Origin: Paramoeba atlantica
Lineage: Eukaryota > Protista > Discosea
Assembly (NCBI GenBank): GCA_977017575.1
Contig: CDRNVI010000032.1
Location: forward strand, 62,001 to 126,000
DNA: 64,000 bases
Direction of reading: 5' to 3'
Position 1 is the first letter of the stretch. Every line of letters starts with the position of its first letter. The notes under the pieces were generated by a model, which was not told the origin of the DNA, did not search any database, and was given only the letters and a program-made list of their open reading frames with translations. Position numbers and translations under genes: made by a program. Below are positions 1 to 64,000 of this stretch, in pieces.

Positions 1-375
1 TGATTTGTCATTTTTCGTTCCAGGACTCATGGACATTTCCTGAACATGTTCTTGATCATCTGTCATTGGTCTATGATCCCATTTTGGATAGTAGACTACC
101 GTTTTCCCATTATGATACGTTTTTGAATGTATCTTTTTGTTTTGAATCCACTGATCCAGCAAGACTTGTAGTTGAGTCTTCTTTACCTTCCCACCTAAAA
201 GATTTACAGCGCTTTGAGTGACAAAAGGAATTTGATGTGCTAAAAGAGTTTGAAAAATATGCGAGTAGTCGGATGTTGTACTACTGGTTGTGTTTCGAGT
301 ATGCGTCTTGCTACGTTGCGTAGAATTACTCGTAGATGAAGTCTTGCTGACAGATAAGGAAATGTTGGTCTCCAT
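1..375 (-). CDS. HOP2: HOP2/TBPIP-like meiotic recombination protein, 5' part only (runs off the left edge; absent from the ORF track)
   Basis: Manual translation from the ATG at 375 stays open to base 1: METNISLS...IFQTLLAHQIPFVTQSAVNLLGGKVKKTQLQVLLDQWIQNKKIHSKTYHNGKTVVYYPK. This resembles the HOP2 winged-helix pattern (QNRPYS..D...NL.....K..V.K.L..L...GKI..K.YGKQKIY). Confidence 0.65.
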   Translation of the reverse strand, partial: METNISLSVSKTSSTSNSTQRSKTHTRNTTSSTTSDYSHIFQTLLAHQIPFVTQSAVNLLGGKVKKTQLQVLLDQWIQNKKIHSKTYHNGKTVVYYPKWDHRPMTDDQEHVQEMSMSPGTKNDKS

Positions 376-819
376 GCTAGACTTACTGTGCAGTGCTATT
401 TCATGTCAACATGCTTTTTCGTAAAAACTTAAAGGAAGAGGAAAATCCGAATCTATCAAAACTAGTGCTGTCAAAAAACTATTTCATGACAGTTGGCAAC
501 GAACTCATATTCAAGACTAAACCTTTACCTAACTTGTGAGGTTTGTATAAGATTACGTAACTCAATAGGCGTGAATTTATGCAACACCCCTAAAGATTAT
601 GACTATAAAATCATATTCGAACTACGTGATGAGTGATTCACATAAAAAGTAAATCTACAACGGATTACTAAAAACTCTTAAAAACCAGAATTAGCTATTC
701 AAACTGTCGAGTTCCGCTCACTAGTTATGTGTATCTAAACCGTAAACCCTGCTATCTAACGACCACTAAGACTACTTTGTTAAGATCCAATAAATAGGAT
801 ACAAAAGCAGACGAATCGA

Positions 820-3800
820 CTAGGCTTCAATTTCCTCGAATTTTTCCAGAGTTTCCCTGATCGATGCAAAGTATTCAATATCCTGAAACAGCTGAGGGGG
901 GCTACCCGCACGTACACGATACTTCGGTACCGCATCCATCCCCGACAGGGACTGTGAGATCCACCGAATTTGTACATATTCGTTCGGATGTGAGATTTGT
1001 GTACGTCCGTTTGAGAGTCGCATCATGTACCACCGCGGGTCTTCATTTACAAAGTCAAAGAAGAACTTTCGTACGTACACCACACGCTCGGGACAAGACA
1101 CCCCTTCCTGATACGTACCGATACTTTGCGCGTAATCCGCAAGCACCCGAACAAGCGTCGAGATTGTCGCGTTTCGTGTTGCTTCCGACTCCCGCAGCGT
1201 TTGTATCGTATCAGTATACACAGTGTGTACATAGGGATGGGGATGCTGCGCTCGGGAACCCTCATTTTGGTTTACCGTGGGAATATAATACACCATCCGC
1301 TGCCCCAGATCATGCACAATCGCGCTGGTCTGTTCCTGAATCGGATCCATAATTAACGCCCCGTAACAATTCACCTGACACTGATACAAAAAGTACACCA
1401 AATTTTCCTCCTGCACCACTTGATAATGCTGAATCCACCCCTCTAATCGCGAAATCTCCTGCGGGATAATCAGACCTGCGTTGGACGACACCGCAGAAGC
1501 CGCACGTGTCAACGCACTCGAAGAGCTTGACTGGGATCGTCGTGTCATCCCATGGCTCTCCCCCTTTTCGACTTCCTCCCCCTCTCTCCTTCCCCTCCCC
1601 GGCCCCCCCTTCCGTAGTTTCGACGACGGGGTGCCATGCTCCCCCGCCGGGGGCTTGGACCCTACGGGGGAGGCCGGCGTGAAGGCTGCAGCTAACGGAG
1701 AGGAGGGCTGACCTTTTCTTGAGCGACTCGAGACAGCAGCAGCAGCACGCGAAGAGGACCCCGCTGAGGGGGAACCCGTAAGAGATAAGGAAGCCACAGT
1801 ACTGCTGACCCTCTCGGGGAACTCGGGGGCTATAACCTCATGGGGGGCTGTGATACGAGAGGGGGAGGGGGGGAGGTGGTGAGACGAGATAGCGTCGGGA
1901 TGTTGTGTGTGAAGGGATGGGGTTACTGCTGCTGTGTTGGTTGTTGTTGCTGTTGTGGTTCCAAGGCTGTTGTTGGGATGTTCGTTTAAGGGTTCGGGTA
2001 GGGATCCAGTAAAGAAGGGGCTAATACTGCCGGGGGGGATGGAGACACGGTGGGGGGTGGGGAGGGAGGTGGTGGGGTAGTTGTCGTGGATTTCTGCAGC
2101 AAAGGTGGGACGGGTGGTGGGGAGGTTGGTGGGGTGGGTGGGGGTCTCGTTACGGGATCGGGTTTGCATGGGGTGGGAGGAGGGGAGGAGGGGGGAGTTG
2201 GGGGTAGTAGAGGTGGTGGGGAGTGGGGGTTTGTTCGTTCGTGAGCGAGAGGCAGTGGTGGCGCCAGAGGTGGAGGCGCGGGGAACGCGTTTGGCGGGGT
2301 GGGGAGGGCTGGAGCTGGTGACGTCGGTGGGAGGGGTAGGGATATTGGCATCGAGTTGGGCCGCGATACGAGAACGTGGAAGAGGACTACGACCGACACG
2401 GCGTGGGGAGGCACGGTCTTTTTGGGAAGGAGGGGTGTGTGTTTTGGGAAGTAATTTCGCGGCAAGTTGCTGTGCGGCGCGTGCTTTGGGTGGGGAGGGC
2501 GTTGGGGTTGATGAAGGGATTGGAGGCAGTGGTTTCGTAGAGCCCTTCGCGGCGCCTCGTGTTGGGGATGCCTGAAGCGGTGGCTTGACGGTTTTATTCG
2601 CGGCGCCCGACACGGTGGTAACTTTAGGATGGAGTGTGCTGGCACGTACCCCGCAGGTCTTACATAAGTCATAGCCACATTTGCAGTGGTAAAATACGTT
2701 GTCAGTTTTGGTCAGTGTCGCGACCTCCTTGTGGCAAGCGTCGCACCAGAAACCCCACCCATAATCATCCGTCCCAGTTTCGTTTAATTTCGGAAACTTG
2801 TCCAGGACTTGCATGACGTGTTTTCGCGGGCACCGAACTACATGGCGCCGTGAGTCAAACTGCGGAGAGGAACCTTCCCATTTCGCCGGGGGTCCGTCCA
2901 GCCAAAAAGATGGCGTGCGCCGTCCCCGTGCTGGAGAGGGAGAGGGGCGAGTTCTTTTACGACTCGAGGAGGAAGGGGAGCCTTTGCCCTCCGCTCCTTT
3001 ACGGGACTCAGGTGCATCGGTTGTTGCGGTACGCTTGGACTCCGGGTGCCAGGAGAGAGTGCTTTGTCGGAAACTGTAGCGTGCGGAGCCTTCCGCGAGG
3101 CCCCAGTCGCTTTCCAGCGAAGGCGACCGACGTGTACTAAAGGATCTCCGTGCGGAGGGCGCGGCAAAGGCTAAATTACTTCGTACACTGCGAGTACTTG
3201 CCTCACGCGAAGGTGCAACCTTCAGAGAGGCTTTCTGAAGTAAGTCCAAGCGCTGTCGCCTCCATTGCTCCACCTTTAGGTCATATTCGTGTACTAACAG
3301 ACTTCGAATCTTTAGCTCGCGTTGCTGCACATCGATACATGTGTCATAACTTCTTCGCATGTTTTGATAAAGTGTTCGCTCTACGTCTTCATCGGTGCGT
3401 AATTTGTGAAATTCGCGCTCAAAGTTACGAACGCCAATCGCTTTTAGAAAAGCAACACTGGGGTGTTTCGGCCTCTTTAGCCACACTGCATGTCTTTGTA
3501 CTGCTCGAAGGTCCGGACGACGAGTGCCATCCACTTGGAGCATACTTTCCACAAGTTTCATAAAGTCTATATCGGCGTGGAACCCGCGTGGCCACTCCCA
3601 CCGACCCTCACTGACGGCTTTACACAACACGTCCGGATCCTTCCCCCTCCCTTTGGTTTCATTCCAGTAAGGGGAAGCCCTTGTGGCTAGGAAAAACAAC
3701 ACCACCCCAAGACTGTACACATCGATTTCTGTATTGTACCGAAACCCAGGAGCCATGGTCCTTGTTTTCTGGTGGTGCAGCACTTGCTTCATGAGTTCTG

Positions 3801-4422
3801 GCGCCATGTAAGAATAGGTCCCTGCGACAGTTTTCCGCGGTGTCTCTAACGTCGAAACACTTGAGGAGAGACCAAAATCTGTAATCTTAATATTCCCTTC
3901 GCTATCAAAAACAAAGTTTCCCGGTTTTAAATCACGATGAATGCAGTGTCGAGAATGGATATAAGCAATTGCGTCTACAATTTGATGTCCCAGCCGCAAC
4001 ACATCTTCCATACTTAGTGTGTACTCCCGGATTACATCCTGAAGTGATTTCTTCAAACATCGTTCCATTACGATATACACGTAGTCCATGTGCACGGCCG
4101 CATGAATGAAACGCACAATGTGGGGATGTTTCATCATTTTCATAATCCGTACCTCATCTCGCAAGCGGTCCAGATCCTTCCCGCGCACTTTCTTGTGACT
4201 ACATTTGACGGCGACTTCGGTCTTTTCCCCGGCGTACTCGAGAGTCCCGCCAAGAACAACTCCGAATGCTCCCTCGCCCAGCATCATATCGGTGCGGACT
4301 ACCATCGTGTCGGGACCGTCCGGGATGCGAATTTCTAAGTGAGTGATGTCCTCCGTCTCTACTGTGCATGGGACGATGGCATTCTCAATGCTAACACTGC
4401 GGGAGGCGCGACTGGTTGCCAT
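820..4422 (-). CDS. KKT2: Kinetoplastid kinetochore kinase KKT2/KKT3-like (kinase + central Zn-binding CL domain + divergent polo boxes)
   Basis: N-terminal kinase motifs (GEGAFG, VAVK, HRDLKPGN, DFG, APE). Central Cys/His module CPRKH...CDAC...HCKCGYDLCKTC at about 2650-2835. Beta-rich polo-box-like C-terminus. Likely start MATSRAS at 4422. KKT2 and KKT3 cannot be separated without a phylogeny. Confidence 0.8.
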   Translation of the reverse strand: MATSRASRSVSIENAIVPCTVETEDITHLEIRIPDGPDTMVVRTDMMLGEGAFGVVLGGTLEYAGEKTEVAVKCSHKKVRGKDLDRLRDEVRIMKMMKHPHIVRFIHAAVHMDYVYIVMERCLKKSLQDVIREYTLSMEDVLRLGHQIVDAIAYIHSRHCIHRDLKPGNFVFDSEGNIKITDFGLSSSVSTLETPRKTVAGTYSYMAPELMKQVLHHQKTRTMAPGFRYNTEIDVYSLGVVLFFLATRASPYWNETKGRGKDPDVLCKAVSEGRWEWPRGFHADIDFMKLVESMLQVDGTRRPDLRAVQRHAVWLKRPKHPSVAFLKAIGVRNFEREFHKLRTDEDVERTLYQNMRRSYDTCIDVQQRELKIRSLLVHEYDLKVEQWRRQRLDLLQKASLKVAPSREASTRSVRSNLAFAAPSARRSFSTRRSPSLESDWGLAEGSARYSFRQSTLSWHPESKRTATTDAPESRKGAEGKGSPSSSSRKRTRPSPSPARGRRTPSFWLDGPPAKWEGSSPQFDSRRHVVRCPRKHVMQVLDKFPKLNETGTDDYGWGFWCDACHKEVATLTKTDNVFYHCKCGYDLCKTCGVRASTLHPKVTTVSGAANKTVKPPLQASPTRGAAKGSTKPLPPIPSSTPTPSPPKARAAQQLAAKLLPKTHTPPSQKDRASPRRVGRSPLPRSRIAAQLDANIPTPPTDVTSSSPPHPAKRVPRASTSGATTASRSRTNKPPLPTTSTTPNSPLLPSSHPMQTRSRNETPTHPTNLPTTRPTFAAEIHDNYPTTSLPTPHRVSIPPGSISPFFTGSLPEPLNEHPNNSLGTTTATTTNTAAVTPSLHTQHPDAISSHHLPPSPSRITAPHEVIAPEFPERVSSTVASLSLTGSPSAGSSSRAAAAVSSRSRKGQPSSPLAAAFTPASPVGSKPPAGEHGTPSSKLRKGGPGRGRREGEEVEKGESHGMTRRSQSSSSSALTRAASAVSSNAGLIIPQEISRLEGWIQHYQVVQEENLVYFLYQCQVNCYGALIMDPIQEQTSAIVHDLGQRMVYYIPTVNQNEGSRAQHPHPYVHTVYTDTIQTLRESEATRNATISTLVRVLADYAQSIGTYQEGVSCPERVVYVRKFFFDFVNEDPRWYMMRLSNGRTQISHPNEYVQIRWISQSLSGMDAVPKYRVRAGSPPQLFQDIEYFASIRETLEKFEEIEA

Positions 4423-4623
4423 TGAGAAATTAAAAGAACAGGAAAAAATCGATTCCAAATTGGAATGGTGACCAAACGTGAGAGGATGATAAGAAGGTAG
4501 GTGCATGATGAGAAGACGTTTTTGTTGTTGATAAGGTATGAAGAAAAGTGTTTCAGTACGTAAAAAATATATATTTCAGAGTACTCTCGAAGTATTCCTC
4601 TGAATTGTAATATTTTCACTCCG

Positions 4624-7374
4624 TTAAAGGACACTCTGCATCCTTTTCAGTTCCACAACCAGACGCCAGTCATCATCCGCCATATCGCCACGAAAGGATT
4701 CCTTCAGAGCATCAATACTTTTGCGAGACAGCGCACTATGAAAAATGCAATCTGTGGGTACATGCCTTCCTACAACTGCGCCCAAATCCTTTGTTTGTAT
4801 TTTAATTGCAACTTTCGACCCCGCACGGCTGATTGGTATTTCTTTGTGTTCACTTTGAACGCTAACTACCGTTCCAATTGTTTGAAAAGAAGGCGATAAG
4901 CTGTTTGTAGAACTGTCAGCGTTATTTTTAGGCAATATTCCAATAGGAGTTCCGGAACGAAGTTGGCCTCGTAGTACCTCTACCCCCAAAACAATGGGGT
5001 CGGCAGCTCGAAACGTCTGTAAATACCGAAAACTTACTGGAAAAACAACGAAATTTTGGTTGCGATCTTTTGCCTGCTCTTCTTTTTGCTTTACATATGC
5101 GATGTAACGATCGAATAGAGTGTATATCACATTCGATGAAAAAATCGGAATTTTGTGAAAATCGGCAATCTCTTGTGCTTCTTTCGATATGGGAACGTCG
5201 AAGGCAAGAAGAAGCGCGTTTTTGGGATCACGTTCCAATGATACTTGGCAGTGAATCATGTGTCGCTTATGTATAGGACCTAAAGCAATGCAAGCCACGG
5301 GAACTTTCTTTTCCTCAAAAAAAGAAAGCAGAGCCTCTAAAGATCCAAGTGTAGAAGCTTGCAAGGTAATACCTCTTCCCGAGGCTTCAAGACGGGAGTT
5401 CAAAGAGGTCACATCTTTCATGACATCGGATTTTAGATCTTCCAGAGAGGGCGAGGGATCTTTGTCGTTGTACACAAACAGCGGAGTCCCTGCAACAGCA
5501 TCTTCAATATCATGAGCAGCAATTTTCACACCTTTGGCGGCATGTACGCTTTGATGGGTCACAAAATCCCCACGCAGACGAAGCTCCGTACAAGGCGCCG
5601 GACTTAGTAGATTTCGAATCGTTGTAACAATAGGCCCGTTTAGCCCGCAGACGACAATAGTATCTCCAATGTGCAACGCACCATTCACAAGGATAACATC
5701 TAGAGTAGTTCCAAAGCCCTCAGTTTTTTTCACCTCCAGCAAAGTACAGTCCACGCTGCCCTTTTCGTGAAGAGTTACTTTGCTTTCCATAAAGTTTTCC
5801 ACGATTTGGGTCAACAAACATAAAAGATCAGGAATACCTTCCCCCGTGGTAGCGGAGACCGGAACCAAGGAAACCGTTTTTCGTAAGTCAGTATTTTCAT
5901 AAAATAGCTCGGAGTTGAAACCTTCTTCCATAAGCTGAGTTTTAACCGTTTGAACCCTGGATAAGAACTCGGAGTGTACGTATTTTTTTTGCTTTCTAAG
6001 ACAAACAGAAAATGGCGCATCCAAGGTTGGCACCCAGTCATACATCCGATCCACTTTGTTAATTACCACAATGAAAGGACACTTCCGACGTCGGAGTAGG
6101 TCTAAGCTTTCCTTTGTCTGAGCTTCTAAACCTTTCGTGAGATCTACGAGAAGGATGGCAATATCGCAGAGAGAGGACCCGCGTGAGCGTAAGTGTGTAA
6201 AGCATGAGTGACCAGGAGTATCAATCATTAAGAAACCCGGAAGCTTACTCTCCGACGGCATAATAGCCTTTTTGGAATCTGCGCCTCGAAATTTGTTGGC
6301 CTCAATTAATGACGCGGTACGTCGTACTACATGTTCTATTGGAAAGAACGTAGCACCAATTTGCTGCGTTATTCCTCCGGCTTCGCCAGATTGTACTTTT
6401 GAACGTCGGAGGCAATCAAGTAAGGATGTTTTCCCGGCATCGACATGACCAAGGATACAGATTATAGGCGAGCGTAGCGAAGTAGGATGAATGATGACAT
6501 CGTTTTTTAAAGGCACATTGGAAGAAGGTAGTTGAGTTCTCGATGCTTTTGCAGAAATGTTTTCTAATGACTTCTCGTGCTTTTGTATGAGAGATTTCCA
6601 TTCTTTAGCTTGCTCTTCATTGACAGCGATTCGAATCACCCCCATCTCAGGATGAAGCGTAGCTAAAACGCGACGTGCTGCTAACCGTTCAGAGTGTTCT
6701 AAGTAATCTTCCCAAGAGGCACAGACATCTGATTCGACAGATGCGTCATGAAACAAATCGCGATCTCTTCGATCAACGGCAACGATAGTTTCAAAATCTT
6801 TATAAAGAGAATCCAAATTCTGTGGCCCAACTTCATTTTCCAACCCTACGTTCTCCGAGCCGCGGCTCTCCAAGTTCGACGCTCTACTTTTGATTTTTTC
6901 ATCTTCATTTTCGCACCGTGGCGGAGCACTAGGTTTTGATACATTTGTTTTTCGACGAGAACTATAGAGCTGGCGCATGTTGGAGCGTTGCATTTTTCCT
7001 CCACTATCATTTCCGTTTTCCTCATCCGCAACTTTAGGAATAAAATGCCCAGCGTGTCTTAGTTCTTCTAATTTCTTCTGTTTTTCCAACAGTTTCCTAT
7101 CAGCGGAGGTAATAGTTTTCGCAGTTGCTTTCTTCCGTTTTCGCTCTTCTTCTTTCTTCTGTTCCTCCAACGCTATACGTTTTTCTTCCTCTTCCACTCT
7201 TTTTTGCTCGGCCTCTTCCTCCGCCATTCGTTTGGCTTCTGCTTGCTTCTGCTTTTCAATCTGAGCCTTCATAGCCAGAAGCGAAGGAGGCACATTTTTA
7301 GTCTTTCCAGCGCTCTTCGAACTCTCCTTCCCTTTAGTTGATTTGGAAGCTCCACTGCTTGGTTTCGGCGGCAT
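4624..7374 (-). CDS. eIF5B: Translation initiation factor eIF5B (IF2 family GTPase)
   Basis: RSPIICILGHVDAGKT, GEAGGITQQIGAT, IDTPGH and NKVD motifs, with a charged N-terminus. Likely start MPPKPSS at 7374. Confidence 0.95.
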   Translation of the reverse strand: MPPKPSSGASKSTKGKESSKSAGKTKNVPPSLLAMKAQIEKQKQAEAKRMAEEEAEQKRVEEEEKRIALEEQKKEEERKRKKATAKTITSADRKLLEKQKKLEELRHAGHFIPKVADEENGNDSGGKMQRSNMRQLYSSRRKTNVSKPSAPPRCENEDEKIKSRASNLESRGSENVGLENEVGPQNLDSLYKDFETIVAVDRRDRDLFHDASVESDVCASWEDYLEHSERLAARRVLATLHPEMGVIRIAVNEEQAKEWKSLIQKHEKSLENISAKASRTQLPSSNVPLKNDVIIHPTSLRSPIICILGHVDAGKTSLLDCLRRSKVQSGEAGGITQQIGATFFPIEHVVRRTASLIEANKFRGADSKKAIMPSESKLPGFLMIDTPGHSCFTHLRSRGSSLCDIAILLVDLTKGLEAQTKESLDLLRRRKCPFIVVINKVDRMYDWVPTLDAPFSVCLRKQKKYVHSEFLSRVQTVKTQLMEEGFNSELFYENTDLRKTVSLVPVSATTGEGIPDLLCLLTQIVENFMESKVTLHEKGSVDCTLLEVKKTEGFGTTLDVILVNGALHIGDTIVVCGLNGPIVTTIRNLLSPAPCTELRLRGDFVTHQSVHAAKGVKIAAHDIEDAVAGTPLFVYNDKDPSPSLEDLKSDVMKDVTSLNSRLEASGRGITLQASTLGSLEALLSFFEEKKVPVACIALGPIHKRHMIHCQVSLERDPKNALLLAFDVPISKEAQEIADFHKIPIFSSNVIYTLFDRYIAYVKQKEEQAKDRNQNFVVFPVSFRYLQTFRAADPIVLGVEVLRGQLRSGTPIGILPKNNADSSTNSLSPSFQTIGTVVSVQSEHKEIPISRAGSKVAIKIQTKDLGAVVGRHVPTDCIFHSALSRKSIDALKESFRGDMADDDWRLVVELKRMQSVL

Positions 7375-7591
7375 TAGTTTGAATAAAATTGTGAAGAAGA
7401 AAGATAGAAAATGGATACAGAAAATGATAGCAAAAGCGAACACAAGTATGCCGTAAAACAACATAATGTATGCACATATTCATGTATGTATGATTCCACA
7501 TCATCAATTCCAAACGTACGTCCGTACGTTTTGAATGTTGTGTACGTGTAAAAACATTCACATGGTTTCCTCTTCATCCTTCTACTTCATC

Positions 7592-9136
7592 TCACGCATC
7601 CACTTCATCACCTCCCCCACCCTTATCCCTCCCCCCACCCCCTCCCCCCACCGGATACTCCCTCCTCACAATCCCCTCCGCCTCCCACAACGCCTGCGTC
7701 ACCGTATCCATCACCCTCAACACCCGCTCCTCCCCTCCCCCCTCCCTCTTCCCCATCCGCCTCCCCAGCCCCCTCTCCAGCCTCTCAAACATCCCCACAT
7801 CCCTCTCCGTGACCATCACCAGCGACAGCCCCCCCCTCCCCGCCCTCGCGGTGCGCCCCGCGCGGTGCACATACCGCACCGCGGACACCGGGAAGTCGTA
7901 GTGGACCACCACGTCGACCCCCGGGATGTCCAGCCCCCGGGCGAACACGTCCGTGCACACCAGCACCCGCGACGCCCCCAGCGCGAACAGCGCGAGCGCG
8001 TCCGTGCGCTGCTGCTGGGTCTGCAGCCCGTGCATCCCGCACACGGAGAGCCCGAGGAGCTGGAGCGTGAGGCGGACGACCGCGGCCCGGCGACGGGAGT
8101 TGGCAAAGACCATGGCGCGGGGCCAGGGGCAGGCCGGGGGGGAGAGCAGGAGCGCGAGGTGGATGAGCTTGACGTGGCTGGGGACGAGGAGGAACTGCTC
8201 GGAGAGGGTGGGGGGGAGGGAGGGGGCGGGGGGGTTGGGGGAGTTAGAAGGGGTAGGGAGGTTGGGGGAGTTAGAAGGGGTAGGGAGGTTGGGGAAGTTA
8301 GAAGAGGTAGGGAGGTTGGGGGGTTGCGATTTCGGGAGATCGGGGGAAGGGGAGGTGTTTGGGGCCTCTGGAAGACCCAATTGTGTGGCGGCCTCGGTGT
8401 GATTAAGGGTAGCGGAGAAGAGGAGGTAGCGGAGTTCGTGGGTTGGTCGTTCGGTTTGTAGAAAGGAGATGAGTTGGTGTACCTCTCCTGCGTTTTCGGT
8501 GAGGGTGAGTAACTTATCGGCCTCGTCAAATACCACGAAACGTAAATATCGGGTCGCGACGTTGGCGTAGGGGGACTCGGTCAGTAAATAGTGCATACGC
8601 CCTGGGGTACCAATTAAAAAATGAGCCCGGGTCTCCACTGCGTTAAATTGCAGTTTCTGTTTAATGCCTCCAATCACCAGCCCTACGCGTACCCCTATGG
8701 GAGTCCCGAATAAGTGAAACTGGTCCGCAATCTGGATCGCAAGCTCGCGTGTCGGGGATAGCACCAAACCATAGATGCCATACATGTCACAGGAGAGCGC
8801 CTGGAGCAGAGGTAATGCATAAGCCGCTGTTTTTCCTGTTCCTGTCGGGGCACACGCCATCACACACCTATCCCCACGTAGGATCTGTGGAATGGCCCTC
8901 TGCTGCACCGGAGTGGGCTTGAGTAGGCCTACGTGAGTGCAGACACGACAGATCCATGCATGCAAACCAAGTTGTTGAAAGCTGCAGGGGGGAGTGTTGC
9001 TTTCCACCGTATTCTCTGAGGGTTCGCATGAGGTTAAAGGTTCTGTTGATAAGGGGGATGACGTCTTGAAGGCACGCTTAGGTTTTTTCGACAGTGCAAT
9101 TTGTTTTTCGGAAACCTTTTTATTCCTTCGTTTCAT
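7592..9136 (-). CDS. DBP8: DEAD-box RNA helicase DBP8/DDX49-like
   Basis: Q motif (PTPVQ), APTGTGKT, PTRELAIQI, TPGR, DEAD, SAT, ARGLDIP and YVHRAGRTARAGR. The QIADQF..FG..IG context fits DBP8. Confidence 0.85.
   Translation of the reverse strand: MKRRNKKVSEKQIALSKKPKRAFKTSSPLSTEPLTSCEPSENTVESNTPPCSFQQLGLHAWICRVCTHVGLLKPTPVQQRAIPQILRGDRCVMACAPTGTGKTAAYALPLLQALSCDMYGIYGLVLSPTRELAIQIADQFHLFGTPIGVRVGLVIGGIKQKLQFNAVETRAHFLIGTPGRMHYLLTESPYANVATRYLRFVVFDEADKLLTLTENAGEVHQLISFLQTERPTHELRYLLFSATLNHTEAATQLGLPEAPNTSPSPDLPKSQPPNLPTSSNFPNLPTPSNSPNLPTPSNSPNPPAPSLPPTLSEQFLLVPSHVKLIHLALLLSPPACPWPRAMVFANSRRRAAVVRLTLQLLGLSVCGMHGLQTQQQRTDALALFALGASRVLVCTDVFARGLDIPGVDVVVHYDFPVSAVRYVHRAGRTARAGRGGLSLVMVTERDVGMFERLERGLGRRMGKREGGGEERVLRVMDTVTQALWEAEGIVRREYPVGGGGGGRDKGGGGDEVDA
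8233..8322. repeat. 27-bp in-frame tandem repeat (about 3.3 copies) inside the DBP8 inter-domain linker, encoding (S/F)PNLPT(P/S)SN
   Basis: Unit ggttgggggagttagaaggggtaggga at 8233, 8260 and 8287, with a partial copy at 8314. Confidence 0.9.
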
Positions 9137-9454
9137 ATTGCTTTCCGTGATACGCTTCCTAAAGATGGTAACAAGTGAAATATTCAGTGTTTAATAAGTT
9201 TACAAAAGGAAAATATGGCGCAAAAGACAGCGGTAAAAACGTTCCGCTTAAAAGAAATGATTGCGATTCGCCCTTTGAAAAGAGAAAAGTTGTACACCAA
9301 AAGTGCATACAAACGTTTACTTCTAGTATTCCAGCTGGGGACCAAATTCTATAAAAATATAAAATAAACAAATCATTTTACATACACCTCATTTTAGATG
9401 TGGCATAAAAATAGAAACGCTTACGTCGCAGTCATGTACAGTGGAATTCGAAAG

Positions 9455-12124
9455 TCAAAAAATATCCTCTTCCCTGCACTCTGTGCAGCGTATGTACAAT
9501 AAAGAATTTCGCAGCGGAACATTTTCAGAAATTCGTTCCGGATAGGTATTGGAGATACGCGTGTCCGGAAGAAAACAGAAACCGTCATCTTGTTTTGAAG
9601 TCCGTGTGGAATGTGCGCTGGAATCCTGTGACTCATACTGGGAAGGACTTAAGTGCTCAAAGCAGTAAGAGTGAGTGCATGATATACAAAGAAATAACAC
9701 TCCACCACTTGCCGGGCACGATTTTTGACAAACATGACAGAAATGTCGTGGACACGAAAACGGTTTCCGTACTGTCTGTATTTCCTCGATACAAGAAAGA
9801 TGATAGTTCTTAGGACAATAATTACAAGGGAGAGCGTCACATGGACTCACATACTCGTGACAAATAAAACATGTGGAGCTATATCGGAACGCATTTCTGC
9901 TTGTCAGTGAACCGCAATTCAATCGTAATTTTTTAGAACCAATGACTCTACCATCGGTATCATCCACCATTTCTCCTATGCCTTGTTCCATAAGTCCGGT
10001 ATCGTCTTGGACCGATTCAGACAGATTAATCTCCAAGTCGAACTCGCCGCTCTGACTTCGAAGTTTCTGCATCCACTTGTCTACGCATCGCAGTACCTCG
10101 GAGGAAATCTCCTTTCTCGCATTCTTACAACCCATCGCCTCCAAATCTTCAATACTTGCACAATACGAGCTGCGTTCGACACCGTGTTCCACGCCATCAC
10201 GAAGCACTTCCGATCCCAGGCGACTTTTATCACTTGAGACAACATTGATACGTTCTTCCACACTGTCCTGAAGCAGAAATCGATACACTTGGACGTCACG
10301 AGTTTGCCCTAGTCGGTGAATCCGATCGATAGCCTGTTCATCCACTGTGGGGTTGAAATGAGGGTCTAGAAGAATAGCGGTGTCTGCCCCGACCAGAGAA
10401 ATTCCCACACCTCCGGTAGTAGTGGTGACAAGGTAGGCAAAAATCGAGGAATGGGGTCGGTTGAATACCTGCATGTCCAAATCCCGTCGGGAATACGGAG
10501 TGAGACCATCAAGACGGCAATAGGGATAGCTACGAAGCACACACAACACCTCGACAAGATCTAACATGGTGCGAAATGACGAAAAAATGACGACGCGATG
10601 ACCCTCATCGCGTAGCGACGGAAGTAATGCCTCGAGTTTGAGCAGTTTTGCAGAGGGAGAGCTGAGGGTGTCGAGGTTAAAAGCAGGAACACCTGCTCGG
10701 TGCAGTCTCATGTGTGCAGAATCATCCTGGGGAAGACTTTCGTTCGGTATATTCGATGAGAGAGATGAAAATGATACGCTGTTGTCGTGAAGAGGACTGC
10801 AAAGCTGACTTTTTCCGCTGTATAGCAAATCAATAAGATATGGATGACAGGCAACTTTACGCAAGTGCATGTAGGAGGACGTGATTTCTTTTCTCTGTAC
10901 TGCATCAGAGCATATTTTATGACAAAGAAGTCTTTGTTCCGGGGTGGGCTCCAGAAAAACGGTTTGAATGCGCTTTCGAGGAAGATCACGGAGAGTTTCA
11001 GATTTAGTGCGGCGTAGCATTACATACGGCATGAAACAAGATAGAAAATCTGAGACGGACTCGGATAGCCCATAAGCCTCGACTCCAGTGGCTTCCACCG
11101 ATGTTTCATATTCTGTAGAATCAGATATCACCAAATCCTCCTGAAGAAGACTGCAATGAAGAAAGGCTGCCAAACACCACAATTCGCGCATATGATTTTG
11201 TACAGGTGTTCCAGTCAGTGCAACGCGAAAGGGCGAAGTAATCTTTCGACACGTCTGCGTAATTTGCGAGCTAGACGTTTTAATGCTGTGAGCCTCATCC
11301 ACTACGACACACCGCCAATGAATTTTGTCAATAAAGTATGGTTTATCATTACACAATACCGTAGCTGTTGTTAGCATAACGTCGTACTCGCCTTGCCCAA
11401 TAAAAGAAGAGGAACGCATCTGCTTCCGACGGTCTTTGCTTCCGTGATATTTGACCACTTTTAGAGTTGGAGACCACCTAGCTAGTTCTCGCATCCAATT
11501 CGCTAAGGTTACATTGGGAGCCACGACGATACTTGGCGCGGCAAATTTACAAAATTTAGGATCATTGATCAAGTGTAAAAAGCAACATACTTGGGCTGTC
11601 TTCCCCATGCCCATGTCGTCGCCCAAAATTAGCCCCAAGTCACCTCGTTGATATTTTTGAAACATCCACTGCACTCCGCGATGTTGGTATGGACGGAGAA
11701 AAGGGTAGTTATCGGCTACTTCTGGTAATAAGATGTGATCATAATGATTCGGTACATCAAAAACTTTGCGAAGCGTGCTAGGATCCAAGGTTTCGTCAGG
11801 AATAGACTCATACTCTCCCGCCTCACGCAAGAGGTGCCTCACCTTCTTAATGTTTGAAAAATGGGTATTTGCTTTCTTGCAAAACAGTATCATTCTACGA
11901 TTTGCTTCGACTTCAATTTCTTCATTCCTTCTGCTTCGAGATAGTGCTTCCACAGCGTTTAGAGTGAACTTTCCGGAATCTTCATTTTTTCCCGAATCTT
12001 CTTTCGAGCAAACAATAGTGTCTGAGACGCCCCGAAATTTTATTTTTCTTATTGACTTGGATTCGAAAACTTTTGATTTCGGCTGAGCAAGCAATTTATC
12101 GAAAAGAAGAAAATCATCTGCCAT
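9455..12124 (-). CDS. SNF2-family chromatin-remodelling ATPase with C-terminal PHD/C5HCH-like zinc fingers
   Basis: LRPYQHRGVQW, GDDMGMGKT, VDEAH, LTGTPVQN, MLRRTK and QAIDRIHRLGQ. C-terminal CFIC...CNYCPKNYHLSC...CPRHFCHVC...CISCTHSYCFEH. Confidence 0.9.
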   Translation of the reverse strand: MADDFLLFDKLLAQPKSKVFESKSIRKIKFRGVSDTIVCSKEDSGKNEDSGKFTLNAVEALSRSRRNEEIEVEANRRMILFCKKANTHFSNIKKVRHLLREAGEYESIPDETLDPSTLRKVFDVPNHYDHILLPEVADNYPFLRPYQHRGVQWMFQKYQRGDLGLILGDDMGMGKTAQVCCFLHLINDPKFCKFAAPSIVVAPNVTLANWMRELARWSPTLKVVKYHGSKDRRKQMRSSSFIGQGEYDVMLTTATVLCNDKPYFIDKIHWRCVVVDEAHSIKTSSSQITQTCRKITSPFRVALTGTPVQNHMRELWCLAAFLHCSLLQEDLVISDSTEYETSVEATGVEAYGLSESVSDFLSCFMPYVMLRRTKSETLRDLPRKRIQTVFLEPTPEQRLLCHKICSDAVQRKEITSSYMHLRKVACHPYLIDLLYSGKSQLCSPLHDNSVSFSSLSSNIPNESLPQDDSAHMRLHRAGVPAFNLDTLSSPSAKLLKLEALLPSLRDEGHRVVIFSSFRTMLDLVEVLCVLRSYPYCRLDGLTPYSRRDLDMQVFNRPHSSIFAYLVTTTTGGVGISLVGADTAILLDPHFNPTVDEQAIDRIHRLGQTRDVQVYRFLLQDSVEERINVVSSDKSRLGSEVLRDGVEHGVERSSYCASIEDLEAMGCKNARKEISSEVLRCVDKWMQKLRSQSGEFDLEINLSESVQDDTGLMEQGIGEMVDDTDGRVIGSKKLRLNCGSLTSRNAFRYSSTCFICHEYVSPCDALPCNYCPKNYHLSCIEEIQTVRKPFSCPRHFCHVCQKSCPASGGVLFLCISCTHSYCFEHLSPSQYESQDSSAHSTRTSKQDDGFCFLPDTRISNTYPERISENVPLRNSLLYIRCTECREEDIF

Positions 12125-12130
12125 AACTGT

Positions 12131-12165
12131 CTAGAAAAAGCGATGCATAGAAAAATAAAGAAAGC
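12131..12165 (-). promoter_or_regulatory. Probable trans-splice acceptor (polypyrimidine tract + AG) upstream of the SNF2 gene
   Basis: The minus strand reads ctttctttatttttctatgcatcgctttttctAG|acagttATG. A pyrimidine tract and AG just 5' of the ATG is typical of kinetoplastid SL addition sites. Confidence 0.5.
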
Positions 12166-12703
12166 AATTTCTCTTATTCTATACAAAACAAGATTTCTAT
12201 ACAAAACAAGATTTCTACACAAAACAATAATTTTGTAGACCTCCCGGTATTTACAGTAAACTATTGAACTACAGTGCGAGATTAATTTACCGAAATACTA
12301 AATATTCTACGGATAAAGGATAAGAAATTGACGAATTTATATGCATTGTTTTCGAATGAATCTCTTTTTTATGCGAAACGAGAAATTTGTAAATCCCAAT
12401 ATTCTTTAAAACAAATTCAACGTTCTCCTTACAATATACAGTTACCCTATAAAAAATGTAGGGTAAGTATATACCAGATGTATACTATTCTTACCCTACA
12501 TACCAAAAAGAAACGCGTATCGTTTTTTATTTTGATGCTCCCCAGTATCTTTCTTAAAATTCACATCAGACTACAACGGCCGTGGCTAGCTGCTCTGAAA
12601 TAATATCCATCCTCTATAATGAAACCATAAGAACGAGAGCACGAACATATTTTTTCATAAGTATCATTCCCATATAAAGATTATCATATTGTGTACGCCA
12701 CAA

Positions 12704-13294
12704 CTACACCACCGTAATTCGTGTTCCGATTTGAAATAGATCACTGTTTGAATGCAACAAACGAGGAAGATTCGCTCTTTCTATCTTCCCTGAAAGCTGG
12801 GCGTTATCCTGCAAATAAAGCATGATCATATCTTTGGGCAATGAATCAAACTTTATTTCCCCGCTAAACAAATTGTCGTTAAGATAAAGGCGTTTAATGT
12901 TTGGAGGAAGAGAGGAGAAATCCAACTGCCCGGAAAAACGATTCTTCGCAGCGTGAAGAAGCAAGATACCGAATGGCAGTCCACACAAATTAACCCCACC
13001 ACTTAGTTCGTTTTCCTGCACGTATATTGTCTCCAGCGTTCGAGGAAGATAATCCCACTTTAGTTTTCCAGCCAATCGACGCCGATGCCAGATAAGATCT
13101 GTAACTTTGCTCAGGGAATCGCATTGCACCCCGTCCCATTCACAGGCAGAAGTAGCAGTGCTCCATGTAGGACTTGTGATCTCTATTTCCTGAATCAGAA
13201 CAGATAATTCGTATTCCTGCGGTAGAGCTGCCCCACGAACCTTACTTGGTCGTGCAGCAGAACGGGTACTATCTGCTGTAAATAAGAAGTCCAT
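12704..13294 (-). CDS. Short LRR protein (family member 1 of 10)
   Basis: N-terminal FTAD...RPSKVRG..LPQEYEL, W...ACEWDGVQC cap, then 24-aa LP..L..L.L..N.FSG.L repeats. Confidence 0.9.
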   Translation of the reverse strand: MDFLFTADSTRSAARPSKVRGAALPQEYELSVLIQEIEITSPTWSTATSACEWDGVQCDSLSKVTDLIWHRRRLAGKLKWDYLPRTLETIYVQENELSGGVNLCGLPFGILLLHAAKNRFSGQLDFSSLPPNIKRLYLNDNLFSGEIKFDSLPKDMIMLYLQDNAQLSGKIERANLPRLLHSNSDLFQIGTRITVV

Positions 13295-13508
13295 GTGATA
13301 TAGTCTCGATTAAATAAAAGGATGAAGTACAGTGTAGAGAAACCTAATTACCGATGAAATAGAGAAGGTTATAACTACATGCTCTAGAGGCGAACCCTAC
13401 AAATACCGGTGACACGATCATTAAGTAAGTCCGTAACACACAAAATTAGTTAGTAAGCTAAAAAGTGCGCTAAACAACTTCTTTCCGTACCACGTTTTCT
13501 AAAGCAAC

Positions 13509-16500
13509 TTAAGAAACCTGCGCCGCTCTATTTTTGGCAACAATGCGTCCAATGAAATTCTTCAACTCGTCACCGGGGTTTTTTAAAAACTCAACGCGAC
13601 GGCGTGTATTGTTCAGAATAGCCAATGCCCTAGGCTTCAAGGGACCATCCACCATAGCCATGGGTTCTAGTTCGGAAGATAAGCCTTCCACTGTAAATTG
13701 AAAACACGGAAAACATTCTCGGAGTTCCCACAACAGAATGAGAGCATTGTGTTGCACATATTGCAGCGGATGACGGAGAGCTGCCAGAACTCGAGAGAAA
13801 ATAAGAACTTCCGTAATCCAATTTTGAGTTATCCCTTCAAGTAGTTCCGCCAGAAAAATACCAACATAAGTACTTTCAGCAGTTGTATAGGCAAAAATAA
13901 AATGCAAAAAAGCGCGCAGATACCAAACAAGCTCTTCAGAACTAAAAGATCCATAAAGCTTGAGAAAAATTGCGCTATATAACGCATCCTCTGGATTTCG
14001 AAGAACGCGTTGCATCAACTGATGAATCGACACGCAGAAGTCCGAATAACATTTTCGAATCTCACGGAAGTAAATCTCAACATTTGAGCAACGAGATTTA
14101 TGCATAGTTTGCTCTTGTTGAATAAGCAGGTTCAGTGTGTCAAAGAATTTCTTGTTAGAGCTTTCCAGTGCAGTGGATTCGGTTTCGGATCGAGTGACTT
14201 CCTGTTGCACAAAGTTTAATGCGGTTGCGTAGGCTTCATCAAGGAAGAGAACATCACAAAGGGAATGATGATCAAACATGACTTTGTTAACAGTTTTAGA
14301 ATCGCTCGTATACTGAAGATACACAAGAATATCGTGGCACATAGTCTGCAGCTTTCGTATCATAGATAAGCGTTCCGTAGATGTTGATCCGCTGGTGTCA
14401 TCATCTCGATAAATTTCAGGAATCGAATTCTTTAAATTCTTCATTCGCAAATAGAATTCAGATCCCCACTTGCGAAGCACAGCAAAAATGCGGTAAAAAT
14501 TAGAAAACCATAACTGAAGTGTCAAGTTAAGATCGCATGATTTGGTTTGATTGAACAAACTGTATCCCCCGGATACAAACCAACGTGTTATTGGGCCGCA
14601 ACACAAGGCTTTGAGCTGCATAGGACTCCACGTTGTCTCGCTGAATGTTGGAAGTAAGAGCATGTGATCTTGTAAACTAGACCAGTAGCAGATTTGCACA
14701 ACAGGGAAAATAGATCGGAGCATGCTACAAAAAAATTCATCCACGGTCAAAGCCTCAAAATGATGTCGCCAGACAATAACAAATAAGTCGGTAGCGCTCT
14801 TGATTCTATTTAAAGCCTGGAGACCTCTACGTTCACACATCTGCACAACATACGAGTTAACTTCCTTAAAAAAAAATTGAAGCAAGCGGACTTGAGAAGC
14901 CATTAAAACAGGATCGTTGTATCCAACGGCTTGTTCAATTAGTTTCTCAATGATCGTGTACGGATAGCAGCTTGTAATCGGTAGCAACATACGCGCATAA
15001 GATTCTCCGTTTTGCGGCGTTACTCTTCGAATTACGTAGGCCAGAACTTCTTCATTTTTTACTCTCTCTGCCACAATTTCTGGTTCGCAAGTTTCAAGTG
15101 GAAGGCGTTCATACTCTGGGAGCAGCGAAGCTGCAGATTGTATTATAGGGCATAATATCACCGCAGGGGAAGCCTGCGTCTTTAAAAAGCTTTTATTCTC
15201 TCGATACCAAGATTGCTTGAGTAGCAAACATAGCAAAGAAGGATCCAACCCCAGTCGATACCCTATAGAGAGTAATATTTGCTTTGGAAAGTGCAGAGGT
15301 TGCCGACGAAGAGCAGCCAATGCAGCTACATCAATACGTCTATTCTGTTCAGGTGGTGAGTAGTCCATGGGATGAAATTCTGAACATAGGCGTAAAGCAA
15401 GATCCGCGGATTCAAGATCATCGTTTGCGAGAGCCGCGGCAATGTAATCCAAGCACTGATTTTCAATTAAGGAGTGTGGGATCGATAAGGGATGTGACGA
15501 CACAAATTCCAATTCCCCCCTTTTATCGCCTTCTAACGCAATTCTTGTTTTTTTCTCCTGAGCCCGTTTCATTCGAGCTTCATAATATTTTATCGCATCC
15601 TCCTTCCATGAGCGAGGCGCCACTTTTTCGAGGCACGACCATATAAAGGAAAACGGTAGCAAACGATGTTTAACCAAAAGCGAGGCGATGAACACTCTTC
15701 TCCATGAGAATCTTTTTGCTGCTGTCGAGGCGTCCTTTATTGAAACAAAAATGGGGGACGAGTTAGAAACGCGAAACCACATAATATGCTTGAGACTCTC
15801 TTCCAGGTGGGGTATCGTTTTTTTTCCCAAAAAGAGAATACGCTCAATTTCCTGATCACAGTTTGCGGATTCTAGGCACATCAGGAAAATATCTGCTGAA
15901 ATCCATGCGTGGATTCGATGCCTAAACAGATGAGACCACAAAAGTGTCTGCGAGTCTTTTAGAGGCAAGACTAACATACGAGAAAAAACAGTGACAAGAC
16001 GCGCAATCCCATAACGAGACTCCTCGTAACGCTGAACCATTGGAAACTTCATGCAGCTCATTGCCCAATGTTTACGACGTATTTGTTGGGCTTGCTGAAG
16101 AGAAACGAATGTCGAATAGCGAGCCCCATAATGTTTTTTGCCAATCTCGTCGACGTCCGGAAAATCTCCTGGATGTATGAGCACTTTCAAGAGAGATTGA
16201 AAGTCAGCTTCATCTTGAAATAATTTCTCACGTAGAGAAACTTTTTTTGCGCACGATGCGTGACGCTGTACTTCGCTCCAGTTGTACAAATGTAAAGAGG
16301 AATACAGGTCGATTTGAGTAGGCTGCATTCCCAACCATGTTAAATCCATAATTGAAATAGACGGATTTTCGACTAAAATTCCTGATTCACTGACCTGAGC
16401 TGCGCACGTTTTATCCACACTATTTTCTTGGCCAGATGACTCCATGTGCTTCGATTTTTTGATTGATTTTTCTTCGGTTTCGCCAAATGTGCTGTCGCGT

Positions 16501-16619
16501 TTCGGTTTTACAGCGACTTGACTTATTTTGGGAAGCATTCGAGTAGATACCCGGGGTCTCGAAGTTGTAGATTTGGTGTGCGAACTTGCAGAATCGTGAT
16601 TTTTCTTGTACTTTTCCAT
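13509..16619 (-). CDS. THOC2: THO complex subunit 2 (THOC2/Tho2)-like
   Basis: YVIRRVTPQNGESYARMLLPITSCYPYTIIEKLIEQAVGYNDPV resembles THOC2 (YIMKRLTKENVK..GRQIGKLSHSNP.I.FDYILSQIQKYDN). MQLKALCCGP resembles QL.A..GG. Likely start MEKYKK at 16619. Confidence 0.7.
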   Translation of the reverse strand: MEKYKKNHDSASSHTKSTTSRPRVSTRMLPKISQVAVKPKRDSTFGETEEKSIKKSKHMESSGQENSVDKTCAAQVSESGILVENPSISIMDLTWLGMQPTQIDLYSSLHLYNWSEVQRHASCAKKVSLREKLFQDEADFQSLLKVLIHPGDFPDVDEIGKKHYGARYSTFVSLQQAQQIRRKHWAMSCMKFPMVQRYEESRYGIARLVTVFSRMLVLPLKDSQTLLWSHLFRHRIHAWISADIFLMCLESANCDQEIERILFLGKKTIPHLEESLKHIMWFRVSNSSPIFVSIKDASTAAKRFSWRRVFIASLLVKHRLLPFSFIWSCLEKVAPRSWKEDAIKYYEARMKRAQEKKTRIALEGDKRGELEFVSSHPLSIPHSLIENQCLDYIAAALANDDLESADLALRLCSEFHPMDYSPPEQNRRIDVAALAALRRQPLHFPKQILLSIGYRLGLDPSLLCLLLKQSWYRENKSFLKTQASPAVILCPIIQSAASLLPEYERLPLETCEPEIVAERVKNEEVLAYVIRRVTPQNGESYARMLLPITSCYPYTIIEKLIEQAVGYNDPVLMASQVRLLQFFFKEVNSYVVQMCERRGLQALNRIKSATDLFVIVWRHHFEALTVDEFFCSMLRSIFPVVQICYWSSLQDHMLLLPTFSETTWSPMQLKALCCGPITRWFVSGGYSLFNQTKSCDLNLTLQLWFSNFYRIFAVLRKWGSEFYLRMKNLKNSIPEIYRDDDTSGSTSTERLSMIRKLQTMCHDILVYLQYTSDSKTVNKVMFDHHSLCDVLFLDEAYATALNFVQQEVTRSETESTALESSNKKFFDTLNLLIQQEQTMHKSRCSNVEIYFREIRKCYSDFCVSIHQLMQRVLRNPEDALYSAIFLKLYGSFSSEELVWYLRAFLHFIFAYTTAESTYVGIFLAELLEGITQNWITEVLIFSRVLAALRHPLQYVQHNALILLWELRECFPCFQFTVEGLSSELEPMAMVDGPLKPRALAILNNTRRRVEFLKNPGDELKNFIGRIVAKNRAAQVS

Positions 16620-17070
16620 TACTTTGCTTAAAAGTATTCGTGTACGGCAGGTACAATGCAAAAGTTTGCAAGAAAAAAAAGATACAGGTAAAAGTTAGGG
16701 AGAATGTTTAAGAAATTACGGTAGCAACTTTAAAAGTTTATGTAAAAGTAGTTTCGAAAGCCAAAATCAGTTAAGAATAACCAAATTCATCTCGCACGTA
16801 TTTTTTACGTACTTAAAAATCGGAAGATGTACAAATTAAAGAGTAAAAGTGTAAAAAGTATAGATTACTACACGAGTTCAAAATCCGTGGAAATAGTATT
16901 TTCAGCTCCACGTATTGGGGGAAATATCCAAAGAAAGAGCGATGTGGTATTTAGAATGAGTCTTAAAGCTATGATATTAAGCAAAAAAAGTGCTTTAGAA
17001 GGGATTCTCGAGGCAGCGACGGCACGAATGTATGTTTCTTCCAGAAAAGAACTTAGAAACGTCTTTCCTG

Positions 17071-18837
17071 TCATTCTCGTTTAACAATTTCAGTTTTACA
17101 GAGAGGACAACTGTTGTTATCCTTTGCCCATGCCTCCATGCATGAAATGTGGAATGTGTGATCGCATTTAAGAACAGTTAGTTCCACCTCTTTTTTGTAT
17201 TCTTCCAAGCAAATAGTACAGCGCACCTCTCCGTCTCCATCAAACACTTTGCGATTTTCCAGATACTCTAATTCTGACGCTTTCACACCTGTGTTTACCT
17301 TCCCAATACGATCTTCCAATTCCAGAAGCTGCTCATAGGAGTAGTTATCAATATCTCCTGTGAGACCCATTTCCCGTTGCTGCACCACTTCATTTAACAC
17401 ATTCAACGAATCCAACATGGAACGTAGATTCGCATTCGACACCCCTTGCGCGCGACCACGTCCACGGCTACGTGAGTTTGGGGCACCGGAACCCAACGCA
17501 CGCATCATTTGCTGCATAAACGGAACCATCGCGTTGAATTCATTTCCCTCCAACGTGTCGGAATCCTCCTCTCCTGGGTCGGGGATCCCAAGCAGAATCC
17601 CACCGGCTAACGGATTGAAATCAAAATTGGGTGTCTCCTCTGTGGCATACGCATACGCTGGAGGAGAGATCCCATGAAAGCGAGACCGACGGTACGTTTC
17701 GGGTTGATTTCGGTTCCCTCGACGACGACGATTCGGGCGTCGTCGAGACCGGGAAGAATGGTCAGAGGGACGCGTATGCGTTTCTCCATCTTCTCTTTCT
17801 TCCCTATCGTTTGAATTCAAATTTGTCTCAGTTTGTTCAGAGGGGTAGACATAGGTGTAGGTCGCAGTCCCGGTCGTGGGCAGTGGTGTTCTGTGGGTGT
17901 CGGTCTCCAGAGGATCGGAAGTTGCCTCGGGAATGTGGGGAAATGAAATGGATGGGCGGTTGGAGGGGTGGGGAGAGGAGATGGGCAAAGGGGCACGATC
18001 TCGTGAAGAGGAGAAGGAAGAAGAAGCAGGGTGATTCACCGGTCCTCTTCGTGAAGTTGACGAAGGCGTTTTCTCGGGTTTCTTTTGCGTTTGTAATTCT
18101 GCCTGGTCTACCTGGGTCGTTAAACTGGCTTTTGATTTTGCGCGCTCATGAGAGGGGAGAGAAGATGTCACAGGACGAGAAGGAAGGGAGGGAGCGGAAG
18201 ACACAGAGGCAAGGCGTTGGGAGGAGCGCTGAGATACGGAAACAGGAACGGATTCTCGGATAGGGGAAGAACTCGGCAAAGCAGGTATATGGCTTGTGGC
18301 AGATCGTGATGACCTATATTGAGGTGGAGGTTGAACTGAGATATTCCGGGGATTTGTTCCAGCCGCAGTGCTGGGACGAGACCGGACTGGAGTAGATTGC
18401 GGGCTTACGGAAATGCGATTTACGCGGGATATGATTTTAGCATGTGTTGCACGACCCTTGTGCACAGCTTTTGGGGGTGTACGTTGGAGAGAAGGATCAC
18501 AACTGCTCCCAGAATGTGTAAGGTCAATTGTAACAGGTGGAGCTGTAGACTTTGTTGGGGTTGTAGGAGTCACCCGAGTGGTGCGCTGGTCACCGTAAGG
18601 TTCCGAATCACGCGTCGATACGGACGTGTGGATAAAATCATATTTTGGTAAAACTTCGACTTTACCTACTTGCGTTGATGGTAAGACGTTCCTGGATTTG
18701 TAATGTACAACTGTTTCATTTCTGGCCTTTTTCCCGATTTTCGTTTTTGATTTTGTTTGAACAGTAGGTGAGTCGTCAGCAGAAACTGAAAATTCACCAT
18801 CGTTTGTAGCTCGCATTCGTTTCAAATTTCTACTCAT
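17071..18837 (-). CDS. RING-H2 E3 ubiquitin ligase with a long disordered N-terminus
   Basis: DIDNYSYEQLLELEDRIGKVNTG followed by CTICLEEY...LKCDHTFH..C...W......CPLC. Confidence 0.85.
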   Translation of the reverse strand: MSRNLKRMRATNDGEFSVSADDSPTVQTKSKTKIGKKARNETVVHYKSRNVLPSTQVGKVEVLPKYDFIHTSVSTRDSEPYGDQRTTRVTPTTPTKSTAPPVTIDLTHSGSSCDPSLQRTPPKAVHKGRATHAKIISRVNRISVSPQSTPVRSRPSTAAGTNPRNISVQPPPQYRSSRSATSHIPALPSSSPIRESVPVSVSQRSSQRLASVSSAPSLPSRPVTSSLPSHERAKSKASLTTQVDQAELQTQKKPEKTPSSTSRRGPVNHPASSSFSSSRDRAPLPISSPHPSNRPSISFPHIPEATSDPLETDTHRTPLPTTGTATYTYVYPSEQTETNLNSNDREEREDGETHTRPSDHSSRSRRRPNRRRRGNRNQPETYRRSRFHGISPPAYAYATEETPNFDFNPLAGGILLGIPDPGEEDSDTLEGNEFNAMVPFMQQMMRALGSGAPNSRSRGRGRAQGVSNANLRSMLDSLNVLNEVVQQREMGLTGDIDNYSYEQLLELEDRIGKVNTGVKASELEYLENRKVFDGDGEVRCTICLEEYKKEVELTVLKCDHTFHISCMEAWAKDNNSCPLCKTEIVKRE

Positions 18838-19106
18838 GCTCCATTTGATCTTTCATAAAATGATACACAAATTCTATTTCATACTTTTTTTCATACTACT
18901 CAGGGAACAAACGCCATAAGATCTCTTCAAAAGATCAGTCTTCCTATAAAAAATTAGTGTATCAATATACAGAAAGATATACGGAAAGATGTTCGATTCC
19001 TATACTGAGAAGATTTAGCCTTTCACAGGTTTCAGTGAAAGCCGACGGGAGCAATTTTTTCACGTTTGCTTTTTCTAGGTTTTCGTTTCCAGAAACATTC
19101 ATTCTC

Positions 19107-20519
19107 CTACATGGATGTAGAAACGTGTTCATTAATGTGTATACCATTTAAAATAGAAGAAATGACTGCACTCAAGACGAAAAAAATGTCAAACAAGCGG
19201 TAATACTCAGCATATTGCGTGTGGTTGCCGAAGGCACGTTCCAGAAAAAACCGGTGATGCTCTGGTATAGCTGAGCGAGAGAGTATAACCGTGCCCAAAC
19301 AGTACAATCCTAGAAACTCAGAAATGAGAAGTACTATGGAGGACGGGCGCAGAAAAGACATGTGCCAGGTCAAAAACTTTAAGATACTCAAAAGTACCGA
19401 ACGAAACGATGTCGCCAGTAGAAGTAAGAGAAAAGCAAATGAGGCTACATTTATTTTGGACAAGGAAAGAGTTGAACCATAATCCGATTCAGACCAAAGA
19501 GATAAAATGCGCAGGATTCGGAGTACCGGTGCCTCGCTTGTTGCCATAGTATACGACCCAATGAGAAGAGTAATAGAACTTGCCAATACTTTAAGAATGC
19601 CAATGATACCAATGACAAGACAAATTCCTAGTTGAACTCTACCGGCCCATGATTGTCGCATACGCACCAGTTCCATACGTTCTGCAATTTCCTGAGATTG
19701 AAGGGCCAGATAATGCTCCATCTTTCGCAAGCTTTCAATCTCCTGCCGCAAAACCGTAAGGTCGACGACGACAGAATGGGAATCTCTTTTAGAAAAATTC
19801 CTTTCCTCATTCCAGGGCGATCGAAACACAGAGTGTAGTTTTGACCCCAATGAAGAGACGGCAGAAGTTAATCCGTGTACCTGCGCCTTCCCATCTGAAA
19901 CCCCTGCCTCCTGCATAGCCACCAATCTCTCCTTCTCCTCTAGCGCGGCTACCATACATGTCTGAGCGTTCTTTAGCTCCGTCGCTTGCGCCATCGCCTC
20001 TGTTGGAAAATACAGCGACAGTAAATACTGACCAAACGTAACCACGGTACTGTGGCCGGCAAAACTTGCCAGCACCATAACCGCCGCGCGACTGACCGTT
20101 TGGGTCAAAAACACAAGCGCTGGACGGGAGCCCCCGCCGGAGCCGTGGAACACAAAACCCACCACCGCGAGCAGGGAGAGGGCTCGATACAGGTTGCGTA
20201 TCCTCCCCGGGGACCACCCCGTCCAGCGGTCCCCCGTGATCTCCCGCAGCGTACGCATCGGGAGGACAAACCCGAGAAGTGTGAAGCACAGAAACAAGGA
20301 AAGGTTCCAGAGTGTGAGACGAAGCGTGGGGGTGCCGTAGTGCACGCACTCCAGCAAGAGAAGGAAGAACAGGGAGAGGCCCAGGGTGAAGATGGCATGG
20401 AAGAGGTGACGCAGGGGGAGACGGTGGACGCCCGGGAGGGCAAGACGAGAGAGGAAGAGGGAGGCGAAACGGTAGCTGGAGCCGTAGAGAACGGTGTAGA
20501 GCGTGGCCTCGGCTAGCAT
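19107..20519 (-). CDS. GPR89: GPR89/Golgi pH regulator (GPHR) family multi-pass membrane protein
   Basis: About 9 hydrophobic segments. LFHAIFTLGLSLFFLLLLE and AVMVLASFAGHSTV (cf. GV..MA.LSGFGAV). Central soluble coiled region and a C-terminal FDIFFVLSA. Confidence 0.8.
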   Translation of the reverse strand: MLAEATLYTVLYGSSYRFASLFLSRLALPGVHRLPLRHLFHAIFTLGLSLFFLLLLECVHYGTPTLRLTLWNLSLFLCFTLLGFVLPMRTLREITGDRWTGWSPGRIRNLYRALSLLAVVGFVFHGSGGGSRPALVFLTQTVSRAAVMVLASFAGHSTVVTFGQYLLSLYFPTEAMAQATELKNAQTCMVAALEEKERLVAMQEAGVSDGKAQVHGLTSAVSSLGSKLHSVFRSPWNEERNFSKRDSHSVVVDLTVLRQEIESLRKMEHYLALQSQEIAERMELVRMRQSWAGRVQLGICLVIGIIGILKVLASSITLLIGSYTMATSEAPVLRILRILSLWSESDYGSTLSLSKINVASFAFLLLLLATSFRSVLLSILKFLTWHMSFLRPSSIVLLISEFLGLYCLGTVILSRSAIPEHHRFFLERAFGNHTQYAEYYRLFDIFFVLSAVISSILNGIHINEHVSTSM

Positions 20520-20648
20520 AGGAGGTGGGAGGGAAGGGGATTACAGGGGGGAGTGACGGAGGGATGCGTGGTTGCGTTGCTCATGAGAACAAAGGATGGG
20601 AAGGTGTTGTAGGGATATGGCGATAGTGCACTGCTTTTTTCGTACATA

Positions 20649-21413
20649 CAAGGGGGTGGCACGAAAATATGGGAAGGGGGTCAAAAATCGTATAAATTGT
20701 CCAATTTTGGAAAGTAGCATTCGAAAGCTCTCGCAGAGATACGTGTCATCTGCTATCGCGTTTCCCGTCTTTTTAAATTTTTTTATTTTGGACAAAAAAA
20801 AAATACTTTTTCGGAACTTGCAATCTTCTTCAATTTCATCTATTTTTTCGTTATTTTAGGTATTTTCCTTCCATTTTTTTATCTTTTCGCCGCGTTATTC
20901 CCCACAAACGGGCTTGGTCCAATAACAAGGGTGTACAGCACCGTGATCGGCATTGTTACAGTCCTCGAGGACAGCTTAAAGCCACCCACCGCATATTTTT
21001 AGCAAAGAAGTATGAAGAAACTGGGTCCTTTTCTGCCACTATACCCCACCAGCTCATCATGCCCCACAAATCGGTCAGAATTGCGATCGGCGATCGCATC
21101 TGGGTTTGAATTGTTGAAAGGAGAACAGAACAAAACATTTTTAAACACTTTGAAGACTGTTCCAACTCGTATTAAGATTACATTCCAAAAAAAGGGAGGT
21201 CACTGTGGATATCAAATGACATATTTTTCAAAATTTCAAACTTGCAATTGCTGTTTTCAGCCCCTTTGGCATAGGGACCTACCCCCCTGGATACGGGTAA
21301 CGCAATAGCAGGTGACACGTATTTCTGCGAGAGCTCTCGAATGCGGTGCTACTTTCCGAAATTGGACAAGTTATAAAAATTTTGACCCCCCCATATTTTC
21401 GTGCCACCCCCTG
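20649..21413. mobile_element. Non-autonomous DNA transposon (MITE), Tc1/mariner-like, TA-flanked
   Basis: Imperfect TIRs of about 70 bp: ta|caagggggtggcacgaaaatatggg...gtcaaaaat...ttgtccaatt..ggaaagtagca on the left and tgctactttccgaaattggacaa...tttgaccccccc atattttcgtgccaccccctg|ta on the right. Confidence 0.85.
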
Positions 21414-21619
21414 TATGAAAGTACATGTGAAAAATACATTGCGAAGAGCACGTAAAGTTGAAAAGTAAATTTCGTATCATTTTGTGTCGTCGAATACATT
21501 CGAGGGGCTACTGGTGGCGAGGTTCCACCCGCAGCCGTTCATTTCTATAAGAACAATCTGTTTTTACAATTTCTTATTCGCAAGAGAAATTCTGAAGTTT
21601 AATGGGAATTCGTAAAGAC

Positions 21620-22864
21620 TCAATTGTCTTCCAGAGGAATGTCATCAATGGACTGTAGTATTGAAAATATTCCAACGTGCTCGCGACCTTGAGGTGCATT
21701 GCTGAATTTTTCTTCTTTTTCGGATTTTGTATTTGTCGGTTGAGGAGTAGATTTACGCAGTGCCTCCATATAATCCGGTGCCAAACCCGGTGTGTTACCA
21801 GTTGCAGATGCAATACGATTAGAACTTTCTTTGCCCTCGGAAGCGATTTCCTTTTTTATTTCAATTTGTGGTGCGTAAGTAGTAGACTCCTGCTTCAAAG
21901 CTGAAGGTTGTTCGGTTTTAATGCGGTTCAAATAAAATTCAAGAAAAGAATTCGGCTTATTTTCCGTCGCCGTCTCGGTTTTGACATTTGCATCATTCGA
22001 AATAACCTTTTCATCATAACGTTTTCTTGTGCGCTGTGAATAAGTAAAAGATTGTTGAGGTAATTCCGATGCAGGTTTGCGTACATTCATGTGACCTCGC
22101 AATGCCTGAGCACGTTCTTTGGCGTCATGATACCTTTTCAATCGCTCTTCTTTGGGCATTGATAGAAAGCTGCGGGAGAACATCGAGGGTTGTAAGTGTG
22201 AGTTTCGACTTCCAGGAATAGATATTCGATCTGTCGGGTGATCCACCGGAATGCGATCAACTTTTTCAGATGAGATGTGTACGCGAGATGAATTTTCGAA
22301 TTCCTCCGGGTTCTTCATTGCTTGCCGTTCCACGAAAGATAATGTACGACGCGGGATATTCGATTGTGAATCAATCGTATCTATTTCATCTTTAAAAAGC
22401 GAATCCGAATTCTCAGTATCTTGCGGAATGCAATCCGCTTGCACAGCGTAGGACTCTCCGCTTCGCTGCGCAACTAGTCTTGTTGTTTTTGAAGCTGACC
22501 GTTGTCGTGCAAGATATCGATCCCACGAAGTTTCCGGAACAGTATCTGTTTTTGGAGCGTTGATTCGATACCTTTTTCGAGATTGCTCAAAATCGGTGGT
22601 AGCACCCAGAACCTCGGGAAGAATGGACTCATCGGTGTTGTCAGCGTAAAACTCTGGCGATGGGGCCCCGTGAGCTTTGCTCTGTAACTGACGCTGACGT
22701 AGCATATGGGCTTGCTTCTCCTTTTCTACGAGTTCTGGACATTCCAAAACGTCCTCTTTGTCAACAAGATGCCCATCCTTGCTATGCACTGGAACATCTT
22801 GAAGTGTGAGCCACGTTTCATTGTGGTCAAGTAGCTGCTGAGGGTCGTGCGCAATGTAAGACAT
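21620..22864 (-). CDS. Hypothetical protein, largely disordered
   Basis: 414-codon open frame on the polycistron strand from the ATG (MSYIAHD) at 22864. No motif recognised. Confidence 0.7.
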   Translation of the reverse strand: MSYIAHDPQQLLDHNETWLTLQDVPVHSKDGHLVDKEDVLECPELVEKEKQAHMLRQRQLQSKAHGAPSPEFYADNTDESILPEVLGATTDFEQSRKRYRINAPKTDTVPETSWDRYLARQRSASKTTRLVAQRSGESYAVQADCIPQDTENSDSLFKDEIDTIDSQSNIPRRTLSFVERQAMKNPEEFENSSRVHISSEKVDRIPVDHPTDRISIPGSRNSHLQPSMFSRSFLSMPKEERLKRYHDAKERAQALRGHMNVRKPASELPQQSFTYSQRTRKRYDEKVISNDANVKTETATENKPNSFLEFYLNRIKTEQPSALKQESTTYAPQIEIKKEIASEGKESSNRIASATGNTPGLAPDYMEALRKSTPQPTNTKSEKEEKFSNAPQGREHVGIFSILQSIDDIPLEDN

Positions 22865-23483
22865 GATAGCGAATATAAAAGGTAATCTAAGGAACACGAA
22901 TTCTTTAATTCATTGCAGAGAACATTCGTTTTTCTAAAAATCGTATGGTAGTATCATTCCTTTTAATAAAAAGAAAGAAAATCAATAAAATGGTTTTCTT
23001 GTTTAACGCTTGGGCAAGTCCACGAAGATATTGGGCAAGAGATAGTAATGTATTTTGCGATCAAATAGCTCGCAGAATATCAACAAAATAAGAATTATAA
23101 AAACTCTTTCGGGCAAGAATTACTATACAGTAAGCATTACTATACTGTATAAGTAGCAATACTGTATGAACACCTGTACTATTATATTAGAAATATCTTT
23201 CACGTAAATCAGCCTTGCACAAATAAAATTATTGTAGGAAAAAAATTGACGTAGGTATACATTAGAATCAACGTAGGTATGTATCAACTTAGATATACAC
23301 TGTATGACTTGGAAAATGATAAAGAAAAAAGCTATGAGAAACCGAGAAAAACCTGACAAATATCCTTTTACTACCTGTATTTAATTTTATGCACGACAGA
23401 ATTGATAAAGCGGCAAGGTAAAATGATTTATCTCATGTTTGAATAATTCTTATAAACAAGAAAACACGCAGAAACTACAAGGA

Positions 23484-24635
23484 TTATGACTCTTCTCCTT
23501 GATTACGCTTGAAAGCAAGTAACAAGTCAATTTCGGGTTTTTGTGGATACAACTTTTTGTTTGCATCAGGCTTGCGCGGTGGAATTAAAAATCCAGAAAA
23601 GAAATTGTACGAGAGATTGACTTCCGTTTCCATACCACATGCAATCAAACGGGCATTCCCATACAATCTGTTATGACTCATATCTAACTTGACAAGAGCC
23701 GACTTCGTCTCAGGCAGTAATGGCTCTCCACTGAACCGATTGTAGCTAAGATCAAGTTCTTGAAGAGAAGATGGAACGTTCTGCACGTTCACGTCTCCCT
23801 CAAATTCGTTATGACTGACGTCCAGCAATTTTAAACACTGAGGAATGCTTACGAACTTTCCGCTTTGAGTCTTGCACGGCGGTACACAACATTGACGCGT
23901 TATATTAAATAAAAAATCATGGGAAAGATGAGTAAGGTCGAGGGGTCCACTCAAGTAATTGAAAAAGAGCAGTAGCGTCGTGAGTCGACATGGGAGGCGA
24001 TCTAAGACAATACTTCCGTGAAAATCATTGTTGCTTAGATCAAGGACTTCAAGACTTTGCGGTAAGGATGACATATCCAGAGGTCCGCTGAATCGATTCT
24101 TGGAGATGTTAAAAGTAATAAGCGTATTGGGCAGGGTGGACGTGTGAAGAGACCCGCTGAATGTGTTATTGCTAAGATTGGCGTGCATTAAATTTGGAGC
24201 TTGAGAAAGGAAATCTGCACTTCCAGAAAGCTTATTATTAGAGATGTCAAGGTCGCTGAGGATAGTTAGGGTAGGAAAAGTAATCGTTCCGTTGAGGTCG
24301 TTATTTGCAATATGGATGAGTTTCGTCGTGCGTGGAAGTTCACGCCATTGAGGGGACCCGGAAAGCATTTGGTCGAACGGACCGGTTTTTGCAGGACCGA
24401 CTCGTATTTTGTTCCATTTGAGAGATACATATTCGTTGTGTGGTTCAATTATTGTTTCTTCTTCGGAATAAATCGGATAATTCAACTTGACTGTCCCATT
24501 CTGATTCTTTAAGAGTAGTGAATCAGTAAACTCCTTAACGGAAGACACAAGTTTTTGGCGAGTCCACGGATCTGAATCGGAAACACGTGCGGAGTCAGCG
24601 CAAGTGAGTATAACTGCCAATATGACTGGCAACAT
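23484..24635 (-). CDS. LRR protein (member 2 of 10) with signal-peptide-like N-terminus and divergent cap
   Basis: MLPVILAVILTCADS leader and about 10 L..L.lS.N.fsG repeats. A CCVPPC insertion interrupts the repeats. Confidence 0.85.
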   Translation of the reverse strand: MLPVILAVILTCADSARVSDSDPWTRQKLVSSVKEFTDSLLLKNQNGTVKLNYPIYSEEETIIEPHNEYVSLKWNKIRVGPAKTGPFDQMLSGSPQWRELPRTTKLIHIANNDLNGTITFPTLTILSDLDISNNKLSGSADFLSQAPNLMHANLSNNTFSGSLHTSTLPNTLITFNISKNRFSGPLDMSSLPQSLEVLDLSNNDFHGSIVLDRLPCRLTTLLLFFNYLSGPLDLTHLSHDFLFNITRQCCVPPCKTQSGKFVSIPQCLKLLDVSHNEFEGDVNVQNVPSSLQELDLSYNRFSGEPLLPETKSALVKLDMSHNRLYGNARLIACGMETEVNLSYNFFSGFLIPPRKPDANKKLYPQKPEIDLLLAFKRNQGEES

Positions 24636-24845
24636 AACAAACCAAAAGAATAAATAAGAATAAGAGTGTAGAAAAAGCTTTACATTTGTATAAGAACGTC
24701 TGCCCTGATTGTTGAGATTGATATCATATTCAATCACGCAATTCCAAATTGCAGGCGGTATGACTTAACAGCAGTAAATAGTAAGACTGACGATAAGGAA
24801 GCGCGTTGCGCTAAGACCAATATGAAAAAGCATCTTTGAGAGATC

Positions 24846-26219
24846 TTATAGCTTTATGAAGGGAGAAGATCCGGGTAGGAAATGATAAAGATAAAGCAGC
24901 GGAGAAGGTTCTAAAAAAGCTTCGCTAGAGTCCTTTACATCGTTGACTATATTTTCTAATTTTTTGACAACTGTGGGATCCAAAATATTCCGCAAGTGTT
25001 TTTCTACTGATGTTTCAGTAGCAATGTCAGTTTTTTTCAGGCTACTGAAGGAAAGCTCTGTAAGCGCCAGCACACTGCATGAGGGGTCTATCAATATCCT
25101 TTCATCAGATAAATCACCAAAATAACATAGAAGCAAAAATAGAATTTCCACTAAGTTGACACTTTCACAAAGTAAAAACGGATTTGGACCAGCATCAAAC
25201 GTATAAGCAGCGAAAACCTGCTGCTTGTGTCTAGTTTGTTGTGACTGTGCATCCCTTGATTCACGGCATTGTGATTGCTTGAACTGATTATAGGAACGTA
25301 TGAGTCGCATGACTGCGTAGGATTCAGGCAGCAGATAGTGCAGAGGAGGACAAGAGGTATGACACAATGCATGCAAGTCATCACTTTCAGCCATCGTAAT
25401 GGCCGCAAGAGTAGAAAAATCTCTCTGCTCAATAGCAGCACACAGCTTACGCATTCGTTGGGGCACAATCAACTGCTCCCGATCCTTTATCAAACGGGAC
25501 GTATTGACGGAATGTTGCATACCTTGTGTGCTTCCCGACCCTTTCCTGTCTTGAGAAATAACCAAACCAAGAATGTTTAAATCGGGCCAATCATGTTCTC
25601 CGGCAATTTGGCTCACACAGTTTTCTAACCCTTGCGCGGAGGCATCCCAGCGAACAAAGCCCCCGAGCGTACTCCGACATGCGCTGCCGGACCCAATCCG
25701 AGCAAGTGCGGAGAGATTCACCCCGCTGGTTGGAAAAAGCGTTTTAAGCGCACCCGCAAGTGCGGCACTCCCGCTGGCAGAGGAAGCCATCCCGGCGCCC
25801 GTTGGGAAATTATTTTTTGTGCGAATCTCAAGCGGGGGCAAAGATGGATGCGCCATGCTATTGCGGAGGTGAGAAAGGACTGAAGAGATACGCTCCGGAA
25901 GAGGTGATGTTTCAACATCATTGAAAATAAAACGAATGTTATTTAAAGAAGAAGGAGAATTTTCCGAAAGCTGAAGCACACCAGGGCTGGCGGATTCCGA
26001 TGATGGATCTGTATGACTAGTGGTATCGGTATCGTGAAGAATAGACACTGTAGTTACGGTGTGAATGTGGGCATGAGAAAGTGTGATACTGAGGGAATCA
26101 TGCAGAGGAAGATGAAGTTGTTTTCCCTCAACTGTGTTTTGTTTTCCCCAATACTTCACAAGAGCAATATTAATAGAGGAAATGCAAGTGACGCAAGATG
26201 GCGCTTGCTCTGACGACAT
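24846..26219 (-). CDS. MVD: Mevalonate diphosphate decarboxylase
   Basis: NIALVKYWGK, NNFPTGAGMASSASG, ARIGSGSACRS and AYTFDAGPN. Real start MSSEQ at 26219; the longer ORF start lies inside a MITE. Confidence 0.95.
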   Translation of the reverse strand: MSSEQAPSCVTCISSINIALVKYWGKQNTVEGKQLHLPLHDSLSITLSHAHIHTVTTVSILHDTDTTSHTDPSSESASPGVLQLSENSPSSLNNIRFIFNDVETSPLPERISSVLSHLRNSMAHPSLPPLEIRTKNNFPTGAGMASSASGSAALAGALKTLFPTSGVNLSALARIGSGSACRSTLGGFVRWDASAQGLENCVSQIAGEHDWPDLNILGLVISQDRKGSGSTQGMQHSVNTSRLIKDREQLIVPQRMRKLCAAIEQRDFSTLAAITMAESDDLHALCHTSCPPLHYLLPESYAVMRLIRSYNQFKQSQCRESRDAQSQQTRHKQQVFAAYTFDAGPNPFLLCESVNLVEILFLLLCYFGDLSDERILIDPSCSVLALTELSFSSLKKTDIATETSVEKHLRNILDPTVVKKLENIVNDVKDSSEAFLEPSPLLYLYHFLPGSSPFIKL

Positions 26220-26295
26220 TATGTGAGCGAGATATAAAATTTGGCTTTTCTGGGATAGTAGGGAGTTCGAAAAGTATGCGACGTCGAAAAGAGTG

Positions 26296-26675
26296 CAGTG
26301 CTCGTAAAAAATAATATATTTTTTAATAATGGCCACCGATTTGTGGTCATTATTTAAAAAAATATAATATTTTTTATGGTGTTTCTGAAAAAAAAGATGT
26401 CTGACTTGAGAAAACGATTACCCGACTACACCTAACTACTGCTACTAAAAAAGAGAATACCGCCAAACATGAGACATAGCATACTTCGAAAATTCCAGAC
26501 CGAAAATAAGTTATTTAAAAACCTTTCGACAATAAGGTGTGACCGGATGTCAGTCATAGAAAGGGGTGCACAAAAAAAGGCATAAGAAAAAGTTTCCAAA
26601 AAAAGTGGCTATTATTAAAAAAACATTATTTTTTACGTCACGCAATTTTACGTACATTATTTTTTACGAGCACTG
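26296..26675. mobile_element. MITE with CAGTG termini (Tc1/mariner-like)
   Basis: Left tg|cagtgctcgtaaaaaataat...taataatggccac; right gtggctattatt...attattttttacgagcactg|ta. A partial third terminus gtgctcgtaaaaataa lies at 26842. Confidence 0.8.
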
Positions 26676-26993
26676 TATGCGAAAAGAAAGTACACTGTAT
26701 ACTAGAAGGAAGAAGGAAGAATCCTAGAAGGAAGTATACTAGAAGTACTGTGAAGACAACAATTTTCGATCTCATAAAATACCTTCAAAAAAGCTAAATT
26801 TGTTTTTTCTCGAAAAGTTATCAACTTCATTGCACGCTATCGTGCTCGTAAAAATAAGGAAGAACTCTACTTTTTTATGATCATGTTGAACACGACCACG
26901 ACTGACACGTTGATTCTCTCTTTGCTTACCCACTAAGGTAGAAAAAAACCTTTTAGTTCATTTTTTTGCGCCTTCATGCCTTCACTTTGTACA

Positions 26994-27686
26994 TCAGGCG
27001 TCCAAGTTATCTGTAATCTGTGTCTTCGTCCAACTTCGAGACAACAAACTGTCTGGTAAGGTGTTTCTCCGTACCGTCCCTGAGAGCTCCGAATTATTAT
27101 CCAAATATAGCTCAGCAACATTTTTTGGAAGAGAGGAGAATTCTACTTCACCACTAAACCGGTTTGATGACAAGTTGAGAGTAGTCAAGGTTGACGGCAA
27201 CTTTGCAAAAGCAATGCTGCCGGACAAGGAATTCCATTGAACATTAAAAGTATCCAACTCTGGCGGGAGAGCAGACAAATCAATCGAACCCTGCAGGGCG
27301 TTATAACTTGCATCGAATGTGTCCAATGCACGGGGCAAATCATGAATCGAGAGCGGACCATAGAGTTCATTATCAGCGACGGAGAAGTGAAGCACAGTAG
27401 TGGGAATAAATTCCCACCGTAGAAATCCCTTCATAAAGTCATCGTAACCCGACCAATAAATATCTACAACGTTACCATCTTTATTGCATTTAACACCTTT
27501 CCAGGAGCAGGCTGGAGTCTTACTAGTCCATGTGGTATAGCCCATATGAACCTCAGCGATAAGTCGAGCAAGATCATATTCTTGAGGAAGCGATACGCCG
27601 CGAACCTTACCAAGGTTTGCAGAAGCGCGTGCAGGACTGTCGACAGAGACAATGAACCGTAAAAGAATGTTTCGTGTATATTTCAT
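26994..27686 (-). CDS. Short LRR protein (member 3 of 10)
   Basis: SVDS...GKVRGVSLPQEYDL, ACSWKGVKC cap and 24-aa LRRs. Confidence 0.9.
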   Translation of the reverse strand: MKYTRNILLRFIVSVDSPARASANLGKVRGVSLPQEYDLARLIAEVHMGYTTWTSKTPACSWKGVKCNKDGNVVDIYWSGYDDFMKGFLRWEFIPTTVLHFSVADNELYGPLSIHDLPRALDTFDASYNALQGSIDLSALPPELDTFNVQWNSLSGSIAFAKLPSTLTTLNLSSNRFSGEVEFSSLPKNVAELYLDNNSELSGTVRRNTLPDSLLSRSWTKTQITDNLDA

Positions 27687-27879
27687 TAGTGGGCATTTAA
27701 ATAATTGAATTAGTGCAAATCAATGTTAAAAATTTGTAGGTACATTTGTATTCTACATTTGTAGATACGTGTATGTATGAAAAACTTGTTTTCGCGTCTG
27801 TGATTAAAAAATTGAAGTAGACGATCGCATTTGCGTGTATCGGTTATGCTGTGGATGTAAATTGGGCAAGTAATTTTCC

Positions 27880-28752
27880 CTAAGATGGATCCTCCAAAAA
27901 GCTACAATGATCCCGAACCTCTTGAAGACAGTGATAACAACATGTACATGAGGATGTATCCTTACATCGCAGATGACGCATAACTTCGCCCTCTAAATCT
28001 AAGGCTTCGGCTTCATTGCTTGACGGAGAAGCCTGTATTAATTGCTGTACTTTTGAACAACCTCCATATTCGATAGAAGAAGTTTCTATACTGCTCGGGT
28101 TTTGTATTAAATCCTTGCGAAAGGAAAATCTTTCATCGCTGAATAAAGGTGCATCAGAATGGTGCACATGAAGCGTGGAAAACGACTTTGTCGTCTCAGC
28201 ACTGCCGTAGCCTTTAATCAAGCGTCGAGAAAATTCCATCAAATCGCTCTCCATTGGCCAGAGTGGACCTCGAAAAACAAGAACTTGATGGGCGATATCC
28301 GCTGCCCATTGCACCAGCGGATCCACAACAGTGGGTAAAGAATCGGGTAGCTTCCGTGTGACTTCAAATCCAGGGAATGGCACTGTTTTTTCCTCCTGTT
28401 CTTTCACATCTGCTTTCTGTTTTTGATCGGTATCAAGTATTGCATGTTCTTCCCTTGCTGATGCATCGCCTTTCATATGAACGGTTTCTGTTCGATGACG
28501 TCGTATAAGTTCATGTGTAGAGTGTGGAATTTTGTCCCCGTGTCGGGGTGGGTTGTACACAAGAGAGAGTAACAATCTTGCCTGTTGATACCTCGAGAAC
28601 ATGGGAAAGAAATGAAGTACACGCCGTGCGAAGGGCTCTTGCAACATGCGATCGGCGAAAACACCACAGGACCAATCCTCCGTGCCTTCGCTTTCGAGTT
28701 CCATCACTAATTCTTCTGCTTTGGCGTATTCCGTATCGGTATCAAACGTCAT
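27880..28752 (-). CDS. Hypothetical protein with a possible NELF-A-like N-terminal domain
   Basis: EDWSCGVFADRML...FPMFSRYQQARLLLSLVYNPPR...VDPLVQWAADIA resembles metazoan NELF-A (ELWAPPSIASLLT...FHGLSSAVKLKLLLGTLHLPRR...SDPWVLMVADIL). Eye alignment only. Confidence 0.5.
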   Translation of the reverse strand: MTFDTDTEYAKAEELVMELESEGTEDWSCGVFADRMLQEPFARRVLHFFPMFSRYQQARLLLSLVYNPPRHGDKIPHSTHELIRRHRTETVHMKGDASAREEHAILDTDQKQKADVKEQEEKTVPFPGFEVTRKLPDSLPTVVDPLVQWAADIAHQVLVFRGPLWPMESDLMEFSRRLIKGYGSAETTKSFSTLHVHHSDAPLFSDERFSFRKDLIQNPSSIETSSIEYGGCSKVQQLIQASPSSNEAEALDLEGEVMRHLRCKDTSSCTCCYHCLQEVRDHCSFLEDPS

Positions 28753-29043
28753 GAATACGTGTGTGGAAAAAGGTAAACCAAAGAAAAAGAACCGAATCGT
28801 CGACTAGTACGCTCATAGTTGGCTGCTCTTTGTAGGCTATAGCAATTTTTATCTTGTAATAAAAAGATTATAAGAAAAGGAGAAGCGCGCAAAGTTTTTG
28901 AATGACACTTTCTTACTGCTCATACACTCGTACACTGTATAAGAGAGGTCGCCGAGAAGAGACTTGTAAGTGAAACAAGAATTGCACATTGACCCTCCAC
29001 TCAGGAAGGGACTTCTAAAGTAAGTTTGTTTTCATGAGTTTAC

Positions 29044-30561
29044 TCACAGGTGGAGTTTCTTCACAGGAGACCTGTAGGACAAGTAATCTTGCTCTGCAAT
29101 CTCGATTAGATGATCATTCTGGGGCAAGTTAACAAGAAAGGCGTCAAAGTAAGCGTGGTCTTTCTCCTTGAGTCTACGCAGTGCTTTGCGTCGGAAGTGG
29201 TCGTGTCGGAGCTTGTCGGAAAGGTAAAGTTTCCCACTTCCCGGGCGATCCATCACACCGTAGTATCGCAGCGTTTCTACGATATCTCTGACAGAAATTC
29301 CAGTTTCGCGCTCAAGAAAATTTAATGATACGTCCATTGTATCGTTCGCATCCCATAGTAAAATAAGGTCAAGAATAGTATCCCGCCAATAACTTCTGTA
29401 GCTACGCAAGCCAAGATCACTGAGAGGACGTTCTGGAGTCCCGATGACTCCTTCTCTCTTCGAAAGGGCGTAGCTGAGCTCAATCAGGAATCGACCAAAT
29501 CCGCGGCACTGGTACGGCGGCAGAATCAAAATACAAGATAGATTATAGCTCTCCGGGGAGTTCTTTTCTTTTGCAAAGTACCCCAAAAAATGGAGACCGT
29601 GAGTGTCCACGTGGGCTAGAATATAAAAAAGAAAAGGACTGGTGTCCCACTCCACACATTTGTGCTCAAGAAACAAGCGCGAGAGTAGACACAGGCGCTC
29701 ACAGTAGTGAGGTTGCGAGACGCCGTCGACCTCGAAGACGAGTATATTCTGTACGGTGTCGCGATAGATTTCATTCCCCGGGGGATGTTGAAATGTGCAG
29801 TATGGTGTGTGGTATTCCTCCAGTTCGCTAGCCGATAGGTGGGCTTTTAAACACTTTTCACAGATGTATAGTTGAGGCAAGTGATTACCTACCACGGACA
29901 ATGGTGGGTTGGTAGCGTAATTATGTAGTGATGGTGTTTCACATGTATCCGAATTTTCATACATATTTAGATTTGTTGGTTCTTGAAGTTTAAAAAAGTT
30001 TCGAAAAACTTTGCGCCCCCCCTCCTTGGTTGAGTCTGTACTGTGAGAAGGCACAATAGAGGGATGTAATAGAGGGTAAGGGGAGTAATACCAAGATTCA
30101 AGTATCCAGTCCCCAAAATGAACCAAAGCAACATTTTTGGCGCGGTCATCGTAACGCGGGCGGACAGGTGGTTTAGGAAGTCGGTACGTCTCTTTCTTCA
30201 AAGGCTGACTATAAGCGGGGGTTTGTATTTTCTCCACGTTCAGAGTTTTACTTCGGCGACGTGTGATCATGGAAGGAGCGTTTAGCAACTCTAAATCGGG
30301 AGAAAAACGCAAACGTCGAGCGTTGCCAGAAACTCGAAGTCGATCTTGCGTAACCCACTCGTCCATTCTTCGGTTTTGGTCCAGCCAGTGCACATAATAC
30401 CAAGCCACTCCTCCGTCGCGAACAGATTTATCACATATTACAGCATTTTTCCAAATTTCACAGCCTTTTTGCCGCGCTAGGACCTTCTGTCGAAGGTGAA
30501 ATGTAGAGGAAGTCATGCACAACGAATTCTCAGATGTAGGAATAGAAGCCTTTGCCGACAT
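29044..30561 (-). CDS. MYST-family histone acetyltransferase with N-terminal Tudor-knot/chromo domain
   Basis: YYVHWLDQNRRMDEWV, WYYSPYP, a C2HC finger, LFLEHK, NLSCILILPPYQCRGFG and GTPERPLSDLG. Confidence 0.92.
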   Translation of the reverse strand: MSAKASIPTSENSLCMTSSTFHLRQKVLARQKGCEIWKNAVICDKSVRDGGVAWYYVHWLDQNRRMDEWVTQDRLRVSGNARRLRFSPDLELLNAPSMITRRRSKTLNVEKIQTPAYSQPLKKETYRLPKPPVRPRYDDRAKNVALVHFGDWILESWYYSPYPLLHPSIVPSHSTDSTKEGGRKVFRNFFKLQEPTNLNMYENSDTCETPSLHNYATNPPLSVVGNHLPQLYICEKCLKAHLSASELEEYHTPYCTFQHPPGNEIYRDTVQNILVFEVDGVSQPHYCERLCLLSRLFLEHKCVEWDTSPFLFYILAHVDTHGLHFLGYFAKEKNSPESYNLSCILILPPYQCRGFGRFLIELSYALSKREGVIGTPERPLSDLGLRSYRSYWRDTILDLILLWDANDTMDVSLNFLERETGISVRDIVETLRYYGVMDRPGSGKLYLSDKLRHDHFRRKALRRLKEKDHAYFDAFLVNLPQNDHLIEIAEQDYLSYRSPVKKLHL

Positions 30562-30687
30562 TATGACCTCACAGAGCACGGCTCACATGCTTGAAAGTCC
30601 TTACAATCCCACCAAAAATTGTTCAAAATACATGTACAGTATGTATAGTTATTGTCGAAGCTATGCAACGTTAATAAAAATAAATTA

Positions 30688-31679
30688 CGTTACCACCCCC
30701 TTATTTAGCCCCCACTTTTTGGCCCAAGACCCGTACTTTGTGGTGAAGTAAGGGGGGTGGTGAAGTAAGGGGGATGAATAAATGATTTAAAGTTCGATCA
30801 ATTTATAGTTCTCTCGAAAATCCTCAAGTTATTGAAGTACACTATGCTATCGACATTGGGCGTAATTTCCTTTTCTTGAGTGTTGTAATACCTCGTGTTG
30901 CACATTCTATATTTTATGTTTCGTTTAGCTTGTCTACAATGTCCCATGGGCTTTTAACTTCCCCCCCCCATGAAAATTTCTTACATCGTGAAATTTAAAT
31001 GATGTCGCAGAACATAACCCATTGAACACCAATTTATATTTTAGAACTACAAAACAGTGTGGCGCAACTTTATGATCAAACTGACATGATGATGAAACTG
31101 ACACGGAAGAAAATCGTTCTGAATTAGAAATGGTTCAACATACTAAATCATTCCGGATAGCTCCGATCGGTCACTGGCAAGCCAGACCCTTCACAGATAG
31201 ATTTGGAAGTTTCGAGGCCGAAGTCCTCTACCTGTTTTCGTTAGTACAAGGCGGCAACAACGTGCTGCTACCAACCCGTTGCGTCGACGAATCGTACGGT
31301 AAACTCAAGACAATCTTCAAAAGTTATCATTCCTGCAGCTACGTAGCATTCCTGTAACCGTTATCATTTCCCCCCGGAACGTTAAACCGGACTGTTGTTT
31401 AAAATCCTGGTATGACGGCGTCGTCTTCACCGACGTGTGCACCAATAACCTTTGTTCATCGGTGTTTGTGCGCCATCTGTGTCCCTCCTTGAAGGCCACT
31501 GGGCGTGGCTCTGCCTCGCCTTACCCCGATGCAACGGTCGGTTGCAGTGCACCCCTCCGGCTGTGTAAAGAGGTGGTAAGTTGTCTGAGACAAATCCGAC
31601 ACCCCCCTTACTTCACCACACGTCCAGCGACTAAATGTGGTGAAGTAAGGGGGGAGGCGAAGTAAGGGGGGGGTAACGG
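30688..31679. mobile_element. About 1-kb MITE with C(C)GTTACC termini, TA-flanked, carrying subterminal tggtgaagtaagggggg repeats
   Basis: Left ta|cgttaccacccccttattt; right gaagtaaggggggggtaacgg|ta. Repeated gtgaagtaagggg motifs at about 30740-30775 and 31605-31670. Confidence 0.75.
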
Positions 31680-32074
31680 TATGTTTTTTTATGACACTTT
31701 GTTTTCAACACGAAAAGGTTTAACGGCAAACTGGAAGAGCATGGTTCCTTTTTTCGGAGCAAAGAAGGTTACCTTTCGTCTCCTTTTTATCAACCATTTT
31801 AACCATCACTGCCTCGACAGTGCACAACTAGATTGCTGTGACCCCTTTAAAGTATGCCCCCGTAACGGGAACGGGAGTAGACAAAAAATTGTGTTGTCTA
31901 CACCAAAGGAGAGTCTGAAAGAGAATAGGAAACAATAAAAACAATTTGGTACCGCTTCGCGGCGCCTACATTTTTCGAGGCAGAAGGATCCATAGAGGAG
32001 TCCCTCTTCACGATATTTTTTATCTCTATTAAAGGGGGGTCTGAGGGGGGGTATATAGTAAAGGGGTAATTTAA

Positions 32075-32989
32075 TTATAAGGGGGTGTATATTAAAGGAG
32101 TTATGTCACAGTGTTTCTTCCAAGCGGGAGTGTTACAAAGTAGAACACATTTCGGAAGTTTTTGAGGCGTGAACGATTCGATACGATTCTCACTTAGACA
32201 TAGCTCACTCATGCCGCGAGGTAAACGAGAAACATCCACATGACCACTGAATAGATTTCGATTCAGCTGTATGCATTTAATTTCTGGTGGAAGACTGTCG
32301 AAGCGTGGTGTTCCGGTAAATGCGTTATTTCGTGCTTTAAATACAAGTAACGTAGCGGGTAGGTCTTCTAGTACCAGCATTCCGTCGAAAGCATTGTTTG
32401 ACACGTTGAGCCGACGCAAGCCAAAATGTAATTCAGCACAATTCACATGCCCTTTCAATCGATTGTTACTTATGTCAACGTATTGAAGATTATGAGGAAG
32501 TGTACTCCAGTTTATGGCTCCTTCGAAATCATTGTTATTTATACAGAGTCGTTGCAAAGTTCTTGGAAGGTCTTCCGTTGAAATAGTGCCTGAAAAATCG
32601 TTTTCACCTAGATGAAACCGCTGAAACCCATGTGGAAGGGCACCAAAATTGACCACGCCTGTACATTCGTTTTTGACCCCTAACGCAGGGTCAAGAAGAA
32701 ACCAAATTACTGTTGAAGGAAGATGGATCCAGTTGAGTGTACCTTTAAGATATAACCCTCGCCAGTCGATTTTGCGTGCCACCTGAGATGCGTCACATTG
32801 CACCCCGCCCCATTCGCATCCCGCATTGCTCACGTTCCAGGAACGCGGTTTCATTCTAGTGATGCCAGAAACAAACGCATCAAGTTGTAACTCTAAAGGC
32901 AGTAGAGAACGGTGAGCTTTCCGTGGACGACAGCGAGGTTGTGGTTGATCATCCGCTGTGAACAGGATGTACAGTGAGGTGAGCTTCAT
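32075..32989 (-). CDS. Short LRR protein (member 4 of 10)
   Basis: LFTADD...RPRK...LP, GCEWGGVQC cap and 24-aa LRRs. Confidence 0.9.
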   Translation of the reverse strand: MKLTSLYILFTADDQPQPRCRPRKAHRSLLPLELQLDAFVSGITRMKPRSWNVSNAGCEWGGVQCDASQVARKIDWRGLYLKGTLNWIHLPSTVIWFLLDPALGVKNECTGVVNFGALPHGFQRFHLGENDFSGTISTEDLPRTLQRLCINNNDFEGAINWSTLPHNLQYVDISNNRLKGHVNCAELHFGLRRLNVSNNAFDGMLVLEDLPATLLVFKARNNAFTGTPRFDSLPPEIKCIQLNRNLFSGHVDVSRLPRGMSELCLSENRIESFTPQKLPKCVLLCNTPAWKKHCDITPLIYTPL

Positions 32990-33262
32990 GAAAAAGTGCA
33001 GGCAAATACTGCAAGAGATATAAAATGTATTAACTAAACTGAAATTTAGAAAGCTTTCTTAGAAAACGATAAGTTAGATACTAAAGTGCAATCAATAACT
33101 TTCCAGGTGAAAATCACTCGGTATATTACCGGTACGTGAGAACACGATGTATGAGAATAAATGAAATAAAATCCATTTCAAGGATTTACTTTCGTTAAAA
33201 TCCCGTGAGTGATATTTTCAGTGTGTGTCCCACAAAGTCATAGCGTTTTCGAAATTCTTTAA

Positions 33263-34105
33263 TCACAGTTGAACGTTCAGTGGTGTCTCACATTTTACAA
33301 AAGAATTGTTATAAAACTTGTAGAGTTGAAGAAATGAAGGTAAGCGAGAAAAATCCAACTTTCCCTCTAACCGGTTGTTGTGCACGAAAAGTTCGCGCAA
33401 TGAGTTAGGGAGCTGGGTGATATCCAGATGACCAACAAAACTGTTGAATTGTAAGTGAAGAATACCCAAACGGGGAGGCAAGGAGCCCAGCATGAGTTCA
33501 CCTGCGAAATGATTGTTTGTGGCTTGTAGTAGCTTTAGCCCTGGAGGGAGAGAGGAAAGGCAAAGAGGCCCGTGGAAGGCATTGTGAGATAGCCGTAGAC
33601 GTCTCAGAGAAAGGGGCAGACGTGAGGTGTCCAGGTTGTGGGAGAACTGGTTAAATGATACACTGAGATGAAGAAGTGCGGGAGGAAGCTCTGCCAACGA
33701 CAAGTGACCAAAAAACAAGTTGGAATCAATGCGAAGCATTTGAAGGTCAACGGGCAGAAGGCTTGTTTCTACAGAACCGGTGAGTTCATTTCCAAAATTG
33801 TAAATGCCGAGCTGCAGCACGGTAAGGGTGGGGGGAAGATTTTTCCACGACAATGTGCCTTTCAATTTCATTCCTTCCCAGGAAATGCGGATTACTTGTT
33901 TTTCTTCGTCACAAGTTAATCCACCCCATTCACAAACTTCCTCTTCGAGGTCCCACTCTGGGGGTTTGCCAGTCACGTTAGAGAGCAATTTCTGCAATAG
34001 GAATAAAGGTGGAAGCACCAATCCACTAACTTTTTTTCCGCGCGTTTTGATGTTCTTTGCTGGTTGACTGTCCCATGTGTTCACAAATAAGAATGTTCGA
34101 AGCAT
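33263..34105 (-). CDS. Short LRR protein (member 5 of 10)
   Basis: NTWDS...GKKVSGLVLP, VCEWGGLTC cap and LPP.L..L repeats. Confidence 0.9.
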   Translation of the reverse strand: MLRTFLFVNTWDSQPAKNIKTRGKKVSGLVLPPLFLLQKLLSNVTGKPPEWDLEEEVCEWGGLTCDEEKQVIRISWEGMKLKGTLSWKNLPPTLTVLQLGIYNFGNELTGSVETSLLPVDLQMLRIDSNLFFGHLSLAELPPALLHLSVSFNQFSHNLDTSRLPLSLRRLRLSHNAFHGPLCLSSLPPGLKLLQATNNHFAGELMLGSLPPRLGILHLQFNSFVGHLDITQLPNSLRELFVHNNRLEGKLDFSRLPSFLQLYKFYNNSFVKCETPLNVQL

Positions 34106-34327
34106 GTTGAAAAGGTTAAGAACAGAACAGAAAACTGACGGAAAATAAGCTTTTGGTTAAAAAAGACAACTACTTGCTGAAAAACCTAAAAAAATTATTC
34201 GTACGTTTTTTCCCGACTTGTAATTGCAGTAAGGTCCATTTTTTTCAAGGGGTTGCAACAGAACTTTCAAAGTAAAAGAAATAAAAGAAGTTAAGGGGAT
34301 TCCTGAAAATGTGTATGCATGACAAAA

Positions 34328-36988
34328 TTAAGCTAGAAGCTTATTCGCCTGTGTATCCAGACGAGCGGTTCCCTTTATTTTATTGTTAGCAATCCGAGAT
34401 CCGAATTGAATAGCCCTTTTCAGTCGACCTGAGGCACCGTCAAGTCCAAGATCTTTTGCTATTCCACGTAAAAGCTTCTTATCTCCCTGCCCTGGAGGAA
34501 GGTCGAAATCACATAAGTCTGCAAAGGAAGTAGCGTGCGTGAAGAGGCATTGTAGCACATTTTCGTCCAAGTAAGGAGTGCGCAATTCACGACTCCAATC
34601 GGATGTAATTCGATCATCTCTACCTAAATTACGTTTCCACAACCGTGCACAATCTTTGTTAAGTTCGGCGCGAACTCCCGCGTACCCATTCCGATGAAAA
34701 GCTGTGCGATATCTCGCATATCCCCCAAGAGTTTCGTCCGCTCCACTTCCACATAATAGCACACGACAAGTGGAAGTGTAATGTTCGGAGTTCGACGATT
34801 TTCGGATAACTGTATCAGAAAGGAAAGGCATACGGGCATCACACCTTGATGATGAAAAATCCTCTTTAGAGGATGACACTTCGTGATCCTTTTTAAGTCT
34901 TCCACCAGCAGCTATAAAAGGCCCAAATTGATCGTAACCAAGATGACATATCCCTTCCTTTTGTGCATCTTGTAAGTACCGCGAAAGTTTAGCGTAACCG
35001 TATTGGCGATAGGGAATCGAATAATGTTTTCCAAGTTCACTAAGGCGAAATTTTCCACTGGCTTCATCTTGTCCCAGTCCACGATTGTTTGAATGATTCA
35101 GAATCGCACATAAGCATTCAAACTTTAAAGAATTCTCTGAATCACACAGCAGTTTATGGCAATTAGTCCCGGAAACAGTGCCACAAAATAAACTGTTTGT
35201 GGAGGTAGTATTTGATTTATTGTCTTCAAGTTGGTCTATCGACTTAACTTGAATGCCTTTACCACGAGCCGCAAACCAAATTGCTGTAGCAATATTTAGA
35301 TCCATTACCGTGCTTGAAGGCTTAATTAAACTGAGAATTTGTGATTGATTATCACTAACCTCGGAAGAAGGAATATCGATACAAATTAAAGTGAATTCAT
35401 CTGGAGAGAATCTTTGGCAGAGCTCCTTGTAGCCGTCACGAGCGCTGATACGGTCAGGAGTGTATTCAGGAAAATCTGTAAAGGCCACGTTGAGAAGTTC
35501 AATAGGCAAAACAGAGGTAGAAGAATCAAGTTTTACGTCCTTTGCGTTTTCCTCTCTTAGCAGCAGTGCGGTCAGCGCGGCAAGAACCATGCAGTCAAGT
35601 CCTCCGGAGAAAAGAATGCCGATCGGCTGAGGAGCCCCTTGAATGCGGCAACGTACCGCACGTTGAAGAGAAAGAAAGTAATACTCTTTTAGAGACCCCG
35701 ATACGACGTCGTGCAAAGGCGAAGATGTATTCATACTTTTATCATAATTATTGATGACGGGTTCGCATAGTTTTGCGTCTTCCCATGCAGTATCACTAAG
35801 AGGATGTGTTCTGAGAGGAGGCTGAGCCCATGGAACACAATATTCCTTGATTTCGGACTCAACTCCATTCATGTTAAAGATGACCCAATTGGTTGAATCA
35901 ATGTTTTCGGTATCTACTTGTTGATCAGGCGACGAGTTAGAAGCCAAAGACTCACTTAAGCTTGTTGAATTTCGCCTGGCGACTGTCTTCGCATTTTCCG
36001 ATGTCAGATCATTGTAGGATATAACACAATCTTTCTGTACGGAAACAAGACTACGGACTTTTCCATTTTCAAGGATACAGGAAGAACAAATCAAGGCTTC
36101 GTCACGGGGCATGTTTTTCTGTGAACCTGTGTGGGGAAGAATGTGGTAATACATCCCATTGACAGAAACTTCAGTGACCTCAACACCATCAAAAGTACTG
36201 GACTCCAAAGAAGGAAATGGTGGAACAATAGATGAAATTGATAGAAGGTAGCGTAGCTTTTTTGTACCGAAAGCGCCTTGTCTTTCAACTACGACTGTCC
36301 TTCGTAGTAAACTTCGACGCCCCATTGGATCTCTTCCATAGCAAAGCATGCGGTAACGAGGAAAAAAGACCACGAAGGCGTATGGACCTTGAATGCACTC
36401 TAAGAACTCGACGAAATCCTTTGCTAAAGCATGAGGAGCACATATTTCACATAAACAGTGGGATTGACCACGAATCTTTTGCTGACTATGACATCCAGTA
36501 TCCACAAAACAACTTTTAGAAGAAGAATTTTCAAAATTTAGAAATTGATCATGCTGCTTTTGAACATCAGAATAATGATTTAATACTATTTTCTCTAGAT
36601 GTTTTTCGACCCAGCGCGTATCAGACTCGTCAAGAGAGGGAGAAGAAAGATTTCTTGAATTATGGAGAGTCTTATCAAGCCCAAACATCTCACCATTCCA
36701 TGATAGAACGAAATCAGCGTTATGTATAGGTTGGGGTACTACAGGAGTGTTTCTCATTGACAGCACGGAACAAATAAGAAGACCTTGTCGTTCTGATAGC
36801 AAGTTTACTTCTTCCTCAGAAGAAAGCTGAATGCTTTGAATGTGATCGGGACCTCTACTACGAAGTCCTCGAATGATAATGTCGGGCACAGTTTGCTGTT
36901 TCGAAGGAAGGAATTTCGAAGAAACGTTCAGGAAAACTTTTTCACAATCTTGGCAGAGAAACCCCAAGAAACAAGAAATTCCACACAT
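34328..36988 (-). CDS. ASNSD1: Asparagine synthetase domain-containing protein (ASNSD1/YML096W type) with a possible LOTUS/OST-HTH insertion
   Basis: N-terminal MCGI (Ntn Cys), RGPD, WNGE, GRDPMGRRSLL, LFSGGLDC, GSGADETLGGY, RNLGRDDR and KRAIQFGSR. Confidence 0.88.
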   Translation of the reverse strand: MCGISCFLGFLCQDCEKVFLNVSSKFLPSKQQTVPDIIIRGLRSRGPDHIQSIQLSSEEEVNLLSERQGLLICSVLSMRNTPVVPQPIHNADFVLSWNGEMFGLDKTLHNSRNLSSPSLDESDTRWVEKHLEKIVLNHYSDVQKQHDQFLNFENSSSKSCFVDTGCHSQQKIRGQSHCLCEICAPHALAKDFVEFLECIQGPYAFVVFFPRYRMLCYGRDPMGRRSLLRRTVVVERQGAFGTKKLRYLLSISSIVPPFPSLESSTFDGVEVTEVSVNGMYYHILPHTGSQKNMPRDEALICSSCILENGKVRSLVSVQKDCVISYNDLTSENAKTVARRNSTSLSESLASNSSPDQQVDTENIDSTNWVIFNMNGVESEIKEYCVPWAQPPLRTHPLSDTAWEDAKLCEPVINNYDKSMNTSSPLHDVVSGSLKEYYFLSLQRAVRCRIQGAPQPIGILFSGGLDCMVLAALTALLLREENAKDVKLDSSTSVLPIELLNVAFTDFPEYTPDRISARDGYKELCQRFSPDEFTLICIDIPSSEVSDNQSQILSLIKPSSTVMDLNIATAIWFAARGKGIQVKSIDQLEDNKSNTTSTNSLFCGTVSGTNCHKLLCDSENSLKFECLCAILNHSNNRGLGQDEASGKFRLSELGKHYSIPYRQYGYAKLSRYLQDAQKEGICHLGYDQFGPFIAAGGRLKKDHEVSSSKEDFSSSRCDARMPFLSDTVIRKSSNSEHYTSTCRVLLCGSGADETLGGYARYRTAFHRNGYAGVRAELNKDCARLWKRNLGRDDRITSDWSRELRTPYLDENVLQCLFTHATSFADLCDFDLPPGQGDKKLLRGIAKDLGLDGASGRLKRAIQFGSRIANNKIKGTARLDTQANKLLA

Positions 36989-37370
36989 ACTAGAATATCA
37001 ATGTATGTGGCCTTTCAACACACGATGCACTAAGGAAGGCGCCAACAAAAAAAGTTGTAGTACCCGTTTCGTACCTCGCTAACTCCTGTATACGGATATG
37101 CATTGATCTCCCGTACAAACCCAAGAGAATTAGTTCGCATGTGTCCAGGTAGAGTAGGGTATAATATTAAACTGCATCACAAAAGAAGGATGTTTAATGT
37201 GTTCGAAGAGGGGGGTACGTAGAGTGTTGAAACATACATGCACACACAGTGTACGAGAAGAAAAAGCAAACAAGGTACAGTTACGTAATACGTAACTACA
37301 TCAGACTACGTATGATGTATCTATGCTACATGACCATTGGACTTCATTTGACATGATGTTTGCAGAGTAA

Positions 37371-38183
37371 TCACCGAAACCAACAGGAGAGAGATACACT
37401 GTGTGTAGGGTTGTCTTTAGGGGCCTTAAATTCATGCCACCAACCTGGAGGGACGTAAAGTATGTCTCCAGTATGTAGTAATGAGCTATGAATGGGGAAG
37501 TCAGAATAAGACTGAAGATCAAACTCAGCAAAATTAGCAGGTATCTCTCTATTGCGGTTCAACTTACTCGTAACTACGTTTCCTGAAGCAGAAACACCTT
37601 TGTCTCGCTTTGCTAACTCTTCAAAAAGAGACAAATCACTTGCATTCGGCATCCCGAATCGATCCATTGGTTCCATTTCCGGGCTATTGTTCGGAGCAAC
37701 CAACGCAAATGCCTTTTCTCCCCGAACTTGGAGAAACAGATTGTGCATGTGAGCTCCATCACGGTGGGTAGCCGTGTGTGCTCCCACCCCTGACCACAAA
37801 TTCACTCTCAATGAGTCGAAAGGAATATTTAATCCAATCCTGTGCAGTGGAATATGCGGATGAAGACTCCGCGGCAAAGGGGTACTTAAGTAATACCAGA
37901 ATCCATCGAGTTGCGGACCCGCGCAGTGTGTAGTCCCGGGAAGCAATCCAAGTTCAAGAACATCGCGGAAACTTACACGAAGCCGTTCCTCGGTGAAGTG
38001 TCCAAAGAGGGAACTAGGACTGCGATGCGCAAAGAGGTAGGGTAAGCTATGAAGCGCGGCAAGCAAAGGGGAACGCGCGGGCTGACTCCACCATCGAGTG
38101 GCGCAGGACCATTGAGTACAAGCACGGCGTAACACAAAAGGTGTACGAGACACAGTTATGTGTTGCAGAAGGCGACGACGCAT
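37371..38183 (-). CDS. JmjC (cupin-like) 2-oxoglutarate/Fe(II) oxygenase
   Basis: NLWSG...TATHRD...NLFLQVRGEK and L..GDILYVPPGWWHEF. The HxD...H triad is intact. Confidence 0.88.
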   Translation of the reverse strand: MRRRLLQHITVSRTPFVLRRACTQWSCATRWWSQPARSPLLAALHSLPYLFAHRSPSSLFGHFTEERLRVSFRDVLELGLLPGTTHCAGPQLDGFWYYLSTPLPRSLHPHIPLHRIGLNIPFDSLRVNLWSGVGAHTATHRDGAHMHNLFLQVRGEKAFALVAPNNSPEMEPMDRFGMPNASDLSLFEELAKRDKGVSASGNVVTSKLNRNREIPANFAEFDLQSYSDFPIHSSLLHTGDILYVPPGWWHEFKAPKDNPTHSVSLSCWFR

Positions 38184-38775
38184 GTCAAAAATACTATCAG
38201 TGGTCGGACCATGAGACCTGTATCAGGTCTGTACCGTTAGTCAGGAGACCGATGCAGGAGAACGAAGTGACACTTCGCAAAGTGTAGGAATCAAAGGCAG
38301 TCATAGTGAAAATTTAACTTTAAAAAATACAAGAGTACTGTATGATAGGTTTGCAGAGAGAAGCCAGTAAGAAAAAAGCAATAAGGAAAATGCCAATAAG
38401 GAAAATGCAATCAAAATACATAACGAGATAAAAAATCGTATACAATAGAATGCAACATGAAACTTAGCAAATAAGTGACCATAACGACGTTCAGCGTCAT
38501 AAACACCCTCGTGCAGCTAATGATAAAGGTTAAGCCCAGTCCGCTCTATGTCGCAAGAAACCAACACTGGAATTTACTTCATAAGCTCCAGACGCATCAT
38601 ACACACTAGAACCACAACCAACGTAACGACCCCAAAAAATCACCGAACTACCTGTTACCACAAGAAACAACTGTTTTTCTCTTCGCTCAACACATGCAAC
38701 CCGCCCAGACTCACGTCGCGCAAGACTTTACTACCCTTTTCCCACCTCCACCGCAATCCAAAACTCCTTAGAGCT

Positions 38776-40881
38776 CTACAGCTCCACAAACTCACGACCC
38801 ACAGGGGCGGGCCTGGACCCTCCATAGTACGCCACCAGCGCCTTTGCCTTTTCCACCACCGACTCCACAGTGAACCCCAGCGTCGCGAGACACTTCTCCC
38901 CCGGGGCACTCTCCCCCCAGCGATCCAACCCCACCACCGCGTGGGCATAACACCCCCAGGACTGGCTACTCCACGCCTCCACCGCTAACACCGGCACCCC
39001 CTCCGGGAGTACCCCCTTACGGTACTCCCGAGACTGTGCCGCGAATAACCCCATACAGGGCATCGACACCACCCGCACGTGAAGGCCCGGGGTTGCTGCC
39101 ATTAACCCCTCACTCGCCTTCACGCAGAGATGGAGTTCCGACCCTGTGGAGAGTAACACAATACGGTTGTTGGTATGGTTGTTGTGGTTACTGTTGTTGT
39201 TCTCCATCTTCTCTGCGGTCTCCATGGCCTTGTTAAACCCGACCCCCTGGGCCACGACATACCCCCCGCGGGCTACCCCCGCGGCGTGGGTCCCCGGGAG
39301 GGGGGGGAGGGCCTGGCGGGTGAGACACAGCACACTGGGCGTCGTGCGTGCCTTCAGCGCGAGCGCCCAGCACGCGGAGGTCTCGGTTTGGTCCGCGGGG
39401 CGAAAGAGGTGGAGGTTGGGCATCGCGCGCAGCACGGTGGGGAGCTCCACGGGCTGGTGCGTGGGGCCGTCCTCCCCGAGCGCGATGCTGTCATGGGTGG
39501 CGACGTAGATCACGCCAAGGGCGGCGAGCGCGGAGAGACGCACGGCCCCGAGGGCGTAGCCGATAAAATTGAGAAAGGTGCCGCAGTAGGGGATGAGACC
39601 TCCGTGGGCGGCGATGCCGTTGCAGATGGCCGCCATGGCGTGCTCACGGACGCCGTAGTAGAGGTAGCGCCCGTGCTCGGAGGATTTTTGGAACCCGGTC
39701 TGGGAGGCGACTTGGGTGAGGTTGGACCCGGTGAGGTCAGCACTGCCCCCGAGGAGGTTCTGGATTCGGGGAACGAGAGAGGAGAGACAGAGCTCGCTGG
39801 CTTTACGGGTCGCGACGGGGGAGGCGTTGACGGGGAGCGCCTCCTCCCACCCGGATGGAAGTTCCCCTTGCACGAAACTTCGAAAGAGAGCACCGAGAGA
39901 AGGGTCAGCGGCAGAGAAATCCTGCTCTCGTGTTTCCCACTGCGTTCGTTTCTCACACCCACGCGTACCCGCTTGGCGAAACCGCGCTAGCACGTTCTCC
40001 GGCACGTAAAACGATTTCTCGGGGTCCAGCCCAAAGTTTGCTTTCATTTTCTTGACACCCTCCACCCCGAGAGGCGCACCGTGAACCTTGGCGGTTCCCT
40101 TCATTTCGGACCCGTACCCAATCGTGGTAGACAAGAAAATCATGGTCGGCTTGCCACGAGAGGTGTTCGCGCTGCGCAAGGCCTTGCGAATACTGTCTAA
40201 GTCAGAGTCCCCATTAGGCACGACAATACAATGAAATCCCAGTGCGGCATACTTCTCCGTCTTCTTCTCCGTGTAGGACAAATCCGTCGAGCCGTCGATG
40301 GAGATCCTATTGTCATCATAGATAATGACCAGCTTTTCCAGACCCAGATGACCCGCAAGGGAGAGCGCTTCCTGGCCAACTCCCTCCATTAAACAGCCAT
40401 CCCCGCAGAACACGTACGTGTAGTGATCCACGACCTTAGCACAAAACTTAGCACGAAGGTGGGCCTCCGCGATGCACATCCCGACCGCATTCGCAATGCC
40501 TTGACCCAGAGGTCCCGTGGTGACCTCCACCCCATCCGTGACGCCACGCTCGGGATGTCCGGGAGTCTTGGAGTGCAGTTGGCGAAATTGTTTTAGGTCC
40601 TCCATGGAGAGGTTGTACCCTGAGAGATGCAACAAGGAGTAAAGCAACGCGGAGCCGTGACCGTTGGACAGAACAAATCGGTCACGATCAAACCAATTCG
40701 GCTTCAAGGGATCGAATTTTAGAAATTCAGTAAAGAGAATGTACGCTGCTGGAGCCATACCGAGAGGCATCCCTGGGTGACCGGAGTTTGCGGCTTGGAC
40801 ACAGTCCACAGAGAGAGCCCTAAGATAGTTCACACAGGTCAAATCCTCATTGGACTCTTCACCAGATAGCGGTTGAGACAT
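38776..40881 (-). CDS. TKT: Transketolase
   Basis: ANSGHPGMPLG, DRFVLSNGHGS, TTGPLGQG, GDGCLMEG, YGVREHAM and THDSIALGEDGPTHQP. Confidence 0.97.
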   Translation of the reverse strand: MSQPLSGEESNEDLTCVNYLRALSVDCVQAANSGHPGMPLGMAPAAYILFTEFLKFDPLKPNWFDRDRFVLSNGHGSALLYSLLHLSGYNLSMEDLKQFRQLHSKTPGHPERGVTDGVEVTTGPLGQGIANAVGMCIAEAHLRAKFCAKVVDHYTYVFCGDGCLMEGVGQEALSLAGHLGLEKLVIIYDDNRISIDGSTDLSYTEKKTEKYAALGFHCIVVPNGDSDLDSIRKALRSANTSRGKPTMIFLSTTIGYGSEMKGTAKVHGAPLGVEGVKKMKANFGLDPEKSFYVPENVLARFRQAGTRGCEKRTQWETREQDFSAADPSLGALFRSFVQGELPSGWEEALPVNASPVATRKASELCLSSLVPRIQNLLGGSADLTGSNLTQVASQTGFQKSSEHGRYLYYGVREHAMAAICNGIAAHGGLIPYCGTFLNFIGYALGAVRLSALAALGVIYVATHDSIALGEDGPTHQPVELPTVLRAMPNLHLFRPADQTETSACWALALKARTTPSVLCLTRQALPPLPGTHAAGVARGGYVVAQGVGFNKAMETAEKMENNNSNHNNHTNNRIVLLSTGSELHLCVKASEGLMAATPGLHVRVVSMPCMGLFAAQSREYRKGVLPEGVPVLAVEAWSSQSWGCYAHAVVGLDRWGESAPGEKCLATLGFTVESVVEKAKALVAYYGGSRPAPVGREFVEL

Positions 40882-41152
40882 TATGTTTATGTGGAAGTTC
40901 AAAAGTAAGAAAGATTATATTTTGGCTTTTTAAGAGTTGTTGCTCCTCTTTTTTAAAGACTTGAAGACAAGATTTGAAAAGTTTTTCATATGATCTATTT
41001 CTTACAAAAAAATAAAACAGTTCAATTAACACCAAGAGGGTTAATGCAATTTTCCAGGCAATTTAAAACTTTTAATGCATACAGACTAAAATGGGAAAAG
41101 TTATCTATTCTTCTGGTCAAGTGCTCATTTGGTCAAGAAGTGCTCATTTTTT

Positions 41153-42055
41153 TTACGTTTTTTGTGGCTCGCAAATATATCGCGAATGTCTTACGCCCTC
41201 AAAAGATAAAAAATTACGGGAAAAATCAACATTGATTGCAGGAATAAAAATTAATTCCAAATCAACATGTCCAGTAAATTGATTCGATGACAAATCAAGG
41301 TGTGACATAGATTCAGGCAGCGATATAAGATCGATAAGACCACTCAAATGATTGTGAGAGATAATAATGAGACTCATCCGCTTGGGAAGGCAAGACAGGC
41401 AAATTTCACCAGTGAGCTGATTATGACCGACGTCTAACTCCTGCAACGACAGAGGCAACTGCGATAGTTCAAGACCATGCTGAAACTGATTATGGTTTAC
41501 ATTCAGAGATACCAACCCTTGAGGAAGATTTTCTAATTGCAAATTTCCGTAAAAAAGGTTCTCAGAGAAATCAGCAAACTCAATAGAGGCGGGAAGCTCA
41601 TCCAAAGCAAGCCTTCCAGAAAACCGGTTCTGCGAGACGTACATTTCTTTTATACTATCGGGAAGCAAACCTAAGGGCAGAGTTCCATTGAAAAGATTCT
41701 TATGGAGTGATATTAACTCCACTCCATGCGGCATGTGAGACCAGTGAAGAGATCCACGAAAACGAGTATGATTGCCGATACCAGCCAAGTTGATTCGGAT
41801 TGTACTATTGCTTATACCGATTCCATACCAGGTACTAGCGTGTGTTCCTTCCTTCCACGAGGGGTGAGGATTCCGAATAGGTTGGAATAAGCGGGACATT
41901 TGCAAATGGAGAGGCAAGTTAGACCCACCAATTTTGGAACTCCGCAGGGAGTCGTACGATTCCTTGGTTTGACAGTGAGAAAAGCAGACGAAAAGGTGGA
42001 AACCAATAAAATATTTCTGGATGAAGAACGAGAACACAAGTGCAGAAAATGACAT
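41153..42055 (-). CDS. Short LRR protein (member 6 of 10), long hydrophobic leader
   Basis: RSSKIGGSNLP followed by 24-aa LP..L..L.lS.N.f.G repeats. Confidence 0.85.
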   Translation of the reverse strand: MSFSALVFSFFIQKYFIGFHLFVCFSHCQTKESYDSLRSSKIGGSNLPLHLQMSRLFQPIRNPHPSWKEGTHASTWYGIGISNSTIRINLAGIGNHTRFRGSLHWSHMPHGVELISLHKNLFNGTLPLGLLPDSIKEMYVSQNRFSGRLALDELPASIEFADFSENLFYGNLQLENLPQGLVSLNVNHNQFQHGLELSQLPLSLQELDVGHNQLTGEICLSCLPKRMSLIIISHNHLSGLIDLISLPESMSHLDLSSNQFTGHVDLELIFIPAINVDFSRNFLSFEGVRHSRYICEPQKT

Positions 42056-42331
42056 GAAATAGAAGTTTCAAGAGAAAACGTTTTACAAGGTAATTTGCAT
42101 GCTACATGTATTGCTACGTATTGTGTATTGTCGTACACTACTGTGTACTGGGAGAGCAAATAAAACGTAGAAAAGTAATAAGAGATTTTTTTTTATTTCT
42201 TTGACTTAGAACTATGCAAACCAAACGTCGATACTAGAGACTCTCCAATAGAGAGCCAATGTTAGTAAAGATTAATTTTCAAAAATAATAAAAAGGTTGC
42301 TCCGGACATACCCTGAGCAAAACAGACAGCT

Positions 42332-43606
42332 TCAAGTGTAAGGATACGTTTCTTTCCAATGCTCCGAAATAGGTTGATCAATATACGGATTACGTACTTC
42401 TAGGGAATACAAATCCTTCATAGACTTTCCCATACGCTGCAAAACATCCGCCAGAGTGCGGCGTCCTGGGGTTGTGGAACCCTTGTAGTTAGGATTCAAT
42501 GTAAGCTGGGAGCGCTGTTCATCCCCTCGGAGTCCCAATTTGGGGTCGTGTAGTCGGGAAGGGTCCTGGCCAGCAAAAAAGTCGCGCCAATAAACGTCGT
42601 CATAATACCCCTTCTTCAAGTGATCCGGCAGACGGTTGTCCACCACACGATTTGGATGAAACAACATGGGTCGATCCTTTCCCTGAGGATGCTGCGCCAT
42701 CATTCCCTTCCGCCGACGCACTTCCTCAAGGTAGGGGTAGTAATTATGTAATAAACTACCAGGGACGCGACCTCGGGAGTGCGCGACTTCATTAATGCTA
42801 CGGTAGCGACGTATCGCCTCAAAAATACCTCGGACAATCAGTGGAGTGACGTTACCCTGCGTCCGGTGTGCTGTGAGTCCATATTTGACACCACCACGGT
42901 TAAACCCAAAGGCGCACAGGATATCAGCGTACAACGCGTGGCCACAAATTCGATTCGAGGGGTAAAGTAGGATACGTTTTCCCTCATAGTTGATGTTTAC
43001 TGGGTATCGTGGCCCCTCATCCTCGAGGTCTACTGCAATAACATTCTCAAAAGCGTTACGAACGGCCTCCGTCTTAGCCTCCCGCATGGAAGGGCCAATG
43101 CCATCACCAAATCCTGCCATTCCTTTTCCTGTGCCAACATACAGCGAGACATAACTCCAGTGTCGGGAATCAAAAGGTCCAAACTTTATCCGACGTGTGC
43201 CTATGTCGACCATGTTAAGATAGAAATTGCAAAGAAACCTGCCGCGGTGCTCGGCGGGCATCATTTCAGGTGTCCACCAGGTGTTGCTGCGCCACTGGTT
43301 GTACTCCGTGTTGAGACGATGACGCCAGGTAAAGCCCTCGGGGTAGACGTCAGGAACCACCTTGTATTCGTTGTGGAGATCAATATTACTGTCATAACCC
43401 TTCGGGCCATACGCGTCGGCCTGAGCAAACGCACTCTCCGCAGGCTGCCGCACGTCGCGGTAATAAATCGAAGTACCATTGTCCAGATCCACATAGGGGT
43501 TTTGCATCTTTTCAAAGTGCCGACGGGTAAGGCTTCCGGGTTTCATCCATGGGTAATAAATTCGAGGCAAACCTCCGCGCCAGGTGCCCAGAGTGGTGCG
43601 CGTCAT
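42332..43606 (-). CDS. uS5m: Mitochondrial ribosomal protein uS5m, kinetoplastid type
   Basis: S5 core VSLYVGTGKGMAGFGDGIG...EAKTEAVRNAFENVIAVDL embedded in long N- and C-terminal extensions. Confidence 0.8.
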   Translation of the reverse strand: MTRTTLGTWRGGLPRIYYPWMKPGSLTRRHFEKMQNPYVDLDNGTSIYYRDVRQPAESAFAQADAYGPKGYDSNIDLHNEYKVVPDVYPEGFTWRHRLNTEYNQWRSNTWWTPEMMPAEHRGRFLCNFYLNMVDIGTRRIKFGPFDSRHWSYVSLYVGTGKGMAGFGDGIGPSMREAKTEAVRNAFENVIAVDLEDEGPRYPVNINYEGKRILLYPSNRICGHALYADILCAFGFNRGGVKYGLTAHRTQGNVTPLIVRGIFEAIRRYRSINEVAHSRGRVPGSLLHNYYPYLEEVRRRKGMMAQHPQGKDRPMLFHPNRVVDNRLPDHLKKGYYDDVYWRDFFAGQDPSRLHDPKLGLRGDEQRSQLTLNPNYKGSTTPGRRTLADVLQRMGKSMKDLYSLEVRNPYIDQPISEHWKETYPYT

Positions 43607-44032
43607 AAATTAATGAAAAAAGTTAGTTTAAATCCTGTCTTAAAGACGTACAGCATGTTTTAAAGAAAGGAAATATGAGCTCAAAAACCATAATCCTTAA
43701 CGCTATTTTTTTAAAAGCCGTGTAACTAATGGGAAAATAGACCTAAAAAAAGTTGAAAAAAATATTTTTCATAAAATAAGATACTCCCATGGAGCACACA
43801 GGAGTGTCCTTTACGCAACTTTCTCTTCGTTTCTTCAAGGTTTTCAACTTGAAACACGAACCTAGAGCAAGTTCATGCTTTTAAATTCTCTTTCGAATTC
43901 GCCCCAAAATATCTTTTAAATTCGACCCAAAAATTCTTTTAAATTCGCCCCAAAATACAGAGTCTGTCTTTCATAGATAAAAAATACCATCAAAAATACC
44001 CCATTTCGACTATTACGGAACGGAATACGCAT

Positions 44033-44665
44033 TCAGTCCCGTTTCAGACGAATTTTCGTTCCTTCAATCCATATAGTTGATACCGTGGTAGGTATTTTAT
44101 TTCTATGTAGCACCCCACGCAGCTCAGAATTTCCAGATAGATCGAGACGTTGCAGCGCGAAAGGCAAACTGGTGAACTCCACTTCTCCGGAAAATAAATT
44201 GTCTTGTAGGAACACATCTACCAAAGTTTGGGGGAGACTGGCCAAATCCAGCTCTCCTGAGAACTTGTTCAATTCCAAACTCAATCCCGTAATTTTACTT
44301 GAAAGTGCACAAAAATCAACTTCTCCACAAAGGTGGTTACATTCGCCACTACGCTCACCAAGGTCTAGGGACAAAAGCGTCTCAGGGAGGTGTTGCCAAC
44401 GCGGAGTTCCCCGTAGTTGTTTACCACCCCAGTTCACCTCGGTTACCTCTTGTCGAGCATTGCAGTACACACCCGCCCACTCGCATGCTGGTCTTTGAGG
44501 TACCCAGGAGGAGTCCGCGTTAGAAATATTTTGGATGAAACACACAAGTTCATAGTCAGAAGGAAGAGCGACACCGCGTATTTTGCTGGGACGCAAATAG
44601 GAGGGAGTATCAGCAGCCGTGATTTCGGAAAGAATGCTCAGATACCCGAAGTACAAGCGCGCCAT
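44033..44665 (-). CDS. Short LRR protein (member 7 of 10)
   Basis: TAAD...LRPSKIRGVALPSDYEL and ACEWAGVYC cap. Confidence 0.9.
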   Translation of the reverse strand: MARLYFGYLSILSEITAADTPSYLRPSKIRGVALPSDYELVCFIQNISNADSSWVPQRPACEWAGVYCNARQEVTEVNWGGKQLRGTPRWQHLPETLLSLDLGERSGECNHLCGEVDFCALSSKITGLSLELNKFSGELDLASLPQTLVDVFLQDNLFSGEVEFTSLPFALQRLDLSGNSELRGVLHRNKIPTTVSTIWIEGTKIRLKRD

Positions 44666-44927
44666 TTAAGAAAATATTGCGGAAAGTGAATCAGCGACAA
44701 GGATGACGTTTTTTAGGAAACCGAAAAATATTGCAATAATTATGAATCATACTTTGTTAAGTCGTTAGAGAAACTTGACTTGTACATATCAATTAGAAGA
44801 CCCGATATACCAATTTTCTAAATGCTTTTTTGGACGTACACCAAGGCTTAGTGTTTAGAAAATAATCAATAAACGGAGCATGTTGACGACCTCCACGATT
44901 ATGTGGTATGGATGCCACGTTCAACCG

Positions 44928-46379
44928 TTAAGGCGAAGCCCTCCTTCCCGCTTTTCTCCCCTTTTTTGCACCCTCTGGGGCACACGACCCACCTCCCTGG
45001 CCCCGATTCAACCTCATATGTGCACTCAACAAGTCCCCTGTGGCCTGGGCCGCCAGCAACGAGACCTCCCCACACAACACCGCCCCACACACCACCCGCG
45101 CGAGCTTATCGGCATGCGCCCCGGGTCGTTCCTCACACGCCCCGGCACACCCCAGCAGTCGCAGCATCGCCTTCTGTGCCGGCAGCTCCGTCCCCCCACC
45201 CACGGTACCGACCTCCACACAAGGCATCGTCACCGAGACCCGAATCCCATCCCCCCCCTCCACCTGCATATCCGTCACACACTGCGCGCTCTCCACAACC
45301 TGCGCCACATCCTGTCCACACGCCACAAACATTGCCGCGACGACATTCGCCGCGTGCGCGTTAAACCCCCCCACCGACCCCGCCACCGCGGAGCCCAACA
45401 TCACCTTACAATGGTGCACCTCCATCAACGCCCCCGCGGTGGTCTTCAGCACCCTCCCCAGGGTCTGCCCCGACAGCACCCCCTCCGCGCACACCCCCCG
45501 CCCGCGGCCCCGTACCCAGTTCACCGCCGCGGGCTTCTTGTCCGCGCACGCGTTCCCGCTGAGGCTCACGAGCACGGCCTCGGGGAACGCGGCGCGTGTG
45601 ATGAACCCCACCGCGGCGGCGGCCCCCTGGGTGACCATATTCATCCCCATGGCGTCCCCGGTGGTCGCGGCGAACCGCAGGAACGCCTTGTTCCCGGCCA
45701 CCGTGACGTGGAGGGCCCGGAGCCGGGCGAACCGGGAGGGGGCGTCGAAGGCGGCTGCGATCTCGGCAAAGTGGTGCTGGCACCATTGCCGCAGCGCGGC
45801 GGCCCGGTCGAGGCTGGGGAGCGCGAGCACGGGGGCGCGGGTCATGCCGGGGTGGGTGAGACGGGTGGTGACGCCGGGGGGGTGGGCGGAGAGGGCGCGG
45901 GCGCCACGGGAGGTGGAGGCGACCAGGGCGCCCTCGGTGGTGGCGAGGGGGAGGTGGGGGGTGTAGTGGGTGTCGAGGGTGAGGGGGCCGGCGAGACCGA
46001 CGGGGAGGGGGACGAACCCGATGACGTTTTCGCAGTTGCGGCCGGAGACGGAGGGCCAGGGGTAGGGGTGGTAGGGGAGGGGGGCGAGGGGGGTGTCGGG
46101 GGGAGTGTCGGGGGTGGTAGAGGGGGTGGAAAGGGTAGATGGGGTGGCTTTTTTGGAGTTTGGTATTGGGCTACGTTTTTGGGAAGTGTTTTTCGGCCTC
46201 GCTGGCTTGGGTAGGAGAGACTCGATGTAAGTTCGACGCAAGTGAACAGCGCGCGTGTAGTCGGGATGTAGTTTGGCTTCGAGTTCGCGAGGTAAAATTT
46301 TTTGACACCGAAGTTGTTTTAGAATTTCTTTATCGGTGAGTTTCCTTTGTTCAAGACGACGTCGTAGGAAGCGAAACAT
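44928..46379 (-). CDS. HMGR: HMG-CoA reductase (class I, soluble, probable mitochondrial presequence)
   Basis: CENVIG, ATTEGALVAS, GDAMGMNM, SLSGNACADKK, NAHAAN and GEVSL...HMRLNR. Start MFRFLRRR at 46379. No membrane domain. Confidence 0.95.
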   Translation of the reverse strand: MFRFLRRRLEQRKLTDKEILKQLRCQKILPRELEAKLHPDYTRAVHLRRTYIESLLPKPARPKNTSQKRSPIPNSKKATPSTLSTPSTTPDTPPDTPLAPLPYHPYPWPSVSGRNCENVIGFVPLPVGLAGPLTLDTHYTPHLPLATTEGALVASTSRGARALSAHPPGVTTRLTHPGMTRAPVLALPSLDRAAALRQWCQHHFAEIAAAFDAPSRFARLRALHVTVAGNKAFLRFAATTGDAMGMNMVTQGAAAAVGFITRAAFPEAVLVSLSGNACADKKPAAVNWVRGRGRGVCAEGVLSGQTLGRVLKTTAGALMEVHHCKVMLGSAVAGSVGGFNAHAANVVAAMFVACGQDVAQVVESAQCVTDMQVEGGDGIRVSVTMPCVEVGTVGGGTELPAQKAMLRLLGCAGACEERPGAHADKLARVVCGAVLCGEVSLLAAQATGDLLSAHMRLNRGQGGGSCAPEGAKKGRKAGRRASP

Positions 46380-46991
46380 TGGCGAGCACAAAGAAACTAC
46401 GAGGAAACTAAAATCTAATTTGTTAAAGAAATATATTCCCAAGGTTTGTGTGCTATTCAAATGATACAAAACTTATAAGACTCGAGTACAAGCCTCGAGA
46501 CGTGCTCGTTTGAATAGTGAAGTGTCAAAAACACAAAAATAAACACAGTTTAAAGGCAAAACATAGTGGGTGATAAACTGTTGAAAGAAGTTGTTGTGAG
46601 CGGATTTACTCTATTGATTTTGAAATTTTACTAAATTTGCTAGCAGCTGTAGCAATATTCATAACGACAGCACTACAATATCCAGCGGCAAAAAGATTGA
46701 AAAAAAGAGCACCGATTGTATGAATACTATGCAAAGGGCGAGAAATTATATAAGTGCTTGTGTCTGTGCATACTTTCCCAGATACTATATGAAAAATACA
46801 TGAAACATTTTTAAGAAAAAAAACTATCCTTTTAGTATTTGAGTTTTGTTGAGCATAAAAAATGCTTTTCCGTTTTCTAAAATGGCATTCATCCCGTTAT
46901 AACATCAATTCGGCACGGTTTACGTTAAAGAAAAATTGGAATATACTCTGTTGATACTACTCTATCAAGTAAATAGAAAACTTCCAATACC

Positions 46992-47583
46992 TCACTCCAA
47001 AGATTCAGGCTCGATGGAGAACACATTTCGATTTAGCTGCATGACTTGACTTGTTTTGCTCCATTCCATGGTAGAAGTTGTGGTAGTGAATGCCATCCGG
47101 GGCTTTGGTACCGAACTAGAAACAAATCCTGCTGCTTCCGAGGAAGCTATTCTCCGATTCCCCGCTTCTCCTTCCACCTGCATCTCCGTTACATTCGCTG
47201 CGGAACGCGACACTTCCGTAGTAGAACCCACGTTAACTTCCTGCGACAACCCTTTCCGGTTTTCCACCTCCGACACCACCACCCCCGACACACCCTGCTC
47301 CATACTTCCCTCCCACCCCCTCTTCATCCCCTCCTTCCCACCTCCCACCCCTTCCTGTTGCACTGTACCCCCTACACCCCCACCCTCCCTCTCACCCCCT
47401 CCCCCTTCTCCCCATCCCATCCCTTTCCCCCCTACAGCTATCACGCCCCCCGTCGCACCCCCCATCCCCATCCCCCCACCTCTCCGTTGCGTCACCCCTT
47501 CCCTCCCACCACTCCCGGGGGCAAACCCCCCTGAGGGACTCGAGGCCATTCCCGGAGTAACTGCAGCGGCAGCAGCAGATGGC

Positions 47584-47615
<32 letters not shown>

Positions 47616-50600
47616 CTGTTGAAACGCTCCCCCCCTTGCTGTGTTCGGGAGCGTGGGCATCGGGGGAGGGGCGCCCAGGGGAAGCCCACGGGGGGGTAGG
47701 GGGGGAAGGCCCCATAGGGGAGGGGGGAAGGGGGGGAGTAGGGGGTGGGGCCCTGGCCGTGGGTGGGCAGCGGGGGGGAGGGGGAGAGGCTGGGGGAGGG
47801 TAGAGAGGGGAGGGTTGGGGCTGAGGGTGGTGTTGCTGGTGCTGGTGTTGCTGGGTAGTGAAGTGAGCGTAGGTGTGTTACTACTGCTCCCACGGGTATG
47901 ACTACGGGTAGTGGGGGGATGAGGCCGGTTGGGGTCATAGGGGGGTAGGGAGGGGAGGGTGGGGGTAGAGCCGCCGTGGGGGAAAGGAGGGTGGGGGGGC
48001 AGGGGGTAAGGGGGGGTGGGGGGTTGTCGGTTGTGGGGGTGAGACAGAGGTCGGGTTTCGCCAGTGCCGGTGGGGGTGGACAAGAGGGTATCGGGGGAGG
48101 GATGGGGGAGGGGGTGGCTGGGAAAGAACTGGGGGGCGTTGCGGTTCAGGGAGGAGAGGCTTTGTGAGGGGGGTGGATCGGACGAAGAGGAGAGGGGTGG
48201 AAGGGAGGGAGGTGTTATGGATTCTGGATATTTCGCTTGGTGGAGTGGCAAACCCGGGAGCGATGGCGTGGGGAGTGGCATATTCATGGATAGAGGAGGG
48301 GTGGGAGGTGGCGCCATGGGGGCCCGCTCTTTCTCTTTTTCTTCAAGTCTTCCAGATGGTGGAGTAGATATAGAGGACACATGCTGTGCCAAATGCGAGT
48401 GAAGGGGCAGTGTTAAAGACTGTGATTGTGTCGATGCTGTAGGGCCGGGGAACGTCTTCGGCAACTGCAACGAAGGCGACTGTGACAGGGAGAGAGGGGC
48501 AGCGCCTTGCAGTTGTGTAGGCCCAAATGATGTCCGTGCCCTGTCTCGGTGGGGTTGCAACACAGGAGGAGGATTGACGGAGGCATTTAGCGGCACCGGG
48601 GCCATAGTTGTAGGAAGTGCGGTGGTCGAGCTGACATTGGAAGACTGACCCCCTCGCGTGTTTCGCACGGCCGTGCGTAACTCCACCACAAGGCATTGCC
48701 GTGGCAAAGGTACTGCGGGGAACATCTTGTCGCGATCGGTGGAGACAAACTCACGCAGGGCGGTTTCCTGCGCTGTAGTTTTCGCCACCCATGCACCGTG
48801 GGCATCCATGAGAACTTTTTTGTGTAGCAACGCAATTGCCCGGGAGCGTTCCGATTCGGTACGGCAATAAACGTAGAAGAAAGCGCAGGGTTGTCGGCGC
48901 ATGACCTCCACATATACCAACTCAACGTTGCAAATACGTCGAAAGAGGTAGTGCAGTACCAGAGGTGTAGTGCGGTATGTACTTTGCCCGACAAATAAGC
49001 CATATAGACCTTCGGGTGTGCGATAGAGATTTACGCTGGGCGTCTCATAGAGCCATTCTGGGATAGGGAGGTAAAAGCAGTGCTGGATCAGGCTTCGAAA
49101 TTGAATGACATGATAGCTAACTGCACCGGACATCGGGCCACGTTGCCCAGAGGTGCCTTTAACACCTTCGTTGCGATAGCTCTCCAAATCGGGATTGACA
49201 ATCCATGTGCAGTGCGTCAAGGCGAGCTCCTCCTCCGGAACATTTTCCGTAGATTGTTGTTGCATTGATGAAATTTCAGTGACGGGAAGATAGTGGTCCT
49301 TTCGATGAGTAGCTGTGAGCTGTCCAACTTGCGGAGCATTCGGAGGGCCTGGTATCACGACGCTGCTTGCCTTGGGCGGGAGATTTCGTTGCTGAAATGG
49401 GAGGGTAGGAAACTCTTGCAATTGAGAAGATATCGTGGTGCGATCTATGGGAGGAATCTGATTCACCGGAAATGGAAAGGGCCCAGGGTCCGTCCCAAGG
49501 AGTGCAGGTAAGGGAATAGCTGGAACAATGGGACGCCGAGTAGAAAAAGTATTAGAATGCGTGACCTCTTTCAAAACGGGATTAGTCTTTTGAGTAGAAT
49601 TATTTTCCTGCGGAGGGGTTGCCCAGGAAGAGGAAAAATAACTTACCGGATGTATTGCCCTCTTTTCCGGATCTTCCGAAGTGTTTTGAAGGGAAAATGA
49701 TGGATTTACACGGGAATGGGTCATAGTGGGCAAGAGATTGATGGACGAATGCTCCACTGAGGATGCTGCACAATTCGTTTTACCCTCGGAATCTAGCAGT
49801 GGAGGTGTAAGGCTGTTGGTTGGAGCTGGTAACGTCTTTTTGGCTGATGCATAGTCTTGTGAGCTCAATGCCCATGTCGGTTGATTTTTGTTCTCTATCT
49901 GATCCAGATTATTCGTTTCTTCATTTAACTTTAAATTAGTACTATGTTGTTCCGATATGTCATTGACAACAAAAGAAGAGACATTGTCGACCTCGAAAGA
50001 TTTTGCCGTCCGTGTTAGAGTTTTTTGAAGAGCCTTTTCCACCCATTTATCTTCTTTAGTATTCTGGAATCCACAGCGTACCTCACTTCCTATCGGTTCC
50101 ATTTCTGAACTGTTTTGGTTCGTTACATCGACTGTATCTGGAGCAAATTCATACGCAGTCCATATACCCGTAGATATGTCCGAACCTGCATATGAAGATG
50201 CGGAATCCGCAGAGTCCAATATCTTATTGATAGGCGAAAAAGGAACCTGAATAGTTTCTTGATAGTTGTTCGGTGCGTTATATTCAAAATATGTTTTATC
50301 GGCTGCAGCTTTGATAGTGCTCGCGTCTCTGTTAACTGAAGGGAATTTCGCATTTATCTTCTCGTCAGATTCTGAAAAAGACCAGGCTGAAGCAAAGGAA
50401 GATAAAGGTTTGTCTTGAGAAGTCTCCTGAATGGAATGTAACGTAAAACTATTTTCAGAGGCTTCTCCCGTATATGGCGACGTGCTAGAAAAATTCAGAC
50501 CAAGCGCACCTAGCATATCCAAATAGGAATTGTCTTCCAGGGTGGTGTCCTTATTAGACTCTGGTGAATGGGGCGAATTTTCAGACTGTGAATTTGTATT

Positions 50601-50741
50601 CGGTTCCTCTCTTAGAAAATTGGTTTTAAAATTCGAGGCCTGACAAAAGTCTTCAGGTGTACCTAATGTATTTGGGGAAGTAGAGTTTTTCAATGATCCC
50701 AACTCTGAGGTAGAGGATTCATCGATTTGTTTTGGTATCAT
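46992..50741 (-). CDS. Large low-complexity protein with a divergent RRM-like domain
   Basis: LFVGQSTY...LFRRIC.V.....V...PCAFFYVY...LHKKVLMDAHGAWVA...LREFV...PRQCLVVE resembles a kinetoplastid RRM-like fold. It is followed by Pro-rich, polyQ and Gly-rich tracts. Confidence 0.65.
47583..47621. repeat. CTG/TTG microsatellite encoding Q13
   Basis: (ctg)3(ttg)3(ctg)6ttg on the + strand. Confidence 0.95.
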
Positions 50742-51283
50742 CGCTCTTATTTACGGTTATGATGCAAGTGGGTGAATTGTCGGTGTCCTGTGAAGCAAGA
50801 TGTGAGGGGCTCCGTTTAAGACTCCAAGCAAGATTAATGGAGCTATAGGACTTAGAAATACAATGTGGACCTCGAGCGAATATAATATACAGTAAGTACA
50901 GCGCCTTACTCGATTAAAAGATAATGATAAAGAGTGAACAGATAAGTTTGCTATATAAACAAATATTGCAATAAGCAATGCGAAACAACCTTCTTAGGAA
51001 TAGCAAAAAAAGAATGGAATTGGGGGACTGAATACCGAATTCTGTTGAATGTTAGTACTATTTTGAAATGTGCGATTTGATATTAAACTTAACTTTAAAA
51101 AATTAAAGGTCTCAATGGACTTGAAAATCTAAAAAGATAATTGGAAAATTTAAAGGGTGCACGTTATTAATTTAAATAATTTATGAAAATTAGATACACG
51201 AAAATATCTGCACGAACACCTTCTAAAATATAGGATGAGGTCAAAAATGTAGGATGAGGTACTCCTTCACAACAATGTACTCT

Positions 51284-51676
51284 TTACTGCAACCTATCTG
51301 GTAAATACCCCGTCTTTTCATCATTCCAATCTACTTCCTCTGGTGGGAGCTTATCTCCGTACATCGCAGTCATTGGTACGTAATAATAGATCAGCCAACC
51401 CAAGAAAAGAAAAAAAGGAGTACAAAAGTACCCTTCCTTGCCAAGGGCTGTAAATCGATTCATCTGCCAGAAAGGATCGACGAATCGTAGAGGAGTGAAA
51501 AGCCCAGTGTACGGTACACAAAATAGACCCGTGCACTCAGAACCCCGTGGAGCTTGTTCCGGGTCGTACGAACCCCACTCCTTTCCGTGTAGAAAGTATG
51601 GTATCGGAGGTGGGCGTCCATAACGAAAACGGGTCTGGCGGAAAGGTCTTAGACTGTGTTTACTCAGTCGTAACAT
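51284..51676 (-). CDS. Small probable mitochondrial single-pass membrane protein
   Basis: Arg-rich MLRLSKHSLRPFRQTRF presequence-like start and one hydrophobic segment (FFLFLGWLIYYYV). Confidence 0.65.
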   Translation of the reverse strand: MLRLSKHSLRPFRQTRFRYGRPPPIPYFLHGKEWGSYDPEQAPRGSECTGLFCVPYTGLFTPLRFVDPFWQMNRFTALGKEGYFCTPFFLFLGWLIYYYVPMTAMYGDKLPPEEVDWNDEKTGYLPDRLQ

Positions 51677-51973
51677 GTATCAGAGGCAAGAATTGAAATA
51701 TCGTTATCTTTGTAAAAAAGTTTGTTGCAAGATAAATAGCGCTTTTTTAACGACTAAATGTGGCTCTAAATGTACTATTGTTGACAGAAAGAATACATCC
51801 TCCTGAAGTGGACTGAAAATGGACGAATGAAAGTGATGGAAGTCCATCCATTACGAACTTCAATCTAAACTATAAAATAAGAAAAAAAACATAAAAATAA
51901 TTCAAACAATAAAACGGCCAAGTATCTTACTCAACTATCTTACTCACAACTATCTTACTCAGGATGACTATGT

Positions 51974-52627
51974 TCATGCTAACACAAATGCCGGCAAAGG
52001 ATCGGGTTTAAAGGATGAGATCTGATTCCCCGTGACGTTAATACAGATCAGTGAATCAGGTAGCAAAGAAAAATCGGCTGCACCAGTAAATTGATTACGC
52101 GATAGATTCATTTCAACAATTAGAGGAGGAAGACACGATACATTTAGCACACCTTCGAAGCGATTACCCACTATCCATAAGCTCTGTAGAGTAACAGGCA
52201 GTGTCGTGAAATCTACTACACCCGATAAAGCGTTATAACTGAGATCCAAATGCTCCAAATTGAAGGGTAGCTTCTCCGAAGGAAATTCTCCTGTCATAAG
52301 ATTATCCGAGATAAAAAATACCTGTAGAGAAACCCAACGTGTATCGGTCTCAAGGACTCCGTTAAAAAAGTTACTGCTTGCATCGAAAGTCAGAATCGTA
52401 CTCGGAATATACAACCATGTAAGTAGGCCCCGTAGCATTCTCTTCGTCCAGTCAATTTCCACTATGGAATCCTGCGAATCACAAGTTATGCCCGACCATT
52501 GACATCCTGGCGTGTGCGTTGTCCAGGTGCTATGACGGTTCTTAACGTGTTGTGTCAATCGTGCTAGGTCGAACTCCACAGGCAATGGTACGCAGTGAAC
52601 TTTGGAAGGACGCAATGGGGTGTCCAT
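51974..52627 (-). CDS. Short LRR protein (member 8 of 10), lacking the hydrophobic leader
   Basis: MDTPLRPSKVHCVPLPVEFDL and GCQWSGITC cap. An in-frame stop lies just upstream. Confidence 0.88.
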   Translation of the reverse strand: MDTPLRPSKVHCVPLPVEFDLARLTQHVKNRHSTWTTHTPGCQWSGITCDSQDSIVEIDWTKRMLRGLLTWLYIPSTILTFDASSNFFNGVLETDTRWVSLQVFFISDNLMTGEFPSEKLPFNLEHLDLSYNALSGVVDFTTLPVTLQSLWIVGNRFEGVLNVSCLPPLIVEMNLSRNQFTGAADFSLLPDSLICINVTGNQISSFKPDPLPAFVLA

Positions 52628-52789
52628 CACAAAAAATATGTTTTAAGCAAAAAATTCAGATAAATCGGAAATTTAGAAAACATTGCTTGTGATAGAAGCA
52701 ATGTGTGGTCGGAATAAGTTAGCAGCGAGTAAAAAGTTAGAATACGTCGCACTTAAGTGTCCAGTAAAAGATATAGTGCGTATTACTAT

Positions 52790-53599
52790 TTAAGTCCGTG
52801 TAATGAACGAAGAATAATACATAAATTTTTCACAAGGAGTCAGTCCACTCCATGCCAAGCGCAGGGCGGGATAAACTTGCACTTTCCAACTGTCATTTGT
52901 TTCAAAAGAACCCTCTTTGTTGCCTTCTTGGTCGCTGCGAAATCGTTTTCTCATTTTGTCACGAAAATAACCTGTGTGCATGTGCTCAAAGAACTCAAAA
53001 GGCGTAAAACTGACGGATGTTTTATTTTTGTTAGCTGTACGATTATTGATCTCGTTTCTGCGTAGACTACCATGACCGACAGAAGCACATGTATAAAGAA
53101 TTTGCAATAAAGTCTCTTCCGTGTCACAATTATTACGACGCATCGACTGTTGCACAGCATACACGCGTTCAGTTTGCCGTGTCTGTTTCACCCTTTGTCT
53201 AATATAGGCCTTGTGCATTCGCAGCCCTATCGAAGAATATAATGAGTGATTCTCAATTTGAGATGAATACCAAAGATCGTTACCTGAATAATAGCAGGCG
53301 ATGGAGGGCATAAAATAGTCAAGCTCTGTTTTCTCCACTAATAAATTATGATGTTTCGAGGATTTCCACCCTTTTTGAACAAAATAAACCATTTTCTGCT
53401 GTTCAAAAAAAGAAGGAAAAGCAATATCCCGAGAAGTATGTGAACTATAATTTGAAGATTTCGGAATCTTGGTATCCAGGAAGTTTGAAGTTGCAATTTT
53501 TGAGACGCCATCGTTTATAGAAACGGAATGTACTGCAGTTTTTGTCACATCGGAAAAGCGATCATATTCGTCACTGTCATCATCCCAATTAGTGAACAT
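52790..53599 (-). CDS. Hypothetical protein
   Basis: Open frame from MFTNWDDD on the polycistron strand. No motif confidently recognised. Confidence 0.6.
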   Translation of the reverse strand: MFTNWDDDSDEYDRFSDVTKTAVHSVSINDGVSKIATSNFLDTKIPKSSNYSSHTSRDIAFPSFFEQQKMVYFVQKGWKSSKHHNLLVEKTELDYFMPSIACYYSGNDLWYSSQIENHSLYSSIGLRMHKAYIRQRVKQTRQTERVYAVQQSMRRNNCDTEETLLQILYTCASVGHGSLRRNEINNRTANKNKTSVSFTPFEFFEHMHTGYFRDKMRKRFRSDQEGNKEGSFETNDSWKVQVYPALRLAWSGLTPCEKFMYYSSFITRT

Positions 53600-54010
53600 T
53601 TTTAAGGAGGAACAAAAGGTCTTATTTAGTCTGATTTGGGGTGTCACAAAATAATTACGACTTATGCTATGCTCCCCTTGAATAACTATAACGCACAATA
53701 GCTAATAGGTTGAGTTCGATCAATATGTCGCAAAGAATATGACTGTAAAATGTATCTTCTATAAACTAATATTCATTGCTAACTCATAGAGGTAGACGGC
53801 GAGTGCCCTGGGACTCAATACTTTGAGATTAGCACAAAGAAGTTTAGACAATTTTTACGAAAAAATGGAGCAAACTGTTTAAAAAACGTTTGTTCCATCA
53901 ATTTCCCATCAAAATTTTCGTTAGCATGATAGAACGGTGCCTTTGGCTCCAGGCAAATATAGCTACGGCGAAAGTCTCAACACATTGAGATCGCAGAGCA
54001 GGTAAAAGAA

Positions 54011-54886
54011 TTATCCTACCTTGACTTCGTACGGAAGAGGTTCAGGGCTATATTTTGAAAAATGATTCCCACTTAAATCCACTACGCGAATCGAATCCGG
54101 AATTGCCGAGGCATCTACTTGACCTGTGAACTGATTATTTTCCAAATACAGGTAACGCATTGATTTAGGTAGTGCTGTAATATTTATTGTTCCTGTAAAA
54201 TGGTTATTCGCAAGATGTAGTCGTTGCATATTTTGAGGAAGACATTCTAGTTCCAGCGATCCTGAAAAATTGTTTTTTGAGGCATACAAACGTGTCATCT
54301 GATAGGGTAGAGTAATCAAGGGAAGAGTGCCGACAAAACTATTTCCTATTATGTCCAATTCTTGGAGCATTGGAGGAAGGTCTTCCCAGTCTATGACACC
54401 ACAAAGCTGATTGCTACGAAGGTGAAGAATTTGCATACTTTTCGGCACGTCTCGCAGTATGAGCCTCCCGGTAAAACAATTTTCATCCACCACAAATTCA
54501 CGAACAGTGGGAGGAAGTTCAGCAAATTCTATTGTCCCTCGTAAAGAATTACTAGTAAATAGGGCCCCAAGATAGATGGTTTTAATCGTGTCTGGTAGAT
54601 GCGACCATTGTGGGTATCCTCCTATCCCTGTCATACTCCACTGCAAAGAGACAACTTGGCCTGAATCGCCGCAGATGACTCCCTTCCACAAACATGCGTC
54701 AGTATCCGTAGTCCACGAAACGTGAAGATTGGTGACGTTGCGAAGGAAAATATCTAGGTGATATTCCGGAGGAAGTTGGGATCCACGAACCCGACCAACA
54801 CGGAGCGAGGCAACATGTGCCGAGGAAGTATCATCCGCTGTGCTCACCAACAGTGCTGCATACCTTACATATCCAAACGAATACAT
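54011..54886 (-). CDS. Short LRR protein (member 9 of 10)
   Basis: STADD...RVGRVRGSQLPPEYHL and ACLWKGVIC cap. Confidence 0.9.
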   Translation of the reverse strand: MYSFGYVRYAALLVSTADDTSSAHVASLRVGRVRGSQLPPEYHLDIFLRNVTNLHVSWTTDTDACLWKGVICGDSGQVVSLQWSMTGIGGYPQWSHLPDTIKTIYLGALFTSNSLRGTIEFAELPPTVREFVVDENCFTGRLILRDVPKSMQILHLRSNQLCGVIDWEDLPPMLQELDIIGNSFVGTLPLITLPYQMTRLYASKNNFSGSLELECLPQNMQRLHLANNHFTGTINITALPKSMRYLYLENNQFTGQVDASAIPDSIRVVDLSGNHFSKYSPEPLPYEVKVG

Positions 54887-55227
54887 GAATTTTAAGCTTA
54901 TGAGAACATAAACCTCTAATTGCCTACACTGCGTTGTGCTTTAATTGTGACTTGAATGTAGTAATAAAAGTATAAATACTCGGAAGATTTCTCCTGTAGC
55001 AAAATCAAAATAAATTTTATTCCGAAAGTGCAAAGAATTCAGACTGGGGATGACTCTTCTGAGTCATCTTCTGACGTAATATCAATTACGAAACGCGAAC
55101 TTCTGATACTCAGAGAACGTACATGCAGACGCTGTATGTTATGGTTCGTACGATCAACTATAAAATAAATATAACATTTTCTAACGTAGCAACACTTTAA
55201 TAAATTAAGAATAGATCTCTTGTTTTC

Positions 55228-55845
55228 TTATCCCAGTCGCAAAACAACACGGGGTGGAACAAAAGCATCCTTAGGAACGACTTGTGCCCCCAAAATGTCC
55301 AAACGCTTCAAACGCGTGGGCAATAAAAGAAAGTTGATTTCCCCAACAAAAGAGTTACCACTCAGGCTAAGAATTTCTAATGTGCTGGGAAGCTGTGTAA
55401 GATCTAGCGTACCTGAGAAAAAGTTTTCTTTCAAGTCAAGCAATCGCAGCTCAGGAGGCAGCACCGTCATATCCAGCTCTCCATGGTACTGTGCATGAAA
55501 CACGGAAAACAACACGAGTGTTCGGGGAAGCACTCCAAGAGGTAACGTGCCGTTTAAGTAGTTGACGCGAAAAAATTGCTCGTAACGTCCAGCGCCTAAG
55601 TTTATGTGCGTTACGTGCGGTGGTGTGTGTTCCCACCGCACACTACCGCGTAGGAGCATTCCCTGCCACGAAATATGCGAAACGACGCGGGAATCGACAC
55701 ATTTCACACCCAACCAAGAGCACACAGGGGTGTGCGTCGTCCAGCTTTCGTGTGGATTCGCAATAGGCTGAATTAAATAAGCCATCTCGTACTCAGGTGG
55801 CAGGGAGTTGCCTCGGATGCGACAAGGGCGTATAAAGTCATTCAT
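55228..55845 (-). CDS. Short LRR protein (member 10 of 10), lacking the hydrophobic leader
   Basis: MNDFIRPCRIRGNSLPPEYEM and VCSWLGVKC cap. Confidence 0.88.
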   Translation of the reverse strand: MNDFIRPCRIRGNSLPPEYEMAYLIQPIANPHESWTTHTPVCSWLGVKCVDSRVVSHISWQGMLLRGSVRWEHTPPHVTHINLGAGRYEQFFRVNYLNGTLPLGVLPRTLVLFSVFHAQYHGELDMTVLPPELRLLDLKENFFSGTLDLTQLPSTLEILSLSGNSFVGEINFLLLPTRLKRLDILGAQVVPKDAFVPPRVVLRLG

Positions 55846-56692
55846 GCTGATTTTCTTAGAACAAAGAATGACACTACGTGTATTGGCAAAAAATTACTGT
55901 TGTAATTGTAATGAATCCACATATCAGGGACAATTTCCACAAAAATGTTTCAATATTTATTGTCCCTAGTTGTTTCAACAATGGTTTGAGCCACCTGGGT
56001 TCCTGCCTGTCGCAGGAATTAAAATAACGGAAAATAGGTATACAAATAACATACAGTAGTGTATGTAGATAAATTTTTGTTTTTGAAAAAAGCGTCAAGT
56101 TAAAAAGATGTGAAAAAGGCGAATTAACCTTTTCTTTGACCTGAGCGTCCAACACCTCTCCTCATTAAGAACATGTGGCGAGCTCTGGATGAACAAGTAA
56201 AGTCTGCCTTATCGACCGAGCGCGAAGAATTTTGCGCGGGTTCAGGTGCTGTCTTCACCCCCGTCATTGCAGACGGGGTGACCGAGGGAGTCGCCACCAG
56301 CGACCTTGCAGAAGTCTTCTGTGGGTCACACTGGGTAGCACAGCGTACGCAAGATTACAATGGGTAACTATAGAATCTCCAAAGATTGCGCTCGTGTATG
56401 TAATGCATAAATGTACTGCATGTAAGGGAGATACAACGTCATACAGTATGTTACTAACCGTTGCCAACATTATCTTGTGTGATTCTGACAAAAAGTACTT
56501 TGCGATAGTTTTTCAGAAAGCAAAATGCTGCATTTTTCATGAACAAAAGTAATTTCGAAACAACTGCGTCAAACAGTGTGATCATCACGATAGATACTTA
56601 ATAGTAGTAATTAATAATAAACCAAACTACCAGTAGTAATACAGTAGTACTTAGAGGGCTGTAGATACTTAGAGGGCTGAAACTAGAGATTT

Positions 56693-57821
56693 ACGATCCC
56701 GGCCGATCCCACCGGTCCTGGTTGAATTTACGTGGAAGAAAAGATTTGGTGAAAACGCGAGTTCTAGAAATTCGACGAAAGAAAGAGCAACTATTTTTGA
56801 GGAAACTCATTCAATTGTTAAAAATCAAAAACAATGTGCATATGAAGGTACTGACCACCCCACTTAAACGCACCCAGGTTTTGGCCTAAAATTGCGCATA
56901 AATAGCCCCATAAAAAGGGGTGAAAAAAATTTTTTGCGACGCTTCGCGGCGCGTGTTTCTATCATGAGTTATATACGCGGGGTACCCTTCGGGGCTGCTT
57001 TTTATATACTATCCCCCCTAGCAATCCGCTTTCTGCTTTTGGACTTGTTCCCCCTTCTTCCTCTACGGTCCTCCAAAGTCGATATCAAAAGCGATGTCCC
57101 ATTCTTCTGACACGGATCGTTGCATGTATAAGAATGTGGCGCGATAGTGTCTGAGGTACATGAATGGGTTGGAACCGCAGCCATTCCAAAAGCCAAAGTT
57201 TCGGATGTATTCAGCGTGAAGTTAGAAGTTTTTATCAAGGGTCGTCAAGATACCTGCGATAAAGACAGCAAGGAAGCCCTGTAAAACAGACTTAGACTGA
57301 TGTACAGTAAAGTATGCAGACTCGCCGTACAGATCGGTGGAGGTCAGTGTGGATCAGAGGAGATCTCTAGAGATCGATGAAGATAATTCTCGAACTCCCC
57401 AAAGGGACTACCTGCAGACTCTCCATTTCAACAGCGGTGAAAATCTGTACAAAAATTCGTACCCCCCAAAAAAATGCCCGCCGCTTTGCGGCGCTGTTAT
57501 TCTGAACGATGCGTCAAAATTGCGCTTAAGTGGCCGGGTCAAACGGTTGCGCATAAGTAGAGGGGGGGGGGACAGTAGGAGAAACTAAACAAAAAGTGGA
57601 ATCTTTACGGTGGAATCTCCCTTTTTTCCCCCAATTTTTGTTTCTAAAAAAATACTCCAATGCTTTTTCGAGTTCAGCGATTTTACAATCCTTCTAGATT
57701 GGTATTGGCGAAAGAGAAGACTTTGACTTAGAGGGCTAAAACGATCCCGGCCGATCCCACCGGTCCTGGTAGAATTTACGTGGAAGAAAAGACTTGGTGA
57801 AAACGCAAGTTCTAGAAATTC
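56693..57821 (+). repeat. 81-bp direct repeat pair (56693-56773 and 57741-57821)
   Basis: acgatcccggccgatcccaccggtcctgg...gttctagaaattc occurs twice with 3 mismatches. Each copy is preceded by acttagagggct. Confidence 0.9.
56851..57575. mobile_element. MITE with CTG(A/T)CCCC termini, TA-flanked
   Basis: Left ta|ctgaccaccccacttaaacgcacc; right ggttgcgcataagtagaggggggggggacag|ta. Subterminal aaaattgcgc(a/t)taa and cgctt(c/t)gcggcgc motifs. Confidence 0.65.
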
Positions 57822-58250
57822 TCAGCTAGGACAATAAATAAACCAAGCATACGACCAGTTGCCATAGGGGAAGTGCTAATGAAATTGGCTGGGTGCATTC
57901 TCGTTCAAAGATATGAAAATATGCTGGGAACACTTTTCGTACCACTACAGCATGGCGTGCTCTCGAAAGCAGGTTGCAAACGATTCGTTCACACACTAAA
58001 TGAGGGAGTTGCTATGCCCTGTCCATGGTATCATGTTCAGGGGAACATCAACTCCCCATTATCTCGGCGTAGTAAACACGCCTTGGCTTGCCTGGCACTA
58101 CGATTGCCGAAAAAAATATATTTTCGGTTCATTTCGCAGCCCAGTCGCTTCCCACTTAAGGGGCCCGCTCCCACAACCGAGTGATCTCCCCGGCAGCTCG
58201 GTTTTACTCATGCGTCGAGAAGGCTGGGGTGTGAGACCAGGGTGCATTTA
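57822..58250 (+). pseudogene. Degenerate reverse-transcriptase fragment of a CRE/SLACS/CZAR-clade non-LTR retrotransposon
   Basis: Extending ORF 57873 upstream gives KPSIRPVAIGEVLMKLAGCIL....LGTLFVPLQHGVLSKAGCKRFVHTL (cf. IRPIAVGE.LRRL...L.P.Q.GV...GG.E..VH). A downstream frame has GVRPGC (cf. GVRQG). Confidence 0.7.
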
Positions 58251-58476
58251 TAGAAAATTTTCGGAAGAAGAAATACGAAGGAAATTTTACTGCATAATGG
58301 AGTAGAAAACTTTGAGTGCAATAGAACAAAGGGTTGGCGTAAACCTTTGGTTAACGTTTTTTCTTTTGGGGGGGGGATTTACTTTCTTTGCCATTCCTCA
58401 TGCTATCCACTCATAAATTTTACTAATTACTCTAGATTCGTGTGTTTGTTTCCTCCAGTTACGCTTTCTATAATTC

Positions 58477-59061
58477 TTACATAGGGTCTACATGTACATC
58501 GCCAGCTCTTAGAGCTGAGTTCAGGAGTGCTTCTTTTATGTCATAATTATGCTCTTCTCGAGTCAACCCGTCCGCTGGGTTTTCTTTAGATTTAATATGG
58601 AAAATTCGAAAAGAATGTCCATGTTTCCCTATCTGTCCATGCATTTCCGTGATCTCATTACACATCGATCTCCTAACTGATGTACGCCCCGATTCTGATG
58701 GTATTTCACTCTGGTGAAACCAGTGTCGCATATCAGCGGATAAAAAGTTTACGTTGGGGAAATTTTCTATTACATGGATAATTTCAGCGATAGCTGGAAA
58801 ATTCAAGCAAGGAGGGCGATTGCACATCTCATTTAGTGGTGTTCCATCCGCAATACTTCTTGACAATTCCTCCCCTTTTGATGCCTCGAAGTAACGTAAA
58901 TATAAACGTGATGATGATCGAGAGTCGTGTGCCACACGTAGCACCCCGCATTCCACGAGTTCTAATAAATGTTGTAACCAAACCCCGGAGGCTAGTTTCC
59001 TTATTTTCCCGTGAAAAGGGGGACAATTTATCCATTCAATAAAATTTTGGGTACTTTTCAA
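58477..59061 (-). pseudogene. Internally deleted RT-RNase H of a DIRS/Ngaro-type (VIPER/TATE-like) retroelement
   Basis: YFEASKGEELSRSIADGTPLNEMC.RPP.LNFP.I..I......NFLSADMRHWFHQ (RT domains 1-3) is joined in frame to FRIFHIKSKENPADGLTR (RNase H C-terminus). The YxDD region is missing. Confidence 0.75.
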
Positions 59062-59324
59062 TGCCGTGCAACATTTGATACCCCATGGTAAACCATGTTT
59101 TAGGTGTGTTGATGTAAAGAAACCAAGTTGCTCCTTCAGTATTTATGATGAATCTTCGTTAACAAAGAATATATCGGGTATAAATGCATCAAGCAAAGCA
59201 ACCGTTTGCTTTTTTTTTCTAGTTTTCTTTTTTCTCTCTCCACCGAATAAGCACTAACGCGTTCACTATCGTCGGTCTGAATTTCTGATTCAATATTCCT
59301 ACTAGGCGAGATATCCTGAAAAGC

Positions 59325-59592
59325 CGTATTCCGAGCGTCAACCCGAGATGTCCGGTGTGTGCCTCGATACTTCCGTATGGGGGGATCTATAACGCACCAA
59401 CAATACTCCCCCCCTTTGTTTTCTCTCCCCCGAACACTCCATATTTTTCAACTTCATATTCGTATTCCGAGCGTCAACCCGAGACGTCCGGTGTGTGCCT
59501 CGATACTTCCATATGGGGGGATCTATAACGCACCAACATTACTCCCCCCCTTTGTTTTCTCGCCCCCGAACACTCCATATTTTTCAACTTCA
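59325..59592 (+). repeat. 136-bp tandem duplication (2 copies)
   Basis: cgtattccgagcgtcaacccgaga...ttttcaacttca at 59325 and 59461, with few differences. Confidence 0.92.
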
Positions 59593-59770
59593 AATCTTCT
59601 TAGGGGGTAGGACTCCCGTTACCATGCCTCAAGTGAGGATTAAGGAACTAAGGTTTTTTTTTTCGGAAATCGTAGTGCCAGGCAAGCCAAGGCGTGTTTA
59701 CTACGCCGAGATAATGGGGGGTCGCTGTTCCCCTGAACATGATACCATGGACAGGGCATAGCAACTCCCT

Positions 59771-60519
59771 CATTATCACTCCTTCGTAAGCACCATGTTA
59801 CCGGGACCAAGCCCTAGGTGCCAGGCATGCCATAGCACGTCACAACTTCCCACCCTCTCCCTTCTGTTTTTATTCTGTTTTCACTTCATTAAAAAAACAT
59901 GCTGGAGAGGAGGATGTATAGCGCAAATGGAACAGCAAGTGTGCACCGAAGGACACGGAGCCCATGGGCCTCCCAGCACGAATGCTGGGGCGGTGGTACC
60001 CCGAAGGGTACGGAGCCCATGGGCCTCGTTACAGAGGATGTATAAATGCAACGGCAAGTGTGCCCCGAAGGACACGGAGCCCATGGGCCTCCCAGTACGA
60101 ATGCTGGGGCGGTGGTACCCCGAAGGGTACGGAGCCCATGGGCCTCGTTACAGAGGATGTATAAATGCAACGGCAAGTGTGCCCCGAAGGACACGGAGCC
60201 CATGGGCCTCCCAGCACGACTGCTGGGGCAGTGATACCCGAAGGGTACGGAGCCCATGGGCCTTGTTACAGATGATGAAGTACTGCCAGGCCGGGACCAA
60301 GCGAATTGATGCGTGACATTTTCAGGCGTGTATGATTGTTTAGTTAAATGTTTAGCTAAATGTAGCAGTTATACTGGATACTAGAAACAAGTAGTTCAAT
60401 TATATTTAGTTTATAATCGTGCTATAGATGTGTTGAAATCTTCACCCTCAGACTCCGCCGAATATGGCGGTGCCGGGCTTGGGACCGGTAACAAGCGTGT
60501 TTACGAAGGAGTGATAATG
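59771..60519. mobile_element. 749-bp element with about 45-bp imperfect TIRs enclosing a tandem hairpin array
   Basis: 59771 cattatcactccttcgtaagcaccatgttaccgggaccaagccc versus the reverse complement of 60475-60519, cattatcactccttcgtaaacacgcttgttaccggtcccaagccc. No clear TSD. Confidence 0.7.
59910..60280. repeat. Three 119-bp tandem units, each with two cgaagg..acggagcccatgggcc cores and three hairpins (UUCG loops on the minus strand)
   Basis: cgaagg at 59947, 60066 and 60185 (period 119). Minus-strand hairpins gtaccc-ttcg-gggtac, gtgtcc-ttcg-gggcac and cccagca-ttcg-tgctggg. Confidence 0.92.
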
Positions 60520-60695
60520 TTAAAAAATAATGGGTAACCGGAACTATAAATGTAGGTTAAAATCCATTTTTTTCTGATGATTTTTTTCCGCTCGAAAAAA
60601 CTTTTACGTGGCTTTTTAAAACGTTTCCACTCGTACTCATGACGTTCCAACTTATATTTCAATGCTTGGAATACTCAATGGACCGCCCAGGATAT

Positions 60696-60760
60696 ACTAC
60701 ATTGGTCTACTACATGTACATGTAGTACATGTAGTACTACTACATGTACATTGGTCTACT
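60696..60760. repeat. Palindromic TACATGTA/CTA simple repeat flanked by tacattggtctact direct repeats
   Basis: tactacattggtctactacatgtacatgtagtacatgtagtactactacatgtacattggtctact. Confidence 0.85.
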
Positions 60761-61439
60761 TGGTATTGGTGACCTGTAAAAAGGATAAGGTGCGCTCCCA
60801 GGCGCTCCAGGACACTCCCATCCAGTTTGAACCCTCTTGGAAGCCACCACGGCTACTCCCTTCGCGTTGAGAACTGCTTCAGCGTTTAATGAAGGGACTA
60901 AAAAGGAAAAAATTGCGAAACGGTCCAGAATAATCCAACTTTTGGTACAAATACCCGATTCTCCCCATATTTCGTATTCTCCCCATATTTCGGACGTTTT
61001 TTGGGGTCTTACCATTAGAGGTAGGGGGCACATCTGATCGAAAAAACGTGTGGTCTGGTAAGTAAGCAAAAAGAAAAAATAAGAAAAGAGATCAACGAAA
61101 GATCAAAACCTTTTTCCTGAGTCCTTTTGGGAAAGATTGTTCAAACAAATTTTACTTGTTTTCAACCTACATTTATAGTGCCGGTGAACCAAAATAATTT
61201 ACAAGCAGTCTCCTTTTTAGAACAACTTCACTTTTAGTCATTTTCTGTTTCTTTTAACGAATCGTAACTACAATATGCAAATGCACAGAATCGTCAAACA
61301 TGTTGCATCCCATCCCATCCCATCCCCCCCCGCACTTACCGAGGACACGAAGGTGAGGAACAGTTTGAAGACGGCACCGATTAGAAGATGACTCACGAAA
61401 CATAAGTACACAACATAAATGCTAAGAAGCACAGATGCT

Positions 61440-61578
61440 ATCCGCGCCGCGAAGCTGCGCGACTTTTTTTTATTTTTTTTGTCCGAAATATCTTTTCCCC
61501 TTGAGATATTTCTGACCAGGCTCCTTAAGCGCAATTTTCGGCCAAAACCCGGTTGCGCTTAAGTGGGGGGGGGGGCAG
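61440..61578. mobile_element. Right terminus of the same MITE family as 56851 (inverted copy of that left end)
   Basis: cgcgccgcgaagc...cttaagcgcaattttcggccaaaacccggttgcgcttaagtgggggggggggcag|ta is the reverse complement of 56851-56955. Further related ta|ctgt(c/g)cccc ends lie at about 61607 and 61667. Confidence 0.65.
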
Positions 61579-61991
61579 TATATAGCTGCCCCCCCACTGG
61601 GCTGTATACTGTCCCCTTCATAAATAATTATAAATTTGCCAGAATTTATAACGCTGCCATATTTATACTGTGCCCCCCCACTTAATTGTCGTAGTCCCAC
61701 CCCCACCACTTAATTGTCCTTTTTGGCGAAGCGGCGCCGGATTTCTTTTTTGGGGGGGGCTCAAATTTTTCCCTACGAACCTGATACATACAGTATATCA
61801 GGACCCGACGTAAGTTTGTATTTATATACTGTCTAGTTCAAGTTTTTCATGTCAAAATACGCTATACCTACGTTTCTAACTTTTTTTCGGTTACTTCCTT
61901 TGTATGGATAATAGTTATTCACCCCCGCCACCCCTCCCTTCTCCCCTCCCTGCGAACCGTCATTGTCCTCCAACACGGGGGTGTCGCTCGC

Positions 61992-62213
61992 GCCACCCCC
62001 GCTAAATAGGGGGGGAAGGTGGTAGTTGTTTTGGAGAATATGAGAGGCCGAACGCACGGAGGGGCCGGCCGGGCCAAAGAAGCTAGATCTTGTGTACCCG
62101 TCCGCGACAGGAACCGGCTGATAAATTACCTTTGCTCCCGGTAAGGCCACGGAGTTGCGAGAGGCCTCCATACCCCACAACTGCCACCTTCCCCCCTATT
62201 TAGCGGGGGTTGC
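61992..62213. repeat. About 36-bp inverted repeat pair separated by about 150 bp
   Basis: gccacccccgctaaatagggggggaaggtggtagttg (61992) versus caactgccaccttcccccctatttagcgggggttgc (62178). It shares ccccc.tatttagc with the 30688 MITE end. Confidence 0.8.
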
Positions 62214-62666
62214 GCACTGAGAACCTAGTATGTCTCGAGAAGTCTAGTATGTCACTGAGAACCTGTATGTCTACCCCTTCCGCAGGATTGTCCAGAGTCA
62301 AGGCCCAACTGTGAGCGAAGCCCACTTCTGGAGGCAAAAGTCCCCATTTGCGAGCAAGGCCCAACCGTGAGCGAAGCCCACTTCTGGAGGCAAAAGCCCC
62401 CATTTGCGAGCAAGGACCAACTGTGAGCGTAGCCCTGGGACAGAGTTATATTTTTTGGCAACCCGCGCGCTGGAGCGCGCGGGTCGCACACTGAGAACCT
62501 ATGTCTACCCCTTCCGCAGAATTGGCCAGAGGCAAGGCCCAACTGTGCGAAGCCCACTTCTGGAGGCAAAAGCCCTCTTTTGCGAGCAAGGCCTAACCGT
62601 GAGCGAACCCCACTTCTGGAGGCAAAAGCTCCAGCGCGCGGGTCGCGCACTGAGAATCTATGTCTA
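62213..62666 (+). repeat. Complex minisatellite (about 59-bp caaggcccaac..tgagcgaagcccacttctggaggcaaaag units plus gcactgagaacctatgtcta units)
   Basis: cccacttctggaggcaaaag occurs 4 times (about 62323, 62378, 62553, 62609). cactgagaa..tatgtc occurs about 4 times. Confidence 0.88.
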
Positions 62667-63031
62667 GGATTGTGCAACGCGGACAAACAGCGCGGGTGAG
62701 CTCACAGAGAAGTTGAAAGCTGTGTGACCTAATTTACCCGTCCGGAGGAGCTCCACCACTGATGAGTATGGCGGGGGAAGATTTATGGATGGGAGGCGAT
62801 TTTTCTGTCCAAAGGCACTTTATTTGTCCAAAGGCATTTTATCTGTCCAAAGGCATCGGTCCTGTCCGGTCGCCATGAAAACGAAAGCACAATGGAGCGT
62901 ATGTAGACAGTAGAAAAAGTACGTCAGCATTCTTTTCAAAATTACAGTTGAATATTCCATATTTTGGGGATTGTGCGATGTGGCTGAGACTTTGTGAAAA
63001 TAGGAAACGAGATAAAAAGAGTTCACCAGCT

Positions 63032-63889
63032 CTAAAGTTCTATGGTTGGCTTTAATGCTTTCCACGAATGTACTCTACATCGTCCGGAAGGAAGTAGAGG
63101 AATGATGTCATTTTCTTCCCAGTTTCTAATTTGAGATAACAATTGAGGTGACAATTGATGGTGCGAATCCGCTGCCTTGTACAGCTGTTGAAGTATCTTT
63201 TTTGAAAGCAAAGATTTTTTTGAGTCACATCTTTCTGGACTGAGTCGGACGGCAAGAGAAACGTTCGAACGGACGATTGTAAGCCAAGGTAAACAAACGG
63301 GAATGGCAACATTAGTCTCACCAATAGAAGAGACCGCCTCCGATTCTTGTGACGGGATTATGAATGTAGAAGAACCGAAAAACAGTTTCTCTTCATTCGA
63401 TAAAAAGAAAGAGGTATTTTGACTAACAATGCTGTTCAATGCTAATCTTTCGGGTCTTTTGTAAATTCTATTATTCTCAACATCGTGATCATCTACAATC
63501 GGGGTTGATTCGTTCATATTTCGTTCCATATCAATGCTGATTTTTACATCTTGTTCTGTGGAAAGAGAAGCATTCACATGATTCTTTTCTATTGGTTGCT
63601 CTGGTGTGGAGTTAACTCCCCACTGCTCCTTATGTTTCGCAATTTTCTTTAGTTTAGTCTTACTGATGCCTTTCTTTTGCAAAATTCTCTTCGTGTCTTC
63701 AGTCGCAGGATTTAGCTCGGTGTTACCCGTCCTTGGATTCAAAAAAATTAGAGAATGAGCACTAGAATCATGTACCGGCGATTTCTTGCGAAATTGAGTC
63801 CCATTTTCATTTGACAATCTGTGTTTTATTGGCGGAGAGGGAGTTTCCTTTGGAAGACACAATGCTGTACACCCTAGTTCCAGAGCCAT
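63032..63889 (-). CDS. Hypothetical protein; 5' end uncertain
   Basis: Open frame on the polycistron strand with its first ATG at 63889 (MALELG). The frame stays open to 63991 without an ATG. Confidence 0.55.
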   Translation of the reverse strand: MALELGCTALCLPKETPSPPIKHRLSNENGTQFRKKSPVHDSSAHSLIFLNPRTGNTELNPATEDTKRILQKKGISKTKLKKIAKHKEQWGVNSTPEQPIEKNHVNASLSTEQDVKISIDMERNMNESTPIVDDHDVENNRIYKRPERLALNSIVSQNTSFFLSNEEKLFFGSSTFIIPSQESEAVSSIGETNVAIPVCLPWLTIVRSNVSLAVRLSPERCDSKKSLLSKKILQQLYKAADSHHQLSPQLLSQIRNWEENDIIPLLPSGRCRVHSWKALKPTIEL

Positions 63890-64000
63890 AATGTTCTCTC
63901 GCTCTATTTCACCAGTAAAAGTAAGCGTAAGATTGAAAGATACTTTTTTATTTGACACCGATTGCTTGCCTGGCCCAGGCTCCAATGCATTTACATCTTG

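What the first reader, a model, noticed from the sequence alone, without database searches (positions are those of the whole stretch)
59771..60519. TIR-bounded array of 119-nt units packed with UUCG-tetraloop hairpins: candidate structured RNA or retrozyme-like element
Seen: three head-to-tail 119-bp units. On the minus (polycistron) strand each has gtaccc-UUCG-gggtac, gtgtcc-UUCG-gggcac and cccagca-UUCG-tgctggg hairpins, separated by two copies of the near-palindrome gaggcccatgggctc. The second hairpin closes fully only on the minus strand (G.U wobble versus a C/A mismatch). One variant changes only a loop base, while another variant favours the + strand. The array is enclosed by about 45-bp TIRs without an obvious TSD. 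At 60284-60302 there is a permuted copy (tgccaggc-cgggaccaagc) of sequence at the left TIR boundary (ccgggaccaagc..tgccaggc). Knowledge: C(UUCG)G is the exceptionally stable RNA tetraloop, and tandem monomers arise from rolling reverse transcription of small circular RNAs (retrozymes). Inference: a non-autonomous element whose RNA or ssDNA intermediate is highly structured, possibly mobilised by the neighbouring DIRS/VIPER-type machinery.
Basis: partly seen in the sequence, partly recalled or inferred. Interest (0 to 1): 0.75.

Follow-up and report, generated by a model that had tools for sequence, protein, structure and literature searches.

The report
Hairpin minisatellite inside twister-headed retroelement
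The three 119-base repeats are an unstable minisatellite in the leader of a 2.5-kb defective jumping gene of the tyrosine-recombinase kind. Its "right inverted repeat" holds a twister self-cutting RNA motif, and its "left inverted repeat" is half of an internal mirror copy of the element's own joined ends.

Summary
There are three 119-bp units, UUCG hairpins and about 45-bp inverted repeats at the stated coordinates.

- **Extent.** At every complete site the repeat runs from window 57999 to 60519. It is read on the minus strand.
- **5' end.** The end at 60519 carries a twister-like ribozyme motif. The predicted cut lies 17 nt inside the element.
- **Left "TIR".** Together with the 116 nt beside it, this repeat is the exact reverse complement of the element's 3'-end/5'-end junction. 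That is a DIRS-type internal complementary region.
- **Tail.** It holds a reverse-transcriptase/RNase H reading frame with about 315 codons deleted, so the copy is non-autonomous.
- **Mobility.** An empty site elsewhere in the genome lacks the whole 2.9-kb unit.
- **Array.** Unit number runs from 1 to about 23 across 10 insertion sites. It differs between duplicated copies of the same site, so it changes after insertion.
- **No support for three ideas.** I found no ribozyme in the units, no strand-specific conservation of the hairpins, and no sign of rolling-circle origin.

Other agents of this scan have already described the twister-plus-splint layout on other copies in this genome. I found no paper describing it.

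The parts
57999..60519 (-). Whole non-autonomous retroelement (2,521 bp). The RNA sense is the minus strand: 5' end at 60519, 3' end at 57999.
   Evidence: The same two boundaries recur at independent sites with unrelated flanks. An empty site on contig C59 lacks the whole unit.
60503..60519 (-). 17 nt upstream of the predicted twister cleavage site (U17/A18). The first 4 nt, CATT, are the shared core also found at the 3' end.
   Evidence: Rfam alignment places the conserved U-AA at this point. T and T' are identical for nt 1-19 and differ at 7 positions after that, in all young copies.
60436..60512 (-). Twister-like ribozyme motif with P1, P2, P4, P5 and the T1/T2 pseudoknots. It has no P3.
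   Evidence: RF03160 scores 28 bits, E 0.0045, at 60441-60507, below the gathering score of 67.2. The core CCGGUCCCAAGCCCGG and GAGGG are matched. Pairs covary with a second twister type at L057:3659-3738. Own model R1 hits 60436-60512.
60470..60519 (-).
60278..60435 (-). Unique leader between twister and array.
   Evidence: The segment is conserved in 77%-identical single-unit relatives L048-L050.
59925..60277 (-). Minisatellite of three 119-nt units. Each unit is a dimer of roughly 55-64-nt sub-units with UUCG hairpins.
59821..59924 (-). Unique leader between the array and the internal complementary region.
59655..59820 (+). Internal complementary region. Read on the plus strand it is the circle junction: the 3'-end copy A (59655-59770), then the 5'-end copy T' (59771-59820, the 'left TIR'). 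The two share a single CATT.
59325..59592 (.). 136-bp tandem duplication in the tail. Other copies of the family carry a single unit.
   Evidence: Alignments to other copies break at 59459/59461.
58477..59142 (-). Remnant RT/RNase H reading frame (221 codons) with about 315 codons deleted from its middle.
   Evidence: Residues 15-148 align to 52-183, and 153-221 to 499-566, of a 567-aa RVT_1+RVT_3 protein. Own-genome relatives at 50-53% identity lie inside 482-587-aa frames.
57999..58116 (-). A': the 3' terminal segment, an inverted copy of A. It ends in CTCCCT + CATT.
58057..58098 (-). Degenerate inverted copy of the 5' head inside the 3' region (vestigial ITR).
   Evidence: The direct-repeat pairs D3 and D6, mirrored through A/A'.

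Best explanation
The finding is the 5' leader of a 2.52-kb internally deleted, non-autonomous retroelement of the tyrosine-recombinase (DIRS-type) kind, read on the minus strand. Shown: the element's ends; an internal region that is the exact reverse complement of the joined 3' and 5' ends; a twister-shaped motif 12 nt inside the 5' end; a gutted RT/RNase H frame; insertion without target duplication next to a CA-N-T core; and an empty site. Inferred: the element is transcribed as part of a longer RNA. The twister cuts after nt 17 and so defines the RNA 5' end. After reverse transcription by proteins supplied in trans, the internal complementary region bridges the cDNA ends and templates the lost 17 nt. 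The resulting circle is then integrated by a tyrosine recombinase crossing over in the 4-nt core. The 119-nt array is a leader module carrying two cUUCGg hairpins. That module is single-copy in older relatives and has been amplified here. It now behaves as a minisatellite that gains and loses units by slippage or unequal exchange after insertion. I rate any function of the hairpins (for example binding the element's Gag) as possible but unsupported.
For: Boundaries: the left flank of the 'left TIR' is the same in 9 of 9 complete copies while right flanks differ. Homology to other copies runs from 57999/58001 to 60519. 3' ends at 7 sites read CTCCCT + CA(G/A/T)T followed by unrelated DNA. 5' ends read CATTATCAC after unrelated DNA.
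ICR: plus strand 59655-59820 matches the last 116 nt plus the first 45 nt of the element, with one shared CATT. T and T' are identical for nt 1-19, then carry 7 differences fixed in all young copies. The predicted cut is after nt 17.
Twister: Rfam gives 28 bits, E 0.0045, with all upper-case consensus positions matched. A second type in L057 changes all 5 P1 pairs and the whole P5 stem, and turns the T2 pseudoknot from CCC/GGG into CCA/UGG, while keeping pairing. 94.7% of cells are paired and 8 pairs changed on both sides, against 1.0 in shuffles and 1-2 in slid controls. The genome holds at least 47 sub-threshold RF03160 matches, the best at 39 bits.
Coding: RT N-terminus fused to RNase H C-terminus. 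On contigs C16 and C29 the order on one strand is related twister head, then about 2.7 kb, then a Phage_integrase match, then the RT/RH homologue.
Mobility: the two flanks of the C26 copy abut on C59 with a 2-nt overlap, and the 2.9-kb unit is absent there.
Array: at least 128 units at 10 sites. Unit number is 3 vs 2, 10.5 vs 6, 11.5 vs 5.6, 22.7 vs 12.3 and 2 vs 1 within duplicated site pairs. Higher-order 123+123+68 patterns occur, with a chimeric hairpin. A single-copy unit sits in 77%-identical relatives.
Against: The twister match is far below Rfam's gathering score (28 vs 67.2 bits). It lacks P3. The window copy has a C-C mismatch in P2 that other copies do not have. Rfam did not report twister-P1 for the better-paired C21 copy in two runs, so detection depends on the filters. 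The covariation rests on one comparison between two twister types. Cleavage, circular intermediates and trans-mobilisation were not observed. No recombinase or Gag is in this copy. VIPER-like elements are reported to have split direct repeats, not an inverted ICR (PMC6681497).
Confidence: 0.8

Rival explanations
1. A MITE-like non-autonomous DNA transposon, 59771-60519, bounded by 45-bp TIRs and carrying an internal satellite.
For: The 45-nt inverted repeat is real. Many DNA transposons carry internal tandem repeats (own knowledge).
Against: The outer flank of the left arm is conserved in every copy. No copy has the 749-bp piece alone. There is no TSD. The left arm plus its neighbour equals the reverse complement of the true end junction. 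The empty site lacks the full 2.9 kb.
Confidence: 0.02
2. A retrozyme-like element: the 119-nt unit is a small circular RNA, and rolling reverse transcription of it made the tandem copies.
For: Units are head-to-tail and fold stably, at -56.6 kcal/mol and z -4.2 on the minus strand. A ribozyme motif exists in the same element.
Against: No ribozyme family matches the units on either strand at E<=10. The twister is single and lies outside the array. Unit number differs between duplicated copies of one insertion. Chimeric 68-nt units and 55-64-nt sub-periods fit unequal exchange. The unit is embedded as a single copy in the leader of older relatives.
Confidence: 0.03
3. The hairpin modules are selected cis-acting RNA signals, for example binding sites for the element's Gag or RT. 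Extra copies would help a defective element compete for proteins supplied in trans. This rival concerns the array only and is compatible with the main explanation.
For: The cUUCGg loops face the strand that the twister independently marks as RNA. A single unit has a well-defined minus-strand fold, with 0.41 of the ensemble against 0.02 for the plus strand. Hairpin 1 with its 5' CUCC is invariant over 19 nt in relatives that are 77% identical overall. One compensatory A-U to G-C change lies in the closing stem.
Against: There are no compensatory changes among 31 unique monomers. One-sided changes favour the sense strand 8 times and the antisense strand 11 times. On the diverged alignment, the count of pairs changed on both sides equals the shuffled mean (1 vs 1.0). 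Hairpin 3 and both palindromes are not kept. Copies with 1-2 units have also inserted. A 19-nt invariant run is not improbable at this divergence (my estimate, p about 0.2).
Confidence: 0.2
4. The twister resemblance is a relic or chance. The element would be a DIRS-type retroelement whose RNA 5' end is set by something else, such as a promoter or trans-splicing.
For: The Rfam score is sub-threshold and detection was inconsistent. The window copy has a P2 mismatch and the C67/C185 copies carry a core mutation.
Against: The full core is conserved and stems covary between two types. Dozens of similar motifs occur in this genome. The motif holds a fixed position 12 nt inside the element end at all sites. 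The T/T' identity breaks right after the predicted cut.
Confidence: 0.1

Closest known systems
DIRS1-type tyrosine-recombinase retrotransposons (ITRs plus internal complementary region)
   Same: An internal region complementary to the outermost 5' and 3' sequences placed side by side. Insertion without a target duplication. RT/RNase H coding. A recombinase gene in related full-length copies. The background description is in PMC6681497.
   Different: The ICR lies in the 5' leader, about 700 nt from the start, rather than near the 3' end. The ITRs are reduced to a degenerate roughly 40-nt trace. A twister motif sits at the 5' end. This copy lacks Gag and recombinase and has a gutted RT.
VIPER / TATE (VIPER-like elements of kinetoplastids) and their short derivative SIRE
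   Same: The host genome has one-strand, intronless gene clusters. The order recombinase-then-RT/RH is seen in relatives. Short non-autonomous derivatives share the ends of the long element.
   Different: VIPER-like elements are reported with split direct repeats, and that paper makes no mention of a ribozyme (PMC6681497). Here the repeats are inverted. Phylogenetic placement of the RT was not tested.
[quoted passage not shown]
   Same: A twister at the 5' end of a retroelement, co-transcribed with it and proposed to free the element RNA.
   Different: That element is a non-LTR element integrating by target-primed reverse transcription with TSDs, and its P1 stem partly comes from the TSD. Here the element is recombinase-type, and the bases upstream of the cut are kept as an internal spare.
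HDV-like ribozymes at the 5' end of L1Tc/NARTc and R2 elements (own knowledge, not checked here)
   Same: The same logic of ribozyme-defined 5' ends for retroelements that lack their own promoter in read-through transcription.
   Different: A different ribozyme class and a different retroelement class. HDV-like ribozymes cut at their own 5' edge, so nothing needs to be restored.
Retrozymes (PMC4918200)
   Same: Non-autonomous retroelements that carry a small self-cleaving ribozyme and rely on proteins supplied in trans.
   Different: Retrozymes carry hammerheads in flanking direct repeats and make circular RNAs. Here there is one twister, no flanking direct repeats, and no evidence of an RNA circle.
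Minisatellites and satellites seeded inside transposable elements (own knowledge)
   Same: Tandem amplification of an internal TE segment, copy-number polymorphism, higher-order units, and long arrays that have lost one element end (C34, C28/C37).
   Different: None in principle. The array is an ordinary example of this behaviour, apart from its hairpin content.

Membership tests
DIRS-type YR retrotransposon | Internal complementary region matching both outer termini side by side | tested here: met
   59655-59820 (+) equals the 3' terminal 116 nt plus the 5' terminal 45 nt with one shared CATT.
DIRS-type YR retrotransposon | Long inverted terminal repeats | tested here: not met
   Only a degenerate roughly 40-nt inverted trace of the head lies inside the 3' region.
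DIRS-type YR retrotransposon | RT/RNase H coding region | tested here: met
   A remnant frame aligns to the two ends of a 567-aa RVT_1+RVT_3 protein, with about 315 aa deleted in between.
DIRS-type YR retrotransposon | Tyrosine recombinase gene | tested here: inconclusive
   Absent from this copy. On C16 and C29 a PF00589 match lies between a related twister head and the RT/RH homologue on the same strand. The sequences could not be fetched.
DIRS-type YR retrotransposon | Integration without target-site duplication | tested here: met
   The 5' side always reads CATT. The 3' side reads CAGT, CAAT or CATT. Flanks abut at the C59 empty site with a 2-nt overlap.
VIPER-like | Split direct repeats at the ends | tested here: not met
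   The repeats are inverted, not direct. The feature is as described in PMC6681497.
VIPER-like | RT and YR cluster with VIPER/TATE in trees | not tested
   No named reference sequences were available.
Twister ribozyme (type P1) | Rfam RF03160 gathering score | tested here: not met
   28 bits against 67.2. The model expects a P3 hairpin, which is absent here.
Twister ribozyme (type P1) | P1, P2 and P4 stems, T1/T2 pseudoknots and the conserved core (UAA, GC, CCGGUCCCAAGCCCGG, GAGGG) | tested here: met
   94.7% of cells are paired, and a compensatory change lies in T2.
Twister ribozyme (type P1) | Self-cleavage | not testable with these tools
   Needs an in vitro or in vivo assay.
MITE / TIR DNA transposon | TIRs at the true ends, plus a TSD | tested here: not met
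   The left arm is internal to the repeat and there is no TSD.
Retrozyme | Hammerhead ribozymes in flanking direct repeats, and a circular RNA | tested here: not met
   No hammerhead at E<=10 in 57500-61300 and no flanking direct repeats. The circular RNA is not testable here.
Minisatellite | Head-to-tail units with copy-number polymorphism at one locus | tested here: met

The most novel reading that the evidence does not exclude
The cUUCGg hairpin modules are the element's cis-acting recognition signal for its trans-supplied proteins, and a defective element multiplies them to out-compete its autonomous parent. This would sit on top of an undescribed replication scheme in which twister cleavage and ICR-templated repair of the lost 17 nt are obligatorily coupled.
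Probability: 0.15. Interest if true: 0.75.

Novelty: new variant of a known kind. Interest (0 to 1): 0.6.

Why it matters
First, it corrects a tempting misreading. An apparent TIR element with a structured-RNA array is in fact the leader of a recombinase retroelement.

Second, the layout gives a concrete, testable account of two things: how a promoter-less retroelement in a read-through-transcribed genome defines its RNA 5' end, and why an internal complementary region must cover that end. A ribozyme removes 17 nt, and the splint carries the only perfectly maintained spare copy.

My searches found a twister at the head of a non-LTR element (PMC8501958). They found no paper linking any ribozyme to DIRS/VIPER-type elements.

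Third, the array shows a satellite being born from a retroelement leader. Arrays of about 23 units have already lost one element end.

Tried and rejected
- **Rfam at gathering thresholds over the whole window:** nothing. Only the permissive scan showed the twister.
- **Rfam on three other copies:** no twister-P1 in an 8-kb call and only a partial Twister-P5 in a 401-nt call. I treat this as filter dependence, not as evidence against the fold.
- **Own covariance model R1:** it found only its training sequences in 233 kb. The T' copies do not match it.
- **Pfam on neighbouring ORFs:** HMG-CoA reductase, LRR proteins and NFACT-C, and no mobile-element machinery. Pfam on the remnant ORF itself was blank even at E<=10.
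- **ORFs beside the second twister in L057:** no Pfam hit.
- **Orientation relative to neighbouring ORFs:** mixed among copies, so there is no orientation rule.
- **Covariation of the unit hairpins:** none within the family, and not above controls against diverged relatives.
- **Names or organism from cluster look-up:** none.
- **Long ORFs across arrays:** 173 aa here and up to 921 aa in C34. These are artefacts of the repeat.

Full report
**Observation.** The stretch 59925-60277 is a tandem array with a 119-bp period, 3.0 copies and 95% matches (family D1). The arms 59771-59793/60497-60519 and 59796-59814/60475-60493 are inverted repeats. Aligned as one, they match at 38 of 45 positions with one gap. 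Each unit, read on the minus strand, has two cUUCGg hairpins, a third UUCG hairpin and two CCCATGGG near-palindromes. The array folds better than dinucleotide shuffles on both strands (z -6.1 minus, -4.7 plus). A single unit folds at -56.6 kcal/mol (z -4.2) on the minus strand. There one structure takes 0.41 of the ensemble, against 0.02 on the plus strand at -52.9 kcal/mol (z -2.6).

**Genome context.** The window belongs to a 45.7-Mb assembly in 248 contigs. Of the 28 ORFs of 250 aa or more in the window, 24 lie on the minus strand. The four on the plus strand all overlap longer minus-strand ORFs. This is the pattern of a kinetoplastid-like protist. I did not identify the organism. The unit is multicopy, with at least 128 matches at about 17 places.

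**True boundaries.** When the complete copies are lined up, the DNA right of 60519 differs from site to site. The DNA left of 59771 is the same in 9 of 9 copies. Homology to other copies runs on leftwards to 57999-58001. There, seven sites end in CTCCCT plus CA(G/A/T)T followed by unrelated DNA. The repeat is therefore 57999-60519. No site carries the 749-bp piece alone. In the C30 copy the two parts are separated by a 12.5-kb nested insertion, but both are present.

**Ribozyme.** A permissive Rfam scan of 57500-61300 gives one credible hit: twister-P1 at 60441-60507 on the minus strand, 28 bits, E 0.0045.
- This is far below the gathering score of 67.2. However, the model expects a P3 hairpin that is absent here.
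- Every upper-case consensus position is matched: UAA, GC, CCGGUCCCAAGCCCGG and GAGGG. An 18-nt insertion forms a 5-bp hairpin where the optional P5 stem belongs.
- A second, diverged twister-like motif lies in a held locus (L057:3659-3738). Against it, all five P1 pairs and the whole P5 stem are different yet paired. The T2 pseudoknot changes from CCC/GGG to CCA/UGG.
- On the ten-sequence alignment, 94.7% of cells pair and 8 pairs change on both sides. Shuffles give 1.0 and slid controls give 1-2. This is effectively one independent comparison, so it is supportive rather than conclusive.
- The genome holds at least 47 sub-threshold RF03160 matches, up to 39 bits.
- Caveats: the window copy has a C-C mismatch in P2 that most copies lack. 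Rfam failed to report twister-P1 for the C21 copy in two runs.

**Internal complementary region.** With the minus strand as RNA sense, the element reads 5'-T (60519-60470, with the twister) - leader - array - leader - T' (59820-59771) - A (59770-59655) - tail - A' (58116-57999)-3'. T' is the inverted copy of T, and A' is the inverted copy of A. Read on the plus strand, A followed by T' is therefore exactly the sequence that would arise by joining the element's 3' end to its 5' end...CTCCCT-CATT-ATCAC..., with a single CATT. That is the definition of a DIRS-type internal complementary region (described in PMC6681497).

One detail ties it to the ribozyme. The predicted cut is after nt 17 (between 60503 and 60502). 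T and T' are identical for nt 1-19, then differ at 7 positions that are the same in all young copies. This is expected if the first 17 nt are re-copied from the ICR in each cycle while the rest is inherited through the RNA. The T' copies do not match my twister model.

**Coding remnant.** The tail holds a 221-codon frame on the RNA-sense strand (58477-59142).
- Pfam sees nothing in it.
- An exhaustive profile search finds 169 relatives. The long ones carry RVT_1, and one also carries RVT_3.
- Residues 15-148 align to 52-183, and residues 153-221 to 499-566, of a 567-aa relative. About 315 residues are missing, including most of the RT core and the RNase H-like domain.
- Within this genome the same two pieces match, at 50-53% identity, positions about 1.1-1.3 kb apart, some of them inside single 587-aa frames.
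- On contigs C16 and C29 the order on one strand is: a head 88% identical to ours over its first 48 nt (C16) or an RF03160 match (C29), then about 2.7 kb, then a Phage_integrase match, then the RT/RH homologue.

This copy is thus a deletion derivative that must rely on proteins made elsewhere. No RT or recombinase match lies elsewhere in the window.

**Mobility and integration.** The C26 copy has an empty counterpart. Its 5' flank maps to C59:255289-256290 and its 3' flank maps up to C59:255290. The two flanks therefore abut with a 2-nt overlap, and the 2.9-kb unit is absent. The alignment of the 5'-side query starts at its third base. This fits an empty site that carries the 3'-side version of the core (CAGT) rather than CATT. 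I could not read the C59 sequence. The 5' side is always CATT while the 3' side varies, which argues against a target duplication. It fits crossing-over within a short core, as expected of a tyrosine recombinase. That last step is inference.

**The array.**
- The 17 places reduce to 10 insertion sites. Six pairs share flanks, as haplotigs or recent duplications, and C28/C37 look like a seventh pair.
- Within pairs the unit number is 3 vs 2, 10.5 vs 6, 11.5 vs 5.6, 22.7 vs 12.3 and 2 vs 1, and equal in two pairs. The array therefore changes length after insertion.
- Units are 119-123 nt. Long arrays show 123+123+68 higher-order patterns. The 68-nt unit carries a chimeric hairpin made of the 5' arm of hairpin 1 and the 3' arm of hairpin 2. 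TRF also sees 55-64-nt sub-periods. All of this is typical of slippage and unequal exchange.
The module is therefore older than the array.

**Are the hairpins selected?**
- Among 31 unique monomers there is no compensatory change. One-sided changes are compatible with the sense strand only 8 times and with the antisense strand only 11 times.
- Against the diverged relatives, hairpin 1 is fully kept and hairpin 2 mostly kept. Hairpin 3 and both palindromes are lost. One A-U to G-C compensatory change lies in the stem that closes the unit. The counts do not exceed shuffled controls.
- The evidence does not show selection for RNA structure, and the sample is too shallow to exclude it.

**Literature and earlier notes.** My searches found twister variants at the 5' end of the non-LTR element Perere-3 (PMC8501958). 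They found no paper joining a ribozyme with DIRS/VIPER-type elements or an ICR. The survey of VIPER and TATE does not mention ribozymes and reports split direct repeats (PMC6681497).

Other agents of this scan have described the same layout on other DNA of this genome. That includes a 'UUCG-hairpin array between inward-facing twister motifs' resolved as a 2.9-kb defective element, which is probably another copy of this family. Note s1-369742 prompted my permissive Rfam scan. I re-derived the boundaries, ICR, coding remnant, empty site and array behaviour independently here.

**Limits.** A majority line of the 119-nt satellite unit was used only to index columns.

**Verdict.** The object is a non-autonomous, twister-headed, DIRS-type retroelement whose leader carries an unstable hairpin minisatellite. 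I put the architecture at 0.8. Ribozyme activity and ICR-templated repair are well-motivated inferences. A function for the array is unproven.

Noticed in passing
window 60522-61205: Directly abutting the element's 5' end is a different repeat of about 680 bp, with about 40-nt inverted ends and at least 16 copies at 86-92% identity. It contains the palindrome cluster at 60698-60760. No ribozyme match was found in it.
   Followed up: partly
window 61191-61500: A third repeat family, with at least 9 copies at 91-95% identity, begins where the 680-bp repeat ends. The region is a nest of mobile elements.
   Followed up: no
window 60291-60302 and 59803-59814 (minus strand): The 12-mer GCUUGGUCCCGG occurs twice in RNA sense, flanking the array. 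It is complementary to the twister core CCGGUCCCAAGC except for a central 2-nt mismatch, and it is conserved in 77%-identical relatives. It could sequester the ribozyme core; this is untested.
   Followed up: partly
L057:3659-3738 and L057:4276-4727: A second, diverged twister-like motif (28.6 bits) lies inside the 12.5-kb insertion that splits the C30 copy. It is followed about 540 nt downstream by a (TTAG)x113 microsatellite. ORFs nearby have no Pfam match.
   Followed up: partly
L054:8515-8621 (C26 3' flank): A repeat of about 110 nt, present in C26 but absent from the C59 counterpart, has at least 40 copies at 85-95% identity across the genome. It is a SINE-like or MITE-like short element.
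   Followed up: no
L063:876-961: A perfect hairpin with 29-bp arms gives equal sub-threshold hits to a plant microRNA family on both strands. It is a palindrome, not a microRNA.
   Followed up: no
L045 (C34) array; window 59795-60316: Because 123 = 3 x 41, long arrays open spurious ORFs of up to 921 aa in several frames. The window's 173-aa and 122-aa ORFs over the array are artefacts of the same kind.
   Followed up: yes
L032:900-1300 versus window 57500-61300: Rfam reported twister-P1 for the window copy but not for the better-paired C21 copy, which got only a partial Twister-P5 hit at 17.9 bits. Detection of these P3-less twisters depends on search filters, so genome counts are lower bounds.
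   Followed up: partly
window 59325-59592: A 136-bp tandem duplication lies in the element's tail. Several other copies have one unit only. This is a second length-variable repeat in the same element.
   Followed up: partly
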